A stretch of DNA of 64,000 bases from an uncultured virus (IMG/VR IMGVR_UViG_3300036406_001455) (lineage: Duplodnaviria; Heunggongvirae; Uroviricota; Caudoviricetes): IMG/VR virus record IMGVR_UViG_3300036406_001455; one strand, given 5' to 3'. Positions 1-64,000 of the stretch are shown here, piece by piece; position 1 is the first letter of the stretch, and each line of letters opens with the position of its first letter. The notes under the pieces are model-generated. The model did no database searches, was not told where the DNA came from, and saw only the letters and a list, made by a program, of their open reading frames with translations. A program made the translations under genes and the position numbers.

Positions 1-73
1 TCGCCTGCGCCGCCTTCATGCCGGCATTGAGCACGGTTTTCACGATCACATAGAGCTTGCTGCTGTCGGTCAA
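1..73 (-). CDS. Peptidyl-tRNA hydrolase 2 (PTH2)-like protein, N-terminal fragment running off the window edge
   Basis: Manual translation from TTG at 73 (overlapping the upstream TGA): MTDSSKLYVIVKTVLNAGMKAAQA, matching the PTH2 N-terminal pattern KxYvvVRxDL..G..AAQaxH. Only 24 codons are visible. Confidence 0.55.
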   Translation of the reverse strand, partial: MTDSSKLYVIVKTVLNAGMKAAQA

Positions 74-327
74 GATGCACCTCGGGTAATGGTTGCGTGT
101 TGTCGGCCAGCGACCGTGTGCAGCCGCAAGCCGCCACGAAACTGGATGGCCCCCTGCGTGTGTGCGTTGCCCGGTGTCTCCTTCGTGCTGAACGGCACAT
201 CAGCCTCGACGTGCCACGCGTAGTGCGTCTGGCCGCGGGTCTTGAGCACCCAGGGCGGAATCTCTGGATCGCTGAGACTCGCCTTGTTGAAGTGAAACAC
301 GATGCGATCGAAAGCGGTGTCTGCCAT
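70..327 (-). CDS. Hypothetical phage protein (85 aa)
   Basis: ATG at 327 just downstream of the tRNA-like CCA end; stop overlaps the next start; MADTAFDRIVFHFNK... Confidence 0.7.
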   Translation of the reverse strand: MADTAFDRIVFHFNKASLSDPEIPPWVLKTRGQTHYAWHVEADVPFSTKETPGNAHTQGAIQFRGGLRLHTVAGRQHATITRGAS

Positions 328-343
328 CACAGCACCGCCGAAA

Positions 344-421
344 TGGAGCACGCGCATGGACTTGAACCACGGACCTGAAGGCGTTTCACGGCCTTCCGCT
401 CTACCGCTGAGCTACGCATGC
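344..421 (-). tRNA. tRNA-like gene with enlarged anticodon arm (GAA at the apex; Phe-like or undetermined)
   Basis: GCATGCG-TA-GCTC AGCGGTA GAGC-G-GAAGG CCGTGAAACG CCTTC-AGGTC-CGTGG TTCAAGT CCATG-CGCGTGC-T-CCA: intact acceptor, D and T arms, encoded CCA, 10-nt anticodon loop. Confidence 0.85.
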
Positions 422-426
422 CAAGG

Positions 427-478
427 TGGTGGGGGAGGAGGGTGTTGAGCCCACGAGCCCCCCGAGGGAGCCTCCCCC
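427..478 (-). ncRNA. 52-nt mini-tRNA-like element (acceptor stem, one short hairpin, T-like arm, ACCA)
   Basis: GGGGGAG-GCTCCC TCG GGGGGC-TC-GTGGG CTCAACA CCCTC-CTCCCCC-A-CCA: perfect 7-bp acceptor stem and a 7-nt T-like loop; lies between two tRNA-like genes. Confidence 0.65.
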
Positions 479-484
479 AAGAAA

Positions 485-562
485 TGGTGCATCCGCGCGG
501 ACTCGAACCGCGGACCTCCTGGGTCATTACGCCAGACGCGCTACCAACTGCGCTACAGATGC
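485..562 (-). tRNA. tRNA-like gene with a 9-nt anticodon loop (identity undetermined)
   Basis: GCATCTG-TA-GCGC AGTTGGTA GCGC-G-TCTGG CGTAATGAC CCAGG-AGGTC-CGCGG TTCGAGT CCGCG-CGGATGC-A-CCA. Confidence 0.85.
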
Positions 563-568
563 GTGCTC

Positions 569-626
569 GCCGCGTTGACGTGTACTGCCGGCCCCCCTTC
601 TCCGGGGGCGCGTGGTCAATGTCGGC
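569..626 (-). ncRNA. Long imperfect hairpin in the leader of the tRNA-like operon
   Basis: Nested complementary segments GCCG/CGGC, TTGAC/GTCAA and GCCCCC-GGAGAA-GGGGGGC. Confidence 0.4.
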
Positions 627-645
627 TGAGTTTGGTCACGATTGG

Positions 646-674
646 AAGGTAGGGCGCTCGGGTTCATGCGTCAA
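646..674 (-). promoter_or_regulatory. Sigma70-type promoter for the tRNA-like operon
   Basis: TTGACG-17 nt-TACCTT on the minus strand. Confidence 0.7.
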
Positions 675-733
675 GGGACGTAGGGCAGCGTGACGTTTCG
701 TTACAAAGCGCCGCCCCGTCCTTCACCATGACT

Positions 734-1654
734 CTACGCCTCCCCGGCAACGAACGCATCGAACAGCCGCCCGACGCCCCGCAACATGCGCTCGGTCGAG
801 TCGCCGTTGAGTTGCCAGCCGAGGGCCGCACCCCCCACGACCTGCAACAGCCGCGCGTCCGGAATGCCGTCCATGATGCCCGGTCCGAGCGGGTTGGGGA
901 ACACCTGAGTGAAGCGCGAGGACAGGCATGTCGCCTGATGCCGCAACCAGTTCTCCCGATGTTCCAGGATGATCTTGGCGCCCAGCACCTCCTCCGGGGG
1001 CGGCAAGAGCGAATCGTGGAAGTGCAGCACCGCGCGGTCGGTCAGGTCCGCGCATATCCGACCCTGTTTCTCGGCCAACGGGCTATGTCGATGGGCGATG
1101 CGGTAGCGGTGCCCCGTGTACCGTCCGGTGCAGAGGAGGTACCCGTGGCGCTGCCAGCTGGCCCACTGCTCCCCGGTACAGAACGCACGGAGCACTTCGC
1201 TGGCGCGCTTCTCCGCAGCGGTTTCGGGCGTGGGGCAGCAGGGCGTGGCTCGCCGGACGGTGACCGCCGCGTCGGCCTCCGGAGCAGCGGATAGGGCGGC
1301 AGCGCTCTCCAGGCTGTGGGTCGCTGTTACCTCGCCGTTGATCGAGCGCACCGCGGTCAGGAGCCCCGGGTTCTCACCCGCGGTTGCGGGTACCAGCAGC
1401 GCTCCTGCGTCGGCGATGTTGGCCACCACTTTGATATTGGTCACGCCGACCAGGCCGATGTTCTGCTTCGCGCCCACCCACTCGCGGTCGCGCGCGGTCC
1501 GGAGGAATGCTTGCAGCTTCTCCACCTCGGCGGGGGTCGGGTTCTCCACGGTCAGCGTGCAGCACGCCGAGCCTTTCCAGTCCTTGGCTGCTTCGAGGCG
1601 GTAGTCACCGGAGGTCGACGGGATGTACCAGCGCTGAATCACGCTTCCTCCCAT
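734..1654 (-). CDS. Hypothetical protein; C-terminal domain paralogous to 62210..62656
   Basis: 306-aa ORF with high GC3; shares RA..(L/F)R.F....Q......GY/F......G..YR(I/V)...HD...P.....L with the 62-kb protein. Confidence 0.8.
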   Translation of the reverse strand: MGGSVIQRWYIPSTSGDYRLEAAKDWKGSACCTLTVENPTPAEVEKLQAFLRTARDREWVGAKQNIGLVGVTNIKVVANIADAGALLVPATAGENPGLLTAVRSINGEVTATHSLESAAALSAAPEADAAVTVRRATPCCPTPETAAEKRASEVLRAFCTGEQWASWQRHGYLLCTGRYTGHRYRIAHRHSPLAEKQGRICADLTDRAVLHFHDSLLPPPEEVLGAKIILEHRENWLRHQATCLSSRFTQVFPNPLGPGIMDGIPDARLLQVVGGAALGWQLNGDSTERMLRGVGRLFDAFVAGEA

Positions 1655-2223
1655 TCCGTTCCGGGCGCGGGCTCATCCGTGAGGGGGTGCGCCGTAGATG
1701 CCATAGGTCGGGTGTCGATGCCGTACCACGTCAACATTTTTTCGCTCAACTCGTCTGCGCCCTCGATGTCGCCGGCCCGCACACAGGCGATGCGCGCGTC
1801 CATCAGCTCCGCGAGCTTCGGCCGCGTCGTCTTGTCCATGTAGGCGCGCGCCACCGCCAACGCTTCGGCGATGACCCGTTGCCCGTGATTCTCGGCGACC
1901 TGCGACACGGTGCCCGTGGGTCCGCTGTACGCGCCCTGTCCGGCGGCGCTCTCCACCGTCTCGTCGTCGCCCTGTCGGACCCGAGGCCGAACATCCACGC
2001 CGTCGAGAGCCGCCAGGAGGCCCCGGGCCTGCTCGCTGGTCAACGCGAGCGCGCGAAGCACGCCGGCCGCGTCCGTGGCGGGGGCGCTACGAAGTTCGTC
2101 GGCCATGTCGCTGAGCACGTCGGCTAGGGTCACCTGAACCTTCCGCGCGCGTTGGACGGCGCGGGGAGTCTCATACGGGTCTTGAAGATCATCGGCCATG
2201 TCGCTGAGCACATCTTGGTTCAT
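1639..2223 (-). CDS. Hypothetical protein with duplicated DVLSDMAD motif
   Basis: ATG at 2223 overlaps the upstream TGA; internal DNA direct repeat TCGGCCATGTCGCTGAGCAC. Confidence 0.7.
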   Translation of the reverse strand: MNQDVLSDMADDLQDPYETPRAVQRARKVQVTLADVLSDMADELRSAPATDAAGVLRALALTSEQARGLLAALDGVDVRPRVRQGDDETVESAAGQGAYSGPTGTVSQVAENHGQRVIAEALAVARAYMDKTTRPKLAELMDARIACVRAGDIEGADELSEKMLTWYGIDTRPMASTAHPLTDEPAPGTEWEEA

Positions 2224-2375
2224 TGGTCGTATTCCTTGATGAATGATGCTTCCCGCAGCAAGCCGGCGAGCTGGTAGAGGTTGATGCGGATGGGCGGCGC
2301 GTGCTGCGTCTTGACGAAGACGCGGCCATTCTGGGTGTAGGTGCGGACGGTGATGCGGGCGAGTTGCAGGGTCAT
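2220..2375 (-). CDS. Small hypothetical protein (51 aa, not in the ORF track)
   Basis: MTLQLARITVRTYTQNGRVFVKTQHAPPIRINLYQLAGLLREASFIKEYDQ; its stop overlaps the next ATG. Confidence 0.6.
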   Translation of the reverse strand: MTLQLARITVRTYTQNGRVFVKTQHAPPIRINLYQLAGLLREASFIKEYDQ

Positions 2376-2381
2376 GCCCCC

Positions 2382-2702
2382 CTATCGGCTGTCCCCGCTG
2401 GGGGCTTGAGTGCCGAACGCTGAATCTTGCTGAAACAACGGACTGAGCGGACCAGGGCCGCTGGCTTCGTTTGCGAGCCCCGGACTCTTGCACCAGTGCG
2501 CGTGCCAGCTTCTCGCAAGCTGGCGGTAGTGGTGCGCCTTCTGAAGCGGCGTACGGTCGGGGGCGTCAAACAGGTGCGCAACGCTGCGCCCGTCGCGACC
2601 CTTCCAGATGTCGGAGGTCGCCCGTTGCGCCCCGGACATCAGCGCCCACAAGGCCCAGCGAGGCCACGTGTGCGCGCGTCGAGTGCCAATGTGGGGGCTC
2701 AT
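2382..2702 (-). CDS. Hypothetical protein
   Basis: ATG overlapping the upstream stop; fits operon packing. Confidence 0.5.
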   Translation of the reverse strand: MSPHIGTRRAHTWPRWALWALMSGAQRATSDIWKGRDGRSVAHLFDAPDRTPLQKAHHYRQLARSWHAHWCKSPGLANEASGPGPLSPLFQQDSAFGTQAPSGDSR

Positions 2703-3124
2703 CGCGTGCATTCCTCCCAGCGGATCACTTGTTCGAGTGCGAATGCTTTGAATAGGTGTTCCGCAACGGCGCATGGATCCCGTCGTGCAGCCTCCCGCAG
2801 CACGTTGGCTTGCTCGCGTAGTCGAGCAACCACCTCCAGACGCCCGTGTGCCCGCCCACGTTCGAAGGCCGCTGATTCCAACGGGTCCACACCCGGGGGC
2901 TCCGCAGCTGCCGCCGGGCGTTGCAGGCGACTCCGCAACAGCCACTCTGCGTCAGCTGGGGTAGCCGCGCCAAGCAAGATGCGGTGGCACTTGATGATTT
3001 CACGGCACAGGCCCTCGGCGTAGTCCTGCGGCGCGTTGCCGCCGTGAAGCGCGGCTTGCAGAAGCGCGGCACGCTGCTGGGCAAGCTCTACGATGACCCG
3101 CGCGACGGGTTCGGTGATTGTCAT
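2699..3124 (-). CDS. Hypothetical helical protein
   Basis: ATGA-coupled ORF, MTITEPVARVIVELAQQ... Confidence 0.65.
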   Translation of the reverse strand: MTITEPVARVIVELAQQRAALLQAALHGGNAPQDYAEGLCREIIKCHRILLGAATPADAEWLLRSRLQRPAAAAEPPGVDPLESAAFERGRAHGRLEVVARLREQANVLREAARRDPCAVAEHLFKAFALEQVIRWEECTR

Positions 3125-3618
3125 GCTCGGGTGTCCTGTAGACGCACTTCCGAAGGGCTCCACGGCATGTCCCGACCCCACGGCGTAGGCCCCGCGACAA
3201 GCACGGCGCCGGGCGGGGGCCACGTACGCAGCACCGCCAGTTTCGGCTCGTAGTTACCCTGAACAACTGCGATGGGATTCGTGCGCAACATCGACACGAT
3301 CATGAACGAGTCGCCCCCATCGAGGAAGCGCCCGGCGCCCTCGACCTGCACCCACACCTGCCCTTCAAGGGGTCCGGGTGGCGGGATGGGGTACTCGCGG
3401 TCGATACGCTCCATGGCCGATGCGACATCTTCGATCCACGGCCGGTATGCGCCGCGCAGGTTCTGCATGTTCGCCGGTGGGTGGTCCTGGCTCAGCCGCA
3501 TCAGGTCGATACCGTCGCAGCGTTGACCTGGGCGTCGCCACCACGGGCGCTCGGGCACGCTGAAGTCTGGCCAGCCTCTGGCCCACCGCTCACGCACTTC
3601 TTGGGGCATAGGGATCAT
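3121..3618 (-). CDS. Hypothetical protein, ERPWW/GQVW family paralog 1
   Basis: Motifs ERPWW, RCD, D.EYP.PPP...GQVW and AGPTPWGRDMPW shared with the 47-kb genes. Confidence 0.8.
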   Translation of the reverse strand: MIPMPQEVRERWARGWPDFSVPERPWWRRPGQRCDGIDLMRLSQDHPPANMQNLRGAYRPWIEDVASAMERIDREYPIPPPGPLEGQVWVQVEGAGRFLDGGDSFMIVSMLRTNPIAVVQGNYEPKLAVLRTWPPPGAVLVAGPTPWGRDMPWSPSEVRLQDTRA

Positions 3619-4388
3619 GACGCGGCCTCCAAGTACACCGGCACAAGGTTGAGCGGTTCCGCGGTCAGGTCGAACGACGCGCCGGTGACGCGCCCGCGGT
3701 CTTGGTCCCGGTTGTAGCGGTGAATGCCGTCCGAGCCCAACACGGTGGCAATGGCGGGCTCGCCGTGGGCGCTGATGATCTCCACCGGAACACCGGAGAG
3801 GGTCATGTACGTCTGGCCGATCTCGAAGGGCCGCGACGGTGGGGGCCGGGTGTAGGCGGAGAGGCCGTTGTCATGTTCAGGCGTGGTGATGCTGGCACTG
3901 CTTGCCGTGGCATCGGGCGCGCCTTCGTCGGGTGCGCACGCCACCTCCGCTACGCATTCAACCGTGACGACCATGTCCGGCGTCGCCATGCGAAACGGCG
4001 CGACGACCGACAGCGCGATCTGTCTGGCTACGCGCTCCGGCGTACCTTCGAACACCACCCGGCGCTCGTGCCGCACGCGAGGACCGCTGGGCAGCCGCGC
4101 CAAGGCCGTGCGGTAGGCGGCCTGGGGTACGGCGTCCGGGTGCCCCGCGGGGAGGTCCACGCGGTCGCGCCGGCCGATGGCGGCGTGCACCAGACGCAGC
4201 GCCGCGGGGTCATGCGTGCCCGTGTAGACCGAGGAATGCTTCACGAGCACCCGCCCCGGCACAGCGGCGAGGCTCACGATGCCGAAACGCGCGCCTGCGC
4301 CTTCGGAGAACTCCACCACGTCACCGACGCGGACCCTCGTGCCGCCAGCGTAGGTTGGCGGCGGCAGTAGTTCATCACGGGGCATCAC
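3615..4388 (-). CDS. Hypothetical protein with beta-rich (SH3-like) segments
   Basis: 257-aa coupled ORF; VRVGDVVEF and FEIGQTY patterns. Confidence 0.65.
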   Translation of the reverse strand: MMPRDELLPPPTYAGGTRVRVGDVVEFSEGAGARFGIVSLAAVPGRVLVKHSSVYTGTHDPAALRLVHAAIGRRDRVDLPAGHPDAVPQAAYRTALARLPSGPRVRHERRVVFEGTPERVARQIALSVVAPFRMATPDMVVTVECVAEVACAPDEGAPDATASSASITTPEHDNGLSAYTRPPPSRPFEIGQTYMTLSGVPVEIISAHGEPAIATVLGSDGIHRYNRDQDRGRVTGASFDLTAEPLNLVPVYLEAAS

Positions 4389-4768
4389 ACGTCCTCCACA
4401 GAAATCGGGTAGTCGCGCACTTCGGGGGCGTCCGGGGTATCCGGGGGATCGCTAGAAAGTTCGTCAGGCGCATCGCCCCATGCGTCGATCCACGCCAGGA
4501 ACGTCTCACCGCGCTCGCTCTCCTGCCACGCATCAGAGCGGTTGTCGTAGCAGTCCTGCAGCTCGCTCTCGACCTCCTCTCGGAAGGTGTTGAACTCTTC
4601 AACCAAGTCGTTGTACGCAGCCACCGGCATGTCCGCCGTCTCTTCCCACGCGTCACGTACGCGGTCAGCCAACGCCGCGTAGGCTGTCTCGACTTCGGCT
4701 GCGGCTGCGGCCAGCCGTGCCTTGAAGTCCGCCAGTTGTGCTTGCTGCTGCTTGGATAGCGATTTCAT
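4385..4768 (-). CDS. Acidic helical protein
   Basis: MKSLSKQQQ...; D/E-rich C-terminal half containing YDNRSDAWQESERGE. Confidence 0.75.
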   Translation of the reverse strand: MKSLSKQQQAQLADFKARLAAAAAEVETAYAALADRVRDAWEETADMPVAAYNDLVEEFNTFREEVESELQDCYDNRSDAWQESERGETFLAWIDAWGDAPDELSSDPPDTPDAPEVRDYPISVEDV

Positions 4769-4968
4769 GCGAACACCGGAGGCGCGGGAGGGGAGCCCGT
4801 ATCCCGCTCGCCATACACGAGGGGTTCGCGAGAGACTACAACCAGCTTCGGCTGCTGATCGCGTTCCTCGTGTGTGCGCTCGCAGCGAGCGCACCCGGTG
4901 TGCAGGGTACCGAACCCCGGGTCGTGGCGACACACGGCGCAGGGCTGAAGGCGAGTAACCACGTTCAT
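4765..4968 (-). CDS. Small CxxC protein
   Basis: MNVVTRLQPCAVC...CARC; coupled to both neighbours. Confidence 0.5.
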   Translation of the reverse strand: MNVVTRLQPCAVCRHDPGFGTLHTGCARCERTHEERDQQPKLVVVSREPLVYGERDTGSPPAPPVFA

Positions 4969-5171
4969 GGCCGCCGCCACAGGCAGGTACCATCGCGCCC
5001 CACCGCCGCGATCACGCCAGCATGCCACAAAATGCTGCTCGTGTTGGGGCTGCACCCGCGAACCACCCAGGTATCGCTGGACAACCGCGCCCACTGAATC
5101 ACGGTGCGCTCCATGCCGCCTGCGTGTTCGTATTCGATCCACATGCCGGGTTCCGGCGAGAAGGGCATCAT
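4965..5171 (-). CDS. Small hypothetical protein
   Basis: MMPFSPEPGMWIEYEH...; coupled to both neighbours. Confidence 0.55.
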   Translation of the reverse strand: MMPFSPEPGMWIEYEHAGGMERTVIQWARLSSDTWVVRGCSPNTSSILWHAGVIAAVGRDGTCLWRRP

Positions 5172-5917
5172 GAACCCTCCTGCAGCTTCTGATCGGAGAG
5201 CACCCCGGCGATGTCCGGCGCACGCCAGCCGGGGGGCTTCTGCACCTTGCCTTGGGCGTCGCGCAGCACCGTGTGGCCGATGCCGTTGCATGCGGTGCAA
5301 CGGTGCTGCGCCTGAACCGCGGCCAAGCGCGTGCGCGCGCGGTGAAGGTCGTTTACGCCCATGGAGAAGTAGGGACGCTCGCCGTCACGCGCATGTCGCC
5401 ACAACTCGTACATCGCCACGCGGTCGTCTTGATGCTCCATGGCGCAAAGCACCTCCGAAGCGCCTGCGGCGTACGCATGGGCTTCTCCCATGACGGCTAC
5501 CCGGATGTCGTGTTCCCGCGCCGTGTTTCCCCGTCCCACGCAGGTGTCGCACATCGGGTACTTGTCCATGTTCGCCGCCTGGACCGCTTGCCACACCCGG
5601 TCGTGTTCGATGCCCAACGCGATGGCCGCACCCACAGCCACGTACTCAAGGTCGGCGAGGCCATCGGCGACATCGGGCAGGTTGCCCTCTGCCATGGCCA
5701 TCAGCGTCTCCCCCAGTTCTTCGAGCATCAGCCGCGCGCGAAGGGCCAGGAGGTTGTTGTGGCCCTTGAGTGCCGTCGCCATGGCCACCAGTGCCATGCC
5801 GCTGCTGCTGAGCGCCGCCATCGTCTCGGGCGACGCGGCCAGCGGCTGAAGCGTGTCGGGGCACTGCTCCGGCTGCCCGATGCGCATGAAGGCCAGAACG
5901 TCGTTGTAGGTGTTCAT
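5168..5917 (-). CDS. MazG-like/PRA-PH all-alpha NTP pyrophosphohydrolase with a zinc-clasp insertion
   Basis: LMLEELGE...VADGLADLEYV...VQAANMDK...GKVQKPPGWRAPDI; insertion bounded by CDTCVGRG and CTACNGIG. Confidence 0.85.
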   Translation of the reverse strand: MNTYNDVLAFMRIGQPEQCPDTLQPLAASPETMAALSSSGMALVAMATALKGHNNLLALRARLMLEELGETLMAMAEGNLPDVADGLADLEYVAVGAAIALGIEHDRVWQAVQAANMDKYPMCDTCVGRGNTAREHDIRVAVMGEAHAYAAGASEVLCAMEHQDDRVAMYELWRHARDGERPYFSMGVNDLHRARTRLAAVQAQHRCTACNGIGHTVLRDAQGKVQKPPGWRAPDIAGVLSDQKLQEGS

Positions 5918-5949
5918 GCGCCATGCGTAACACGGGCGCTAAGGCCGGG

Positions 5950-6336
5950 CTACTTCGGATGCAGAAATCCTGCTGTCGATGGCAGCCGGATTTCGCCGCG
6001 AATCAGGTATATCGTGCCATTGTCGGTGGGCGCCGCTTCCTCAGTACCGTCCCAGGTGCCCCGATCTTCGAAGCGCAGGAAGGTCCAGCCGGCAGCCACA
6101 TGGGCGGCGACTTTCTCCTCGGCGTGGCGGATCGCTTCATCGAAGGGCGTTGCGGCCATGAGGTTGGCCATCGTCGTGCGCACACCCACACGTTGGTCCG
6201 TGTCAACTTCGCACGCGTTGCAGTCGTGGACTACCCAACCACCCCGGACGCGGCTGACTTCCACAAGCCAGCCGTTCCGCCTGTACATGGATTCCGTGTC
6301 AACGAGGATGTAGTCGCGGTTCTTCGGGTAGATCAT
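5950..6336 (-). CDS. Hypothetical protein
   Basis: 128-aa ORF with coding-like composition. Confidence 0.7.
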   Translation of the reverse strand: MIYPKNRDYILVDTESMYRRNGWLVEVSRVRGGWVVHDCNACEVDTDQRVGVRTTMANLMAATPFDEAIRHAEEKVAAHVAAGWTFLRFEDRGTWDGTEEAAPTDNGTIYLIRGEIRLPSTAGFLHPK

Positions 6337-6500
6337 GCGGACTCCTGCGGCGCTTCCTGCCGGGCCGCGTTGAGGTCTTCGAGGTCTTCGAAGTCGAGGT
6401 CAGCTGCGTAGAGCGCGTCGAGGAGTTCGTGCTTGGCCGTTACCCCGTAGGTGTCGGCCCACTCGGCAAGCTCGCGCAGTTCGCGATCACGTCGGGTCAT
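6333..6500 (-). CDS. Small acidic hypothetical protein (55 aa, not in the ORF track)
   Basis: MTRRDRELRELAEWADTYGVTAKHELLDALYAADLDFEDLEDLNAARQEAPQESA; stop overlaps the next ATG. Confidence 0.65.
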   Translation of the reverse strand: MTRRDRELRELAEWADTYGVTAKHELLDALYAADLDFEDLEDLNAARQEAPQESA

Positions 6501-6723
6501 CAGAGCCCCCTTTGGCCCACCGGGCGCCTTCTGGCGTAGGCTCGTTGTCTACGTGGATCATGCTGCGATAGCCAGGCAGCAGCGTGACGCGTATCACCGG
6601 CGTTTCCGCCGCGGATACGCGCACGGTCGTGCCGAACACGAGGTCCATGGCGAAGTTGAGTTTGTGGTTCGCCGGACAACCCAGCGACCTGTCGCCTAGC
6701 GGCCGCTCACAGAGCGCGCACAT
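6487..6723 (-). CDS. Small hypothetical protein (CxxC...CxxxH)
   Basis: MCALCERPLGDRSLGCPANH... Confidence 0.5.
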   Translation of the reverse strand: MCALCERPLGDRSLGCPANHKLNFAMDLVFGTTVRVSAAETPVIRVTLLPGYRSMIHVDNEPTPEGARWAKGGSDDPT

Positions 6724-6724
6724 C

Positions 6725-6982
6725 TCAGCCACAGGCCACCGCGTCGAGGACCGCGCGGGCGCGCTCCACTTCCAGCTCGATGGCCGGGTGTTCATCATCC
6801 AGCGTGGCCAACCCGGCGGCGCAATCCAGATGGCACTTCGCCCCCCACAGATCGCCCCACTCCGCGGGAAACGGTTCCATCCACGCCATCGCGATGTCCA
6901 GAAAGAGCGCGGCATCCTCTCGACCGCGGCGGTCCAGGCACTCCAGCGCAGCGCTCGCCACGTGTTTGACGGCTTGATTCAT
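6725..6982 (-). CDS. Hypothetical protein
   Basis: MNQAVKHVASAALE...; coupled to the upstream gene. Confidence 0.6.
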   Translation of the reverse strand: MNQAVKHVASAALECLDRRGREDAALFLDIAMAWMEPFPAEWGDLWGAKCHLDCAAGLATLDDEHPAIELEVERARAVLDAVACG

Positions 6983-7527
6983 CGGTGGTGGTCCACGGGT
7001 TTCCACGTTTTTGCCTTCATGCGCTCTTTGATCTCCCCGTAAGACACGGGCCGGTAATCCCAGCAGTCCACCCCGATGTCGAGGGACCGCACGTTCGGGT
7101 CATCGGCGAGGTTGCCGTGAGAGTGCCCAAAGAGCATCCAGGCGCCGTAATGTGCGCGGTCCCACACCCGCATCGCGTAGTGGCAGAGCACGATGCGCTG
7201 GACGCCAAGGGGCGCGTCCGCATCGGGCACCTTGACGGTGTGCATGTCCTTGATCCAGCCGAACGCCTTGCCGGGAACCTCGCGGTCGTGGTTGCCGCGG
7301 ACCAGGTATTTCTGCCCATTGAGCCGTTCGGCGAGGCGCGCGGCCTCCTCCTTGCGGCAGAGCGCGAAGTCACCCACGACGTACACCTCGTCGTCAGGCT
7401 GCACCACGGCGTTCCAGTTGGCCACCAGCGCTTCGTTCATCTCGTGCGCGTCCTTGAAGGGCCGCCCGGCGTATTGGATCACGTTGGCGTGGCCAAAATG
7501 CAGGTCGGATGTGAAGAAGGTGTTCAT
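6979..7527 (-). CDS. Calcineurin-like metallophosphoesterase
   Basis: SDLHFGH, VGD, RGNHD, CHY, FGHSHG and GVD motifs. Confidence 0.92.
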   Translation of the reverse strand: MNTFFTSDLHFGHANVIQYAGRPFKDAHEMNEALVANWNAVVQPDDEVYVVGDFALCRKEEAARLAERLNGQKYLVRGNHDREVPGKAFGWIKDMHTVKVPDADAPLGVQRIVLCHYAMRVWDRAHYGAWMLFGHSHGNLADDPNVRSLDIGVDCWDYRPVSYGEIKERMKAKTWKPVDHHR

Positions 7528-8357
7528 CCGTTCCAATCCTTTGGCGCAAGCTGCTCGATGGCATCCCCCGCTTCCGTGTTGGCCAGGTGCGTGTACTCCT
7601 CGGTGGTCCTCGTGCTGCTGTGGCCCATCAACGTTGCGATCGTCTGCATCTTGACGCCGTTCTCCAGCAGGTGGGTCGCGTAGGTGTGGCGCAGCACGTA
7701 GGGGGTCAACTTCGATACCCCGATTTCGTCTGAGATGCCGGGGTACTGCCGCCCGCGGTTGGTGTACCCGGAGACCGCGTGCTGGATGCACTGCACATTC
7801 ATCGCGCCTTTCTTGCCCGGGAATAGCCACTCGCTGTCCACCCGCTTGAGGTAGGCTCGAAGCACACGCGCGCCCAAGCCCCGAACGTCTACCAGCCGAG
7901 GCTTGGCGCTTTTGCCGTGCACTTCCAGCTTGTACCCGGTAGCTGACTCGCGCACATGCTCCACACGGAGATTGCACATCTCGTCGGGTCGCAGCCCAGT
8001 TTGAGGTAACAGGCACAGCGCGACTTTGATCTTCACATCTTCAATGCGGCTCACCGCCTGGTAGTACGCTGCGAGCTGGGGCCGCGAGAGCGCGAACCGC
8101 ATCGACTTGCTCTTGAGCCCTTCCAACGATGCGAGTTTGTTGCTCGCTTCTTCTTGGGTCAACGTCGTATCCATTTTCATGAGTGCGCGAAGCGCGGCCG
8201 CGCGCGTAGGCAATGCGGTGCCTATGGGGGGTCGTGTCTCGACGAATCGCTTGAAGGACGCCACGAGGGCCGCTTCCGACGACGTGTCGAGTACCGTGAC
8301 GCGGTGCTCATAGGTGCGCGTGCTGTTGTTCGCCAACGCGGTGCGGAGTCGTGGCAT
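7524..8357 (-). CDS. Tyrosine recombinase, XerC/D-like
   Basis: TGLRPDE, VHGKSAK, TPYVLRHTYATHLLENG and LMGHSSTRTTEEYTH: catalytic R, K, R, H and Y present; HxxR is YxxR. Confidence 0.92.
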   Translation of the reverse strand: MPRLRTALANNSTRTYEHRVTVLDTSSEAALVASFKRFVETRPPIGTALPTRAAALRALMKMDTTLTQEEASNKLASLEGLKSKSMRFALSRPQLAAYYQAVSRIEDVKIKVALCLLPQTGLRPDEMCNLRVEHVRESATGYKLEVHGKSAKPRLVDVRGLGARVLRAYLKRVDSEWLFPGKKGAMNVQCIQHAVSGYTNRGRQYPGISDEIGVSKLTPYVLRHTYATHLLENGVKMQTIATLMGHSSTRTTEEYTHLANTEAGDAIEQLAPKDWNG

Positions 8358-8364
8358 GGTTCGC

Positions 8365-8393
8365 AGCGTATTATCAACGTATGCCCTTGTCAA
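8365..8393 (-). promoter_or_regulatory. Recombinase promoter (leaderless type)
   Basis: TTGACA-17 nt-TACGCT, then 7 nt to the ATG at 8357. Confidence 0.7.
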
Positions 8394-8403
8394 GCGCGTT
8401 TCG

Positions 8404-8431
8404 CAACTACATAATACATATTATACGTATG
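8404..8431. other. dif-like 28-bp recombination site
   Basis: CAACTACATAA-TACATA-TTATACGTATG: 11-6-11 layout with inner ATAA/TTAT as in E. coli dif; in a conspicuously AT-rich patch next to the recombinase. Confidence 0.7.
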
Positions 8432-8524
8432 CTGTAAAAACAGCGAACAACCGGCAAAAAACGTAAATCGTGCACATACGATAATAGGCTTGCATATCTG
8501 ATAATAGCTAACGGCATCGGGCCT

Positions 8525-8650
8525 TTTAGCCTTCGGCTTGACACGCGCCCGTGTGCCGAGCTAAAGGGGTCGGGTGGGTTTCGTACCCTTGCCGGCACGA
8601 GCAGAAGTCCTCCGGGTGCAATCGGAAAGCCAAGCTCGTGCCGGCATCCC
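8525..8650. repeat. Two consecutive stem-loops (candidate ncRNA or origin element)
   Basis: Nested TTTAGC/GCTAAA, TCGGC/GCCGA and ACACG/CGTGT (8525-8565); perfect 13-bp inverted repeat TGCCGGCACGAGC at 8590-8602/8634-8646. Confidence 0.6.
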
Positions 8651-8693
8651 CTCCATGGGTTGCTGTTTCCGCGTTTCGTGATAGCCTGTAGGC

Positions 8694-9380
8694 ATGAACA
8701 GACTCACGCTGTGCGCCCCCGGAAACACCCACGCGGACATCATCAAAGCGCTGGGGCCGAGCTTCGGCGTCGTCGCGGAGGGAGACACGCTCTCCGTCGT
8801 CGTGGGCGATGACCAACTCGACACGGCGCGCGCGAGCCTGGAACGCTTCGGCGCCGTTGAAGTGGGCGGCGTTGCGGCCATCACGCCAGAGCATGAGCCT
8901 GTCGCCGACGCAGCTCCGCATCTGGCGCCCGCACCCCCGGAAGCCGACGCCACGCCCCAGGCCCTCGACATCGCCGTGCCCTCGGCCCCCGAGCCCGAGG
9001 CCCCGGCGGTGGAATGCGCGCTCTACTTCTGGGGGGCTCACAAGCGCTTCCTGATGCAACGCAGCGAGCAGTTCGAACGCGACACCGCCGATGTGGCCAC
9101 CTACACGCTGCCCTACACCCTGTGGGACGGCCTGCGCTGGGGTGTGCGGTTCACGACGCGGCAGCCCGAGGTCATCGGTGCCACGGTGAACACCATCGAA
9201 GGCACCTGGGGCCTGTACGTGGCCGGTGCGTGGTGCGCGGGCACCGAGCTGCCCCCCGCGCCTTCTGCGCCCCAGCCGGTTGTCGCCGCGCCTCCGGCGC
9301 CAGGCAACATTGCGCCCAATGCGGCGTCCAACACGGCCAAGCCCGCGAAGCCCGTGGCTGGAAAGAAGCCGAAGAAGTAA
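8694..9380 (+). CDS. Hypothetical protein with Pro/Ala linkers and a Lys-rich tail
   Basis: 228 aa, strong GC3 bias; TAGCCT 6 nt before the ATG. Confidence 0.8.
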   Translation: MNRLTLCAPGNTHADIIKALGPSFGVVAEGDTLSVVVGDDQLDTARASLERFGAVEVGGVAAITPEHEPVADAAPHLAPAPPEADATPQALDIAVPSAPEPEAPAVECALYFWGAHKRFLMQRSEQFERDTADVATYTLPYTLWDGLRWGVRFTTRQPEVIGATVNTIEGTWGLYVAGAWCAGTELPPAPSAPQPVVAAPPAPGNIAPNAASNTAKPAKPVAGKKPKK

Positions 9381-9391
9381 GGCCGGGAGTC

Positions 9392-9817
9392 CTACTCGCT
9401 CGTGATGCGCGCCAACGTCCCGGCGCGGTCCAGCGACAACGCGCATGGGAACGCTGCCGCGTGGTCTGGAAGGCGCTTGGTCCGCCATCCGTAACGGTGC
9501 AGCAGTTCCGCGACAGTGCAGCCGGCCTCCACATCCTCCATGACCGTGTCGCACAGGAGGATGGCCACGCTCCCACGGAAGAACGCTACCGTGGCGCGCG
9601 GAACCTGCGCCGACGCGAGCGCCCGTGCTTCCTCTTCTCGGGTGGGTAGGGGCGCGATGCCGTGCTCGGCAATCGCAGCCGCAGCAGCGAGCACGTGACG
9701 CAGCACCTCGGCGTGAGTCACCCCGGGCGTGTCAGTTTCAAGGTTGACGCTCACACCGCCGTCAGGTCGTGGCTCCAAGACGACGCGCCAACGCGAAGCG
9801 ATTGTACCGTTTTCCAT
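9392..9817 (-). CDS. Hypothetical protein
   Basis: 141-aa ORF lying between two plus-strand genes. Confidence 0.6.
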   Translation of the reverse strand: MENGTIASRWRVVLEPRPDGGVSVNLETDTPGVTHAEVLRHVLAAAAAIAEHGIAPLPTREEEARALASAQVPRATVAFFRGSVAILLCDTVMEDVEAGCTVAELLHRYGWRTKRLPDHAAAFPCALSLDRAGTLARITSE

Positions 9818-9839
9818 GCTGCCGGGTTATCACCCGCGC

Positions 9840-10535
9840 ATGCCTATGCAAGCGCCTGAGTTCGTTCTGTGGGAGATGGCCAAGACCGGATCATCGTTCG
9901 TGCGCAACGTGGTCACCCACGAAGTAGGAGCCGCCGCGATTCTGGACCGGCACGCGCCGGCCATGCAGTGCCCCGAGGAACTTCGCGGACTGCTGCAGGT
10001 CGGAACCGTTCGCGAACCTCTTGCGTGGTATCGCAGCCTGTGGTTGCACCTGCATGCGGACGGCCACGCAGCAAGCACGAAGACGGCCTACATGGAGCGC
10101 ATTCGCAGCCTGGCACCAGCTACCGACTTCCGCAGCTTCCTGTACGGCGCCACGCATCTGCCTGCGACGTGGACTGGCGGGTATCTGATCGAAGAACTGC
10201 CCGTCGTGCCCCCCAGGCTGAGCGCCACGGGGTTGTGGAGCTGGACTGTGCGGTACATGCACACCGACTGGGCGGGTGCGTGGATCGTGGATCGCCTATT
10301 GCCGCTGGAGCACATCTACGAAGGCGTAGGCGCGCTGCTTCAGAAGAACATCCGCGGCTACGGGCCGTTCAACACGGCCAACCAGCTCAGCATCGGAACA
10401 CATGTTCCGCCCGTGGTCGTGGACCACACCGACGTTTTCGACCCGGAAATGCGGTCGTGGGTCAAGGATGCCGACAACGAGCTACGCGACATCCTCTACG
10501 CCCGCGTCCGGGCCGGAAGCATTCAGCTACGGTAG
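9840..10535 (+). CDS. Sulfotransferase-family protein
   Basis: MAKTGSSFV (5'-PSB-like) and TVREPLAWYRSLW (3'-PB-like) PAPS-binding motifs. Confidence 0.7.
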   Translation: MPMQAPEFVLWEMAKTGSSFVRNVVTHEVGAAAILDRHAPAMQCPEELRGLLQVGTVREPLAWYRSLWLHLHADGHAASTKTAYMERIRSLAPATDFRSFLYGATHLPATWTGGYLIEELPVVPPRLSATGLWSWTVRYMHTDWAGAWIVDRLLPLEHIYEGVGALLQKNIRGYGPFNTANQLSIGTHVPPVVVDHTDVFDPEMRSWVKDADNELRDILYARVRAGSIQLR

Positions 10536-10547
10536 CAAAGCGAAGGG

Positions 10548-10567
10548 TGGGCCGCGCGGTCCACCAT
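10548..10567. terminator. Hairpin between convergent genes
   Basis: GGTGGGCC-GCGC-GGTCCACC; no clear U-tract. Confidence 0.4.
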
Positions 10568-10579
10568 CCGTGCCTTGCG

Positions 10580-11314
10580 CTACGCGCTGATGCTGACCCG
10601 GAAGGATTCGAGGCGCAGAGTGGTACCCGCAGCGTCGGTCTGGCCCGTGATGTCCAGCGAGGTTGCGGAGGTCGTGGTCAGGGCAACGGCCCAGGTGCCT
10701 GCGGCGGAGCCCGCCACGTCCTGTGCCCACTCCGAGGCGACCGCGCTGGCCAGTGCGTCGGCGGCGCTGATGCGATAGACCGCCACACCGGTCGCCGACC
10801 CGGGGGCGCCGGTGCTGCGGATGTCGAGGTAGCCGTCGATCGAAATGAGGTCTTCGTCAGCAACCGTGCGACCGGTGGTGTCGAATGCGAGTGTGCCCGC
10901 CAGGCCCCCGATGCGGAGGCGCACTCGGGCGGTGGGGGTGCCCGAGACGGCCGACACGCGAACGAGCGCGGTGAACGCGATGCGGATGCCGACAGACAGG
11001 GAGGAGGGGATGGCCGCCGACCCGCCCGCGAACACGGCCTCGACGTTGGACACGTCCGCCGACTCCGCCACGGTCGCCAATGCGCTGGACGCCGCGCCAG
11101 CAATCCAGACACCACCACCAGGTGTCGTGTAGATGGTGCCGTTGGTCCGCAGGTACACGGAGCCCGCGTTGCGCGTCGCCGTGGGGATTGCAGCGCCCGT
11201 CTCGAAGGTCGCGCCGGTGATGGTCGCCACCGACCCGTCGTTGTTGAGCGTCGCACCGAAACCGATGAGGTCGGTCAGGTTCTTCGTCAGGATGTTGGAG
11301 GTCAGGACAGACAT
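10580..11314 (-). CDS. Putative virion structural/decoration protein
   Basis: 244 aa, Ala/Thr/Gly/Ser-rich and beta-like; GSVYLRTNGTIY...W motif of a type seen in fibre/decoration proteins. Confidence 0.5.
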   Translation of the reverse strand: MSVLTSNILTKNLTDLIGFGATLNNDGSVATITGATFETGAAIPTATRNAGSVYLRTNGTIYTTPGGGVWIAGAASSALATVAESADVSNVEAVFAGGSAAIPSSLSVGIRIAFTALVRVSAVSGTPTARVRLRIGGLAGTLAFDTTGRTVADEDLISIDGYLDIRSTGAPGSATGVAVYRISAADALASAVASEWAQDVAGSAAGTWAVALTTTSATSLDITGQTDAAGTTLRLESFRVSISA

Positions 11315-11414
11315 GGAAACCCTCTACAGGCCCCAAGCTACTCGTGCTGCACCGAGCATTCCAGCCGCGCAACGCAGTTCGCGGGAGCATTGCTCCCTCG
11401 AATCGCATTTCGCC

Positions 11415-11443
11415 TTGACAGCCAAAGGGAGATCGCGTAGGGT
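11415..11443 (+). promoter_or_regulatory. Sigma70-type promoter
   Basis: TTGACA-17 nt-TAGGGT, 4 nt before the ATG at 11448. Confidence 0.7.
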
Positions 11444-11447
11444 TGCA

Positions 11448-11678
11448 ATGACGACAGCACGCCGACACGGAGTCAGCGTGGATCAGAGCATTGTGAAGAA
11501 GCCCCGCGGCCTCGCGGCCGTGGACCCCGAGCGGCGCCGGGAAATCGCCCGTATGGGCGGCCGGGCGGCGTTTGACCAGGGCAAGTGTGTCCTGTTCGAC
11601 TCGAAGACCGGCAGCGAGGCCGGCAAGCTCGGCGGCCGCCCTACGCACAAGGACCGGCGAGAGCTACAGGCGTCCTGA
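11448..11678 (+). CDS. KGG-repeat general stress protein-like
   Basis: RGLAAVDPERRREIARMGG...F......EAGKLGG resembles the KGG family pattern RGFASMDPEKQREIASKGG. Confidence 0.75.
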   Translation: MTTARRHGVSVDQSIVKKPRGLAAVDPERRREIARMGGRAAFDQGKCVLFDSKTGSEAGKLGGRPTHKDRRELQAS

Positions 11679-12956
11679 CTACCCGATCACATCGGCGTAG
11701 TATTCGTACTTGCCGCTGGGGCTCTTCTCGACCCATCCGGAGCCGCTGAGCAGCACGCGCCGACCCGCGGCCTCGGGCATGTACTTGCGCAGGAGGTCGG
11801 CACCCTTGTCCAGCAGCTTCTTGAAGGTCAGGTCGGGCGCCGGTACGGTGGCGCGGGCATCGGAGAACATGCGCTTGCCCGCGAAAGGCTGGGCGTTCGC
11901 AATGGAATCCTTGCTCTTGATGCCCTTGCCCACGTCGTAGACCCACAGATTCGAACCGTCCCCACGTACCAGGATGTCGGTGGGCCGCCAGTCCGACTGG
12001 TACACCCGCGGCGCTGCCGGAGGCTTGGCAGCGGCCTTCTTCTCCTGGGCTCCGCGCTCCTTCTCGATTTCCGCCAAGATAGCCTTCTTCACCTCGGCCA
12101 CATAGGCGGGCGCCACGCGAAAGCCCCCGGGGCTGTAGTAGTCCGTCATGGAGTCCGAGCGATCTTCGTGCGCAAACGGGTGTGCCGAGTCGTTCCCGCG
12201 CTCGCTGGCCAGGTAGGGGAACACTTTGTTGATGCGCGCGGCATCCTCGCGCGCATGGCTGAAGTCCATTCCGGAGGCCATGGAGTAGTGCCGCTGCCCC
12301 GTCTTGACGGTCACGCCGTGCTTCGCCAACACCTTCTTCAACACCCAGCCGGCGCCCACATACGAGAGCGTCCCGCCGGCCTCGCGGCCTACCTCTCCCG
12401 CCACGTCGGCGAACCACGGCCCGTGCTTGGATAGCGCCTCCTGCTTCCGGCGCTCTTCGGCGTCTCGCGCGGCCTGTTCCCGAGCAGGTGTGCGCTGCGC
12501 CGACGCCACGAAGTGAGAGCGCTGCGCAACGTCCGGAAAGACGTGCTCCAGGTACCCGAGCTGCTTGAGATAGTTGCCCGGCACCAGCGGTTTGCCTTCG
12601 AGGTCGCGGAGGCGCGGCTTCGAGATGTGGTAGGGTGTCACGCCGCCATGGCGCAGCGCCTTCCACCCGCCGTGCTCATCCTGCGCCACCAGTTGGATCG
12701 CATCGGCGTCGTGGCTGCCCGGGAACTGCCCGTAGAGCCACACGCCTGGAACCAGCGACGTGCCGCCGTAGGTCGTGGGTGCGGAAGCCTCCGGCCGTTC
12801 TCCGCGCCCGTGGACCGTCAACGCAGCACGTTGCTGGGCGCGCGCCACGCGGCGCAACACGTCGGCCCGGTGGGTAGCCAGCCACGACTGAAGCGAGGGC
12901 GCCGCCAGGGCGTGCAGCTTCTCTACAATGGCGTCGGGTGGTGGGGTGTGCGACAT
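11679..12956 (-). CDS. Hypothetical multidomain protein (425 aa)
   Basis: Long high-GC3 ORF; TAGGCT 6 nt before the ATG. Confidence 0.8.
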   Translation of the reverse strand: MSHTPPPDAIVEKLHALAAPSLQSWLATHRADVLRRVARAQQRAALTVHGRGERPEASAPTTYGGTSLVPGVWLYGQFPGSHDADAIQLVAQDEHGGWKALRHGGVTPYHISKPRLRDLEGKPLVPGNYLKQLGYLEHVFPDVAQRSHFVASAQRTPAREQAARDAEERRKQEALSKHGPWFADVAGEVGREAGGTLSYVGAGWVLKKVLAKHGVTVKTGQRHYSMASGMDFSHAREDAARINKVFPYLASERGNDSAHPFAHEDRSDSMTDYYSPGGFRVAPAYVAEVKKAILAEIEKERGAQEKKAAAKPPAAPRVYQSDWRPTDILVRGDGSNLWVYDVGKGIKSKDSIANAQPFAGKRMFSDARATVPAPDLTFKKLLDKGADLLRKYMPEAAGRRVLLSGSGWVEKSPSGKYEYYADVIG

Positions 12957-12965
12957 GCGGCCAGC

Positions 12966-13553
12966 CTACCCGCAAGCGTGACACTGCGCAACCGTGGTAC
13001 AACATCGCGCTTCGGCCAGCAGCGTCCGCCACACCCGCAGGTCCGGCGCGCTCGACAGGATGTCCGCCCGCGTGTCGGCGTCTACGCAGCGCAGCAACGC
13101 GTCGAGGTCTTGATGGCAGTGCTCTTCGTCGACCACCGCCAGGTGCTCAACTGCGAGCCGTAGGTCGCCTATCCACGGTTCGCATCGGTACACCTCGACT
13201 CGGGCAGCGGCGATATCTGCCGCTGCAACCCAGCGCTGCATGTAGGCGTCGGCGTTCACCTTGGCGTATTCACACGCCACGTGCTGCGCGCGTTGCCACG
13301 CGGCCGCCATGTCGTCCAGAGCGTTGCGCTGTTGCGGGAAGATCGTGCTGAGCCATGCGACCGCATCTACCATTTCCGAGTATCTTTCATAAGATTCGCC
13401 GGATACGGTGGCGCAGAACGCATGTAATAGAGACGATGCGTTCTGCGCGAATGGCTGAGGGTGCTGCATCCAGAACGTGCGAAACGCATCGGACGTATGC
13501 AAAGGCGTGCTGGTAGCTGTAGGCTCCGACGCGCCGCCGCGTGACCGTTTCAT
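12966..13553 (-). CDS. Hypothetical protein
   Basis: ATGA-coupled to the helicase stop. Confidence 0.6.
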   Translation of the reverse strand: MKRSRGGASEPTATSTPLHTSDAFRTFWMQHPQPFAQNASSLLHAFCATVSGESYERYSEMVDAVAWLSTIFPQQRNALDDMAAAWQRAQHVACEYAKVNADAYMQRWVAAADIAAARVEVYRCEPWIGDLRLAVEHLAVVDEEHCHQDLDALLRCVDADTRADILSSAPDLRVWRTLLAEARCCTTVAQCHACG

Positions 13554-15685
13554 GCGGGAGCGCCGATCGTCGCGCCGGCATCGTCCTCGACCCACTGCAG
13601 CTCCCGCAAAAACGTGCTCGGCTTGCCCCCGGTCGTGACGATGCACGCGTGCTGCGCGCGAGAGATTGCGACGTAAAGCACGCGGCGCTCTTCGTCCAGG
13701 CTTTCGCACTTGCTGTGCGGCAGCTTGCCAACCCGGACACCCGCCACGTACACCACGCGCGCCTCTTGGCCCTTCGCGGCGTGGATCGTGCTGAGCAGTA
13801 CCGCTGGCAGGCGCTCCGCGCGGGCCAACGATTCGCGGTAGTCCTGAATGCCCTTCAAGCTCCCAAGGGTCTGGGCGTGGCTCAAGATGGCGCGTAGCGC
13901 GTCGGCGCGGTCCTTGTCGCCGCTCTCCATGCTGTCGTCCTTGTCCACCCCGAGCCAGCGCGCCACCGCGAGGCATCGCGACCCCCACGGCCGCCGCGCA
14001 GCAGCTTCAAGGTCCGCACCGAAGCGCTTCACCGCTGCACTGGCGTGCGCACGCAGGCGCATGTGCAGCTCGGCCCCCTGTCCGGCCTGCTCGCTCGCAA
14101 TAGCCGCTTGGATCACGTCGCGCACATCATCTTTCCGCACGAAGCGCTTGGGCTGGTTCGCCACCTTCACGAGCCCCCACACCGGATGCCCTTCAACACC
14201 TTCGAGGTAGGCCAGGAAGTGCTGCCCCAGCGTGGTTCCCCACACACCACCCGCGGAGCCGAGCACACGCACCGGCAGCCCACGGGCGACGAACGCATAC
14301 TCCAGGTCGACCAGCATCGCGTTGGTCCGGGCGATCACCCTGTAGTTGCCGCCGTCTTGGTCCAGCGGCAGCCCCCGGCGGATTCGGGTGCTCACATCCT
14401 CCGCAATAAACGCGGCTTCCTCCCCGGGGGTTTCTTGCGTGACCACTTGCAAGGGTTCACCCAAGCCCCGATCTGGCAGATGCTGGGTGGCGCCGCCCAG
14501 GTTCCAGTGATGACCCTCGGCCACGGCGTTGGCGGCGTCCACGATGTAGCCCGTGCTCCTGCGGTTCACAGGCAGCGTGAGCAACGTAGCCCCTTCTGCT
14601 CGCGCCAATGCCAAGAACAAATCCGGCTGCGCGCCCACGAACGAGTAGAGGCTTTGCCGCAGATCCCCCACGTAGAGCAGCGACGCGGCTCGGCGCCCCA
14701 GGTGCGAGGCTACGATCAACCGCGCCGGGTTGATGTCCTGCGCCTCGTCGACCATCACGTGGCGGTACAGCGTCGTGAGCCACGCGACGTGTGGCGCGGT
14801 CTCAGCGTTGCGTATCCAGCCCGCGACTGCGCACAGCATGTCGGTAAAGTCGATGACCGCTTCCTTTGCCTTCTCCGCGCGCCAATCCCGACAGAAACGC
14901 GCGAGTCGTGTTGCACTTTCCTGGAGGTCAGGCGTCAGTTTCATACCGTCCGGGAGCCAGCCCATGGCGCGCGCTACGTGCTCCTCCGTCTCTTGCACGT
15001 CGAGCCGCACCATGTTCTCGGCTACGCGATCTGCGTTGGCCAGCAGCGACCACGCGTTGGGTTCATCCTCGCCCTTCTGGCGCATGCGGCTCGCCACCAC
15101 CTGCGCGATTTCGATGGGGTGCCGGCCCCCCGCGCCACCCAAGATGCGCGTGTAGTGGTAACGCGCATCCCCCGGGTACCAGTAGCGCAGCACCGCGTAG
15201 CACCACGCATGGAACGTGAAGATGTTCACCCGCGGGGCAGCCATCGGGACGTGTGCGGCGAGGCGGTTGCGAAGGGTCTCGGCGGCATCCTTGTTGTACG
15301 CCAGCAGACAGATGGACTCGGGCACTTCACCCAACGAGAGGAGGTAGAGCGTGCGCTGGATCACCGTATGCGTCTTTCCGCTTCCTGCCGCAGCCGCAAC
15401 CACGCCGAGCCCCTGCGTGAACGTGGCTACCCGGTGCTGATGCTCATCGAGAAGCGAGAAGTCGGGCGGCGCGATCGAAACAGGCCGATCCGTCGCGTTG
15501 GCTCCCAGCTGCGGAGGCTTCGCGGGAACCAGCGTGGTGATGTCCGCGGCCACGCGCCCGGTCACGTTCACCGTGCCCTTGCAATGCGGGTAACGCGTGC
15601 AAGACCAGAACTCGCCGAAGCCGCCTTTGCGCAGCTTGGTCGGCCCGTTGCACCGCGGGCACGCGGGTTCAGCTTGCGCGCTCAC
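13550..15685 (-). CDS. UvrD/Rep SF1A helicase with N-terminal topoisomerase-type C4 zinc ribbon
   Basis: CPRC...GGFGEFWSCTRYPHC; AAAGSGKT, DEAQD, VGDLRQSLYSF, STIHAAKGQE and EERRVLYVAISRA. Confidence 0.93.
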   Translation of the reverse strand: MSAQAEPACPRCNGPTKLRKGGFGEFWSCTRYPHCKGTVNVTGRVAADITTLVPAKPPQLGANATDRPVSIAPPDFSLLDEHQHRVATFTQGLGVVAAAAGSGKTHTVIQRTLYLLSLGEVPESICLLAYNKDAAETLRNRLAAHVPMAAPRVNIFTFHAWCYAVLRYWYPGDARYHYTRILGGAGGRHPIEIAQVVASRMRQKGEDEPNAWSLLANADRVAENMVRLDVQETEEHVARAMGWLPDGMKLTPDLQESATRLARFCRDWRAEKAKEAVIDFTDMLCAVAGWIRNAETAPHVAWLTTLYRHVMVDEAQDINPARLIVASHLGRRAASLLYVGDLRQSLYSFVGAQPDLFLALARAEGATLLTLPVNRRSTGYIVDAANAVAEGHHWNLGGATQHLPDRGLGEPLQVVTQETPGEEAAFIAEDVSTRIRRGLPLDQDGGNYRVIARTNAMLVDLEYAFVARGLPVRVLGSAGGVWGTTLGQHFLAYLEGVEGHPVWGLVKVANQPKRFVRKDDVRDVIQAAIASEQAGQGAELHMRLRAHASAAVKRFGADLEAAARRPWGSRCLAVARWLGVDKDDSMESGDKDRADALRAILSHAQTLGSLKGIQDYRESLARAERLPAVLLSTIHAAKGQEARVVYVAGVRVGKLPHSKCESLDEERRVLYVAISRAQHACIVTTGGKPSTFLRELQWVEDDAGATIGAPA

Positions 15686-17793
15686 TCGGCGCCCTTCGGC
15701 ACGCGGAACAGCGCCAGTTGATCCGTGGTGCGCGTCATGGCCGTATACATCCACTTCATCCCCGCCACCCTGTCTTTCAGCCACAAGCCCCAAAACGACC
15801 GGTCGCAAACCACCGCTACGTGATCCGCCTGCGAGCCCTGCATGGCGTGACCCGTGACACACTCGCCGTAGTCCACGTTCCAGACACGCCCAGGGCGGAG
15901 CGCGCCATAGCGAAGGACAGCGTAGTCCTCCGTCGTTTCCGCCAGCGCGCAGTCGGTCATCTTCTGGCTCCAGAAGACGGCCTCGATGTCGTCGTAACGG
16001 TGTTCTTCGTACGCCGTCATGGCGGCCTGCCGCACCGATTCTTGCTGCGTGCTCGGGAACACTGCGGCCAGCTCACGGAACGCGTGGACGACTACGCCCG
16101 GTGCAGGCCGAGTACGCAGCCGCGCAAGCCATCGGCTTACAGTTTCCATACGGTTTCGCAGCTTTGCGTGCTCCGGTTCGAGGCTATTCAACGCGTCCCG
16201 ATATTCCTCGACCCAAGCCCGAGTAAAGGTGCGCGCGCGGCTGCGCGCCGACGGGTCAGTGTCGTTCGCGATGAAGTCCGACTCCAGCATCGGTTGTCCG
16301 TTCACGATGGGAGCGACCACATAACCGTTCCGGCGCTCCTCTGGCGGCGCAAAGAGCGGCCACGTCTGAATCTGCCACACGCCGATTTCCACGCTGCTCA
16401 GGAAGTCGTCTCGCTCTACTCGCCGGGCGTCAGTGGCCGACCCCCGTGTGCGTACGGAGCAGCGTAGCGCGGCGTCAAGCAACGCCGTCCCCGGCGACAA
16501 GGGCCAGATGCCAGCAATTACGTGCATCTCACCGTTGTACACGTTGGAGGGCAGACAGTTGCTCCGCAAGAGAATCCGATCTCCGGGAACGAAGGGCTGC
16601 CGCAGAGCGCGGGCCGCATCAGCAAGCCCCATGATCCCACGGGCCGTGCAGTTGACACGCGCTCGCATGGCGTTGCTGAGTGCCACGGTCACTACGAGGT
16701 CGCCACGACTCCGCCTGGTCGCGTGCCACCGCGCGATTTCAGCCACGCCGCCAAACGGCAACGACACCCGGGGGTCGCCATGCCACGCGCGCGGGAACGG
16801 CCACTCGGGCGCTGTGGCCACCGGGTAGCTCTTGTTCGCGTGCGCCAGCGCCAGCACGGGGTTGCCTTCTGCCTGCCGATGCACGCGATCCAGCGCCGCT
16901 GTTGGCGTCTCGAAGTCGATAGGCTCCTGTGGGTTGTCGGGGGTTGACACCGGGGGAATCTGGTTCGGGTCGCCCACGAGCAACACGCGGGTGCAGCCGT
17001 CCAGCACCGCAGCTTCGATGTCGGCGAGCGTGCCCTTGGAAAGCATCGAGGCTTCGTCGATCACAACCAACCGTGGCAACCCCGTACTGGTCGTGGTGAC
17101 GCTAAACGTCAGCCGCTCCGGCAAGTCGCTAACATTCTTGAAAACGTGTTTGCATTCGTCGCACACGTACACCGCGCGTTTGACCGCAATGGTTTGACCC
17201 CCAGCGTGCGGGGCAGCAGTGCCGTCAGCCCCTGCGCCAGAATCATCTACGGCCTCGATGCACTCTTGCACCGTTGGCTTGAACAGGCTCGCGCTCCACT
17301 TGTTGCACGCGCTGCACAAGCGTTGCTCCACCGGGCGCCCATAGATGTACCTGTGCAGCGACGTTGCCCGTGCCACGTTTACACGACTCAGCACCGCCGG
17401 CCCAATCACCACCGTCAGGCGGTTGGCTGCTGCCCATGTCGGTGCAAGCAGCGCGACCGTCCAACACCTGGGGGCCAGTCGACGGAGAAGTGCGCGCACC
17501 AAGGTGGTCTTACCGCTGCCCGCCGCCCCGCGTAGCTGGTAGATGCCAGGCGTCTGCAATGCGTCGCGCAGCGCCTGCATGGCGAATGCTTGGTCGTCGG
17601 ATGGTTGCCAACCGTCCGCAGCGTCAAGCGCAGCGACTTCGGCCTCGGGCGCAAACCGAACAACGGGCGTTGTGGTTGCAGCTTCGGCATGCGCATCTGG
17701 CAGAGGTTCAACCTCACCCAACGGAACGACAGTCGTGGCTGCGGCCCGACTATACCGAAGAATCGTCTCCTCTACCAATGGCGTGTAGTGCAT
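15682..17793 (-). CDS. RecD/Dda-like SF1B helicase
   Basis: GAAGSGKTT, IDEASML, VGDPNQIPPV, HRQ, TGHAMQGSQ and YTAMTR; CxxC...CxxC insertion. Confidence 0.9.
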   Translation of the reverse strand: MHYTPLVEETILRYSRAAATTVVPLGEVEPLPDAHAEAATTTPVVRFAPEAEVAALDAADGWQPSDDQAFAMQALRDALQTPGIYQLRGAAGSGKTTLVRALLRRLAPRCWTVALLAPTWAAANRLTVVIGPAVLSRVNVARATSLHRYIYGRPVEQRLCSACNKWSASLFKPTVQECIEAVDDSGAGADGTAAPHAGGQTIAVKRAVYVCDECKHVFKNVSDLPERLTFSVTTTSTGLPRLVVIDEASMLSKGTLADIEAAVLDGCTRVLLVGDPNQIPPVSTPDNPQEPIDFETPTAALDRVHRQAEGNPVLALAHANKSYPVATAPEWPFPRAWHGDPRVSLPFGGVAEIARWHATRRSRGDLVVTVALSNAMRARVNCTARGIMGLADAARALRQPFVPGDRILLRSNCLPSNVYNGEMHVIAGIWPLSPGTALLDAALRCSVRTRGSATDARRVERDDFLSSVEIGVWQIQTWPLFAPPEERRNGYVVAPIVNGQPMLESDFIANDTDPSARSRARTFTRAWVEEYRDALNSLEPEHAKLRNRMETVSRWLARLRTRPAPGVVVHAFRELAAVFPSTQQESVRQAAMTAYEEHRYDDIEAVFWSQKMTDCALAETTEDYAVLRYGALRPGRVWNVDYGECVTGHAMQGSQADHVAVVCDRSFWGLWLKDRVAGMKWMYTAMTRTTDQLALFRVPKGAE

Positions 17794-17796
17794 GCC

Positions 17797-20163
17797 TCAC
17801 GCTTCTACGCGAAGGATCACGCTGCCGCTGTCGTCCATGACAGCTACATCCTTGGCCGTGACCTTCACGCGCTCCTCCGGAATCTTGTTCTTCTCCAGGT
17901 AGTTGCGCCGCACGCTGCCAACTGGGAGTAGTGCGATCTGCGCCGCGTCGTATCCGAGGGTCACCAACGCGCCTTCGGGGTGCGTCGGGCGGTCCATACG
18001 GGCCTGCTCATGGGCACCCTTTGCGGCGTCGTCACCCACGTGGTCCATGTCAGGCGCCGATGCAGCCTCCTCGGCGGTCAAGGTGACGTAGCTGTCCGTA
18101 CCCTCGTGGTAGTACCACTCCTCCCGGGCGGGCGGCGGCGCGGGCACGGTGATAGCCGGGGGTGGCGGCAGAGGGGCTTGCGTCGCGCCGGGAAACAGGC
18201 TGGGCGGCGGGGGTAGCAACCCATCCGTCGTGAGCGTGGGTTGACCGTCGCTGGCACCCTCGGTCGTGTCGGGCCCGTCGGCCCCGGCGGTCGCGTCGTC
18301 GGCGCCAGCTGCCCCGGTTTCCGGGTTTCCCGCTTCGCTCATGGCGCCGGGCGTGGTGCCGCGTTCCTCGTGCCACGCGTCAAGGTCAATCAGCGTCCAG
18401 CCCTTCGGTACGCCACCCTTTGGCAACTTCGTCGAGGTCAGCACCACCTGACCCTCGTAGGGGGTCCACGCGCGCATCAGCCGAGCCAGCGTGTCCGCGC
18501 GACGCTCCCGGTCTTCGGGGATCACAAGCTGGTAGGGCGCCGCCGCGCGAGCTTCGTGCTGCTTGATGCGGCTCTTGCGCTTCGGCTTCTTGCCGTCGGG
18601 GCTCTCGCCGCCGAGTTCGGCCACCGCCATGGCGATGGCCACGAGCAACGCATCGCGCTCAGCCCCGGACAGCGCCCGATGGTGCATGCTTCCCCGGGTG
18701 TAGCCGATGGCAAAGCCGTTCTCGGTGTCAAGCCGGAACACCCACTCCGTCGGCAGGTGTTTCTGCACCAGCGCGGAGAACGCATCCACGTGCGTTTCGA
18801 GCAGAGACGCCGCCGCAGCGCGGCATGCGCTCGACACCGCGTCATAGACGGCCCGGTCTTCCTTGGGACTCGCGGCGTTCGTCGTGGCGGCCATCGCCGC
18901 CCACGCACCATCAACACGCAACATGTGTTCCAGGGTCGCAGTCAGCGTTGCGATGCTCTGGTCACACGCCTGAACCGTGGTCTGCGGGTCTACGGGCGCC
19001 GTGGCGGCGGATGACACTTGCGCCAGCGCGATTTCCGCTGCGTGCTTGCGCGCTTGCCACTTTACGATCTGCTCCCGAACCTGCTGCTGTTGCTGGGCAT
19101 GGGCGCGCTGAGCCTCCTGGTGCTGCTGCTGCGCGGCTGCATGCTTGGCGCGGTATTCCCCGACGCTCTTCTCGTAGTACAGGCGCCACGCCTCGATGTT
19201 CTCGAAGCCTGGGGTCGAGCCGCACGCCGGGCACTGGTCCCCGTGGCCCACCAACAGCGCTGCTGCGTGCACCATCTGCTCCATGTTGCCGGGGGCCTCG
19301 ACCGCGGCCAGCACAGGAGCTGCGAGCGTTGCTTCGTAGGCGGTCCACTGAGCCAGCGCCGCGATGGCCGTTTCGCGCTCCACGCGCTGTGCCGCGCTCA
19401 CCTGCCCCGCCTCCGTGCGTGCCGGGGCTCCGCGCTGCCACGCTTCGAAGCTCGCGGCCCGGCTCCGCGCCTCGTGCCACGCCGCCAGCGCCGCTCGAAC
19501 CTCCGCGATGGCTTGCGGCGCCGGGCGCGGTTCCAGGTTGGCCTCCGCAGCCTTCACAACCAGCGAAGCGTTGGAGGCTTCCGCGGTGATCTCGCTGGCC
19601 CGCGCGCTTGCGTAGTCGCGTGTGGCGTTGAGCTTGTCGATCACATTGCCTTGCTGCCTATCGTAGATGGCGCGAAACGCTTCTTGCGCCGTCGTCGGGA
19701 TGCACGCGAACACGTCCTCGGCGTCGATGTCCTTGGCGATCCAGCCAAGAAAGGTCTTCCGCGCCGTGTCGTCCCCCGAGAGCGCTGCCTTGACCGCGGC
19801 CAGCGGGAAGCACGCCGCGAGGTTCACGCCCACCGGGGGCTCGTGCGTCGGGTTTCGGATCGTTCCGTCGTCCAGCCGTTCGGTGCCCCACGCGCCTTCC
19901 ACGCCGGTATCGAAGTCGGCATGAGCGAACAGCTCCCCCGCGCCGGTGAACGGGGCCAATGCGAACAAAAGCTGCGGGCTCTTGACGTTGTTCTTCCCGA
20001 GCAGGTCGTCCGTCGCGCCGCGCAGCACAAGGTTGAGGCCATGCAGGATGCGCGTCTTGCCCGCGCCGTTGCCGCCTACGATCAACACCTTGGGCGAAAG
20101 AGGAAAGGCCCAGGGGCGGCCGTCAGGCGAGGTGATGTTGCCGCTCAGTTCGGTGATGTACAT
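17797..20163 (-). CDS. Rad50/SbcC-like ABC ATPase
   Basis: GGNGAGKT Walker A, coiled coils around a CPAC zinc hook, LSGAE signature; degenerate Walker B (LVIPEDR); long acidic/Pro-rich C-terminal extension. Confidence 0.8.
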   Translation of the reverse strand: MYITELSGNITSPDGRPWAFPLSPKVLIVGGNGAGKTRILHGLNLVLRGATDDLLGKNNVKSPQLLFALAPFTGAGELFAHADFDTGVEGAWGTERLDDGTIRNPTHEPPVGVNLAACFPLAAVKAALSGDDTARKTFLGWIAKDIDAEDVFACIPTTAQEAFRAIYDRQQGNVIDKLNATRDYASARASEITAEASNASLVVKAAEANLEPRPAPQAIAEVRAALAAWHEARSRAASFEAWQRGAPARTEAGQVSAAQRVERETAIAALAQWTAYEATLAAPVLAAVEAPGNMEQMVHAAALLVGHGDQCPACGSTPGFENIEAWRLYYEKSVGEYRAKHAAAQQQHQEAQRAHAQQQQQVREQIVKWQARKHAAEIALAQVSSAATAPVDPQTTVQACDQSIATLTATLEHMLRVDGAWAAMAATTNAASPKEDRAVYDAVSSACRAAAASLLETHVDAFSALVQKHLPTEWVFRLDTENGFAIGYTRGSMHHRALSGAERDALLVAIAMAVAELGGESPDGKKPKRKSRIKQHEARAAAPYQLVIPEDRERRADTLARLMRAWTPYEGQVVLTSTKLPKGGVPKGWTLIDLDAWHEERGTTPGAMSEAGNPETGAAGADDATAGADGPDTTEGASDGQPTLTTDGLLPPPPSLFPGATQAPLPPPPAITVPAPPPAREEWYYHEGTDSYVTLTAEEAASAPDMDHVGDDAAKGAHEQARMDRPTHPEGALVTLGYDAAQIALLPVGSVRRNYLEKNKIPEERVKVTAKDVAVMDDSGSVILRVEA

Positions 20164-20188
20164 GCCAAGGGCCTAACGTATTGCCGGG

Positions 20189-20686
20189 TTACGGGCAATG
20201 GGTGACGGGCGCTTTTCCGCCTGAGAGCGCCAGCCCGAAAGCCCGCGTCAGTAGATCGTACACGTCTTGACCGATGCCCGGAAAGCTCGACTCCCGGTTG
20301 CCGGCCACGTTCAACGTCCCTACTCGTGGGGCCTGCAGCCAGTCGGCGATGCGTTGTGCGTCGGATGCAGCAAACGGCCGGGCAACAACGAGATGCGGGC
20401 GCTTGAAGTACCGAATGTATTTCAAGGTGAGCGCGCACCCTTGCGACGACGCATCGCCAAGTATGATCGTAGCATCAGCGTCTTTTACATTACAGCCAGT
20501 ACGCGGCGGGTATTCGTGCGATGCGTGCTCGCGCAGCCCGAACTCCGCCAGCCAAGGCGCCGCGCCGGCTGAAGTACGCCACCCCGCGGGCGCCCAGCCC
20601 CCGGTCGCCAAGCCGCAGGCCCGAGCGGCGAACAACCCGGCCTGGTCCGCGCCTGTCTGCCCGCCGCTGATGATACGAGCTACCAA
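20189..20686 (-). CDS. SLOG-superfamily 'putative molybdenum carrier' protein
   Basis: IISGGQTGAD, GGWAPAGW, YPPRT..NVKDADAT and LNVAGNRES. Confidence 0.88.
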   Translation of the reverse strand: MVARIISGGQTGADQAGLFAARACGLATGGWAPAGWRTSAGAAPWLAEFGLREHASHEYPPRTGCNVKDADATIILGDASSQGCALTLKYIRYFKRPHLVVARPFAASDAQRIADWLQAPRVGTLNVAGNRESSFPGIGQDVYDLLTRAFGLALSGGKAPVTHCP

Positions 20687-21273
20687 CGCTCGCTATCCGG
20701 TCCAATGCGGTCCAGGCCCAAGGTTTGAAGCACGTACGCTTCGATTGATCCACGATTGGCCAGCACCGCGAGCGCACCCCACTGCCGATGCGTGAGGGCC
20801 ACTCGCAACGGCCGAGGCACCCACCCCCGCACTTCCTGTCCGTCCGGCGTGATGCGCCATAGCCCGCGGTAGCCGGCTTTGCATCCCGGCACGCAACGCC
20901 ACCGCGGCTTCAACTGTGCGTCTACCAGCACCTGCGCCCACCGGTTGCTCCGGGTCTTTCGGCTGAGTCCGGTCGGGATCAGAACATCGTCGCGCAACGC
21001 CTCGGATACCCGCGCGCTTGCCGTCTGGTGTTTCATCAAAGCCGGGTGGGCGCCCCCGAGATCCACGGATACCTTGTCGGCCGTGCAGCCACCGATGCCG
21101 CAGGCTCGGACGTGGTTGACCACATGCTGATACAGGTCGTCGGTGGGCATCGCGCTTGGGGGCGGAATCGGCGCGTCGTAGAGGAAGGCGAACGCGCAGT
21201 CCGGAGCATGACGATGCTGCTGCCATGACCCGTTGTTCAGCGGCAGCAGGCGGAGGGGTATCCAGGAGGTCAC
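20680..21273 (-). CDS. Winged-helix-like DNA-binding protein
   Basis: HQTASARVSEA....LIPTG..RKTRSNR.A.V pattern typical of phage wHTH proteins. Confidence 0.55.
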   Translation of the reverse strand: MTSWIPLRLLPLNNGSWQQHRHAPDCAFAFLYDAPIPPPSAMPTDDLYQHVVNHVRACGIGGCTADKVSVDLGGAHPALMKHQTASARVSEALRDDVLIPTGLSRKTRSNRWAQVLVDAQLKPRWRCVPGCKAGYRGLWRITPDGQEVRGWVPRPLRVALTHRQWGALAVLANRGSIEAYVLQTLGLDRIGPDSERW

Positions 21274-23624
21274 GGTGTGCTCCGCATGCGTGCGAGGAAT
21301 GCGGCTGCTCGGGGTGAGATGCCGGGCGTAGACGGGGGCGCGGGGTCGGGCGTCACGGGCATAGGGGCGGGTGCGACGGGTGCGACGGGCGCAGCAGGAA
21401 CGGGGGCCGGCGCCTCGCGTTCACGCGTCTCCGATGCTTGCGCCGCCGGGCCATGTTCTTCGGGCGCGCGCTCAACACCCGCGGTTTCAACCACCTGCAC
21501 ATCGGCGCCATGGTGTCGGATGCGCGCGACCGCAATCTCGATGTACTGCGCCTCGCGTTCACACAGGATCGCCTCAAAGCCTTCCAGGTGTGCCGCGATA
21601 CCGGTGGTCCCAGAGCCGCCAAACGGGTCGAGGACGATGCCCCCGGGCGGGGTGACCAGCTTTACCAGCCACCGCATCAACTTGATCGGTTTTACGGTGG
21701 GGTGTACGTTCGTGCGACCTTCACGCCGGCCTATCACTTCCGGTGTGCACGCGCCGTCGGCATTCACCGTACACGGTTTGGCATGGATGCCTCGTCGCGC
21801 GCTGGCCCCAGCAGCCTTACCGCAGGCCGAGCAGCGCTCGATAGCACCGCCAGCCGTGTTGCCGGCGCCCGCCCGAGGGTTCTTGCTTCCGGCGCTGTCC
21901 ACCTTGCGAAGCACTGTGTGCTCCGCATCGGCTTTTTCGATGTGCTCCAACCCAGCTTCGCGCTCGCTCCGCGCCGTCTTAGCGCAGTACATGAAGTCTG
22001 CTTCTTCGTAGTTGAGCACCGGAAAGAACCGCGAGGCGCCGCCCTTGTCGCCATAGAACGCGCTGCCTTCACCGTCGACACGGAACCCGAGCGCTGCCGG
22101 CTGGTAGATGCCGTGGTCGTGGCGTCCCACGCCCTTCGGCGACGACGCCGGGGCGGCCGCACCCGCGGCGCCGCTCTGCGCGTCGAGTGCCGCAACCGGG
22201 CATCCGGGCGCGCAGCGGTAGGCGGGTACCTCCTCCTCTCCTGCGTGCCGCTCTTCGAGGTCCGCTTGGCCCTTGTGCCCTGCAGCGCCGGCTACTTTGG
22301 AACCTGGGGGCCGGGCGCCTGGGTGGTGGCCGTCGCCCTTGACCATCCGTGTTCCGACCGGCACGCAGCCAGTCTGCACCGGTTCACAAGCCAGCACCTG
22401 TGCAGCGCTGCATGATGGGCATTCGACATGAAGCACGGGTAGCGGCTCGCCCACCACCTGTAGCGTGTGCATCTCTGCTGCAGGAACCTGTTGGACGGTG
22501 TTGCAACCTTGGCAGGCAAAGAACTCCGGACGCCGAAACGCCCACTGCGGCGCGATGTGCGAGAGCAGCACGTTGGATGGCCAGCGGCCGGCACTATTGT
22601 CCCTGGGGCTAAACTCCACCCGCGACTCTCCGGCGCCCGCGTCAGGTTCTGCGCCGATGTGCTTGGCCTTACTCGTGGGGCGACCTTGCGGCTTTGCGCT
22701 GGCTTGATCCCCGCCGGGCTGGAACACCACCGAACAAGCCTTGATGTTGAACGCGCCGGTGCCATGCTTCAACACGTTGTCGACCAAGGTGCCCTGCATG
22801 GGCTTGCGGGCCACGACGATGGGCTCGCTGGCGGGTTTCAGCGTGGGTGACCACCCGTCCCACCGGGCCGCTTCCTCGGATGCTGGGGCGGTCAGTGTGG
22901 CGCCGTTGTCCGTGCGGTTGCTCGTGTTCTCGTTACCGCCAACGTTTCCGATGGCTCCGGACGCATACTTGCGGTTGGGGCGCGCCCGTGACTCGTCGTA
23001 GCCTACGATCTCGCGTTCTCGCCCAAGGGCTTTGTCGATTTGTTTACCTACAAAGCCCACTTTGGGCATCCCGTTGCCGTAGTGCCATGTGATCGAGTCG
23101 CGAAGCTCGAAGCCTGCGTCCTCCACCGCGCAGGCCATCCGATGGTACGTGCGTGTTCCACCAAAGGCGAGGAGATAGCCACCGGGCTTCAAGACACGAT
23201 GTGCCTCGGCTGCCCAACGCAGGTGCCACTCCTGCATTGCGTTCAGATGGACACGCATGCCGGAGCCTGTAACGTCGTCAGGCAGGCCCTCGTTCTCCTC
23301 GTTCCTGCGCTTACCGATGGGTTGCCACGATGGTTCTGCGCAGGCGCACTTTTTCTTGCCGCGAAGCCTCCCGCCGCACGTGCCACACGTGGGGTTGGCT
23401 GCCCCGAAACGCGATGTCGCCGAGAACGCAGGCCACTCGATGGCGCGCTCTCCGATACCGGGTTTCGACATACCGCCGCCGGCCTGCCAATCGAGTTTAT
23501 CCCATTTTTGAGACATGAATTCCAGGCCGTAGGGCGGGTCGCAAACCACCGCATCCACGCTTTCCGGTGCCATCGCCCGCATGGACTCGACACAATCTCC
23601 GCCGATCACGGTAACTTTAGGCAT
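21270..23624 (-). CDS. DNA methyltransferase (N4C/N6A, beta class) with Cys-rich insertions
   Basis: DPPY, LKPASEPIVVARKP, HPTVKP and VLDPFGGSGTT; 784 aa. Confidence 0.92.
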   Translation of the reverse strand: MPKVTVIGGDCVESMRAMAPESVDAVVCDPPYGLEFMSQKWDKLDWQAGGGMSKPGIGERAIEWPAFSATSRFGAANPTCGTCGGRLRGKKKCACAEPSWQPIGKRRNEENEGLPDDVTGSGMRVHLNAMQEWHLRWAAEAHRVLKPGGYLLAFGGTRTYHRMACAVEDAGFELRDSITWHYGNGMPKVGFVGKQIDKALGREREIVGYDESRARPNRKYASGAIGNVGGNENTSNRTDNGATLTAPASEEAARWDGWSPTLKPASEPIVVARKPMQGTLVDNVLKHGTGAFNIKACSVVFQPGGDQASAKPQGRPTSKAKHIGAEPDAGAGESRVEFSPRDNSAGRWPSNVLLSHIAPQWAFRRPEFFACQGCNTVQQVPAAEMHTLQVVGEPLPVLHVECPSCSAAQVLACEPVQTGCVPVGTRMVKGDGHHPGARPPGSKVAGAAGHKGQADLEERHAGEEEVPAYRCAPGCPVAALDAQSGAAGAAAPASSPKGVGRHDHGIYQPAALGFRVDGEGSAFYGDKGGASRFFPVLNYEEADFMYCAKTARSEREAGLEHIEKADAEHTVLRKVDSAGSKNPRAGAGNTAGGAIERCSACGKAAGASARRGIHAKPCTVNADGACTPEVIGRREGRTNVHPTVKPIKLMRWLVKLVTPPGGIVLDPFGGSGTTGIAAHLEGFEAILCEREAQYIEIAVARIRHHGADVQVVETAGVERAPEEHGPAAQASETREREAPAPVPAAPVAPVAPAPMPVTPDPAPPSTPGISPRAAAFLARMRSTP

Positions 23625-23760
23625 TACTCATTCCACCCAAAGAACCGCGCTTCGCTGAACCGCGTCTCAATCCATACAGCCATCATGCCACCGGGTCTAA
23701 CCTTACCCCGACGTTCCGGCCACCCCTGCACGTACACTAAAGTCAGGTTACGCTCCCGGC

Positions 23761-24834
23761 GTGGCGCCCATGCTCGACCCCCACGATGCCTACGACCCTT
23801 TCGACGAAGAGTCGCTGGCGCGGGACCACGAGGAGGTCGCCGAACGCCCGAGCGACCTTCCGCAGCCGCTCCAACCTCCCGACGCTTTGGAGTTGCGCGC
23901 CGGGGCGGTCATCAACACCCGTCGCCCTCTCCGGGTGCTGCCGCGCGCCGTCACCAGCCTCAACGGCATCCGTGAACGGTTGAAGACCGTGAGGGGCATG
24001 GACTACCTTCGGCTTCAAGCGGTTATCGCCTCCATGGATCGCTGTCTCGGGTCGGACGGCATGTTGTGGGCCAGCATGTGGCACCGCCACGCACCAGGTC
24101 GCATCCAGCTTCGCCACGCCGATGTGCAGGCCACGCCGAAGTCCATGCGGTTCGACATTGTTCCATGGGCGCCGGGACGCGTGTTCGTGTCCGCCGACCT
24201 GAAGGCCGCGCATGTTGCCGTGGCCGCGCAGTGGACTGGCGACGCGCTGCTCCACGAAATCTCGGGCGCCCCCGGTGCCTACGACATGCTTGGCGACACC
24301 TTCCTAACCCACCTACCCCCCGCGCAGCGCCGCGGGGCCGCCAAGATCGCCGTGCTGGCCACGCTCAACGGCGCTCGGCCGGCGGGCATCGTAGACGCCG
24401 TGGGTTGCATCGACGCCGCAGCAGCGTTTCAGCGCTACTTCCTTGCCGAGTGCCCAGGCTTCGCCGCCCTCGTGAAGTGGGCGAAAAAGCAGGCATTCAC
24501 GTCCGTGCCCTACATCGCAATCCCGAACCTGCACCGCAGCCGCTGGCGCTGGGTGGAGCGCACCCCGCGGCCGGGCACGCTCCTTTCTGCCATCTGGACC
24601 GGGGCAGAGGCCGAAGCCCTCGACTACACGCTGCTGGCCCTGCCCCCGGCGTGCGCCTTGGTGTCGCCGATGTACGATGGGGTGCTGGTGGAGTGTGCCG
24701 CCCAGGACGCGGGCGCCGTTCAGGCTGAGCTACAGGCTGCCATGGTGGAAGGCGCGCGTAAGGCCGGGTTTGTGACCACCGTGAAGGTAGGCGTAGGGGA
24801 GACATGGGGCGAGGCTGAGGGGCTGTCGCGATAG
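23761..24834 (+). CDS. Minimal, divergent family A DNA polymerase-like protein (palm and fingers only)
   Basis: PGRIQLRHADVQATP (TGRLSS..PNLQNIP-like), motif A VSADLKAAH, motif B RGAAKIAVLATLNG, motif C PMYDGVLVE, C-terminal VGETWGEA. Confidence 0.8.
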   Translation: MAPMLDPHDAYDPFDEESLARDHEEVAERPSDLPQPLQPPDALELRAGAVINTRRPLRVLPRAVTSLNGIRERLKTVRGMDYLRLQAVIASMDRCLGSDGMLWASMWHRHAPGRIQLRHADVQATPKSMRFDIVPWAPGRVFVSADLKAAHVAVAAQWTGDALLHEISGAPGAYDMLGDTFLTHLPPAQRRGAAKIAVLATLNGARPAGIVDAVGCIDAAAAFQRYFLAECPGFAALVKWAKKQAFTSVPYIAIPNLHRSRWRWVERTPRPGTLLSAIWTGAEAEALDYTLLALPPACALVSPMYDGVLVECAAQDAGAVQAELQAAMVEGARKAGFVTTVKVGVGETWGEAEGLSR

Positions 24835-24848
24835 GCGCGGCTGCTGAG

Positions 24849-25131
24849 TCAGACGCCTCGTGTAGCTGCGTCTATCGCGGTCGCCAACCGTTCGCGCCAT
24901 CCGCGGCCGGCGAGCGCGTCGATCAACGCAACCTCGCGCCGAAACGTCACCTGGGGTGCACGTGCGATGTTGCGCAGCACCTGAGCGCATCGCGTGTTGT
25001 CTATCCTGACGACGTACTCGCCCCGAACCCACGTGTTGCGCGACCCCCCAGAACGTAGAAGTTGGCGCCTCGCGTCGCCATCCGGCCAGCTGTAGCAGCA
25101 CGCCAAGTTTCTGGCGGTCTTGCCACTTCAC
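24849..25131 (-). pseudogene. Hypothetical protein apparently split by a +1 indel in a G6 run
   Basis: Coupled GTG start at 25131 (MKWQDRQKLG...TFWG) joins the SRNTWVRGEY... frame if one base of the run at 25044-25049 is removed. Confidence 0.45.
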
Positions 25132-25691
25132 GCCAGCCCCGCGTGGGTCCGGCGCGCAATGGCCATGTGCCGAGGTTCCGGCATCGGAACGTGTTCGATG
25201 GGAAAGTATATCGAGCAAGGATCGTTGAAGCCCCACCGGTCAAGGAACGCTTGAAGCACGACCTTGCGCGCGACACCTTTCAGCACGTCCGTCCTACCCG
25301 GGTTCAGCTTGTCGCCATAGGCGTCGGCCACCAAGTCGTAGAGCGTGGTCTGGATCGGGGCGTGGTGCGTCCTGGCGTGGTTGACAAACTCCACAGGTTC
25401 GCTGGGCCACCCTGCGAACTCCAACATGCGCTTGCCGCGCCAAAGTAGCGCGCCCAAACCCTGTACGTGGTACACGTAGTAGGTGCTCCGGCCTTCGCCA
25501 TGGGCGTTCAGCACTTTGACATTCGGCGCGCGGGCAACCTGTATCCAAAGAGCCTTCAGGTGCAACCGTGGGTCCGTGGTGTAACCCCCGAGCTGCCCCA
25601 AGGGCTTGCGCACAGAGACGTTGAGCGAGCGGGCCAGCTCGCGGGCCTTGATGTCCTCCCAGCGGAGCACCGCCCATTCGGCCGGGATCAT
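25128..25691 (-). CDS. Hypothetical protein
   Basis: 187-aa coupled ORF. Confidence 0.75.
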   Translation of the reverse strand: MIPAEWAVLRWEDIKARELARSLNVSVRKPLGQLGGYTTDPRLHLKALWIQVARAPNVKVLNAHGEGRSTYYVYHVQGLGALLWRGKRMLEFAGWPSEPVEFVNHARTHHAPIQTTLYDLVADAYGDKLNPGRTDVLKGVARKVVLQAFLDRWGFNDPCSIYFPIEHVPMPEPRHMAIARRTHAGLA

Positions 25692-26206
25692 ACGAACTCC
25701 GTGATGGTGATCGCCACTTGGGCTCGCTCCGTCGCGTGCAGGACAAACCGCACCGGCGTACGGGCCTCGACGTGGATGGGCACCGGTGTGAAGGTTGTGG
25801 GCTGCGGCTTCGGTCCCGCAGCGGCTTCGGCCTCGGCCTGGCGTTCAGCGTCAAAGGAGGTCAGGACACCACGCGTCTCGTACTCCCACAACGCGAGCAT
25901 CATGTACTTCATTTCCAGCTTGCGCTCCTGCGCGCGTACCTCAGCCTCCCACGCATACAGGCGCTCGTAGTAGGACTGCCCCCGAGGCGCCAAGGGCATA
26001 GGCGTGTAGAGCAGCCGCGTGGTGCCAATCTCCACCTGCTCCAGCACCGCTGCGGGTTCGGCAACAGCATCCTCGATTCGAAACATGCACGTCCGCTCTG
26101 GTGCCCAAACGATGGCATCTGCGCCCTCAACCATGAGCCCAAACATGCGTGTGGACCAGCCACTGGGGCTTGGGAGGGGGCACACATGAAGGAGGCCACG
26201 CCCCAT
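25688..26206 (-). CDS. Hypothetical protein
   Basis: TGATG-coupled start. Confidence 0.65.
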   Translation of the reverse strand: MGRGLLHVCPLPSPSGWSTRMFGLMVEGADAIVWAPERTCMFRIEDAVAEPAAVLEQVEIGTTRLLYTPMPLAPRGQSYYERLYAWEAEVRAQERKLEMKYMMLALWEYETRGVLTSFDAERQAEAEAAAGPKPQPTTFTPVPIHVEARTPVRFVLHATERAQVAITITEFV

Positions 26207-26493
26207 CAAGCAAGCAGTCGGTGAATCATGCCGTTGCCTTCTGCCCACGCACGGAACCCCGAGCCGCCCATGTGCTCGGCCTGCGTACCGATGCTCTGTA
26301 GCCCCTGCCATGCGGCCTCTGACCCCAGCGGTCTGGAGCACAGCGCGGCGGTTGCAACCATTTCGACCTTGGCTTGCGGCGTCCCGATGCCGTAGTGCGT
26401 CGCGAACTGCTGCGCGAGGTTCTGCCAGTCCGCATCGCATCGTACCGTGCCCTTGCACGCGGTGGACTCCCACCAGAAGGCTACCCAGGGCAT
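26206..26493 (-). CDS. Hypothetical protein
   Basis: MPWVAFWWESTACKG...; GGAGG upstream. Confidence 0.6.
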   Translation of the reverse strand: MPWVAFWWESTACKGTVRCDADWQNLAQQFATHYGIGTPQAKVEMVATAALCSRPLGSEAAWQGLQSIGTQAEHMGGSGFRAWAEGNGMIHRLLA

Positions 26494-26765
26494 GCTGCCT
26501 CCTGTTCCATGAACTGCGCACCGGGTTCGGCCAGCGCCGAGCGCAGCCGCGTCCTGATGTAGCTGTCGATGCGCATGTCGTCCAGCTTCTGCTGCCTCCT
26601 GGCGGCTTGCAGCCTCCTCTGCTTCACGAGCCGCTTCTGCCACCGGTATCCGCGGGGCGGCGAAACCCGCTTGGGTGCTCGGCGGGGCGCGATGAAGCAG
26701 TAGGCCGACGCGTACCGCAACATCTTGGCATGCTGCCTCTCGGTCCGTGTTTCGTGCTCGCTCAT
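26481..26765 (-). CDS. Basic hypothetical protein
   Basis: Coupled, Arg-rich ORF. Confidence 0.55.
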   Translation of the reverse strand: MSEHETRTERQHAKMLRYASAYCFIAPRRAPKRVSPPRGYRWQKRLVKQRRLQAARRQQKLDDMRIDSYIRTRLRSALAEPGAQFMEQEAACPG

Positions 26766-27061
26766 TCGGTACCTTCCAGTGTCTTTCGGATTTCCCCTTG
26801 CACCCAACCCCGCATCTTGGTGGTAAGCGCGATTTCTTCCAGAAACAGTTGCTGGGCCGCGCCGGCTGCGGCGTCGCGTTGCTGCGTTTGCTGGGCAAAC
26901 GCATCGCGCGCCATGTCGAGTTCTCGTTGCGCGGCGCGTACCGCATCCCCCGCAGCGGTGACACGATTCATCGCGGCATCGTAGTGCTGCTGCGATTGTA
27001 CCATGCGCCGGTGCAAGTTCTCGTACTCCTGCGCATACGGGCAGTTGTCGAACATGCTCAT
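26762..27061 (-). CDS. Coiled-coil hypothetical protein
   Basis: MSMFDNCPY...; coupled. Confidence 0.65.
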   Translation of the reverse strand: MSMFDNCPYAQEYENLHRRMVQSQQHYDAAMNRVTAAGDAVRAAQRELDMARDAFAQQTQQRDAAAGAAQQLFLEEIALTTKMRGWVQGEIRKTLEGTE

Positions 27062-27444
27062 AGCGCGTTCCTCGGCAGCAACTCGAAGTCGAAGGTCAAG
27101 ACCACCCGCCCCGGGAGGCCCGACGTTGTGACGCTCACTTCCAGCGGAAACCCGGGGAGCACCGCGGGGAGGTCGAGCGGCGCGTAGTACGTCACATAGC
27201 CCGTGCCAAACACGGCCAGGTGCACAGGCGCCGCGGGAAACTCCATGCGGAGCGCCAGCGAGCATTCCACGCCTTCGTCGGTCATCCAGAACACCCGCCG
27301 CATGCGCATTTCCTGCGCCGCGTACGTCTTCAATCCGTCCACTCGGGTGCCGCGCTTTGCCTCGTCAAAGGTAGGCTGCAACCACATGTCTCGTGTGGCG
27401 TGTTCCTCGGCGCGTATCACAAGAAACTTCTGGATCAGTCGCAT
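27058..27444 (-). CDS. Hypothetical protein
   Basis: MRLIQKFLVIRAEE...; coupled. Confidence 0.65.
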   Translation of the reverse strand: MRLIQKFLVIRAEEHATRDMWLQPTFDEAKRGTRVDGLKTYAAQEMRMRRVFWMTDEGVECSLALRMEFPAAPVHLAVFGTGYVTYYAPLDLPAVLPGFPLEVSVTTSGLPGRVVLTFDFELLPRNAL

Positions 27445-27665
27445 GCGTGCTCCATGCCCGGGGTGATGACCCCGCCCTTCGCGAGCGTCATCCAGCCGGA
27501 GCGGAGCCACAGGTTGAACCACGTTCGGCCGCCGGTTGGCCACGTTCGGTACCCCGTCACCATGCGTGGGGTGCGCTGGGTGATCTCGTAGGTTTCGCCG
27601 TTGAACAAGGTGAGCACGTCTCCCTCCATGGGGTCCAGCTCAGGGTTGCGCGGCCGCGTTGCCAT
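27435..27665 (-). CDS. Small hypothetical protein
   Basis: MATRPRNPELDPMEGDVL... Confidence 0.6.
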   Translation of the reverse strand: MATRPRNPELDPMEGDVLTLFNGETYEITQRTPRMVTGYRTWPTGGRTWFNLWLRSGWMTLAKGGVITPGMEHACD

Positions 27666-27700
27666 GTGGTCTGCTAACCCGACAATGCGGCGCGTGCAAG

Positions 27701-28294
27701 TCAATCGCGCCACCCCGCAGCCCACAGTGCGTTGATGGCTTCCGCCACGATATCGCCGTGACACGGCTTCGGCGCGCACCAGCAGGAGAGCACCACGCCC
27801 CCGTGCAGGCTCAGGTAAAGAATGCGCCGAAGCTCGCGAAAGATGTCGTTTTGCTGCGTCATGGCATCCTGCAACGACGCTCGGTACCTCGGTTGCCAGT
27901 CGGGCATCATCCAAGAAGGCTTGCCCAACAAGCTGGGAGCTTGCCCCGGCATCTCGCGGCCGATGTAGACGGACTGCGTGGGAGCGAAATCAACAGGCCC
28001 TCTACGTCCATGCGGAGAGCCGACCCACAGCCGAGGGCCGTAGCGCGCCAGTCGCGCGTTCGCTTGAGCGCGGGGCCATCGGCCTTCCTGAACTGCCACA
28101 TAGGCGATGGCGTGGTCTGCGGCTTGGTGCCACGCGTCGGAAGGCAGCGGGTCGAGATCGCATTGTCCTGGCACGTAGGTGGCGTAGACGGCGGCTTGCA
28201 AACGCTTGGGCACCTGCCGCCAATGGGCGGGGCACATCAGGTACTCGGGTGGGCACGGGCGGGGGCAGCCGATGGCGTGGCAGGTGTGTGCCAT
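27701..28294 (-). CDS. Cys/His zinc-finger domain fused to a DUF4326-like domain
   Basis: N-terminal HTCHAIGC...LMCPAHW; C-terminal VYIGR...LSCWCAPKPCHGD. Confidence 0.75.
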   Translation of the reverse strand: MAHTCHAIGCPRPCPPEYLMCPAHWRQVPKRLQAAVYATYVPGQCDLDPLPSDAWHQAADHAIAYVAVQEGRWPRAQANARLARYGPRLWVGSPHGRRGPVDFAPTQSVYIGREMPGQAPSLLGKPSWMMPDWQPRYRASLQDAMTQQNDIFRELRRILYLSLHGGVVLSCWCAPKPCHGDIVAEAINALWAAGWRD

Positions 28295-28301
28295 CGGCCG
28301 C

Positions 28302-29051
28302 TCATACGATCCTGATGTCGCCGTTCATCTGGCGCCCAGTGATCCGCAGCCGATTCACCGCTGCCCCATGGCGCAGATACGGCACAAGTTTCTGCCCATC
28401 CGAGCTTCCGAGCAGCATCGTGGACATCGAGGCCACCGTGCGACTCGCAGCCTCCGCGCTACGACGCTCCAGACCCGTACGCACGTCCGGGGTTCCAGCC
28501 TGGTAGTAGATGGCGTGATCCCACGACGGCTCGCCGCTATCGCCGTGAATGTGCCGGGTGGGTACGAAATCCGTGTCGCGAAGCCGCGTGTGCGTGTAGG
28601 CCAGCGGGTGATACGCTCCGGAGTCCCGCAACACGGCCACAACGAATGCGCAGTGCGGGTAATGGATCGCGAGTGTACGCGCCGTGGAGGGCGTCACGGT
28701 AAACACCCCGGCATCAAGGCGCGAGATGTCGTTGACCGTGGGTACCGCGCTCACGTCGTAGCTGCCGACCTTCTGCACCCGAAGCGTGGAGCGCGTGACA
28801 CCCTTATAGCTGAGGCTGCGCGGCTGCGGTGGTGTGAACAACTCTGCGAGCGGTTCGAAGAAGGCGGGCGCACCGGAGATGTCGAGGAGCTGGATGTCGT
28901 CGGCGTCTGCGTACACCGGGAGGATCATGGCGTTTGCCGTGCCTCGTAGTTCAACCGACATCGCGTAGACCACACACTGCCGTGTAGGTGTGCGCCCTAC
29001 AAAAATAGAGGTTCCCGTAACGGACTTGACGGGTTTGGCGAAGATGCACAT
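28302..29051 (-). CDS. Conserved hypothetical protein (DUF2330-like)
   Basis: MCIF..PV..V..T.IF, NAMILP, VGSYDVS, YHPLAY, FVPTRH.H and WDH.IY. Confidence 0.65.
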   Translation of the reverse strand: MCIFAKPVKSVTGTSIFVGRTPTRQCVVYAMSVELRGTANAMILPVYADADDIQLLDISGAPAFFEPLAELFTPPQPRSLSYKGVTRSTLRVQKVGSYDVSAVPTVNDISRLDAGVFTVTPSTARTLAIHYPHCAFVVAVLRDSGAYHPLAYTHTRLRDTDFVPTRHIHGDSGEPSWDHAIYYQAGTPDVRTGLERRSAEAASRTVASMSTMLLGSSDGQKLVPYLRHGAAVNRLRITGRQMNGDIRIV

Positions 29052-29052
29052 G

Positions 29053-29316
29053 CTATACCTCCTTCTCGATGAGGGCCTGGAGCAGCGCAATGCTTCGCAC
29101 GCGCCACATGTCGTACGCCCTTTTGTGCACGGTCAACTCAACGGGGCACGGCTTGCCGTCGCGGATACACATCAACGCGCAGTCCACCTTCCCCTCCGCA
29201 GCGGAGAACACCGCGAATATGCCGCTGGCGTCGACCAAGACGGGAGCAGCGCCCTTCACGCGTAGCACGTCGACAATCGCCCGCACAACGTCGTGAGATA
29301 GGTCGACGAACGTCAC
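29053..29316 (-). CDS. Hypothetical protein
   Basis: Coupled ORF. Confidence 0.6.
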   Translation of the reverse strand: MTFVDLSHDVVRAIVDVLRVKGAAPVLVDASGIFAVFSAAEGKVDCALMCIRDGKPCPVELTVHKRAYDMWRVRSIALLQALIEKEV

Positions 29317-29723
29317 GCTTCTCCCGACTCGGCGGATTCCCGCTGCACGTCCATGTCGTAGCCGTCGTAGTCGCCGTTGCCGATCCAGTACAGGCTGTGG
29401 CTGAGGCCGTTGCGCCCCTGCACCTCCAACATCGTGTACGGATCGTCCTCGCCATTGTCGCTGTCGTGTTGCTCGACGACTTCGGCCTCGGTCATGCCGT
29501 GGATGCGCCCAGCACGGATGTCGCGGAGCATGGCCAACTTACTGGCGTCCCGGCCTCCGCGGGTATCCCACCGCTGCGTCAGTCGCACCGTAAGTACCTG
29601 TTCGGTGACATCCACGTAGTGGATGCGCGGGCCGTCGGGCAGGATGACGCCCGGAGGCACGTGCTCCTCCTCGGGGCGCTCGCACAGGAAAGGCAGCTGG
29701 ATACGCAGGGTGTCGGGAGGCAT
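29313..29723 (-). CDS. Hypothetical protein
   Basis: High-GC3 ORF. Confidence 0.7.
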   Translation of the reverse strand: MPPDTLRIQLPFLCERPEEEHVPPGVILPDGPRIHYVDVTEQVLTVRLTQRWDTRGGRDASKLAMLRDIRAGRIHGMTEAEVVEQHDSDNGEDDPYTMLEVQGRNGLSHSLYWIGNGDYDGYDMDVQRESAESGEA

Positions 29724-29726
29724 CGT

Positions 29727-30116
29727 TTATCCAGGACCGTTGTTCAAGCCAAAACTCGGATTCATCTCGCGTTTGGGCAGTACCCGCGCATCTGCGTTCT
29801 GCATGGCGTCCCACATACGGGGCATGCCGACGTTGCCCGCTTCAAGCCACGCCAGGTAGGCGGGCAGCTCGGTGGCGGTGAGGTCGTTCCAATAACCCCA
29901 CTCGCCATCGACCATGGGCACGCCGTCGTCACGCGTGAACGCAATCTCTCGCCCAACAATGACGAACACTTGAGTCGTGCCGTCCATCCGCACGCGCACA
30001 CGCACACGACATAGGTTCGAGTCCGGAAGTACGCTCTGCAACAGCGCTTCAACCGCCGCCGCGTGGCGAAGCAATGGATGCAATTCTTGTAGCGAGAGCG
30101 GTTGCACCCCAGCCAT
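29727..30116 (-). CDS. Hypothetical protein
   Basis: Fits operon packing. Confidence 0.6.
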   Translation of the reverse strand: MAGVQPLSLQELHPLLRHAAAVEALLQSVLPDSNLCRVRVRVRMDGTTQVFVIVGREIAFTRDDGVPMVDGEWGYWNDLTATELPAYLAWLEAGNVGMPRMWDAMQNADARVLPKREMNPSFGLNNGPG

Positions 30117-30121
30117 CTATG

Positions 30122-30430
30122 CTATTGCCCGGCTTTCGTCAAGGGCGTACCCGACCTATACCGTGTCAGCTTCGGGTAAGGCGCCCGCGGGTTGAACTGG
30201 CGCGCCGTCAGGTCAACGATCCAACCCTCCAAGCGCACCACGCAATGGTTCTCGGTGGGCCAGTAGCAGCGCGCGTCGTAGCCCCGGGCGTGCATCCACG
30301 TGGCAAGCTCGGATGAAACGTCGTGGCAAAGGCCAAGCCCGCCGGTGTCGTCAACAACATCGTCAAGCGCGCCATTCAGCAGCACTGGCACCGCCTGGGC
30401 CACGAGCGCCGAGAGAGTACGACGGGTCAC
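30122..30430 (-). CDS. Small protein with a possible Cys-His-Asp (transglutaminase/papain-like) triad
   Basis: GLCHDVS...NHCVV....IVDLTARQF. Confidence 0.5.
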   Translation of the reverse strand: MTRRTLSALVAQAVPVLLNGALDDVVDDTGGLGLCHDVSSELATWMHARGYDARCYWPTENHCVVRLEGWIVDLTARQFNPRAPYPKLTRYRSGTPLTKAGQ

Positions 30431-30903
30431 CCGTCGCCCGGCGCGTAGGTGCACTCTCCGTCGCAACACAGGTCTGCATCGTCGTCAACGCGCACGACGA
30501 CATCGCACCAGTTGCCGCAGCTCGGACACTCCGGATGCCCGCACTTCGTGCACACCTTGCGCACCCGCGTGAGTTTCCGACCCTCAAACATGCCATGCGT
30601 GGCGCACTCGTAGGTGTCGAGCTTCTGTATGAGGCTCGCGTCAGAAATGCGGGTGCCGAGCCCTTGGCAAGCGGGGCACCGCGCGCCGGCATCTACCATC
30701 TCGGCCAGCGCTTCCTCTGCGGTATGCCCAAGGAACACGTGGTCCGGCGCGTGGGCCGCCCATCTCCGCCCTCGGGACGTGGCGTCCGAGCACAGCATCA
30801 TCAGCGTTCGGATCTCGCCGGGCGTATGCTCGCAAACCTCGATGTCGTGGCCCCACTGCCCACGTGCAAGCCGAGCCAACGCGTTGTACGTTGCTTCTTG
30901 CAT
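30427..30903 (-). CDS. Cys-rich zinc-finger protein
   Basis: Several CxxC pairs. Confidence 0.65.
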   Translation of the reverse strand: MQEATYNALARLARGQWGHDIEVCEHTPGEIRTLMMLCSDATSRGRRWAAHAPDHVFLGHTAEEALAEMVDAGARCPACQGLGTRISDASLIQKLDTYECATHGMFEGRKLTRVRKVCTKCGHPECPSCGNWCDVVVRVDDDADLCCDGECTYAPGDG

Positions 30904-31388
30904 TACTGCCTCGCTCGCCAGAAGTTCATGGCCCACCGATTGGCCCCGGGCTCGGCCGCGTGGCGCTTTTTGCAGTCAAAGCGGATCACGGCACCTGGCT
31001 GCAATGTCAACACGTGCGTAGGGGTTCCAGTCTCGTCATCGAAGTAGCGAAACACACACGTCCCGCTGAGGTTCCACCCCACCGCTTCCGAAGCGGCGTA
31101 TCCCGCGTCGCGATGTGCGGCGATGCCTTGCCCGCCTCCGCTCCATGTGACCAGCGCGTAGTCGAACCGAAAGTGCAAGAGCGCCTGCAAACCATCCCAT
31201 AGGTCATCCTCGACATCCACGCCGGGCTGCGAGCGGAAAGCCCGATGCAGCGCCGGCTCAATGCCCAGCCAAGCGCGCAGCCGGCCAGGAGCATAGTTGG
31301 ACACGTCTGGGCGTAGGTGGGGCCGTACGTGTGACTCCAGCCACTGGAGCGTCGCCGTCGGGTCGACCGCCGGCTCCTGGCGGATCAC
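30903..31388 (-). CDS. AlkB-like 2OG-Fe(II) dioxygenase
   Basis: GIAAHRD...RHAA.....RWAMNFWR: HxD...H...R signature. Confidence 0.78.
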   Translation of the reverse strand: MIRQEPAVDPTATLQWLESHVRPHLRPDVSNYAPGRLRAWLGIEPALHRAFRSQPGVDVEDDLWDGLQALLHFRFDYALVTWSGGGQGIAAHRDAGYAASEAVGWNLSGTCVFRYFDDETGTPTHVLTLQPGAVIRFDCKKRHAAEPGANRWAMNFWRARQ

Positions 31389-31858
31389 GGTTCGTCCTTC
31401 TGTATCAACTGAGGCCGCGGGCCACTGTCGGCGAGCAGGCGCCCCGTCAGCGCCCCAAGCGCGTCTTGCACCACCGACTCCAGCGCGGCGTTGCCCTTTG
31501 CCGCCTCGATGAGCTTGACGACCATCTCGGCCTTCTGCAGCCCGAGGCGTTCGTACTCGATGTCCGCGGCCACGCGTGCACGCTCGGCCTCCAGGCTCAA
31601 CCGTGCCTCTTCCATCCTGCGCGCATGGGCGATGGATGCAAGCTCCTCGCTCTGCCTCGCCAGCACGACCGCGTGATCTTGCTCGCGGTTCGCACGTTCC
31701 TGCTGCGCGCGCCGCAGCGCCGCCAACTCTTGGGCTGCACGGAACTGCTCATCCTGCGTGGGGGGCACGTCGAAAGGTGCGTAGGGGTCTTTTAGCCCCT
31801 GCGCGATGCGTTCGAGCTTGGCGATAATTGCAAGCTCCGCCATCGGTACCTCAGCCAT
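31385..31858 (-). CDS. Coiled-coil hypothetical protein
   Basis: Heptad-rich ORF. Confidence 0.7.
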   Translation of the reverse strand: MAEVPMAELAIIAKLERIAQGLKDPYAPFDVPPTQDEQFRAAQELAALRRAQQERANREQDHAVVLARQSEELASIAHARRMEEARLSLEAERARVAADIEYERLGLQKAEMVVKLIEAAKGNAALESVVQDALGALTGRLLADSGPRPQLIQKDEP

Positions 31859-31912
31859 CTGCACTCCCGGTAGGCCATAGCCCGACTTTCGGCTGTGCGC
31901 CACCACGCGGTG

Positions 31913-32970
31913 TCAACCTTCGGAAACACGTGCCATGGCCATCAGCGCGTACTCCGGGTTCAGGTCGATGTAGACAGCATCGCGGCCCGCCCGCTTGGCC
32001 GCCAGCGCAGTCGTGCCAGCGCCGCCAAACGGATCAAGCACAACACACGGAACGGCTGAGGAGGCACAGCTACAAGCCGCGACAAAGTCGGATGTGCCGA
32101 TACGCACGGTGGCCAGCACGTTGCCCCCGCGCCCCGACGGATCGCGCTCACGCTGGCCCCCGTCATGCCTCTCGGGGTAGCCGCCTACCGCGGCCCCCGT
32201 GCCCTCCACGGCTTCTCGGCGCTGAATCACGCGGGCCCAAGGCTTGCCGCAACTGCCACAGCAGCCAGCTTCGCTGGTGCTTGCTCGGATGCAGATGTCG
32301 GGTACGTCGAGAGGGAAGGTGGCAAAGTGCGCTCCCTTGAAGCGCCCAGGGGGCAACGTCCACACCGACCTGCGGTTCCGCGTTTCCCCGTTCCCTACCG
32401 CACGCATGGGGCCGTTCGTCTTGCCCGGTACGCGGTTCGAACCCGCCTGGTGCGCGGTGCCTCCCGACAGGCGAGCCTTTGTTGATTCGGTGACGGGTTC
32501 AGCCACTGCGTGCGCGTCGTAGTAGTAACTGGCGCTCTTGCTCAGGAGGAAGATGTATTCGTGCGACTTCGTGCAACGATCACGTACGCTCTCTGGCATA
32601 CACGAGCTTTTGCCCAGATCACATCTTGGCGCAGATACCACCCATCGGCCCTAAGCGCAAACGCCACGGCCCACGGAATGCCAATGATGTCTTTGGCTTT
32701 GATCCCGCAGCCTGCGCCGTTGCCCGGGGCCCACGAATCACCGAGGTTCAGCCACAAAGCGCCGTCGTCCCGCAGCACCCGCCGGGCTTCGCGAAACACC
32801 GCGACAAGTTCGGCCACGTACTCGTCGACCGTCTGCTCCTGCCCCGTCTGGCCATCCACACCGTAGTCGCGGATGCCGTAGTACGGTGGGGAGGTGACCA
32901 CGCAATGCACGCTCTGATCTGGCAACTCAGCCAACTTGACCCGAGCGTCGCCAACGAGTACCCGCAGCAT
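31913..32970 (-). pseudogene. DNA methyltransferase (N4C, beta class, SPPY) split by a -1 frameshift
   Basis: 5' frame TSPPY...WYLRQDVIWAK; 3' frame SSCMPESVRDRCTKSHEYIFLL...HFATFP...VLDPFGGAGTT; one extra A in the A4 run at 32608-32611 restores the frame. Confidence 0.85.
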
Positions 32971-32972
32971 GA

Positions 32973-35900
32973 CTACGCCTCCTTCCAGTTGCTCAAGCAC
33001 TTCGTCCCGTCAACCCGTCGAACGGGGCCGACCTTTGCTTCCGCGGTGATGGCGACCTCCCAGCCCGGGAGCGTGCCGCTGGGGATCGTCATACACTCCT
33101 CCCACAACTGTCGGCGTCGCTCGGTCTGCGCGTCGCACACAACCACTACCTTGCCCCCGCGGTCCTCCTCCCATGCCGCCCCCAGCATTTCGCCGTTGGC
33201 CGCATCGTGGGTCTGCGACACCAGCCCGGTACCCGCACCCTCGAAGTTCTCCGGGAAGGCCGTGCGGAGGTTACATTCGATCAAAGAGAACAGCGGCGCC
33301 TCCTCTGCGAGAATGTCGTAGTTGACCACCGCTTGCAGCTTGCCGTTGTCCAAGCCTCCGCTCCGGCGCCCGAACACTGCCTCCTCGATCCAGCCCCCGT
33401 TCGCCGTGAAGGTGTTCATCACCTTGTTCCACGCGCGCTCCCACTCGGGTTCGTTGCGCATCCAGATGTTGTAGAGCTTGGTGACCTCGCGCACGGTCAT
33501 ATGCGCAAAGGGCATGTCGCCCGTGTCCTTGTTCTCCACCTTGACCACGGAACGCCAGATACCCTCGGCGATGTCCGCATAGGCGCCCTGGTAGCGGATC
33601 ACCTTAGCCATGCTCCGCATCTTGTCGGCGTCGCTGTCCTTCTTCGGCTTGTCCTTCTGGAGCAAGGAAAAGCCGTTAGGCCCCCAGCCGCTGGCATGCT
33701 TGAACTTGGAACCAAAGAAGTCGTACGCGAGCGCGCAATGCGGGTCAACCCCGTTCTTGAAGCCTTCCAGCAGCCGCCCCACGCGCCAACGATTCGCGAT
33801 GATGCGAAGGTGAAACTGATCTACGTCTCCGCCGATCATAATGCGGCCCGGATACCGTGAGTCGCTGATGTCGTAAATCGGCTGTGCAGCGTACTGGTCG
33901 CGGAACCGCACGGGCACGTTCTGGAGGTTGACGCCCGAGCTGTTGAGCCGCGCCACCGATGTGATGATCGAAGACGTGAAGTTGTGCATGCGCCCGTCGT
34001 CCCACACGAGGCCGTATTCGGGGTCCGTGCGCTGCATCCGCAATGGCACGCAGAACGTAGCCTTGGCCTTCCGGGCACGGTTGTAGCGCCGAATCGCGTC
34101 CACGAACGCCTTACGGTCCCCGCCCACGGTGCCGTCCGTCAAGATGCCACGCATCACCTCGTCGTCGACACTTGCCTCCCCGGTCTCCTCGGAGAACTTG
34201 GTGGGAATCAGACCCCACTCCTTGAAGAATATCTGCGCGATCTGTAGCCGGCTCCCGGGATTGAACATTTCGATCTTGCTGACATCGCCCGTCTTTGCGC
34301 TCGCCGTAACCTTGCCGGTCACGCCCAGCGCGTGAGCGTACTTGCGCGCGGCAAACTTGTACTTTGCGGCCTCCACATCCAAGCGTGCTTCGTGCTTCTG
34401 GCGCTTCACCTGGTCGACGTACAAGCCCGCGCGGTGGAAGTGCCTGCACATCTCCTGGCGATACGCATCTACCCCCGAAAGCGTCCACGGATGGTACGTG
34501 GGCCACGACACGGGTTTCAGCGCGGGGGGGAGCGGGCGGAAGTAGCCCTTCTCGGTTGCGATCTTGTAAAGCGGGTCAAGAATCTTGGCATTGACCGCGC
34601 AGTCAATAATGCAGTAATAATGTAGTTGCGGGTCGCTGGATGCGTGAAAAGCAATCTTTACACCATCCTTATCTGCCTTCCAGGCAAACACGTCCGTCAG
34701 GATGGAACCCAAAGGCCCCAAACCCTTGGGCAAGTCTGGAGCGCGCGCCCGAGCCATCGGAAGCGTGTCCATCTCTGGCCACGGCCGAACGCCCAACCAC
34801 GCTTCCGTGAGCTGATCGTCGTAGCCAAATGTGTTGTGGCCCACCTTCCACACGTCGCCGCGCGTAAACCACTCACGCAGTATCTGCTTGACCTCCTCCT
34901 CTTCGGGTTGGTTGTAGAAGTGCCTATTTCGATCTTCTCTTGATTCAATCGGCACCAACAACGTGTCCACATCAACCGTGCGCACGCCTTTTCCGTCGCA
35001 GCACGCGCACGGCAGATGCTGACGATCCGGGCCAGTTGGAACCCACCCGTTGCCCGGCAGGAAGTCCAGCACCCGCAGCCCCGACCCTTGACACTTCTCG
35101 CAGCGCTGCGTCCGTGGGGGCTCGACCAGGCGCGCGAAGCCGATGCAGTCCACGCGCGCCGTCAACGGGTCTTTGCCGCTGGCCTCGTAGTCGTACACCA
35201 CGAAGCGCGCGGGCTGCGCCAGCCACTCGCGCAGACGCGCAGGCGTAGGGTACCACTCGTAGTACGGTTCGAACCATGTGCGCTTGTTCTCGAACCACCG
35301 AAACGCCTTGGCCAAGTCCGCCTGAAACACATCTCGCCATTGCATGGCGCGGAGCACGAAGGCTGGGTGCAGCGTCGGCATGCACTTCCGCACCACCGCA
35401 GGGTCCGAAGTTGGCAGCTCGATCGGCCCCCCACGAATCGCGAGCACCCCCTGCTGCGTCTTGAACACCGCCTTGGCTGCGGAGCCCCCCAGCGTGATGA
35501 TGTTGGAAAACCGCTGCAATCCTTTCTGGAGCCGCGGGAGACAGCACTGCGCCGGTGTGGGCCACTGATGCACGGTTTCCGGTGCGGCGCCTTCAATCTT
35601 GGCCAGCGCTTTCAACCGGTCATTCTCGCGCTTGATCTCGCGCTCCATGCGCTTGTACGCGCCGCCGGACTCGCCAGGGGGTTGACACGATATCGTGCTG
35701 ACGATGGCGACGTGCTCGCGGCGCCGCCCAATAGCGTGCAGCGTCGCGTTCCACTCCTGTCCGGACTTGCCCGCGAACGGAAAGCCCAGCTTGACCTCTT
35801 CGGTGGATGGGTTCTCTGCAACCGCTACTGCAATATCCTCGGCGTGAAACTCGTCGGGTACCGGGGTCCAGGGCACCGTCTGATCCCGAAGAAACCCGTT

Positions 35901-35993
35901 GGGGCCAAGCGGGCAGGCATCACAATGGCAGCCCTCGCGCCGAGGATCAAAGCCGTGAGGCGTCGGCTGGGAGACGTGTGTGGTGCTGAACAT
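32973..35993 (-). CDS. Family A DNA polymerase with N-terminal family-4 uracil-DNA-glycosylase-like domain and 3'-5' exonuclease
   Basis: UDG: CDACPL, AENPS..E...G.PFAGKSG, CQPP, LHPA. Exonuclease: YDYE, GHN...YD, YCIID. Polymerase: RLNSSGVNLQNVP, GDVDQFHLR, RSMAKVIRYQGAY, QTHDA. Confidence 0.93.
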   Translation of the reverse strand: MFSTTHVSQPTPHGFDPRREGCHCDACPLGPNGFLRDQTVPWTPVPDEFHAEDIAVAVAENPSTEEVKLGFPFAGKSGQEWNATLHAIGRRREHVAIVSTISCQPPGESGGAYKRMEREIKRENDRLKALAKIEGAAPETVHQWPTPAQCCLPRLQKGLQRFSNIITLGGSAAKAVFKTQQGVLAIRGGPIELPTSDPAVVRKCMPTLHPAFVLRAMQWRDVFQADLAKAFRWFENKRTWFEPYYEWYPTPARLREWLAQPARFVVYDYEASGKDPLTARVDCIGFARLVEPPRTQRCEKCQGSGLRVLDFLPGNGWVPTGPDRQHLPCACCDGKGVRTVDVDTLLVPIESREDRNRHFYNQPEEEEVKQILREWFTRGDVWKVGHNTFGYDDQLTEAWLGVRPWPEMDTLPMARARAPDLPKGLGPLGSILTDVFAWKADKDGVKIAFHASSDPQLHYYCIIDCAVNAKILDPLYKIATEKGYFRPLPPALKPVSWPTYHPWTLSGVDAYRQEMCRHFHRAGLYVDQVKRQKHEARLDVEAAKYKFAARKYAHALGVTGKVTASAKTGDVSKIEMFNPGSRLQIAQIFFKEWGLIPTKFSEETGEASVDDEVMRGILTDGTVGGDRKAFVDAIRRYNRARKAKATFCVPLRMQRTDPEYGLVWDDGRMHNFTSSIITSVARLNSSGVNLQNVPVRFRDQYAAQPIYDISDSRYPGRIMIGGDVDQFHLRIIANRWRVGRLLEGFKNGVDPHCALAYDFFGSKFKHASGWGPNGFSLLQKDKPKKDSDADKMRSMAKVIRYQGAYADIAEGIWRSVVKVENKDTGDMPFAHMTVREVTKLYNIWMRNEPEWERAWNKVMNTFTANGGWIEEAVFGRRSGGLDNGKLQAVVNYDILAEEAPLFSLIECNLRTAFPENFEGAGTGLVSQTHDAANGEMLGAAWEEDRGGKVVVVCDAQTERRRQLWEECMTIPSGTLPGWEVAITAEAKVGPVRRVDGTKCLSNWKEA

Positions 35994-37039
35994 CAGAACG
36001 GCGACTCCGTGTACAACGCTTCACGCACCACCATCAAAATGCGACCCAACTCGTTGCGCTTTTCCGCAGGGGCGCACTGCGCACACGCGCACGCTCCCCA
36101 GAAGTTGTCGTGCACCATGTTTCCGTAAAGCAGCTCGGCGGTGCCCGTGTATTTCAACTTGTGGCCTATCTCTGGCGTACGGTGGAACTTGTCGTACACG
36201 AGCGCTTGCATGAATGGTACTTGCACCTGTGGCCAGTCGAGGCGCTCCGGAAGGCTCTCGCCCAGCCGTGTGGCGTCCTCGGGCGCGCCTACCAAGAAGG
36301 CGCCCCAGGTAGATTGCGGGCCTTTCATCGCTTGGTACGCATGCTCCACGGATGGGAACACCGTGTCGTAGATGCCGACCGGCGTCGGGAACGCGTTGCT
36401 CAGGAAGCGGTGATGCCCGCCGAAAAACCGAATAGCGTCCGGCACGAGCGTGAGGGCAGGAGCTTGCACAGCCGGCGCGGCGCCGGGAGGCAGCGCCACC
36501 GGCGCCGTAGCCTGGGTCTTTGGGCGGGCGCCCATAAGAATCTCGACGGCTACAGCAGCTGCCGTCTGCGCGTCGGAAAGCGCACGATGCGCAGGCAGGA
36601 AAGGCGGAATGCCGCAGCGTTCCGCAGCGTCGCGTAGCTTGAGGCTTTTGACATCGAAGTGCTTCCGCGCGGCCTGCATGATGCACGTGTCCCACGGCGG
36701 TAGTTGGAAGCCGGCGCGTGCACAGTGTGTCCGGTCGAATGGCGCGTTGTACGCCGTCGTCTTGATGCCTGGCAGGTTTAGCCGGCGCAACCACGCATGA
36801 AGCGCTTCGGCAACTTCAGCGGTGCTCGGTGCGGCTTCAATCACGTCTCGCGTGATGTGGTTGATGGCCAGCCCGGCGTCGGCGCGGTGATCCAACAAGT
36901 CCGGGCGCACCATGGACGTGAAAGCCCCCACCGCACGGCCCTCGCTGTTTACGGCCACCGCAGCAATCTCCACGATGCGCGCCCAATCTTCGAGCAGCCC
37001 CGTGGTTTCGGTGTCGACAATCAACAGCGGCAGGCGCAA
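35993..37039 (-). CDS. DEDDh (DnaQ-like) exonuclease fused to a NADAR domain
   Basis: VDTETTG, YNAPFD, HRALSDA; then FLSNAF, SVEHAYQAMK, DNFWG and NELGRILM..R; TTG start after AAGGA. Confidence 0.9.
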   Translation of the reverse strand: MRLPLLIVDTETTGLLEDWARIVEIAAVAVNSEGRAVGAFTSMVRPDLLDHRADAGLAINHITRDVIEAAPSTAEVAEALHAWLRRLNLPGIKTTAYNAPFDRTHCARAGFQLPPWDTCIMQAARKHFDVKSLKLRDAAERCGIPPFLPAHRALSDAQTAAAVAVEILMGARPKTQATAPVALPPGAAPAVQAPALTLVPDAIRFFGGHHRFLSNAFPTPVGIYDTVFPSVEHAYQAMKGPQSTWGAFLVGAPEDATRLGESLPERLDWPQVQVPFMQALVYDKFHRTPEIGHKLKYTGTAELLYGNMVHDNFWGACACAQCAPAEKRNELGRILMVVREALYTESPF

Positions 37040-37158
37040 GGAGTATCCTTTGTAAATGATCCACAGAACCCAACCGCCACCTGTCGCCAAGCGAGGGGAG
37101 CAGCCATGCGGCCACTCCCCCCGTGGGCGTCAAGAGGTGCGACCCTCCGAAGACCTCC

Positions 37159-37857
37159 CTACGCCATCGGGGGCGGACCCGCGGGCGCGACAGGCACCGC
37201 GGCGGGCGGCGCCGAGAAGGTGGGCGGGGCTGCGAAGCCGGGGGGAGCGGCGAAGGCGGGCGGCGCCGAGAAGCCCGGCGCGGCGGGCGGGCCGCCGACA
37301 ACCGGCGGGCCCGGGGGCGGGGTGAAGGCCGCCGCCACGTTGTGCGGCGTGGTGTCCGCCGGAGCGACGCCGCGCGAAAGGCCCGCGCGGGAGGGCTTCT
37401 CGTTCAGCGAGACCTTCGCCGCGAACACGGCCGGCGTGACCCACTCCACGAAGTCGCCGTAGCTGCCCTGGACGCCCTTCTCACCCGCGCACCAGCCGAA
37501 GTGCAGCACGCGCTTGGTGGTCTCGTAGAGGAACCATTCGGCCGTGATGACGCCACCCTCGATCTGCGCATCGGTGTACCCGAGCGAAGCGAGGAGGGAA
37601 CGGATGGCGGCGATGCGGCCGCGCTGGCGCTTCTTCTCGTCGTCGGTGCCGTTCGCGAGCAGGTTCATGTCCGGGAAGTTGATGAACGTGAACTTCTCGA
37701 AGGTCGCGCCCTCGAACTGGACCGTCAGCTGCGCCGAGTCGGTCTTCTTCGTGCTCTCGACCTTGACGATGCGGCCCGTGTAGTAGTTGTCTTCGGGCTC
37801 GGAGCCCCCGAACGGGCTGATGCCCACGAATGCCGTTCCTGCGATGCTGAAGTTCAT
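37159..37857 (-). CDS. Probable ssDNA-binding protein with a Pro/Ala repeat tail
   Basis: OB-like Y.GRIVKVE segment; directly downstream of the Sak4-like gene; very high GC3; F(S/A)APP repeats. Confidence 0.55.
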   Translation of the reverse strand: MNFSIAGTAFVGISPFGGSEPEDNYYTGRIVKVESTKKTDSAQLTVQFEGATFEKFTFINFPDMNLLANGTDDEKKRQRGRIAAIRSLLASLGYTDAQIEGGVITAEWFLYETTKRVLHFGWCAGEKGVQGSYGDFVEWVTPAVFAAKVSLNEKPSRAGLSRGVAPADTTPHNVAAAFTPPPGPPVVGGPPAAPGFSAPPAFAAPPGFAAPPTFSAPPAAVPVAPAGPPPMA

Positions 37858-37937
37858 GACAGTTGCCTTTGGTTGGAGGATTGCAGCCACGATCTGTTTC
37901 CTGTCGTGGGATCAGGGGCGGTTACCCGCCAATCGAA

Positions 37938-38945
37938 TCAAGACGTAGCGTCACCCGGCGGGGGCGGTGGCGCCGATGCCGGGGCGTTGTTTGCCGCCGC
38001 TTGCATGGCGCGGCCGAGGAAGCCCCCGCTGCGCTGTAGCCGAAGGTTCTCGCGGGCGATGCCGTCCTGCACGGCCCACAGTACGTGGCGCTCTCCGGGG
38101 GAGTCCACGTCGGCGTAGCCATTCTTGCGGAAGTGCTCGAACACTTCGGTGGCTGCAGCGAGTGGCGTCTTCCCCCCGCGAACCATGTCCGCGGTGTGCG
38201 TGGCCCACTGTTCCTGCCACTCCAGCCCGGGGTAGCGGGGCAGCACGAAACGCCCCTGCGACGCCCGCAGGATCTCGCGCAGATTGGCCGGCGTTGCAGC
38301 CGAGCAGACGTTGAAGCGGTCGCCGGTGATCCAGTTGGTGTCCGTTGGGTCCACGAAGAGCGACCCCTTCCAGAACGGGTCGAGGAGCGACTTGTCGGAC
38401 CCCATGCGTGCCACAAGGTCGGCCCACCCCGGGACGGCCTGCACCTGGTTGGCAGATGGCACTTCCGGGGCGCCGCGCCGCTGCTTCTCGCCGTCTGGCT
38501 TCGTCTCGTGGGCCGAAAGTCCCGCAGGGATGCCCAGCTCGCGCAGCAGGTTGGCTACCGTGTCCAGGTGGCGGTCCAGTTGCCCGTACTTGTAGAACGC
38601 GTCGCGGCCGCGCTTGACCGAGACGGGGGCTTCCGCGTCCCAACGGAGCATGGAGATGTTGCACAGGTGTGAGAAATCGTCCACGTAGATGGAGCCGTAG
38701 GGCGCCACGTGTGCAGGGTTCGCGCGCAGGTACTGAAGGAACTCCACCAGCTTGGTCAGGTCGGTTACGTTCTCTTGCACCCAGGCGGGCTTTACCCCAC
38801 AGGTGTTCAGCGCCACCAAGTCAATGGCGGAACGGACACCGATGCAAATGGCGTTGGGAAAAGCGCGAAGGAAGAGGCTAGTCTTGCCAACCTTCGGGTT
38901 TGCGTACACAAGTAGCAACAACCCGGGTAGGGTGATATCGGCCAT
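37938..38945 (-). CDS. Sak4-like (AAA_24) single-strand annealing ATPase
   Basis: LVYANPKVGKTS, IYVDDFS, SAHE and WADLVARM. Confidence 0.78.
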   Translation of the reverse strand: MADITLPGLLLLVYANPKVGKTSLFLRAFPNAICIGVRSAIDLVALNTCGVKPAWVQENVTDLTKLVEFLQYLRANPAHVAPYGSIYVDDFSHLCNISMLRWDAEAPVSVKRGRDAFYKYGQLDRHLDTVANLLRELGIPAGLSAHETKPDGEKQRRGAPEVPSANQVQAVPGWADLVARMGSDKSLLDPFWKGSLFVDPTDTNWITGDRFNVCSAATPANLREILRASQGRFVLPRYPGLEWQEQWATHTADMVRGGKTPLAAATEVFEHFRKNGYADVDSPGERHVLWAVQDGIARENLRLQRSGGFLGRAMQAAANNAPASAPPPPPGDATS

Positions 38946-38993
38946 CTTCCGTCTCGCTCTGGTTCAACCCCTTAGCCCGCGCTCCTTCCGGCG

Positions 38994-39581
38994 TCAATGC
39001 CGGGTTACCATTCCGCGGGGGTTTTCTTTCAGCTTGCGGATCAAGAGTTGCGTCTGGTTGCCGAGGTCTTCGAGCGTACCACTGTTCTCGATCACGAAAT
39101 CTTCGGCGATAGCGGCCAACTCCACTTCGGATGCGTGCTGCGCAGCGGCACCCCCCAAGTCCCACCCAGGCCGTACAACTCGTACAATACAACCCCCGCG
39201 CTCCCGGATCGCTGCGGCTTCATTGGGGAACCGAACGTCCGCGACCACCCAGCCCGTAGGCGACGCGCCCGCGCTTTCGCGTGCGGGAATATCCACATCA
39301 AGCAACGAGCGTATCCACGTGTCCGGGTGAATACTTCGCCCAACCTCCGTGCCGAGTTGCTGAAGGATGAACCGCGGGCTGAGGCCCCATCGAGGGTCCA
39401 CCTCCTCCTTGGCCGCGAGGCTGCCGTGAACCTGCTCGTGGCTGAGCCCATACACCAGGCTCGCGGCTTCCTTTAGCCGATCCGCGAAGGCCACCCGCGT
39501 GTACCCGTGCAACATCGTCATGAAGCTGGCCACGGCATCCTTGCCCGAGCCCCGAGTCCCTGTCAGACCTACGATACGCAT
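38994..39581 (-). CDS. Deoxynucleoside monophosphate kinase
   Basis: GTRGSGKD, FADRLK, PRFILQQLGTEVGR, DVRFPNE and HASE. Confidence 0.93.
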   Translation of the reverse strand: MRIVGLTGTRGSGKDAVASFMTMLHGYTRVAFADRLKEAASLVYGLSHEQVHGSLAAKEEVDPRWGLSPRFILQQLGTEVGRSIHPDTWIRSLLDVDIPARESAGASPTGWVVADVRFPNEAAAIRERGGCIVRVVRPGWDLGGAAAQHASEVELAAIAEDFVIENSGTLEDLGNQTQLLIRKLKENPRGMVTRH

Positions 39582-39589
39582 CGCTGCTC

Positions 39590-40801
39590 CTACATGCTCA
39601 TACGACGCGCCGGGCTAACCCCCTGCGCCTTGTCTGCTACCACGTCGGCCAGCATGGTTGGCCCCCGGATGATGGTGTCGATGTTCTTGGCGTCGGCCAG
39701 GCGCTGGGCGTCGGCTTTGGTCAGTGGGTTCATGGCGTGGCGTACAAGCAGCCGCCCGTTGCGCAGCAGCGCGGGGTCGATGCGGTCGATGGCCACGTTG
39801 AAGGTCAACACCACTTGGACGTGCGCCACATCGTTCAGGAGCCCGTCGGTCAGGTTCAGCAACGTGCTGGCCGCCGGACCGCGCCCGCGGCTGTCGGGCG
39901 TGACCACATCCTCCGCGTCCTCCACAACGAGCACCGTCGGCGTCTGGCTCATCTCCAGCAGCAGGTCCATGAACTCTGGCTCACCAACCGCCCCCAGCAA
40001 CGCCCGAGGGATCAACCCCACGCGCTTGTGCTTTGCCAGCCTGTTGCACAGGTGCCGAATGTAGGTGGTCTTGCCGCCTCCGGGCGGGCCGTGTATCAGC
40101 ACCACGCCCTTGCTCTTTCCCCGCAGAGCGCGCACGATGTCGCGGTCTACTTCCGTGAACCCGCTGCCGTAGTAGAGGTCCAGGTTGCGCAGCTGGGGCT
40201 GCTTCATGGGCAGCTGCACCCACTCCAGCCGGCCATGGTTCTGCCGCAGCATGGACAAGGCCGGAGGCGCGGCCGTCGCAGCCTGCGCCCTGAACGCAAG
40301 GATGTGTTGCACCGCGGCAGAGTCGAGCACCCGTTCCGGCGGGCCGTACACCTTGAGGTAGCACTCCTCGGCCTGCGGCCCGTGGCGCGCGACGATCAAA
40401 GAGTAGACGAACGGTGCGACATGCAGGTAGATTTCGCCCGCAGCCGTGTAGTGCCAGATGGTAGCGTGACGGCACAGCTCGACAGCAACAGCCTGCGTCA
40501 CGTGATACCCAACGCCCGAGTAGTGGTCGATCGGACCCCAATCCGCAACCCCGAGGTCGACCGCGGCAAACAGCAGCCGCGCGCTCTCGGTCGCCGTAGC
40601 GGCTGCGGCACGACCCGCGGTCAGTGCGGCTTCGCTCGTGCGCCGTGCGCCCAACGTGGCGAACCCTGCGCCCGCGGCTCGTAGCCGGAGCAGCATCTGG
40701 TGCGACTCGGACGCCGACGCCGCGTGGGGCCATCGACGAAGCATTTCAGCGTTGACGGCGGCCAAGCGCTGCTCAAGCTCCGACAAGCTACTTTCGTCCA
40801 T
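39590..40801 (-). CDS. AAA+ ATPase
   Basis: HGPPGGGKTT, VVEDAE, LLNLTDG and IDPALLRNGR. Confidence 0.88.
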   Translation of the reverse strand: MDESSLSELEQRLAAVNAEMLRRWPHAASASESHQMLLRLRAAGAGFATLGARRTSEAALTAGRAAAATATESARLLFAAVDLGVADWGPIDHYSGVGYHVTQAVAVELCRHATIWHYTAAGEIYLHVAPFVYSLIVARHGPQAEECYLKVYGPPERVLDSAAVQHILAFRAQAATAAPPALSMLRQNHGRLEWVQLPMKQPQLRNLDLYYGSGFTEVDRDIVRALRGKSKGVVLIHGPPGGGKTTYIRHLCNRLAKHKRVGLIPRALLGAVGEPEFMDLLLEMSQTPTVLVVEDAEDVVTPDSRGRGPAASTLLNLTDGLLNDVAHVQVVLTFNVAIDRIDPALLRNGRLLVRHAMNPLTKADAQRLADAKNIDTIIRGPTMLADVVADKAQGVSPARRMSM

Positions 40802-41036
40802 TGCTTCTCCGAATGCCTGCAACCGTTTCAAGCGCGGCTGAGGCGAACAACCGCCCCAAGGGGTGCATCTGTGCCGCAGCCCGAGACAACACTTCAGGAG
40901 GCGTTTGCGTGTAAGCCACAACATCGCCGGTTGGTGTCTGGATCGTCACGCGCACCCACCCATTCTCCTTGTGGCGCTCCGCGTGGTTCACCGCCCAGCC
41001 GGTCGTGTCTACCGGTTCTTCCACGTGCCCCTCCAC
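40788..41036 (-). CDS. Hypothetical protein
   Basis: Fits operon packing. Confidence 0.5.
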   Translation of the reverse strand: MEGHVEEPVDTTGWAVNHAERHKENGWVRVTIQTPTGDVVAYTQTPPEVLSRAAAQMHPLGRLFASAALETVAGIRRSNGRK

Positions 41037-41224
41037 TCGTAGCGCGCATCATGCTGCTTCAACTCGGACTTCAGCGCCGCCATCAGGCGTTCCGCGGTTT
41101 CCAGCGGCACCTCCAGGCACGCCGAGAGCTGGATGACCGTCATCCCGGCAACGCCGTTGCGCTGTATCGCACGGCGCGCCTGCGCGACCAGTCCCACCCA
41201 CGGATCGTCGTCGCCGAAACTCAT
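41009..41224 (-). CDS. Small HTH-like protein
   Basis: TVIQLSACLEVPLETAERLM. Confidence 0.5.
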   Translation of the reverse strand: MSFGDDDPWVGLVAQARRAIQRNGVAGMTVIQLSACLEVPLETAERLMAALKSELKQHDARYEWRGTWKNR

Positions 41225-41820
41225 GCGCCCTCCCTGAACTTTCTGATGATCGCACCGTAGACGCCTTCGGGGGGCAACACCCAAGCCAGCTCCCCGGCGC
41301 GGCCCGCAATCGAGCCCCCGTAGATTGCGGCGCAGAACACCACACGGTCGTCCGCATCGCTGTGATCTGGCGGCAACTCGCCGGCCCGCGGGTCGTCGGG
41401 CGCCAGCCACGGAACGAGCGCGGGCCCGACGCAGCACGCTGCGGGCGGGCAGCCATATACCTCCGAAACGTCGTTGTCGCAGCTCGCGCAGTGCCAACTC
41501 CACCGGTGGGTGATTGGCGGCGTCACGTCTTGGATCAGCTTCTCTCGCTTCCTGCCGGCCCCCATGCAGGCCAACGTGTCGCGATAGCGCTCCAGCCCAT
41601 CTCCCGTGGGCTCCTGGCGCCCGGCGTAGTGGCGGTGAAGTCCCGGTGTCAGGTCAGCAACCCCGCGCCATAGCTTCTGCTCGGCTTCGCGTTCCGACAT
41701 CCTCGTGCGGAAGTGCAGCAGCACCGCGCGCTCCGTGGCGTTGATCCACGTAGGACTGTCCGTGATCGAAGAGAACACACCAAACAGCCCGTTGGGTTGA
41801 CGAAACACGCTCTCCGCCAT
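41221..41820 (-). CDS. Hypothetical protein
   Basis: RQPNGLFGVFSSITD.PT..NAT; coupled. Confidence 0.7.
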   Translation of the reverse strand: MAESVFRQPNGLFGVFSSITDSPTWINATERAVLLHFRTRMSEREAEQKLWRGVADLTPGLHRHYAGRQEPTGDGLERYRDTLACMGAGRKREKLIQDVTPPITHRWSWHCASCDNDVSEVYGCPPAACCVGPALVPWLAPDDPRAGELPPDHSDADDRVVFCAAIYGGSIAGRAGELAWVLPPEGVYGAIIRKFREGA

Positions 41821-42236
41821 CACCCACCTACCTTGACGCGCCACGCGGAAATCTGCGCATCGCCAGGAACATCCTCGCGGCCCCACCACCTGCGACCGTG
41901 GCGAATGCGCCCCTCAAGTATCGGACCGTCGCCCGCTTCATTGAAGCACGTTGCGCTCTCGACATACCACGCCTGACGCGCCCCGCGGCGAACCACAACG
42001 GGGTGGCCCATCACATCGCGCGCGCGGATGGCCGCGCTATCCAAGGTGTGCGCCTCGATGTGTTCCAGCCGAAGGAGCATGCGGCGCAACGCGGCTTCTT
42101 GATCCGCGGCTACCGCGTGCATCTCCGCTACGCGGAGCGCCGCTTCGATGTCAACCACCAACTCGCGGCACTCCGCGATCGTAAACGGTAAGTTGTCGAT
42201 CAGAACGTGCGAACCAATGGTCGAGACATCAGGCAT
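41820..42236 (-). CDS. Hypothetical protein
   Basis: Coupled ORF. Confidence 0.6.
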   Translation of the reverse strand: MPDVSTIGSHVLIDNLPFTIAECRELVVDIEAALRVAEMHAVAADQEAALRRMLLRLEHIEAHTLDSAAIRARDVMGHPVVVRRGARQAWYVESATCFNEAGDGPILEGRIRHGRRWWGREDVPGDAQISAWRVKVGG

Positions 42237-42573
42237 TGCGGTTCCTTGGCACAGTCAACTCGGGCAGCAGCAGATGGACGATGGCAGCAACACGCGAAGG
42301 CCACGCGGCGTCCGTAGGCTCCACGTAGAGCCGCGCCAGCACGTTAGCTCCGCGCTGTACGACTACGTGCAGAACCTCGGCGGTAAGGCGCAAAGCGACT
42401 TTGCAATCCGGAGGTGAGACATCACGCGGCATGACGGTTATGCAACCCAGCGTGTAGCCCCGCTCCGACTTGTGGAACACGTAGACAGACGGGGCCAGCG
42501 GATCTGCGGCCACAAGCGCCGCGTGTAGCGGCGCCTTGCCGATGCCAACCGCGCCTTCGATCCAAAGGGTCAC
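42229..42573 (-). CDS. Hypothetical protein
   Basis: GTGA-coupled start. Confidence 0.55.
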   Translation of the reverse strand: MTLWIEGAVGIGKAPLHAALVAADPLAPSVYVFHKSERGYTLGCITVMPRDVSPPDCKVALRLTAEVLHVVVQRGANVLARLYVEPTDAAWPSRVAAIVHLLLPELTVPRNRNA

Positions 42574-42824
42574 TTCGCCTCCCACGGCACTTGGAGAAGT
42601 TGGCGCAAAGCCCCCAACCCGGCAGCGTCTGATGCTTGGCAAAATAGCACGTGCTGCTCCCTCGAAGAGCGCTCATGCGTAAATACCGTGCGCGCAAACT
42701 GCCGCAAAAACTCTACTTCATCCGTAGTCAGGAAGACCCGCCGACACTCGCCTCCGTCACCCACGATAGGAAACGTCTGGCACCGCATGCAAATGCCCCC
42801 ATCGCCGACCTGATGGGCGATCAT
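42570..42824 (-). CDS. Hypothetical protein
   Basis: ATGA-coupled start. Confidence 0.55.
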   Translation of the reverse strand: MIAHQVGDGGICMRCQTFPIVGDGGECRRVFLTTDEVEFLRQFARTVFTHERSSREQHVLFCQASDAAGLGALRQLLQVPWEAK

Positions 42825-43075
42825 AGACGCTCCCACTGCCGAGCCGCCTTGTTGTAGCGAATCAGCCCCACGCGCTTCAACAGCGTGGCGGCCCGATCCG
42901 CAGGGCGGTACGTCATCTTCTCGCAGTCTACCGCGCGGCACATGGCGGGTACATCGGGGATAGCGGCGTAGAACGCGCAAACTTGATCTGCGGTCAGCTC
43001 GCGGCCGCCGCCCTTGGCATCCGTTGTCGCCCAAGGCCCGCGGCTGCACAACGTCGCCAGCACGGCGCGCTTCAT
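42821..43075 (-). CDS. Small winged-helix-like protein
   Basis: DRAATLLKRVGLIRYN..ARQW. Confidence 0.6.
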   Translation of the reverse strand: MKRAVLATLCSRGPWATTDAKGGGRELTADQVCAFYAAIPDVPAMCRAVDCEKMTYRPADRAATLLKRVGLIRYNKAARQWERL

Positions 43076-43079
43076 GCCG

Positions 43080-43997
43080 TCACCCATTGACCACCCGCAT
43101 CATGAACGCGTCCAGCTCCCGCTGCGATAGGCCGGGAAGCAGCTTGGCCAAGTACGCGCCAGCGTCGAACGTCTCGCCCTCGCCCCGCGCCTTCTCCTCT
43201 TCGTCCCCGAGCCAGCCTCGGACCATGCTGGCCGTCGCGCGCGCCTCTGGCCCGCTGAGCACCCACGCGTCCAGGCGGTAGTCCACGAAGGCTTCCCACA
43301 CGTTCGGCAGCCAGACTTCCACGATGCGCGCGATGGCTTCCGCGTACAGCCGGATTTCAAGCTGCGCGTGCTCATCGAGGCGCAGCGACAGGAAGTGCAA
43401 CAGGTTGCCCACGTCGATCTTCCAGTAGGCTTCGGTGTAGGTGGAGAGCGGCAAGTCTTTGCGCGCCTGCTCCTTTGCAACCCCGAAGGCCAAGCGCTCC
43501 TTGTAGAGCGCCTGCGCCGCGTGCTGAAACTCACACTCTCGTTGCGAGAGGTAGCCCCCAGGCCCGTCTGAACGGCCGTCCGCGCAGTAGCCAGGGGGCC
43601 AATCCGTCACCAATCCGCCACTGCCTTGGCGGTTGACTGCCGCCTGCTTGCGCCACGCATCGGCGGCCGTCTGCGCCATCGCGTCGACAGCCTCGCTGTA
43701 CCTTGTGCTGTACTCGTTGACGTTTGCGGTGCGATGTCTGATCCATTGGCGCCACGCGTCCATGGGCACCCGCACGTGCAAGGTGATCTCCGCGAACTCG
43801 AAGGGCGTGGTGTGCCGATGACGCATCAGATAGCGCAAAAGCGCCCGATCCTCCTTTGCTCCCTTGATACCGCTGCCGGACGTGACCCGGGCCGCTTGCA
43901 GGATGCTGGACTCCCCGCCATAGACGCTCACGAGCCGAACGAAGCCCTGGTCAAGCACCGTGGTCGGCTCGGTGAAGGGCAACATCTCCGGGTTCAT
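43080..43997 (-). CDS. thyX: Flavin-dependent thymidylate synthase
   Basis: AARVTS, HTTPFE, RQWIRHRTANVNEYSTRY, EQARKDLP, FLSLR and HAQLEIR. Confidence 0.96.
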   Translation of the reverse strand: MNPEMLPFTEPTTVLDQGFVRLVSVYGGESSILQAARVTSGSGIKGAKEDRALLRYLMRHRHTTPFEFAEITLHVRVPMDAWRQWIRHRTANVNEYSTRYSEAVDAMAQTAADAWRKQAAVNRQGSGGLVTDWPPGYCADGRSDGPGGYLSQRECEFQHAAQALYKERLAFGVAKEQARKDLPLSTYTEAYWKIDVGNLLHFLSLRLDEHAQLEIRLYAEAIARIVEVWLPNVWEAFVDYRLDAWVLSGPEARATASMVRGWLGDEEEKARGEGETFDAGAYLAKLLPGLSQRELDAFMMRVVNG

Positions 43998-44263
43998 GGC
44001 ATCTCCACGATAGGCGCTACGCGATTGCGCAGTTTGTCAAGCTGCCGTTGTAATGATGCGATCTTCTTGACGCGTATCGCCTCAGCTGCGGTCTTGGCGT
44101 CTTCCAGGCTTTCGAACCACCGCCCGGAATAGACCCATGTGTACCCGCTGCGGAATGCGCCGTGGTTTACCACGCCCTTGCGGAACACTTGGATGCCGGC
44201 GGTCAACGCATACGTCACCACGTACACAGGGCGCTCGGGCGTTACGTCGAAGCTGACAGGCAT
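43994..44263 (-). CDS. Hypothetical protein
   Basis: YALTAGI motif; TAGGGT 6 nt before the ATG. Confidence 0.7.
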   Translation of the reverse strand: MPVSFDVTPERPVYVVTYALTAGIQVFRKGVVNHGAFRSGYTWVYSGRWFESLEDAKTAAEAIRVKKIASLQRQLDKLRNRVAPIVEMP

Positions 44264-44272
44264 GCCTGCACC

Positions 44273-44653
44273 CTAACCGATTGCCGGGTTACCGGCCACG
44301 CGCACCACGCTGTTTTCCATCGCGTCCTGAATCGTGCGCTCCAGCAAGTCGTACGGCACGCGAGTAGCGCTCTTGTCCTCGATCCAACCCGCGACTTGCA
44401 GGTGCTCAGCCCACGTCTCTGCGATGCGCCACAACGTGCGCGGCCGTACATTCAAGGCGCGAGCGACCAGCCATATCTGCTGTATCGTGATCTCGGTACG
44501 CCCATGTTCGAGCGACGCGTACTGCTCTCGGGTGACGCCCAAGTGCGCCGCCACAGCAGCCCCGTGCACGCCGACGCGCTTGCGCTCCTTGCGGATCACA
44601 AGGCACAACACGGCGCTGAACCGGAAACGTTGTGCTTGGGTGTCACTGCTCAT
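44273..44653 (-). CDS. XRE-family HTH transcriptional regulator
   Basis: IRKERKRVG....VAAHLGVTREQYASLEHG....T......VARAL. Confidence 0.8.
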   Translation of the reverse strand: MSSDTQAQRFRFSAVLCLVIRKERKRVGVHGAAVAAHLGVTREQYASLEHGRTEITIQQIWLVARALNVRPRTLWRIAETWAEHLQVAGWIEDKSATRVPYDLLERTIQDAMENSVVRVAGNPAIG

Positions 44654-44852
44654 AGAGGACGGTCACTTCGGGGTCTTCCTTCAGCGCGGGGATCGCCAAC
44701 TCAACCACTACACGAGTCACCGTGGCAGGGTCGATTCCGTCACGGGCGCAGAACGGCCGCCAATCCGCACCCGCGAGCAGCTGCGCCTGGTCCTTTTCAT
44801 CAATGGCCACAGGTGCGCATGGATCTTTTGGGTGCTTTACATACATGAACAT
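44643..44852 (-). CDS. Hypothetical protein
   Basis: Fits operon packing. Confidence 0.55.
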   Translation of the reverse strand: MFMYVKHPKDPCAPVAIDEKDQAQLLAGADWRPFCARDGIDPATVTRVVVELAIPALKEDPEVTVLYEQ

Positions 44853-44855
44853 GCG

Positions 44856-45104
44856 TTACTCCGGTACGTCGCGTGCGAGGATGGCCATGCGCTTGGCTGC
44901 GATGTCGAGGACGGTTGACGCTTCGGGGGAAGCCTCGCGCAACGCCTTGGCGCTCTGATCCAAGGCGCTGCTGGCCGTAAGAAGGCCATGCGCAAATCCG
45001 CTGCTGAACCCGTGGCGCAGTCCTACGAGGTAACCAATGCAGCCCGACGCGATGCCGAAGCCCACAACACCCACAGCAAAAGCCCACGTCAACATCGGGG
45101 TCAT
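44856..45104 (-). CDS. Small membrane protein
   Basis: N-terminal hydrophobic helix. Confidence 0.55.
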   Translation of the reverse strand: MTPMLTWAFAVGVVGFGIASGCIGYLVGLRHGFSSGFAHGLLTASSALDQSAKALREASPEASTVLDIAAKRMAILARDVPE

Positions 45105-45631
45105 GCGCGCCATCCGAGCATGCTGTCAAGCGCTGCGAGCGCCGTGAAGCTCGCGATTTTCACGTCAGCGGCCAACAGCGCCTGACGAAACTCCGTGTGC
45201 TCTTTGTAGTACATGAACAGCCGGGTGTCTGACGCCCGCCAGCAGGACTCCACGTTGGCCAGGCGGTCTGCCAGCTTTACGCACGCAGCCGCGGGGTACG
45301 TCTGCATCCGCGCGTAGATGCCACGATTCCGGTCCCGCCGCGTCGTGCCTTCACCGGTGCACGCCCACACGATGTTTGCCACGTCGGCGCCGAACCGACT
45401 CTCCAGGTCTGCTCGGGTCGTGTCGGTGTCTTCGAGCACGTCGTGTAACCACCCGGCCGAGAGCAGCGTGGTGTTCACCGGGCGGTCCATACGGAAACGC
45501 AGGATGACGGTCACGTCGCTCAGGTGGCGCGCGTAGGGCTGCGCACCGTACATCTGGCCGCGGTGTGCGCGTGCTGCAAACTCCGCAGCCTCGTGCACGC
45601 GCGCCTCGTTGAGCATGTGTTCTTCAATCAT
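45101..45631 (-). CDS. HD-domain small alarmone hydrolase (SpoT/Mesh1-like)
   Basis: AHRGQ, PY..H, WLHDVLEDT and VKLADRLAN. Confidence 0.88.
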   Translation of the reverse strand: MIEEHMLNEARVHEAAEFAARAHRGQMYGAQPYARHLSDVTVILRFRMDRPVNTTLLSAGWLHDVLEDTDTTRADLESRFGADVANIVWACTGEGTTRRDRNRGIYARMQTYPAAACVKLADRLANVESCWRASDTRLFMYYKEHTEFRQALLAADVKIASFTALAALDSMLGWRA

Positions 45632-46092
45632 CCAGCCTCCTGAGTGTCGGCGGGGGGCAGCGTGTAGACGTAGACTTCGGTTTGGGGCAGCGCGTGACGG
45701 ATTATCTCAGCAATCAGCGCCCAGTTGCCACCGCCGAGCCCAGTTCCGATCTTCGGCATGTGCACTTCGCGAAACACGCCAAGCCGCACAAGGCAGCCGC
45801 CCAACGCGGTGTAATGCACCCGGCACTGCCTTGTGCCTACGCCAAGCTGGGCCAGCATGTTGACCACGAGCCCGTCGCCTACGTGGCACACTTGATTGTG
45901 CCCAACCACGAAGGGCGGGTCGGATACGAGCTTCTTGTCGTGCCACCGCAGGTAGGCGGCCCTGGGGCCGTGCCCTACGCGAGCGTCGAGCGCCGCCGTG
46001 AACCCTCGGCCCCAGAGACCCTGGTCATTGACGATGTGTGCGATCACACCGGACTGCACCGCCGTAGCGTCACCCGTGATGTAGTGTATCAT
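45628..46092 (-). CDS. Macrodomain protein (TARG1/DarG/Poa1-like)
   Basis: GDAT, AHIVND.G.WGRGF, VNMLAQ and MPKIGTGLGGGNW. Confidence 0.88.
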   Translation of the reverse strand: MIHYITGDATAVQSGVIAHIVNDQGLWGRGFTAALDARVGHGPRAAYLRWHDKKLVSDPPFVVGHNQVCHVGDGLVVNMLAQLGVGTRQCRVHYTALGGCLVRLGVFREVHMPKIGTGLGGGNWALIAEIIRHALPQTEVYVYTLPPADTQEAG

Positions 46093-46532
46093 GTGCGCGC
46101 CACCAGTGCGCGGATGCGACAGAACGCTACCTCCACATCGTCGGTGGCTTCGATGGCGTAGTGCGCTTCCACCCCACGGTACTTGCCCTTCTCGCTACCT
46201 GCGCAACTGCCTACGACGCGCCAGTAAGCACCCTGGCCACGAATCGCTACGCGGTCAACCACCTCGCCGGGCCACACCAGATACCCCAGGTTCGCCAGCA
46301 GCAGGTGCCAGTGGGGCATCGCCGCACATACCGCCGGGAGGTAGTCGCCTTGCTCGATGCGCTTTGCGTCCTGCGTGAACCCGTAGAAGTCCGGCGCACC
46401 TGCGATCGAACCAATCGGGTTGCCGATGTAACCTACCCCCCACACCATGCCCCCGCCCATGGTGTAAACCCCTGCCATGTTCAGGTAGCCTTGGGGGAAC
46501 GCCGCCCGCACGAGCGCTCGGTCTTGGATCAT
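46089..46532 (-). CDS. Hypothetical protein
   Basis: Coupled ORF. Confidence 0.6.
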   Translation of the reverse strand: MIQDRALVRAAFPQGYLNMAGVYTMGGGMVWGVGYIGNPIGSIAGAPDFYGFTQDAKRIEQGDYLPAVCAAMPHWHLLLANLGYLVWPGEVVDRVAIRGQGAYWRVVGSCAGSEKGKYRGVEAHYAIEATDDVEVAFCRIRALVART

Positions 46533-47083
46533 GTCGCCCTCGCCCGCGCCATCAGGTTGCGCCACCACGTCTCGGCCTCGGTGTCGTACAGCGCGCGATG
46601 CGACTCCAACACCACATACGTGGCGGATTCGTCCGCCACGATGCGCGGATGGAACGTCGAGAACCGCGCCGCCACCAGCTCTGCGAGGTCGGTGTTGATG
46701 CCTCGCGCCCGTATCGCCTGCAACCGCTGCACAACGCCACCGCCCCCGTGTCCTGGGCCTACCTCGATGTACAGGTGCGGTGGCGTACGCGTCCACCGCA
46801 CATCATCAACCGTGATCGTGTCAACTGCGCGCCAGTGCGCAGTACACTCCGCCGGCAGCCAACCGCCTTGACACGAAGACAACGTGACGAAGCCCAGCGC
46901 CCGCAGCTCCTCAACGTAGTCGACGATGGCCCCATCGTAGCCGTCGGGCTCCACAGGAGCGTGCACGCGCGACCACGCCTCGGAGAAGCCTGCGAACGCC
47001 TGAACCGCGTAGCGCCTGCTGTGCAAGCGTCGGGACTCCTCGCGGATGTCGAACCCTGCGTCGTGGATCACAAGCTGCTCCAT
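46529..47083 (-). CDS. Hypothetical protein
   Basis: D..I...V..L...GFVTLSSCQG motif. Confidence 0.65.
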   Translation of the reverse strand: MEQLVIHDAGFDIREESRRLHSRRYAVQAFAGFSEAWSRVHAPVEPDGYDGAIVDYVEELRALGFVTLSSCQGGWLPAECTAHWRAVDTITVDDVRWTRTPPHLYIEVGPGHGGGGVVQRLQAIRARGINTDLAELVAARFSTFHPRIVADESATYVVLESHRALYDTEAETWWRNLMARARAT

Positions 47084-47658
47084 GGGGCCAAGTGAGGGCA
47101 CGTCGGGTCCGCGAGCAAGAAGTACGGGTAACGCGAGGGCGTCGGTCCGCCCTCCACGGCCGGCACCTCCGGCGAATCGAAGCTCAGCATCCGAATCAGC
47201 TGCTCACGGTTGTAGCTGCCGTTACGACGCTCCCACGGTCCGCCAGCCGGCTGCACGTAGTAGAGGCTCGCGGTGTCCCACGGCTTGGGCACGTGGTTCG
47301 TAATCACAGAGATGCGCGTAAGCGCGGGGCATACCGACGCCCACACCTGGCCTGCTCGGAACCCCGGGTGAGGGAGCGGAAAGGTCGCGTCTACCCACGC
47401 CATCCAGTCGATAATGTCCGCAGATGTGGGCGGGGAAACGCCGAAGGGCAAACACCCCGTCAACGTGTGTACAATCTTGTCATAGACGTTGATCGTACCA
47501 TTGCTGTAATAACTCGGAAACGTCAACGCGTGAAGCATGTGTCCATCGCGGCGTTGCGCAAACCGCCCATGCACGCCGTGCCACCACGGGCGCTCCGGGA
47601 ACGGTTGCGGCTTTCCGTCCAAGTACGAGTTTATCAGCGCCTTTGGGATGGGGGTCAT
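47068..47658 (-). CDS. ERPWW/GQVW family paralog 2
   Basis: ERPWW, RRDG, D.TFPLPHP...GQVW and C-terminal APW. Confidence 0.75.
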   Translation of the reverse strand: MTPIPKALINSYLDGKPQPFPERPWWHGVHGRFAQRRDGHMLHALTFPSYYSNGTINVYDKIVHTLTGCLPFGVSPPTSADIIDWMAWVDATFPLPHPGFRAGQVWASVCPALTRISVITNHVPKPWDTASLYYVQPAGGPWERRNGSYNREQLIRMLSFDSPEVPAVEGGPTPSRYPYFLLADPTCPHLAPWSSL

Positions 47659-48134
47659 GCGAGCCCCAGCGACGCGGCCAAGGGCGTTCCGCCGATGTCC
47701 GCGACCGAGGGGCACCACGGAACGTCTCGGCCCCACGGCGTGGGTCCGGCCACCAGGACCGCGTCTCGATGCAGGTTCATGTAGCCATTCGAGAAGCACG
47801 GCTCACGACCGTTGCTGACGCCCAAGAAGGTCAGCTCCCGCCACGTGCGATCCTCGCCCAGCACGGCCCACACCTGCCCCGGCATGGGTGGCGGCTTGGG
47901 TACCGGGTGCTCGCGGTCGACGCGTGCTCGGGATTCAGCGTACGACTCCGCGGGCAACGACACGCCAAGTGGCGAGTAGAGGTCCGGGTGTCGCTCAAAA
48001 TGCGCCAGCAGAACCAATGCGACATCGTCGCAACGCCGCTCCGCCCGCCACCAAGGCCGCTCGTACACAAAGCCCCCGCCGCCGGCCCACATCGGGGACC
48101 ATCGGGCCGCCAACGCGATTGGCATGGAGATCAC
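47655..48134 (-). CDS. ERPWW/GQVW family paralog 3
   Basis: ERPWW, RCDD, DREHPVPKP...GQVW and AGPTPWGRDVPW. Confidence 0.8.
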   Translation of the reverse strand: MISMPIALAARWSPMWAGGGGFVYERPWWRAERRCDDVALVLLAHFERHPDLYSPLGVSLPAESYAESRARVDREHPVPKPPPMPGQVWAVLGEDRTWRELTFLGVSNGREPCFSNGYMNLHRDAVLVAGPTPWGRDVPWCPSVADIGGTPLAASLGLA

Positions 48135-48451
48135 GCATCCCCCTTGGCCATCAGCGGGTGCTGCGCATCAACAAGCAGCGCAATCGTCTTCGGGTGCGAC
48201 CGCCCGCTGAGGCCAGACGCTACACGCGCTTCGATGTCGTGCAGGAGCGCCGCGGTGGGCTCGCATGCCAGCGACCACGCCATCCAGTCCTCCGGATGTG
48301 TACTGCCGCCTTCGGCTGCGGCCGCGCGAAGGCAGTGCGCCAGCATGTCCTGCACGTTGCTGCCCGACGCACCTGCCAGCAGGGGGCGTCCAGTAGGGCC
48401 CTTGGTCAAGAAGGCCAAGCCTCGAACGGGCCGGTTGTGCGTGGATGCCAT
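48131..48451 (-). CDS. Hypothetical protein
   Basis: Coupled ORF. Confidence 0.55.
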   Translation of the reverse strand: MASTHNRPVRGLAFLTKGPTGRPLLAGASGSNVQDMLAHCLRAAAAEGGSTHPEDWMAWSLACEPTAALLHDIEARVASGLSGRSHPKTIALLVDAQHPLMAKGDA

Positions 48452-48499
48452 GTACCCCTGCTAACCTAAAGCCGGGTTTGTGCAACCAGAGATCGCTTA

Positions 48500-48892
48500 T
48501 TACTCCGGCGCCAGTCCGAGGCGCCCCTGGGTTGGTGCTGGGGTCTCGGCCAGTCGCAGCGCGCGTGCTTGTTTCAGCCGGTGCAGCAGCTGCGCGTCGG
48601 CGGCGCCCTGTGCCAACGCCCTCGTAGTTTCATACCCGGTATCTACGCTGTGCTTCCGATCCCCATGTAGACGCACGCGCCAACGGTACGTCATGTGCGG
48701 CATGCCGCAGCAACATGTGCAACGCGCAGTCTCGCAGGACACGTAGGCTGCGATGCTCTGCGTACCTTCCCAGTGTCGCAGGCAGTCGCCACCGGGCGCG
48801 GCCTCCCACGGGAGCGCCGCAAGCGCATCTCGGGGCGGCAACACGGTGTAGCCTGCGGCGCGAAGTGCCTCGGCCATTTCGTCGAGATTCAT
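48500..48892 (-). CDS. Hypothetical protein
   Basis: Coupled ORF. Confidence 0.6.
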   Translation of the reverse strand: MNLDEMAEALRAAGYTVLPPRDALAALPWEAAPGGDCLRHWEGTQSIAAYVSCETARCTCCCGMPHMTYRWRVRLHGDRKHSVDTGYETTRALAQGAADAQLLHRLKQARALRLAETPAPTQGRLGLAPE

Positions 48893-49109
48893 TCAGGTTC
48901 CGACGGCACGAGCACCAAGCAGTCGCCCGGGTGCAGCCACATGAACGTTCGACCGAAAGCCAATGCCGCGGGTCGAGGCAGGCGCACGAGTTGCTGAAGG
49001 ATGAGCGTGGCGTCGTCTTGCGACGCTTCAAACTGCCACACCGCATACGCAGGGCAGCCAACGGAGCCCACTGCGATGATGCGCAACTCCCAGCGGCGAG
49101 AAGTCGGCA

Positions 49110-49367
49110 CTACGCCAGCGCTTCTGCTGCGGCCTGCAGCGCTCCGATCTTCATGTCGAGTGCGTGGTGTGCGAGCCGTTGCGCCGTGAGCTTGTCGTGC
49201 CTGCGGTGCGTATCGTCGCCCGTTATGGCGATGAGCAGGTTCCGCGATTCCTCCCCGGTCATGCGTGGGAGCCCCTGGCGCAGATGCACCAGCGACGAAA
49301 GCGCGGCGGTCAGCGCCTCGCGGCACAGCTTGATCTCGGCTTGATACACACTGCGTGGTGCAGGCAT
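49110..49367 (-). CDS. Hypothetical helical protein
   Basis: AAGGA RBS upstream of the ATG. Confidence 0.55.
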   Translation of the reverse strand: MPAPRSVYQAEIKLCREALTAALSSLVHLRQGLPRMTGEESRNLLIAITGDDTHRRHDKLTAQRLAHHALDMKIGALQAAAEALA

Positions 49368-49402
49368 CGCGGATTCCTTGAGGAAGTTCGACAGTAACAC
49401 AC

Positions 49403-49852
49403 TCAGGCTTGCGCCGCGCGCTGTCGGTGGTCACCGGTGGCTATTTCATCTGCCACGTCGTAAAGTAGCTGGTCTCCCTGCGCGCGGTCCGCTCTTGCAG
49501 TCAAGTGCGCCACCACGGCCACGCGCTCAGCCTCGGCTTCTGCGCTTGCCGCCTTTAGCCGAGCCCGCAGATCATCAACCTTCGCACGCTCGCTTTGCAA
49601 CAACCCCCGTAGCTCTCTTGCGTACTGCTGCAGCGCCGCGTAGCCGTAGGCGTACCCCGGGCACCCATCGGCCTCCGCCGCGGGCAACAGCGCCACCCAT
49701 GCCGGCACTTTCTGCCGCCAGCGAGAGATCGCGTCTTGCTCCTGCTGCACCGCTTCACCCCTGCGGAAACGCGAGTCCAGGCGGCCGCACGCGTGCGTTG
49801 TCGTGACCAGGTGCTTGCATGAATGGCAGTTGTGCCGGGTATCACTTGACAT
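49403..49852 (-). CDS. Hypothetical protein (CxxC plus coiled coil)
   Basis: NCHSCKH...C...CPGY followed by heptads. Confidence 0.65.
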   Translation of the reverse strand: MSSDTRHNCHSCKHLVTTTHACGRLDSRFRRGEAVQQEQDAISRWRQKVPAWVALLPAAEADGCPGYAYGYAALQQYARELRGLLQSERAKVDDLRARLKAASAEAEAERVAVVAHLTARADRAQGDQLLYDVADEIATGDHRQRAAQA

Positions 49853-50282
49853 TTGCGTTTAGTCCCCAGTCATGCGCCAACCCACGGGCCACGACCAAGC
49901 CCAAGCTGTAGCTTTGCTGATCCGGCGGGGTGATCGCGTTGCCCCCCGCCCGGCGCCAACACCAGCCGCCAGACTTCGGGCTCACCCACAGTGCTGAATC
50001 CGGGTGCCGGTCCATCAGGCGGGCGAGCAGGACTCCTATGGTCGCATCGTCGGCGATGTTTGGGTAGCAACGCGAGGAGCGCGCGGGCCAATGCAACAGG
50101 GGCGCGCCGCCTGAACTCACGCCCAGGCACGCAACGGCCACGCCGTTTACATCCAGAACCGTGCAGCGCCGCGTGCCCAAAGCATCAGGCACGTCGTCCG
50201 AGCACACCAGCATGCCTTCGGCCCAATGCCAGCTGGGCGCTGCCGCCAATGCCTTCGCGGCCGTCACCTCCTCTCGGGTCAT
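49842..50282 (-). CDS. Hypothetical protein
   Basis: W.W.EGML...PNIADDATIG.LL. Confidence 0.65.
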   Translation of the reverse strand: MTREEVTAAKALAAAPSWHWAEGMLVCSDDVPDALGTRRCTVLDVNGVAVACLGVSSGGAPLLHWPARSSRCYPNIADDATIGVLLARLMDRHPDSALWVSPKSGGWCWRRAGGNAITPPDQQSYSLGLVVARGLAHDWGLNANVK

Positions 50283-50638
50283 TCGGCCCCTCGCTTGCCG
50301 TTCTCGTCCATCAAGCCTGCCATCCGTTCAATGTCGCGCATGTTTCGGCGTGCGCGTTCGTCTTGTGCTGCGCGGTCGAGACGGAGAGCCAGCTGTTCAG
50401 CCTCCTTTCGGTCGTCGCTGGTCCACGTGTGCAGCATTGCTGGCGGCAACCACGCTGCCCGAAAGCTGTGTAGCCTGTGCATCGCAACGTACTTCTCAAC
50501 CCAGCGCCCACCGCGTGATCGCACCCACACGTTCTGTCGCGGAGTGTCGCAGTAGTTTGCTGCGATCCAACACTTCGCGCCTTCCCGCGCAACGCTGTCG
50601 CCATCGTAGTTGGCCACGACACCGTACCGCGCGGTCAT
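50279..50638 (-). CDS. Hypothetical protein
   Basis: VVANY...RSRGGRWVEK; coupled. Confidence 0.65.
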   Translation of the reverse strand: MTARYGVVANYDGDSVAREGAKCWIAANYCDTPRQNVWVRSRGGRWVEKYVAMHRLHSFRAAWLPPAMLHTWTSDDRKEAEQLALRLDRAAQDERARRNMRDIERMAGLMDENGKRGAE

Positions 50639-50826
50639 GCTGGCGCCCTGGGGATCGGCTGCCCCAACCATGGCTCCGACTCCGCCACGAGCTTTGCAAC
50701 TGCTTGTAGCTGATCCAGGTCGACGCTCAGGATGAAGTAGCCCGCGCTGTCGAGCAGGCTGATGGTACCGTCGTCCCACACCTGGAGCGATAGCGGGAGT
50801 TTGGCTTCTGCCAGTGTTCGTGTCAT
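50635..50826 (-). CDS. Small hypothetical protein
   Basis: Coupled on both sides. Confidence 0.6.
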   Translation of the reverse strand: MTRTLAEAKLPLSLQVWDDGTISLLDSAGYFILSVDLDQLQAVAKLVAESEPWLGQPIPRAPA

Positions 50827-51413
50827 GGACCATCCTTGCTGCGTGTAGCGGGTTCTTGCGCCAAAGCGGGCAAAACTACGCCCCCCTTACCGTCCAGAAG
50901 CGCGTACCCCTCAGCGAGTGCCAGCCGGTCCTCTGCCTTCTGCTTCCGCGCCGTGTCCGCGAGCACCGCGCCAGTACCCACCTTGTCGGGAGTCCCCCAC
51001 GAGCAGTTCTGGCCAGCGGGCGACGCAACAACCCGTCTGATCCACCCACCGCTATTACTCTCCCACGGCCCCGCAACAGCGCGTATCGGCTCACCGCCCA
51101 GGGCCACGCTTCGCACAGACCACGCCAGCACCTCGGGTTCCTTCGCCCAAGCCAAGTCATATCCGCGCTCCGCCAACCACAAACGCGCGTGGCAGGCACC
51201 TGTTGGGTCGCTCATGTCCAGCGCGGCCCCGTGCGTGAAGGAGGTCTCCATTCCGCCGCCCCAGCCATGCCAGCGTACGGCCAACTCGCCGGGACGCGTG
51301 ATGCTGGGCACCACGATGCCCTCGCAGCCGCGCATCCCGCAGTCGCCATGCTCGACCACCGGGCTACCCTTGCGCAACAGCCCAGGAACCTCGTGGTTCA
51401 ACGCTACAAACAT
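50823..51413 (-). CDS. Hypothetical protein
   Basis: Coupled ORF. Confidence 0.6.
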   Translation of the reverse strand: MFVALNHEVPGLLRKGSPVVEHGDCGMRGCEGIVVPSITRPGELAVRWHGWGGGMETSFTHGAALDMSDPTGACHARLWLAERGYDLAWAKEPEVLAWSVRSVALGGEPIRAVAGPWESNSGGWIRRVVASPAGQNCSWGTPDKVGTGAVLADTARKQKAEDRLALAEGYALLDGKGGVVLPALAQEPATRSKDGP

Positions 51414-51949
51414 CCGACACCCTCTGCGGCTTCCATCGCCTCCAGTGCGGTGGCTGCAGCACCCCGTGGGCCGCCCGCACAACACCAGTCCCACCCGGCG
51501 ATACCCCGCACGACTCGGGCCGGACCACGGTACCATCCGCCTGCGCCGCCATCCCACGGGGGCACCCAGCGCCACCCGTTCAGCCCTGTCTGGCCGGTCT
51601 CCGCGGCAAGCGTTGCGCGCAGCCGATCACGTTCCGCGGTTACTTCTGCGATTGTGGTCTGCGTAGGCGTGTATACGAGCTTGACGCTGGTCCCTGCGGC
51701 CTGAAGCTCACCGTCTTGCGCGAGCACACGCAACAGCACCCAGGCCGCGCCCGTGAAGTAATGCCCGGTGCGGCTGACGCCAGATACGCGTAGGGGAGAT
51801 TCTGAGGCTACTTCCAAGGAGCATTGCGCGCCAATCACCACCCCGGACAGCGCGGCTTGCTTGCGCCCCACCAGCAGCACGAATGGCCCAACACCCGAAA
51901 ACGTTGGGCGGTCCTCGCCGTAACTGGCCGAGACGACAATGAAGTTCAT
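51404..51949 (-). CDS. Hypothetical protein
   Basis: Coupled ORF. Confidence 0.6.
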   Translation of the reverse strand: MNFIVVSASYGEDRPTFSGVGPFVLLVGRKQAALSGVVIGAQCSLEVASESPLRVSGVSRTGHYFTGAAWVLLRVLAQDGELQAAGTSVKLVYTPTQTTIAEVTAERDRLRATLAAETGQTGLNGWRWVPPWDGGAGGWYRGPARVVRGIAGWDWCCAGGPRGAAATALEAMEAAEGVGCL

Positions 51950-52234
51950 CGAGACGCCAGCTTCGTGCGGATGGTCAGCGCGCAATCCGCAGCTTCGGAG
52001 GCACAGAGGTAAAGCGTGTGCGCGTTAGAACTGCCTACCATGCTTGCAGCTATTACGCTCTGGCGCAGCGTAGTCGAGCGGGTGTCGCACAGCCGCGCGG
52101 CGCCTTCCAACCCCGCCCGGTACCCCTGCTCCAACACATCGTCGAGAATCGCGGCCACGACTTGGAGTCGTGCATCGGCAGCAGTGCTTTCAGCCAGCGC
52201 CAGCAGCGCGCGGGCCTGCTGCTCTGCCCACGCG

Positions 52235-52468
52235 CTACTCACGGGGCGCCTTGATGTCGGCGACCAGTGCACCGAGCCTGGTTGTCAGCGCGTCTATGTC
52301 GGTCACGTGTCGTTGCAGGCGGCCGCGTACCACGATCTCCACATCCTCCGGGCGCAGCGCGTCCTCCTGACCCTTGGCGTAGGCTGCGCGAAGGGCCATG
52401 GCGATGGCCGCCGGGGTGCAGTTGTTCGCGTAGAGCCGAATCGCGATGGCTTCGTAGTCGGGCATCAT
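52235..52468 (-). CDS. Hypothetical protein
   Basis: MMPDYEAIAIRL...; coupled. Confidence 0.55.
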   Translation of the reverse strand: MMPDYEAIAIRLYANNCTPAAIAMALRAAYAKGQEDALRPEDVEIVVRGRLQRHVTDIDALTTRLGALVADIKAPRE

Positions 52469-52681
52469 AGCTCCAACGACCACGTGGCGTAAAGCCACGC
52501 GGCAGACAGAAATACGTGAAACGCTGGCGTGCTCAGCGACGGCCAGTGGAGCCCCATGATGTCGTCTGCAAGCCGCTTCGCTGGGTGTTCCAGCGTTTGG
52601 CCTACGGCTACGATCACGAGAGCACGGCGTTCAGCAGCAGAACGCCCCATGCAACGATCTGGGTGAACAGCAGAAGCTCGC

Positions 52682-53044
52682 TCATCGCGGCAACGTCGAA
52701 TCGAAGGTGGCGTGCTGCGGGCCAGCCAGATCGTAGTCGCCGTCAACCTGCCCTACGATGACCGCGAGCCGCAAGGCGAAGTTGTTGCCCACGCCCAGCT
52801 GGTTATGCAGCCACCCGACACACGCGCGTTCAGCCCCGATAGGGGTGTCATGGCACGCCATCGTCGGGGTCGGGGTCGGGCGCAGCGACTCGTCCTCTGC
52901 GATCATGCGGCGCAGTGCTTTGTGCCGGGCTTCGCTGTACCCATTCGGGATGGTACGAGGGTCCACCCCGACCTTCCATGGGCACTTCGCGCACTGCTTC
53001 TGTCGCTTGCGGATATTCGTCCCGGAATCCACGTCACAGGTCAT
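52682..53044 (-). CDS. Cys/His metal-binding protein (DUF6283-like)
   Basis: QCAKCPWK...MACH.......CVGWL.....N..LRL. Confidence 0.7.
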   Translation of the reverse strand: MTCDVDSGTNIRKRQKQCAKCPWKVGVDPRTIPNGYSEARHKALRRMIAEDESLRPTPTPTMACHDTPIGAERACVGWLHNQLGVGNNFALRLAVIVGQVDGDYDLAGPQHATFDSTLPR

Positions 53045-53415
53045 GCACACTCCTTCGGTAACCAGCCGGTATTGCCGCAACGGGCGCAGATAGGGAAGCC
53101 GCCGCTCCAGGCTGCGGCGCAATGTGTACACGCGGTTGCACGGTGCTCTTGGCCCATGTAGAGCCGTCGATACAGATAGTTGGACTTCCAGATGGCCAGC
53201 ATGCCGGCAGCGCCCAAGGTGCTAAGCAACGGCTGTTCCAGCGCCGCGCAGAACGTGTCTACAGGGTGCGGGCCTTCGGGGAGCAGCACCCAACGGTCCT
53301 GCAGCGCCGCCGTCAAGGTGCCCGCGTGCTCCGCATATCGCGGGTGTCGTGCCAGCAACTCCAGCCATGTCTCGAACACCGAGATGTAGGCTTCGCGGGT
53401 GATCGCTGGCGTCAT
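53041..53415 (-). CDS. Hypothetical protein with C-terminal zinc ribbon
   Basis: CTHC...CARC. Confidence 0.65.
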   Translation of the reverse strand: MTPAITREAYISVFETWLELLARHPRYAEHAGTLTAALQDRWVLLPEGPHPVDTFCAALEQPLLSTLGAAGMLAIWKSNYLYRRLYMGQEHRATACTHCAAAWSGGFPICARCGNTGWLPKECA

Positions 53416-53424
53416 GCAAACCCC

Positions 53425-53997
53425 TTATCCCGGTTCCGGTAACCCGGCAATACGTTCCACAGGCACATTCCAATCAACCGCGAAGCACGTGCGGCACTGG
53501 GGGCACGCCACGTGGTACGCGAACTCGGCAACTACGTGGAGCGCGGATTCGCACTCCGAGCACGTGAAGGTCAGGTCGATGGTCGTGCCTTTCCACTGAA
53601 AGCTGGCCGTAGGCTTGTCGGACAGCGGGTGCCAGCTGAAAAACGTCGGGTTCTGCCCGCGTTCTGGTTGCCACAGGTGTAGTTGTGATCCCCAATCGTT
53701 CTCAGCGGTCAGGACAACGAACTCCCCAATGGCCATGCAGTAAGGGTACGGGCCGTCAGGCTGCCCCGAGCGCACCATGCGCACGCGGTTGCCGATGCGC
53801 CAGCGAGCCTCGGGCGGGCCGTCGTCCTCGTCGTAACCCTCGGGTTGTTCGCCAACCACGCCGATGGTGCCTTCACACAGGTGTCGGCCGGGCGTGTCGT
53901 GGTCGTGGATGTCGAGACAGCCCCAGGTGTCGGGGCCGAGGATGCCGTAGAACACGATGTCGTCGGGTGCCGGGGTGGGGCGGTCGTTGCCCATCAT
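53425..53997 (-). CDS. Hypothetical protein with C-terminal zinc ribbon
   Basis: QWKGT...L.F.CSEC...CPQC. Confidence 0.65.
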   Translation of the reverse strand: MMGNDRPTPAPDDIVFYGILGPDTWGCLDIHDHDTPGRHLCEGTIGVVGEQPEGYDEDDGPPEARWRIGNRVRMVRSGQPDGPYPYCMAIGEFVVLTAENDWGSQLHLWQPERGQNPTFFSWHPLSDKPTASFQWKGTTIDLTFTCSECESALHVVAEFAYHVACPQCRTCFAVDWNVPVERIAGLPEPG

Positions 53998-54305
53998 GCC
54001 TTCTCTGTGGCCAGGCTGACGCCAAAGATCGTACCTTCGATACCGCCATTCAGCACCAGCGCCTGCGTGCCTTCGCGCATCGCAGCTTCCGCCCGCGCTT
54101 GGCGCCACGCCATAAACGCATGGCCGAAGGGCGTGTCGAGGCGTAGGTGCACACGCCCGGTATACCCGAGCGCTGATGGGGGTAGCGTAGGTCGAGCTTG
54201 GGCCAAGAGGTCGGCGCCATCCTCGGTCTCGCCGAAGAACAACCACAGGTCACGCTGAACCTCTGGGGTGAACGGCAGGCTGGCGGCACCTGGTGGGCTG
54301 GTCAT
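53994..54305 (-). CDS. Hypothetical protein
   Basis: Coupled ORF. Confidence 0.55.
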   Translation of the reverse strand: MTSPPGAASLPFTPEVQRDLWLFFGETEDGADLLAQARPTLPPSALGYTGRVHLRLDTPFGHAFMAWRQARAEAAMREGTQALVLNGGIEGTIFGVSLATEKA

Positions 54306-54604
54306 ACGCGCCTCCTCAAAGTTTCGAGCTTGATACGGTAAGCGATGCTTGCCTCTTGGATGCCTGCGGCATGCGCACGAAAGCCGGAGGCCGCCTTCTC
54401 CAGCGCTTTGCCCTGCGCGTAGAGCGCTTCAACCTCCTCAACGGTCTGCGCCCGGTCCAGGGCGCGTAGGAACGCTTCTTGGTCGCGCCAGAACTGCGAC
54501 GACTCCGTGGCCGCCAACACGAGTAGCGCGAATGCGTGGGCCGCGACCCAGAACAGGACGAATGGCAGCACTACATCAGCCACCCTTCGGCTCCTTGACG
54601 CCAT
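54302..54604 (-). CDS. Membrane-anchored hypothetical protein
   Basis: One hydrophobic helix followed by a coiled segment. Confidence 0.55.
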   Translation of the reverse strand: MASRSRRVADVVLPFVLFWVAAHAFALLVLAATESSQFWRDQEAFLRALDRAQTVEEVEALYAQGKALEKAASGFRAHAAGIQEASIAYRIKLETLRRRV

Positions 54605-54832
54605 ACGCGCGGTCGTCGCCAAAGCCGAGAAGCAGAAGCTGCGGCAGCAGCAGCCTTCGAATCCGCTGGCCTTCATCCGTGCGGATCGGAATGTTCTGGA
54701 GGTTGGGTGCGGGTGCCGTCATTCGGCCTGTGATCGGCTTCATGCTCTGGGACTTAGCCTGTCCTTGGCGGATTGGCAAGGCCCTTGCGCGATACCCCGT
54801 GACGTAGTAAGATCGCGTAACAAAGGGCCACC

Positions 54833-55273
54833 ATGTCACGCATCAATCGCCGGCTTGTACTCGCGGAACACTTCGGCTGCGACTACGCCGACCTGTCCGA
54901 CGCCCGCTACCAGAGCAGCCGCTTCGTCAAGGTGCCCGTGTATGTGGGCGGCAACGACTACTGGTGCGTCACCCGCGGCGGCGAACTGCCACCGACAGCC
55001 CCCGATGCCGGCGCAAACGCCGGGAGTCCCATGGGCTGGGCGTGGGAAGCACTGCCCGCGGATGTCTGGCCGCTGCCGAGGTACAGCCAGCAACTCACCA
55101 TCTGGCGGGCGCGAGGTTCTTCGAGCCGTCGCTCGGGTCAGCACGCCCCGATGGTGTTGGCCAGGGCGGTGCGTCGCACCTCGATGTCGCGCAGCCGCGT
55201 AGCGCGGGCGGGTGACTCGGGCTCCAGCATGCAGCGGTCAAACGCGCGGTCGCACATGCGAATGGCGCGATGA
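54833..55273 (+). CDS. Hypothetical protein
   Basis: High-GC3 5' portion; the 3' end overlaps a minus-strand ORF. Confidence 0.55.
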   Translation: MSRINRRLVLAEHFGCDYADLSDARYQSSRFVKVPVYVGGNDYWCVTRGGELPPTAPDAGANAGSPMGWAWEALPADVWPLPRYSQQLTIWRARGSSSRRSGQHAPMVLARAVRRTSMSRSRVARAGDSGSSMQRSNARSHMRMAR

Positions 55274-55375
55274 ACGTGCGCTGTGGTCATCGTCCGATAC
55301 ATCTTGCCGTAGGGTCGGAAATACACGCGACGGAACGGGGGGTAGACAGGCTGAGGCATCAGGGCGTCTCGCTGC

Positions 55376-55675
55376 TCATCGCGTACACCAACCGAACCTG
55401 TCGTCGAAGTAGCGCCCGCGCAGGTAATGCACCAGCGCCTCTGCGGCCTCGGCCTTCGTGGCGTACACGTCGTTGCCACCCTCGCGGCTCTCGGCGTTCA
55501 CGAATGTCCACGAGGGCCGCCCAGGCACCTCGCGGGTGCACACAATCCATCGGGTGTTGGTGCGCCTGTTGTCATGCTCATAGACGCCAGGCGCGATGCG
55601 ACGCAGGTACAACCTGCTGGTCGTGAGCGCCGTGTCGTTTGACGCAAATGCCCGCCGTGTATGGGTGTCTTTCAT
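55376..55675 (-). CDS. Hypothetical protein
   Basis: Coupled; YATKAEA motif. Confidence 0.65.
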   Translation of the reverse strand: MKDTHTRRAFASNDTALTTSRLYLRRIAPGVYEHDNRRTNTRWIVCTREVPGRPSWTFVNAESREGGNDVYATKAEAAEALVHYLRGRYFDDRFGWCTR

Positions 55676-56295
55676 GGTGCCTCGCGATCTGCACGTTCTG
55701 CAAGGCGGTTGAAAGCGGCCAGCGTGGCCGGTGCGTGCGCGCCCAGATAGGCCCTGATGCGCTTCTGGTTCGCGCCGGCTTTCAGCATCTCGACGATGTC
55801 ACCCTCGTCTCGGGCGCGGCCTGCGGCCAGTTTCATGCCTACGAGGACTTCTACGGGCGCGGCGCGTAGGCTCGTGGCTCCACGGGCCTGTTCCAATGCG
55901 TAGGCTTCGCCGGCTGTGCGCGGCGACAGGTAATCGACGGCCACGCGCTTGACCGCGGGGAACGGGATGCCGTCTCGCATACCGGCCACCAGGCCGCTGG
56001 GTGTCACCCTGAATGCTTCATCCGCCACCAAGAAATCCGCGTCCTTCGTCGCGCGCGGGTATCCTCGGGCGCCCACGCCCAGCCCACCTACCAGCAAGTG
56101 CGGGATGCCTTGCGCCTGCAGCGCAGCATGCACCGTGAGTGCGGCGTGTCTCACGTCCGCGGGTACAGCTGCGAGCGCTGCGCGCACGCCTTTCGGCTTA
56201 GGGTTGCGCTTGAGTGAAGATCGCATGTGGACGCCGGTCAACATGGGGGCGAACGGTCGCGGCGCAGCGGAACCTGGTGTGCTGCGCCGTTTCAC
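55672..56295 (-). CDS. Pol-beta-superfamily nucleotidyltransferase (AbiEii/MenT-like)
   Basis: LVGGLGV...GYPRATKDADFLV...MKLAAGRARD..DI. Confidence 0.8.
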   Translation of the reverse strand: MKRRSTPGSAAPRPFAPMLTGVHMRSSLKRNPKPKGVRAALAAVPADVRHAALTVHAALQAQGIPHLLVGGLGVGARGYPRATKDADFLVADEAFRVTPSGLVAGMRDGIPFPAVKRVAVDYLSPRTAGEAYALEQARGATSLRAAPVEVLVGMKLAAGRARDEGDIVEMLKAGANQKRIRAYLGAHAPATLAAFNRLAERADREAP

Positions 56296-56654
56296 ATCAT
56301 CCTCTGGATGTAGCCTTGCACCTCGTTGTCAGCCCAGCCCCACTCTTCAGCGTCAAAGTCAAGAGGCCGTACAACCGGGACCACCGAGGAGTAGGCTACG
56401 CGGCCGTAGCCAGAGCGGTCCGTGTAGCTGTCAATGCGGATAGCGGAGGGCCTGACGCTCAGCCTGGTGGCCAGTGCGTCGAGGTCAACGTCGCCGTAGA
56501 GCTTCCCGCGTACCGTGAACGCGTTGCCTGTTAGCCCCCGACCTGCCGCCGCCAGCTTCTTCCACTGACTTGCAGTTGCAGACCACCAAGCGCCGTTCTG
56601 CGTGATGTACGCCACGACCTTGCGCGGGTTGCTGACACGGGGCTTGCGCTTCAC
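56292..56654 (-). CDS. Hypothetical protein with a basic N-terminal SNP motif
   Basis: MKRKPRVSNPRK...; coupled. Confidence 0.7.
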   Translation of the reverse strand: MKRKPRVSNPRKVVAYITQNGAWWSATASQWKKLAAAGRGLTGNAFTVRGKLYGDVDLDALATRLSVRPSAIRIDSYTDRSGYGRVAYSSVVPVVRPLDFDAEEWGWADNEVQGYIQRMM

Positions 56655-57265
56655 ACCCGTTCCGTAACTCGTTGGCCTTCAGGTGTCAGCACGATGGGCG
56701 CATCCCACTTCGTACCGTCGCGGATCAGCCAGCCATGGCGTTCCATGGCCTTGAGCGTTCCTGGTGCGGTGTACCAGAACGGGACATCAACACCCATGTT
56801 TTGATGCGACACACCAACGCTGGGCGCAGTCCAGAAGCCGCCCTTGCGGTACTGCACGGTCGTGTCGCCGCTTTCGCTGAGAAGCCGGAGGACACGCGCT
56901 TGCTCGGCTGTGGGCTTTGGTGCGGCTCTCGGGTTTCGCACGGGGGTCGGGGCGTATGGGTGTGCCGACGCCCCCGTTACCACTCGCTCCGCCGGGCGGG
57001 TGTCCAGGGTGAAGCCGTAGCGGCTCCGGGGCCCAAGAGCGCCATCGAGGTCTTCAAGGTAGCGCAGAAGTCGCTTTTTCACGTCAACGAATGTTCTGGC
57101 CTGCGCAACAGAAACAAACGGCGGCTCGGTCCCGTACGCCACCCACCGTGTGTACGCCACGGAGCCGTCGCGAGCGTTCCATGTCCTGCCCGTCTCCTTC
57201 CGGACGCCGATGGGCGCCCCGACGACGCGGTAGAGCCCCGGGTCTATCTTCTTTAGGTCAAGCAC
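56651..57265 (-). CDS. Two-domain hypothetical protein with C-terminal wHTH-like domain
   Basis: TAGAGT 6 nt before the GTG; VRNP linker; TLKAMERHGWL...LTPEG. Confidence 0.7.
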   Translation of the reverse strand: MLDLKKIDPGLYRVVGAPIGVRKETGRTWNARDGSVAYTRWVAYGTEPPFVSVAQARTFVDVKKRLLRYLEDLDGALGPRSRYGFTLDTRPAERVVTGASAHPYAPTPVRNPRAAPKPTAEQARVLRLLSESGDTTVQYRKGGFWTAPSVGVSHQNMGVDVPFWYTAPGTLKAMERHGWLIRDGTKWDAPIVLTPEGQRVTERV

Positions 57266-57316
57266 ACGCGTACTCTACCGCAGCGCATGCCAACCTGCAA
57301 ACGCCGCGCGGCACCG

Positions 57317-57709
57317 CTACACCAAGCCCAGAACGCGTTCTGCCGCCACCTTCGCCTCCGCCAGCGTAGACCCGTCTTTGCAGGGGCGCATCGTAGGCAG
57401 ACTGTCACGAATCAGGGACCAAAACACCGGCTTGGTGCGATCCTTGACCCACCCGTGGCCCGCGCTACCCCAGCGCCCTGGGAAGTCACGGGTCAGCTCC
57501 GCGACAGGCTCGCCGTCGACCAGCAGCTCCCACGTGTCAGCTTCGCACTTCTGCCACCGGCGCTCGGACTTCAAGCACTTCTTGCACACGCTGGCGTCCG
57601 CGTAGACGCAAACATCGCCCTTCACGTTGACGTAGGTATCCTGCCGCTTGACGAACATCGGCGCACCGCAACCGTCGCAGCGGGTCTTGTATCGAATGCC
57701 CAAGCCCAT
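57317..57709 (-). CDS. Hypothetical zinc-ribbon protein
   Basis: CDGC...CKKC. Confidence 0.65.
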   Translation of the reverse strand: MGLGIRYKTRCDGCGAPMFVKRQDTYVNVKGDVCVYADASVCKKCLKSERRWQKCEADTWELLVDGEPVAELTRDFPGRWGSAGHGWVKDRTKPVFWSLIRDSLPTMRPCKDGSTLAEAKVAAERVLGLV

Positions 57710-58557
57710 CAGGAACTCCTGGGGCGATATGTAGCATCTTCCTGGTAGCGCGTCGTGGCTCGCGGTCGGAAGTTAGCTCCTCCTCCACCGGCGTAGCCTT
57801 CTCGACGCCCAACCTCGACGGTGCGCGCCACCGCCTCGACATGCCCCGCGGTCATTAGGTGGCGCAGGGCGGTAGCGACGGTCCGGCCAGAGAGCCCGGT
57901 GGCGTCTTCAATGCGTGATGCCCGGACAGAGTAGGCCGGGGCGAGGTGGCGGTTCCACATAGCGTACTCTCGCGCGTTGTCCTCCTCAATGACACGTTTG
58001 AGCGCAGCGAACACCTGAAGGTCGACGGCAGATAGCTTCGAGGTCCGCGGGTTCTGCGCTGCGTACGTGTCAGGCAGCAGTACAAGCCACTCTTTCTCCA
58101 CGTCGCCATGATCCAGATAGTCAACTACGCGGATGCCCCGGGCGCCTTTGGGCAACTCCCATACCCGCCCATGCCCACCCCTGTGCTTCCCTGCCCACAG
58201 CTGCGCTACGCGTCGATTGGTGGACCATGACTGCACACCTACCGGGGCCTCGTGCGACCCCCGAAACAGCGTGTTCCCGCACTTTCTCGCGTCGTGCGTC
58301 AGCGCGTACAGAAGCGCCGCAGCCTGCGCGCGTTTCTGCTTGCCGCTTCCGGACCCGGGTTGCGCCGCATCTTTCCTCTCGTCCTGCATGTGCAAGACCA
58401 TTTCGATTGGATCAGCCTTCCAGGAGTGAACTGCTGCTGTCACAAGGGCTCGATGCTCCTGGCGCCAACGCGGCGCCGCGCCCGAGCGGTCCCACTCGCC
58501 ACGCCCCGGCGCGCCGGCCTCCGGGCTGTATGGCCTTGGGTTGCGTTTGCGGGGCAT
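57709..58557 (-). CDS. R-S-E-type ADP-ribosyltransferase-like domain fused to a wHTH
   Basis: TLFRG, QSWST and EKEWLV; then IEDATGLSGRTVATALRHL...G.V. Confidence 0.7.
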   Translation of the reverse strand: MPRKRNPRPYSPEAGAPGRGEWDRSGAAPRWRQEHRALVTAAVHSWKADPIEMVLHMQDERKDAAQPGSGSGKQKRAQAAALLYALTHDARKCGNTLFRGSHEAPVGVQSWSTNRRVAQLWAGKHRGGHGRVWELPKGARGIRVVDYLDHGDVEKEWLVLLPDTYAAQNPRTSKLSAVDLQVFAALKRVIEEDNAREYAMWNRHLAPAYSVRASRIEDATGLSGRTVATALRHLMTAGHVEAVARTVEVGRREGYAGGGGANFRPRATTRYQEDATYRPRSS

Positions 58558-58934
58558 CAGCCCATCTCCGGCATATCGAAGGTCGCACGTATCGTCGGCA
58601 CGTCGTCGAAACGGCTGGGAGATGGGCTGACCCACGGCGTAACTCGGGCTGTGCTTCCGTCTGCCCACCTCACATAGAATCGGCCATTGCGCAGCGCCAC
58701 CGCCCGACCCTCCGGCACAAAGTTGCCCTTGGCGTCAACCCACGAGCCGACGAAAACTGCCCCCTGTAGCGCCCCGCCCAGCACCGCCACGGCCTTTACC
58801 ATCGCAACCAGCCTCGCCGGGCTGCCCACGTCCCGCGCTATCCTCATCGTCGCCCCTTCCGCCAGTGCGACGTAACCTCGGGATGCGTGGTTGCCGAGAG
58901 CGATGTAAGCCTCCCGTAACGGCCCTCGGCCCAC
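58557..58934 (-). CDS. Hypothetical protein (start probably near 58847)
   Basis: TGATG coupling at the 3' end. Confidence 0.5.
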   Translation of the reverse strand: MGRGPLREAYIALGNHASRGYVALAEGATMRIARDVGSPARLVAMVKAVAVLGGALQGAVFVGSWVDAKGNFVPEGRAVALRNGRFYVRWADGSTARVTPWVSPSPSRFDDVPTIRATFDMPEMG

Positions 58935-59110
58935 GCTCGCGCTTCCGCCTTCGTGGGAAACGCGTCACCTGCGGCCGCGGAGTAGGTTGAGACAATGTCA
59001 AACGCCGCCCACACATCAACGTCCCACTCGCCACGAAGGCGCCCAGGGCGAGGCGTACGCTCGTACACGCTGATACGAACCGTGTCCTTGGCGTCGCGGT
59101 AGACGATCAC
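58844..59110 (-). CDS. Hypothetical protein
   Basis: GTGA-coupled; FPTKAEA motif. Confidence 0.6.
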   Translation of the reverse strand: MIVYRDAKDTVRISVYERTPRPGRLRGEWDVDVWAAFDIVSTYSAAAGDAFPTKAEARAWAEGRYGRLTSLSATTHPEVTSHWRKGRR

Positions 59111-59328
59111 CGCCGCCCTCGCGGGTTGCCATACGCGTCGTCCAGCTCCACGCTGCGGTACCGCAGGCGCGAACGCTCCAGCTTGGCTTCGCGGTTCAAC
59201 TTTGCAACGTATGCTCGCCATTCCTTGTCAGTGTCAAGGTTCGGCTGATCCCAGCAGGGCTCCCATTCAGTGAACCATCCATCACCGATGTCCTGCCGCT
59301 CTTGAAGCTGACGATACGCGGCGATCAA
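59107..59328 (-). CDS. Hypothetical protein
   Basis: Coupled; ends YGNPRGRR. Confidence 0.6.
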   Translation of the reverse strand: MIAAYRQLQERQDIGDGWFTEWEPCWDQPNLDTDKEWRAYVAKLNREAKLERSRLRYRSVELDDAYGNPRGRR

Positions 59329-59930
59329 ACAAACTCCTTCGCGACCACGCTGCTGCGCCCCGAACGAGAGTCCCAGCCGTCCAGCACCAGGCCCTGCTTC
59401 TTCAGCCGCGCAAGCGCGCTCTTCACCAGGGAGCGCTGAGTGGGCTTGTAGTAGGTCGCCTTCTCAGCCAAGGGAGTGAGTGTGTCACCCCCGCCGAACG
59501 CCTCTGCATCGCCACGACGCCACGTCCAGCTGTGGTTGTTGAACAGGTCTTCATGCAGCCAGTCCGGGCCAGCGCCAGCAGCGCGGTACTCTCGGATCAC
59601 GGAGAGCAAGGCGGCGTCCAGGGCCTTCTGCTCCCACGTCGCGAGCTTCCCTTGACCAGCGCGCGCCTTCTGCGCCGTGCTGCGCCTGCTCTGATACGGC
59701 TCGCCCACGAACTCCCAGCTGTCGTTGTCGTTGGCCGAAAACCTGCTGTCGTAGCTGTTCTTGGGTGTCAGCCCGTAGACCTTGCCGTTGTGCTCCACGA
59801 ACACGAGTGTTCCCCCGTAGCTCTCCACCGGCTTTTTGCCCGTGTAGTGCTGTGCGCCTCCGCCGAACAGGCTGGTGCGCACGGACGTGCGCTCGTACTT
59901 GGTGGGCTTGTACTTGGCGGGAGTGGGCAT
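59325..59930 (-). CDS. Hypothetical protein with C-terminal wHTH-like domain
   Basis: TAAGGT 6 nt before the ATG; VKSALARLKKQGLV. Confidence 0.75.
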   Translation of the reverse strand: MPTPAKYKPTKYERTSVRTSLFGGGAQHYTGKKPVESYGGTLVFVEHNGKVYGLTPKNSYDSRFSANDNDSWEFVGEPYQSRRSTAQKARAGQGKLATWEQKALDAALLSVIREYRAAGAGPDWLHEDLFNNHSWTWRRGDAEAFGGGDTLTPLAEKATYYKPTQRSLVKSALARLKKQGLVLDGWDSRSGRSSVVAKEFV

Positions 59931-59978
59931 CGAGGCACCTTAGCTGATGATGGGATGCGTGACAACCGCGCGTCGGCG

Positions 59979-60497
59979 CTACTCGTCGCCCGCTGTGGCT
60001 TGCAACTCGGCGTTGTACTTGTCGGCCACATCCTTGGCGACTTTGCGATCCAACCAGTAAAGCATGTTGTTGTCGTAGTGCTTCGGCACGGCCGCTGCTT
60101 CCGCCAGGGAAGGCCCTGGCGCCTTGACATAGTACACGTTGTCCGAACCCCCGACCTTCATGCGATACAGCACCTTCGTGGCACCGGCTGAGCTGAAGAA
60201 GATGGCATGGCCATCTACGCAACCCACGTCCACCCGGATGCCCAGCACTTCAGCGCGGACCACGTCGACCACCACGAGCGTCTTGCTGGTGTGCAACTTG
60301 CCCGAACCCTTGCAGCGCGCGCAAGGGAGGGCGCGGATTTCGTGGTCCTTGTGCAACACTTCGAACATCCGCGCACCCTCGCAAGCGCCACAGACGAGGC
60401 CCACACGCTCTTTGCGAATCTTGTGCAGGTACACGAAGCTGCCGATGGCCAGCAGGTTGTCAATGTGCACCGTCGTGGTCTGGAGGTCAGTTGACAT
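59979..60497 (-). CDS. Hypothetical protein with a DnaJ-type zinc finger
   Basis: CGACEG...CARCKGSG. Confidence 0.7.
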   Translation of the reverse strand: MSTDLQTTTVHIDNLLAIGSFVYLHKIRKERVGLVCGACEGARMFEVLHKDHEIRALPCARCKGSGKLHTSKTLVVVDVVRAEVLGIRVDVGCVDGHAIFFSSAGATKVLYRMKVGGSDNVYYVKAPGPSLAEAAAVPKHYDNNMLYWLDRKVAKDVADKYNAELQATAGDE

Positions 60498-60498
60498 G

Positions 60499-60759
60499 TC
60501 AATCCTCGTTGGGGGTTGGCGCGGCGACTTCTCGGGCCAGGCGCGCGAGGTAGTCGCTACGGGTTTCGGCTCCGCGAGCGTTGTCGATCTGTGCCAGTTC
60601 GTCGTGGGTGACACGCACCTCGACACGGCAGGTCTTCTTGATGCCCGCTGGCAAAGGTGGGCGCCCCCTGACGGGCTCGCCCATGCCGTTACACGCCGGA
60701 CACTCGATGGGACCGACGTACAACAGGTCGCACTCGATGCAGCAGCGCCGGGTACTCAC
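60499..60759 (-). CDS. Zinc ribbon plus ribbon-helix-helix DNA-binding protein
   Basis: CIEC..CPAC; GRPP...RVEVRVT.DE...ID......RSDYL. Confidence 0.7.
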   Translation of the reverse strand: MSTRRCCIECDLLYVGPIECPACNGMGEPVRGRPPLPAGIKKTCRVEVRVTHDELAQIDNARGAETRSDYLARLAREVAAPTPNED

Positions 60760-61073
60760 GCGCAGCCCATCATGTCGTTGTACGCGTCGAGCCCGTGGGC
60801 CATGCCCGCCTCCGTCGCGATTTCGCGGCGCCACGAGATGTCCGCCTGCGCCTTGCGCCCGGCGTGCAGTTGTCGCTCCGCCTCGACGCCAGGGCCGACA
60901 ATCTCGATCCACAACTCCGCCGCGCTGTTCTCCGTGAGGCGCTTGACGTAGGCGCTGATGGTGGCGGGGTTGTTGTACGCGGCAAACGCGGCCGCGCCAT
61001 CGGCGAAGTCGCGGCCGGTCCAGCAGTCGTCGTTGGTGCCGGGCTTCGAGCCCCAGATGTTGACGGAAAACAT
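60756..61073 (-). CDS. Hypothetical early protein
   Basis: AAGGAG RBS; WGSKP...DDCWTG.DF...EIATEAGMAHG..AYND. Confidence 0.8.
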   Translation of the reverse strand: MFSVNIWGSKPGTNDDCWTGRDFADGAAAFAAYNNPATISAYVKRLTENSAAELWIEIVGPGVEAERQLHAGRKAQADISWRREIATEAGMAHGLDAYNDMMGCA

Positions 61074-61083
61074 GATGAACTCC

Positions 61084-61278
61084 TTACGGGTAACGGCGCT
61101 TACGGCCGTCGGGTGCGATGGCGGGTTTGCGGTTCTTCGGCGGAGGATCGTGCAGCAGCATCATGGTGCCGCATACGCACTTCGGCGGCAGCCAGACAGC
61201 ACCGCAGCGCGGACCGCCCAGGCAGTCGGCACGCCCCGAGGCGCCACACGCGGGGCAGACAGCGTTGCGTCGACTCAC
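61084..61278 (-). CDS. Small Cys-rich protein
   Basis: GTGA-coupled; CPAC...C...C...CVC. Confidence 0.5.
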   Translation of the reverse strand: MSRRNAVCPACGASGRADCLGGPRCGAVWLPPKCVCGTMMLLHDPPPKNRKPAIAPDGRKRRYP

Positions 61279-61781
61279 GAAGTCTTGACCATGGGCCAAG
61301 AGCCAACGATATGGGCGGCGCCCGCAACCTCGGCGGTGAGGAAGGCACGGTAGATGTCGCCGTAGGAAACCCCCTCCTCGGGGAACCCGTCGCGGTGGAG
61401 CTTGTTCAGCTTGTTGACCAGCCCGGCGTCCGGCTTGCAGCCGAGGAAGGTCGCGATGACCAAGGTTTCGGTGGACTGAAGGTCGAGAAGGTTGACCACC
61501 TTCCCCGGGACGCGCACGCACCACGCGCCGTGGGCGTGGCCTACGAGCACGGCATCACGGCCGTCACGGTAGATCGCAACGTCGCCGTCGGTGTTCGCGC
61601 GCAACACGAGGTCTCCGAACTCCGCGGACAGCTCGTTCACGGTGGGCTCCTCGCCCATCGCGGTCTGGTCGGGAGCAAAACCGTTGCCCTCATCGTTGCT
61701 GCGCATCCACAAGCGAAGCGCCTCGCGGCGAAGGTCGTTGACGCTGTCGAGGGCGAAGAGGTCGGTGGCGTTCATTGGCAT
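61275..61781 (-). CDS. Hypothetical early protein
   Basis: First ORF after the strong promoter; high GC3. Confidence 0.75.
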   Translation of the reverse strand: MPMNATDLFALDSVNDLRREALRLWMRSNDEGNGFAPDQTAMGEEPTVNELSAEFGDLVLRANTDGDVAIYRDGRDAVLVGHAHGAWCVRVPGKVVNLLDLQSTETLVIATFLGCKPDAGLVNKLNKLHRDGFPEEGVSYGDIYRAFLTAEVAGAAHIVGSWPMVKTS

Positions 61782-61817
61782 CCTTGCGGGTTGTTGCAGG
61801 TTCGTTCCTGCCCCACA

Positions 61818-61846
61818 AGATTAGCCGCCGGCTCATAAGGCGTCAA
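61818..61846 (-). promoter_or_regulatory. Strong sigma70-type (early) promoter
   Basis: TTGACG-17 nt-TAATCT with an A-rich upstream segment. Confidence 0.8.
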
Positions 61847-61945
61847 GGCACTTTCTTGATCTTTCTGCAAGATTGCGAAAAGGCGACGTTCAATGGCCAC
61901 TGTAAGGCGCCACACCCGCACCGCACCTTAGCTGCGACCCCGGCG

Positions 61946-62194
61946 TTACTCCTTGAACAGCAGCGCCCGTACAGCGGCGTCCTTGGCCTCCAAGAGCTTT
62001 CGCAACGCGACCGTGCGTTCCGGGTTCCGCGGCAGCGCGGCTTGCAAGGGGGCCGGGTTGTCGCCTCCCCCCGCGGCTTCACCGTAGACGATGGCGCGGG
62101 CCAACTCGTAGAACGGTTTGCTTACCGCCTGGAGATGCGGCGGCAGGTGGGCGTACGCGAAGAACTGGAGGATGGGTTCGTTCATGTGGTTCAT
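61946..62194 (-). CDS. Small helical-hairpin protein, possibly Acb2/Tad1-like
   Basis: FFAYAHLPPHLQAVSKPF..LA...LP.NPERTVALRKLLEAKDAAVRA. Confidence 0.65.
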   Translation of the reverse strand: MNHMNEPILQFFAYAHLPPHLQAVSKPFYELARAIVYGEAAGGGDNPAPLQAALPRNPERTVALRKLLEAKDAAVRALLFKE

Positions 62195-62209
62195 GCCTGG
62201 GGCTAACAC

Positions 62210-62656
62210 CTAAGCGGCGCGCCGGCTCGCGTTCAACTTACGGCGCCACGCGCCGTCCCACTGCGAGCGCCGGGGTGTCGCGTTCGCCGCCCGAAGGAAC
62301 GCGTCTTCGTCGGCCAGGAGCAGCAGCATGTGGGCCAACGCGACATCCGCCCGGGGCAGCTCGTGCGAAGCGTCGTGGTAGCAGTAGGCTGTCACGCCGT
62401 AGACACGCGCCCCGTGGCGCTCGGCACGGTGCGTTATGCCCCTGTACGGGTTGACACGGTACGCCGTACCCGATGCCGTGACGACGCAAACGAATCCTCG
62501 GTGGCGCAGCGTGGCGTGCTGCCGCGGGTCCAGGAAGGAGCGAAACAGCGTCATGGCTCGCCGCTGAGCCGCAGAGTTGCGTTTCACCTGACGCTGCGCG
62601 TACTCGCGAAAAAACTCGGACCACGCTGCGCTATCATCGCCCACGTGCGAGTCCAC
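62210..62656 (-). CDS. Conserved hypothetical partner of the GG-terminated protein
   Basis: RAMTLFRSFLDPRQ...GFV.V....G.AYRV...YCYHD...LP.AD..LAH.L.L..DE..FL..AN. Confidence 0.75.
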   Translation of the reverse strand: MDSHVGDDSAAWSEFFREYAQRQVKRNSAAQRRAMTLFRSFLDPRQHATLRHRGFVCVVTASGTAYRVNPYRGITHRAERHGARVYGVTAYCYHDASHELPRADVALAHMLLLLADEDAFLRAANATPRRSQWDGAWRRKLNASRRAA

Positions 62657-62658
62657 AG

Positions 62659-62901
62659 CTACCCGCCAGCCAAGGGGCGCAGCGCGATGTGCCTACGCGG
62701 TCGCGTGGATCTCCGCATCGCGGGCGATTGCACCCGCCGAATGGTCAACGCGCCCGGCTCGCCTTCGGCTTCGAAGAAGCTGTAGCCCTTGGCCTTGAGG
62801 TTGTCGATGATGCCTTGCGCCTCGGCAACTTCTTCGGGCTTGTCTGGATCCCAGCGGACGGTCGTGTGCCCCGACGCATCAGGAATCTCAAGGGTTTCCA
62901 T
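62659..62901 (-). CDS. 80-aa protein ending in Gly-Gly
   Basis: METLEIPDASGHTTVRWDPDKPEEVAEAQ...KGY...RPLAGG-stop. Confidence 0.8.
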   Translation of the reverse strand: METLEIPDASGHTTVRWDPDKPEEVAEAQGIIDNLKAKGYSFFEAEGEPGALTIRRVQSPAMRRSTRPRRHIALRPLAGG

Positions 62902-63367
62902 TGGAGCCCCATGCGCGGATTCGCACCCTCGGCACGTTGACGATGGCCACAAACGCGGGCCGTAGGCTCACGGTTTCGCCAGCCCCTTCCACCTGCCACC
63001 GTAGACCAGGCAGCGTGTCGATCTCCACGTACTCGGGCGTGGGGCGTTTGGTCTGGCGGTAGTGCCAGTGCGCAGTCACGGTAAATGCAGCGGACTGCGG
63101 CGTGTGGAACGTCAGCACCACGCCGGTCAGTCCGTAAACCTCTTGAGCATCCACGCGCAGGCGTTTGCTGCCAATCTCTGCGCGCCAACTCGCGCCTACT
63201 TGGCGCACAGTCAGGGGGTAGGTGGGGTGCATCGCGATTTGCGGGGCCGAGGCGCCCGGCCGCTGGTACACCCACAACCAGCCCTCTGGAAGCTCCGGCC
63301 CTGGAATCGGAAACGTTTGCTGGTCAATCATAGCCAGCTGACGGTACTTGGCTAGCCGCTTGTTCAT
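62888..63367 (-). CDS. Hypothetical protein
   Basis: Coupled ORF. Confidence 0.6.
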   Translation of the reverse strand: MNKRLAKYRQLAMIDQQTFPIPGPELPEGWLWVYQRPGASAPQIAMHPTYPLTVRQVGASWRAEIGSKRLRVDAQEVYGLTGVVLTFHTPQSAAFTVTAHWHYRQTKRPTPEYVEIDTLPGLRWQVEGAGETVSLRPAFVAIVNVPRVRIRAWGSNGNP

Positions 63368-63822
63368 CGAAGGCCCAACGCTTGGATTGCTTGATCCACA
63401 TGAATGTCGAGCAACCCGCCGTTGAAGAAGCTGGGCCGAGGGTCGAGGGCAGTGGCCGCCGGCACCGGGCAGTCGTCGAGGGCCACCGCGCGCCCGTCTT
63501 CACCACCGACGAGGAGCCCGCGGATGTAAGCATCGCGGTTCTCGGCGGCGATATCTGGGGGCAACACTAGCATGTCCGAGTACCGCAGTCCTCCTCGGCG
63601 CAACGCGACCACAAGGCCGGCGCGCTGCTCCTCCACTCGGCGCCACGGCGAGGTAACCACCACTGATGCGCCCGTGAACTGGACGATGCGTGCCAGCCGC
63701 AGTACACACGCGGGGTCGATGACGCGCGCGAAGTAGTCGCGACCCAGCGGGATGTTACCCGCCGCCGCCAACGACTCGTCGTGGACCAGCACACCGTCTA
63801 CGTTGAGCAGTAGCAGCTTCAT
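63364..63822 (-). CDS. HAD-family (Swiss-army-knife type) phosphatase-like protein with degenerate motif I
   Basis: LLLNVDGVL, VVVTSPWR and VALDD. Confidence 0.7.
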   Translation of the reverse strand: MKLLLLNVDGVLVHDESLAAAGNIPLGRDYFARVIDPACVLRLARIVQFTGASVVVTSPWRRVEEQRAGLVVALRRGGLRYSDMLVLPPDIAAENRDAYIRGLLVGGEDGRAVALDDCPVPAATALDPRPSFFNGGLLDIHVDQAIQALGLR

Positions 63823-64000
63823 GGGTGTCCACCTGTGGGCACCCAGGGAATCGTTTCCTCTCGACCGTTGGGGTGGGTGACAACCGCGCCACCGAGGTTT
63901 CGCGCCCATCGGTATGCCTGCTCTTCGGAGTGGGCGACCCGTGGCGAAAGGTCGCCGACAGCCAGCACCTTCCACGTACCGGCCGATTCCGCATGGCGGT

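Follow-up and report, generated by a model that had tools for sequence, protein, structure and literature searches.

A putative alternative steric gate: histidine as one part of a linked residue triad in family A DNA polymerases of an uncultured phage

Introduction

The gate glutamate of family A DNA polymerases (PolAs), which in published canonical enzymes packs under C2' of the incoming sugar, is regarded as invariant. The 64,000-nucleotide stretch of DNA analysed here (the window), taken from IMG/VR record IMGVR_UViG_3300036406_001455 of an uncultured Caudoviricetes virus, encodes two PolA homologues for which a preliminary description reported histidine at this site, five residues after motif A's catalytic aspartate. 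It proposed altered sugar or base selectivity, possibly for a modified nucleotide, or else an alternative gate. Here we ask which of these readings best fits the two proteins and their relatives.

Both polymerases of the window carry histidine at the gate position

A six-frame search and alignments located DVDQFHLR in a long replicase and DLKAAHVA in a shorter protein, the mini-PolA, and thus bore out the reported His at Asp+5 in both. Of the location first given for the pair, 33570 to 33840, the replicase part stands; the mini-PolA motif lies about 9 kb outside. Klenow numbers E710 and Q849 follow PMC10520511, and A852 was counted from the KlenTaq alignment. The replicase has the following features:

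32973..35993, minus strand: replicase gene, 1006 aa, with family-4-like UDG, 3'-5' exonuclease and family A polymerase domains
35337..35828, minus strand: UDG domain, aa 56-219; Cys ligands, E60, E66 and H209 present, Ser99 differs
35184..35192, minus strand: exonuclease I motif D268-x-E270; D392 and D464 are kept too
33948..33950, minus strand: R682, the TGR-motif Arg (Klenow R668), kept in the alignment
33804..33827, minus strand: motif A DVDQFHLR, from the six-frame search, with catalytic D723 at 33825-33827
33810..33812, minus strand: H728, occupying the gate Glu site (Klenow E710, Taq E615); first member of the triad
33576..33617, minus strand: motif B, with KVIRYQGAYA at 33576-33605; R793, K797, Y801 (position 762) and Y805 (position 766) kept
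33309..33311, minus strand: L895, where canonical enzymes have the motif-6 Gln (Klenow Q849, Taq Q754); second member of the triad
33300..33302, minus strand: E898, a new acid three residues past 849 (Klenow A852, Taq A757); third member of the triad
33204..33209, minus strand: motif C H929-D930, catalytic Asp kept

Pfam recognised DNA_pol_A (E 3.6e-18) and UDG (E 3.3e-11) in the replicase ORF. Its AF2 model (pLDDT 94.4, pTM 0.92) had Klenow as the top Foldseek match (E 3e-25), indicating a Klenow-type fold, and a phmmer alignment placed H728 directly on the Klenow gate Glu. The family A hallmarks D723, D930, R682, R793, K797 and Y805 are all present; the gate Glu and the motif-6 Gln are replaced by H728 and L895, and by these residues the protein is a family A variant. 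Exonuclease E270 occurs in 82/82 His rows and 26/26 Glu rows. The UDG activity of the window copy is uncertain because Ser99 stands where most relatives carry Asn (50/82 His rows, 24/26 Glu rows).

The mini-PolA gene is oriented opposite to its neighbours, and a search for a sigma-70 promoter or terminator around it gave no match. Its features are:

23761..24834, plus strand: mini-PolA gene, 357 aa; a lone polymerase domain whose thumb is short, exonuclease absent
24196..24219, plus strand: motif A DLKAAHVA, with D146 and H151; His codon at 24211-24213
24355..24369, plus strand: motif B, with Leu199 at position 762 and Asn203 replacing Tyr766
24598..24609, plus strand: motif 6, where T280 replaces Q849 and E283 is the acid gained at 852
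24676..24678, plus strand: catalytic D306 of motif C

The Pfam score was weak (E 0.045), and a PHROG DNA polymerase family matched at E 1.2e-10. The AF2 model (pLDDT 84.6, pTM 0.81) matched Klenow and apPOL at E ~1e-13 (Klenow 8e-14, Foldseek), the codon score was gene-like, and ESM Atlas also supported PolA identity. The fold and both catalytic aspartates (D146, D306) are in place, and the mini-PolA is a real PolA. It lacks the gate Glu, the motif-6 Asn/Gln and the motif-B Tyr (H151, S276/T280 and N203, respectively), and its activity is uncertain because Tyr766 has also been lost. The motif 6 register was gapless both in hhalign and against KlenTaq.

The window was found in 20 lake metagenome runs, 15 of them unflagged as a possible source; no RNA run was listed among those carrying it. 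The replicase His codon is spanned by contigs from lake runs X6, X15 and X17, identical in their letters there, and the mini-PolA His codon by contigs from X6 and X20, likewise without a differing letter. Given these contigs of other lake runs, the His codons are not a sequencing error. His was also present in 35/35 close replicase homologues; it is a clade trait of the replicase and not chance.

Two neighbours of the replicase were recorded in passing. A DEDDh exonuclease fused to a NADAR domain lies directly upstream (35993-37090, minus strand), and an N6/N4 DNA methyltransferase is split across two overlapping frames (31913-33000, minus strand); near 32607 within it, the X15 contig has one inserted base relative to the window.

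The histidine belongs to a linked triad

The preliminary description had called for a survey of PolA alignments for His at this position. We aligned 180 rows to the polymerase-domain profile (35 close matches, the listed best 150 of 1565 representatives, and the query, with overlaps merged) and found 121 His rows, two of them the window's own, 57 Glu/Asp rows and two fragments. Every His row with both partner columns aligned (120/120) carried Leu, Ile or Phe at column 895 (L 114, I 5, F 1) and Glu at column 898. Gln occupied column 895 in 56/56 aligned Glu/Asp rows, and an acid was found at column 898 in 0/54. When all columns were ranked, only 728, 895 and 898 separated the His and Glu/Asp sets with zero overlap.

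Loci collected from IMG/VR and one MAG agreed: Leu or Ile together with Glu was found in 100/100 His rows with both partners aligned, and Gln together with a nonacidic residue in 88/88 Glu rows (10 of which repeat a contig). In this set only the partner columns count as a test, because the fetch patterns fix the gate residue.

As a blind test, we predicted that any PolA with a gate His would lack the Gln and carry the acid. The His version of the canonical motif A pattern had one match in IMG/VR, compared with at least 119 for the Glu version. This match, L241, is an unrelated PolA of 577 aa that joins an exonuclease to a polymerase, lacks a UDG and has a canonical motif B; its residues are equivalent to Taq E615H/Q754I/A757E, with both partners as predicted. 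A second unrelated His PolA, L197, was found incidentally and has His/Leu/Asp, also with a canonical motif B. His in the T7-type motif A pattern gave one match without a PolA-like ORF, and His in the SPO2-type pattern gave none; such exact patterns sample a small part of PolA space.

A homologue search with the mini-PolA returned His in 8/9 matches; the ninth was a canonical Pol I fragment (24% identity) with Glu at the gate. The triad logic is kept in 8/9 His rows of the mini-PolA family, and the ninth row is unaligned at the partner sites. By these alignments the gate His is one part of a linked triad, namely E710 to His, Q849 to Leu, Ile or Phe (Thr or Ser in the mini-PolA) and an acid at A852. 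Separately, in one His-type phage record (G005) a further PolA (L208, 1-1158) has the canonical Glu and Gln.

Motif B is atypical across the replicase family

The preliminary description had also remarked on the atypical motif B of the replicase. This is correct, yet the equivalents of R754, K758 and Y766 are kept and Tyr stands at 762; the other residues between them are family specific. Position 801 (762) is Tyr in 110/121 His rows and position 805 (766) is Tyr in 120/121, while position 800 shows an enrichment, though no requirement, for Arg in the main His clade (95/121). Tyr at 762 is the variant known from Bst, in which the Phe-to-Tyr change at this position nearly abolishes rCTP use according to a review (PMC10520511). 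A tie between motif B and the His was considered and rejected: Glu relatives share the odd motif, and the two unrelated His PolAs, L241 and L197, are canonical there. Atypical motif B is a family trait common to Glu relatives.

The triad appears to have arisen several times

Trees were built with the three triad columns removed. Three changes within the family were needed in a FastTree tree of 173 rows and again in an IQ-TREE tree of 50 rows, picked after the FastTree result was known, where all three were forced by well-supported branches. A single His clade was rejected (p-AU 0.005, LG+G4 without a mixture model). In a 49-row tree rooted on host Pol I, Glu was basal and five changes were needed, four of them forced. 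Across PolAs, the trees point to four to five changes, a count in which the placement of the mini-PolA, L241 and L197 is unsure because long branches meet.

The mini-PolA matched the Glu-type profile at 97.4% and the His-type profile at 96.5% (hhalign). It appears to be no closer to His replicases than to Glu replicases, and it probably represents a separate origin of the same solution. Five nested His proteins have Glu-type flanks at 729-745 (-5.6 to -19.8) and at 811-860, and with such flanks beside the changed sites, point changes are favoured over segment transfer. A neutral three-site swap without intermediates would be hard even once, yet several changes are found, which suggests selection for a new property. 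Repeated origin also keeps changed sugar or base selectivity, as first proposed, plausible.

A rebuilt gate is the most probable reading

In DNA polymerase theta, the motif-B Tyr, the motif-6 Gln and the TGR Arg each form a bond with the carboxylate of the gate (PMC6158600), and in KlenTaq the incoming dNTP has its minor groove read by a water that E615, N750 and Q754 hold (PMC6125688). From these contacts, positions 710 and 849 touch. Position 852 lies one helical turn beyond 849 on the same predicted helix; in the AF2 model of the replicase, L895 and E898 share helix 886-912.

We favour the reading, with a probability of roughly 0.6, that the pocket floor has been rebuilt as a unit into a compensated gate that still selects dNTPs, the phage making ordinary DNA. 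Among the options first offered, an alternative gate fits best, since the His is invariably accompanied by loss of the motif-6 Gln and by an acid gained one helical turn away. In the sequences, His takes the gate position, the motif-6 Gln gives way to a residue unable to form the bond to the gate (Leu, Ile or Phe; Thr or Ser in the mini-PolA), and a carboxylate stands one turn on along that helix. The acid would have shifted from motif A to the motif-6 helix, where, judging from helix register, it could anchor the His; the new Glu might hold the imidazole, through a predicted H728-E898 contact, and replace the lost negative charge. The imidazole ring would then block the 2'-OH. With its intact exonuclease and Tyr at 762, the replicase would serve as the phage's proofreading replicase, and the mini-PolA as an accessory polymerase, probably in gap filling or repair. 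His-type enzymes probably still copy ordinary DNA. Because the Glu/Asn/Gln trio holds the minor-groove water, base reading must differ somewhat in the His type.

Precedent for His at a gate seems to cut both ways. H760 of Escherichia coli Pol III alpha, a family C enzyme, has been modelled as a working steric gate (PMC8485763); its fold is unrelated, and it serves as a precedent in chemistry only. In PrimPol, a gate His opens the site to NTPs (PMC6362072).

A natural alternative in a large phage group, reached several times with the same two partners, would amount to a second stable solution of the pocket. If selectivity is normal, it shows sugar discrimination implemented anew; if altered, it points to a new phage DNA chemistry and offers an engineering handle. 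The triad also defines a three-site swap for Taq or Klenow, in Taq numbering E615H, Q754L or Q754I, and A757E.

Alternative readings of selectivity

The broadest alternative, which we hold to be unlikely, takes the triad as a recurrent adaptive switch with at least four to five origins that alters the accepted substrates, be they ribonucleotides, damaged templates or a nucleotide modified at the 2' position or in the minor groove. Were it true, the triad would be a three-residue key for retuning Taq- and Klenow-type enzymes and a marker of unrecognised phage DNA chemistry.

One specific form of altered selectivity is a relaxed sugar gate, in which the triad admits rNMPs, helps replication at low dNTP levels and was selected repeatedly for doing so. 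The repeated origin of the triad is in keeping with this, as are PrimPol Y100H, which takes NTPs and resists dNTP depletion (PMC6362072), and family A enzymes that open once the gate Glu is removed (PMC10520511 and PMC6158600). In addition, the scans of window ORFs recognised no catalytic subunit of a ribonucleotide reductase, and an RNase H is encoded close to the L197 PolA. The mutations that open the gate are, however, to Ala or Gly, and His is a bulky residue; in Bst, Tyr762 makes the exclusion of rNTPs tighter (PMC10520511), the exonuclease is fully conserved, and genomes of 53-134 kb are maintained and assemble in ordinary metagenomes. On balance we consider a relaxed gate quite improbable.

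A further reading, also quite improbable in our judgement, pairs normal sugar choice with a changed reading of the minor groove: the triad would alter fidelity, the extension of mismatches or the bypass of lesions and abasic sites, possibly in concert with the fused UDG. The water held by E615, N750 and Q754 (PMC6125688) would give such a change a basis. Mismatch spectra are altered by Q849A and E710A (PMC10520511), and UDG-fused PolAs bypass the abasic sites that they make (PMC13697223). Against this reading, the triad also occurs in PolAs without one (L241, L197 and the mini-PolA), and Glu-type sisters retain the same UDG.

Adaptation to a modified nucleotide had been raised in the preliminary description and found no genomic support; the nucleotide would be altered at its minor-groove edge or bear a 2'-substituent and be made by an unrecognised pathway. 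Among the window ORFs scanned (34 in Pfam, 105 in PHROGs and 13 again in Pfam), we recognised ThyX, a dNMP kinase, a MazG-like protein, an HD hydrolase, two methyltransferases and an integrase (7524-8393), and no PurZ. The kinase, the MazG-like protein, the hydrolase and the many unannotated ORFs would leave room for a modification pathway. PurZ, TGT/DpdA and ThyA-type (PF00303) genes, however, were found in 0/21 related records, 8 of them Glu and 13 His, each of the latter no less than 94% complete, with controls detected. The window avoids palindromic restriction sites (AAGCTT 0/12, CTCGAG 0/23, TGATCA 0/16 and GACGTC 0/15, among others) involving all four bases, and His and Glu relatives do likewise. 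Such avoidance is expected of cuttable DNA, though it could be inherited, and together with the presence of ThyX it leaves modified DNA unsupported.

The dATP/dGTP diphosphohydrolase PF18909, used by Z-phages, is present in both unrelated His-PolA genomes (G424, 38436-38732; G425, 116963-117211) and in 0/11 main-clade His and 0/8 Glu records, but it also occurs in phages with canonical genomes (PMC12884076). G424 has TAGT and glycosyltransferase matches as well, and T is modified in other UDG-PolA phages (PMC13697223). Across the neighbourhoods of 180 loci (92 cluster representatives scanned), no gene family tracked the His beyond clade ancestry. Among whole records, no cluster was present in all six His records yet absent from all four Glu records. 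A shared modification module was sought and not found, the matches in the neighbour and whole-record scans being sporadic (QueC and Mom in G002, AdoMetDC in G008, Dam in G005); the whole-record scans covered 295/476 cluster representatives, nearly all from the six His records plus 34 from the four Glu records. We regard adaptation to a modified nucleotide as very doubtful.

A single origin spread by recombination of the motif A-to-motif 6 segment, mini-PolA included, is barely credible: phage genes do recombine and both His proteins sit within one genome, but the five nested His proteins are Glu-type right beside the His and at 811-860, the mini-PolA fits the His-type profile no better than the Glu-type, and around the triad L241 and L197 have canonical motifs, with Asp as the acid in L197.

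Comparison with known polymerases

Both window PolAs resemble Klenow, KlenTaq and Bst in fold, in the motif A and C aspartates and in the TGR Arg and motif-B Arg and Lys; the replicase alone also keeps N845, Y766 and the exonuclease acids. They differ in E710 to His, Q849 to Leu (Thr in the mini-PolA) and A852 to Glu, the replicase further in its UDG fusion and the mini-PolA in its lack of an exonuclease and in Leu762 and Asn766.

A tblastn search of 50,697 phage records gave 52 matches, and the 30 listed were all at about 30% identity or less, so that among those listed there is no isolate to test. N4-like UDG-PolAs (cluster 17, PMC10201439), which share the order of N-terminal family 4 UDG, exonuclease and polymerase, were among the best cultured matches, with 22-30% of residues identical across roughly half the polymerase domain. 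The replicase differs in having Tyr801 at B3 and not Phe. Of the UDG catalytic residues, whose loss is an N4-like trait (PMC10201439), most are kept across the replicase family, and the window copy has Ser for the usual Asn. One N4-like example (L084) has Glu at the gate and falls outside the supported clade.

SPO1- and SP15-like UDG-PolAs (PMC13697223) share the UDG fusion, with catalytic residues conserved in most members. None was among the 30 listed of the 52 cultured matches, and that paper describes the usual gate for them. In contrast to those phages, no hmU pathway was seen, with PF00303 in 0/21 records and ThyX in the window, which is a partial genome. DpoZ of Z-genome phages is likewise a phage PolA with altered conserved positions; it differs in that PurZ was found in 0/21 records and that the replicase has Tyr805 at B4 and not Phe. 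By the features compared, the group of uncultured UDG-PolAs to which the replicase belongs is neither N4-like nor SP15-like, nor is it DpoZ.

The mini-PolA resembles CCPol of SCCmec (PMC7581432) as a truncated PolA without a full exonuclease on mobile DNA. CCPol keeps E710 and F762, where the mini-PolA has His and Leu, and by these residues the mini-PolA is not CCPol. We found no published His gate in family A in a search that lay mostly outside the subscription journals; the sequence logos and supplements of PMC10201439 might show the variant.

Mini-PolA relatives and other features of the window

Pattern searches for mini-PolA loci gave 71 matches in viral contigs, 0 of them confirmed, and three loci in metagenome contigs. 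Two longer relatives (L082 and L083, 481-646 aa) have an N-terminal extension and lie on contigs without recognisable phage genes, near what we take, judging by eye, to be a nuclease-like and a PIN-like ORF. Nineteen loci from 401 genomes of the G013 phylum, found with alignment A4, were set aside: 16 were canonical E/Q/A and three had no pattern match. The long, Pol I-sized frames returned by this alignment are explained by the canonical Pol I row that it contains.

No virion or packaging genes were recognised in the window with Pfam and PHROGs, most ORFs matching no family. For want of virion genes we read the window as a partial genome, the early or replication part of a larger, probably temperate phage. 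A relative sits on an 80,441-base contig, and G424 carries, besides TAGT, GT1/GT2 and amidoligase matches. His-type replicases (L198 and L199) also occur on two contigs of a Myxococcaceae MAG, which may provide a lead to the host or may reflect a binning effect.

Finally, a third PolA-like piece lies at 54654-54731 (minus strand), in a short ORF (54576-54839) of 48-87 aa. About 25-33 residues match the TGR-to-NLQNIP stretch of host Pol I, with 68% identity to one host Pol I and E 4e-6 against KlenTaq, and with no other polymerase part nearby; the piece may be a relic or a peptide that mimics Pol I.
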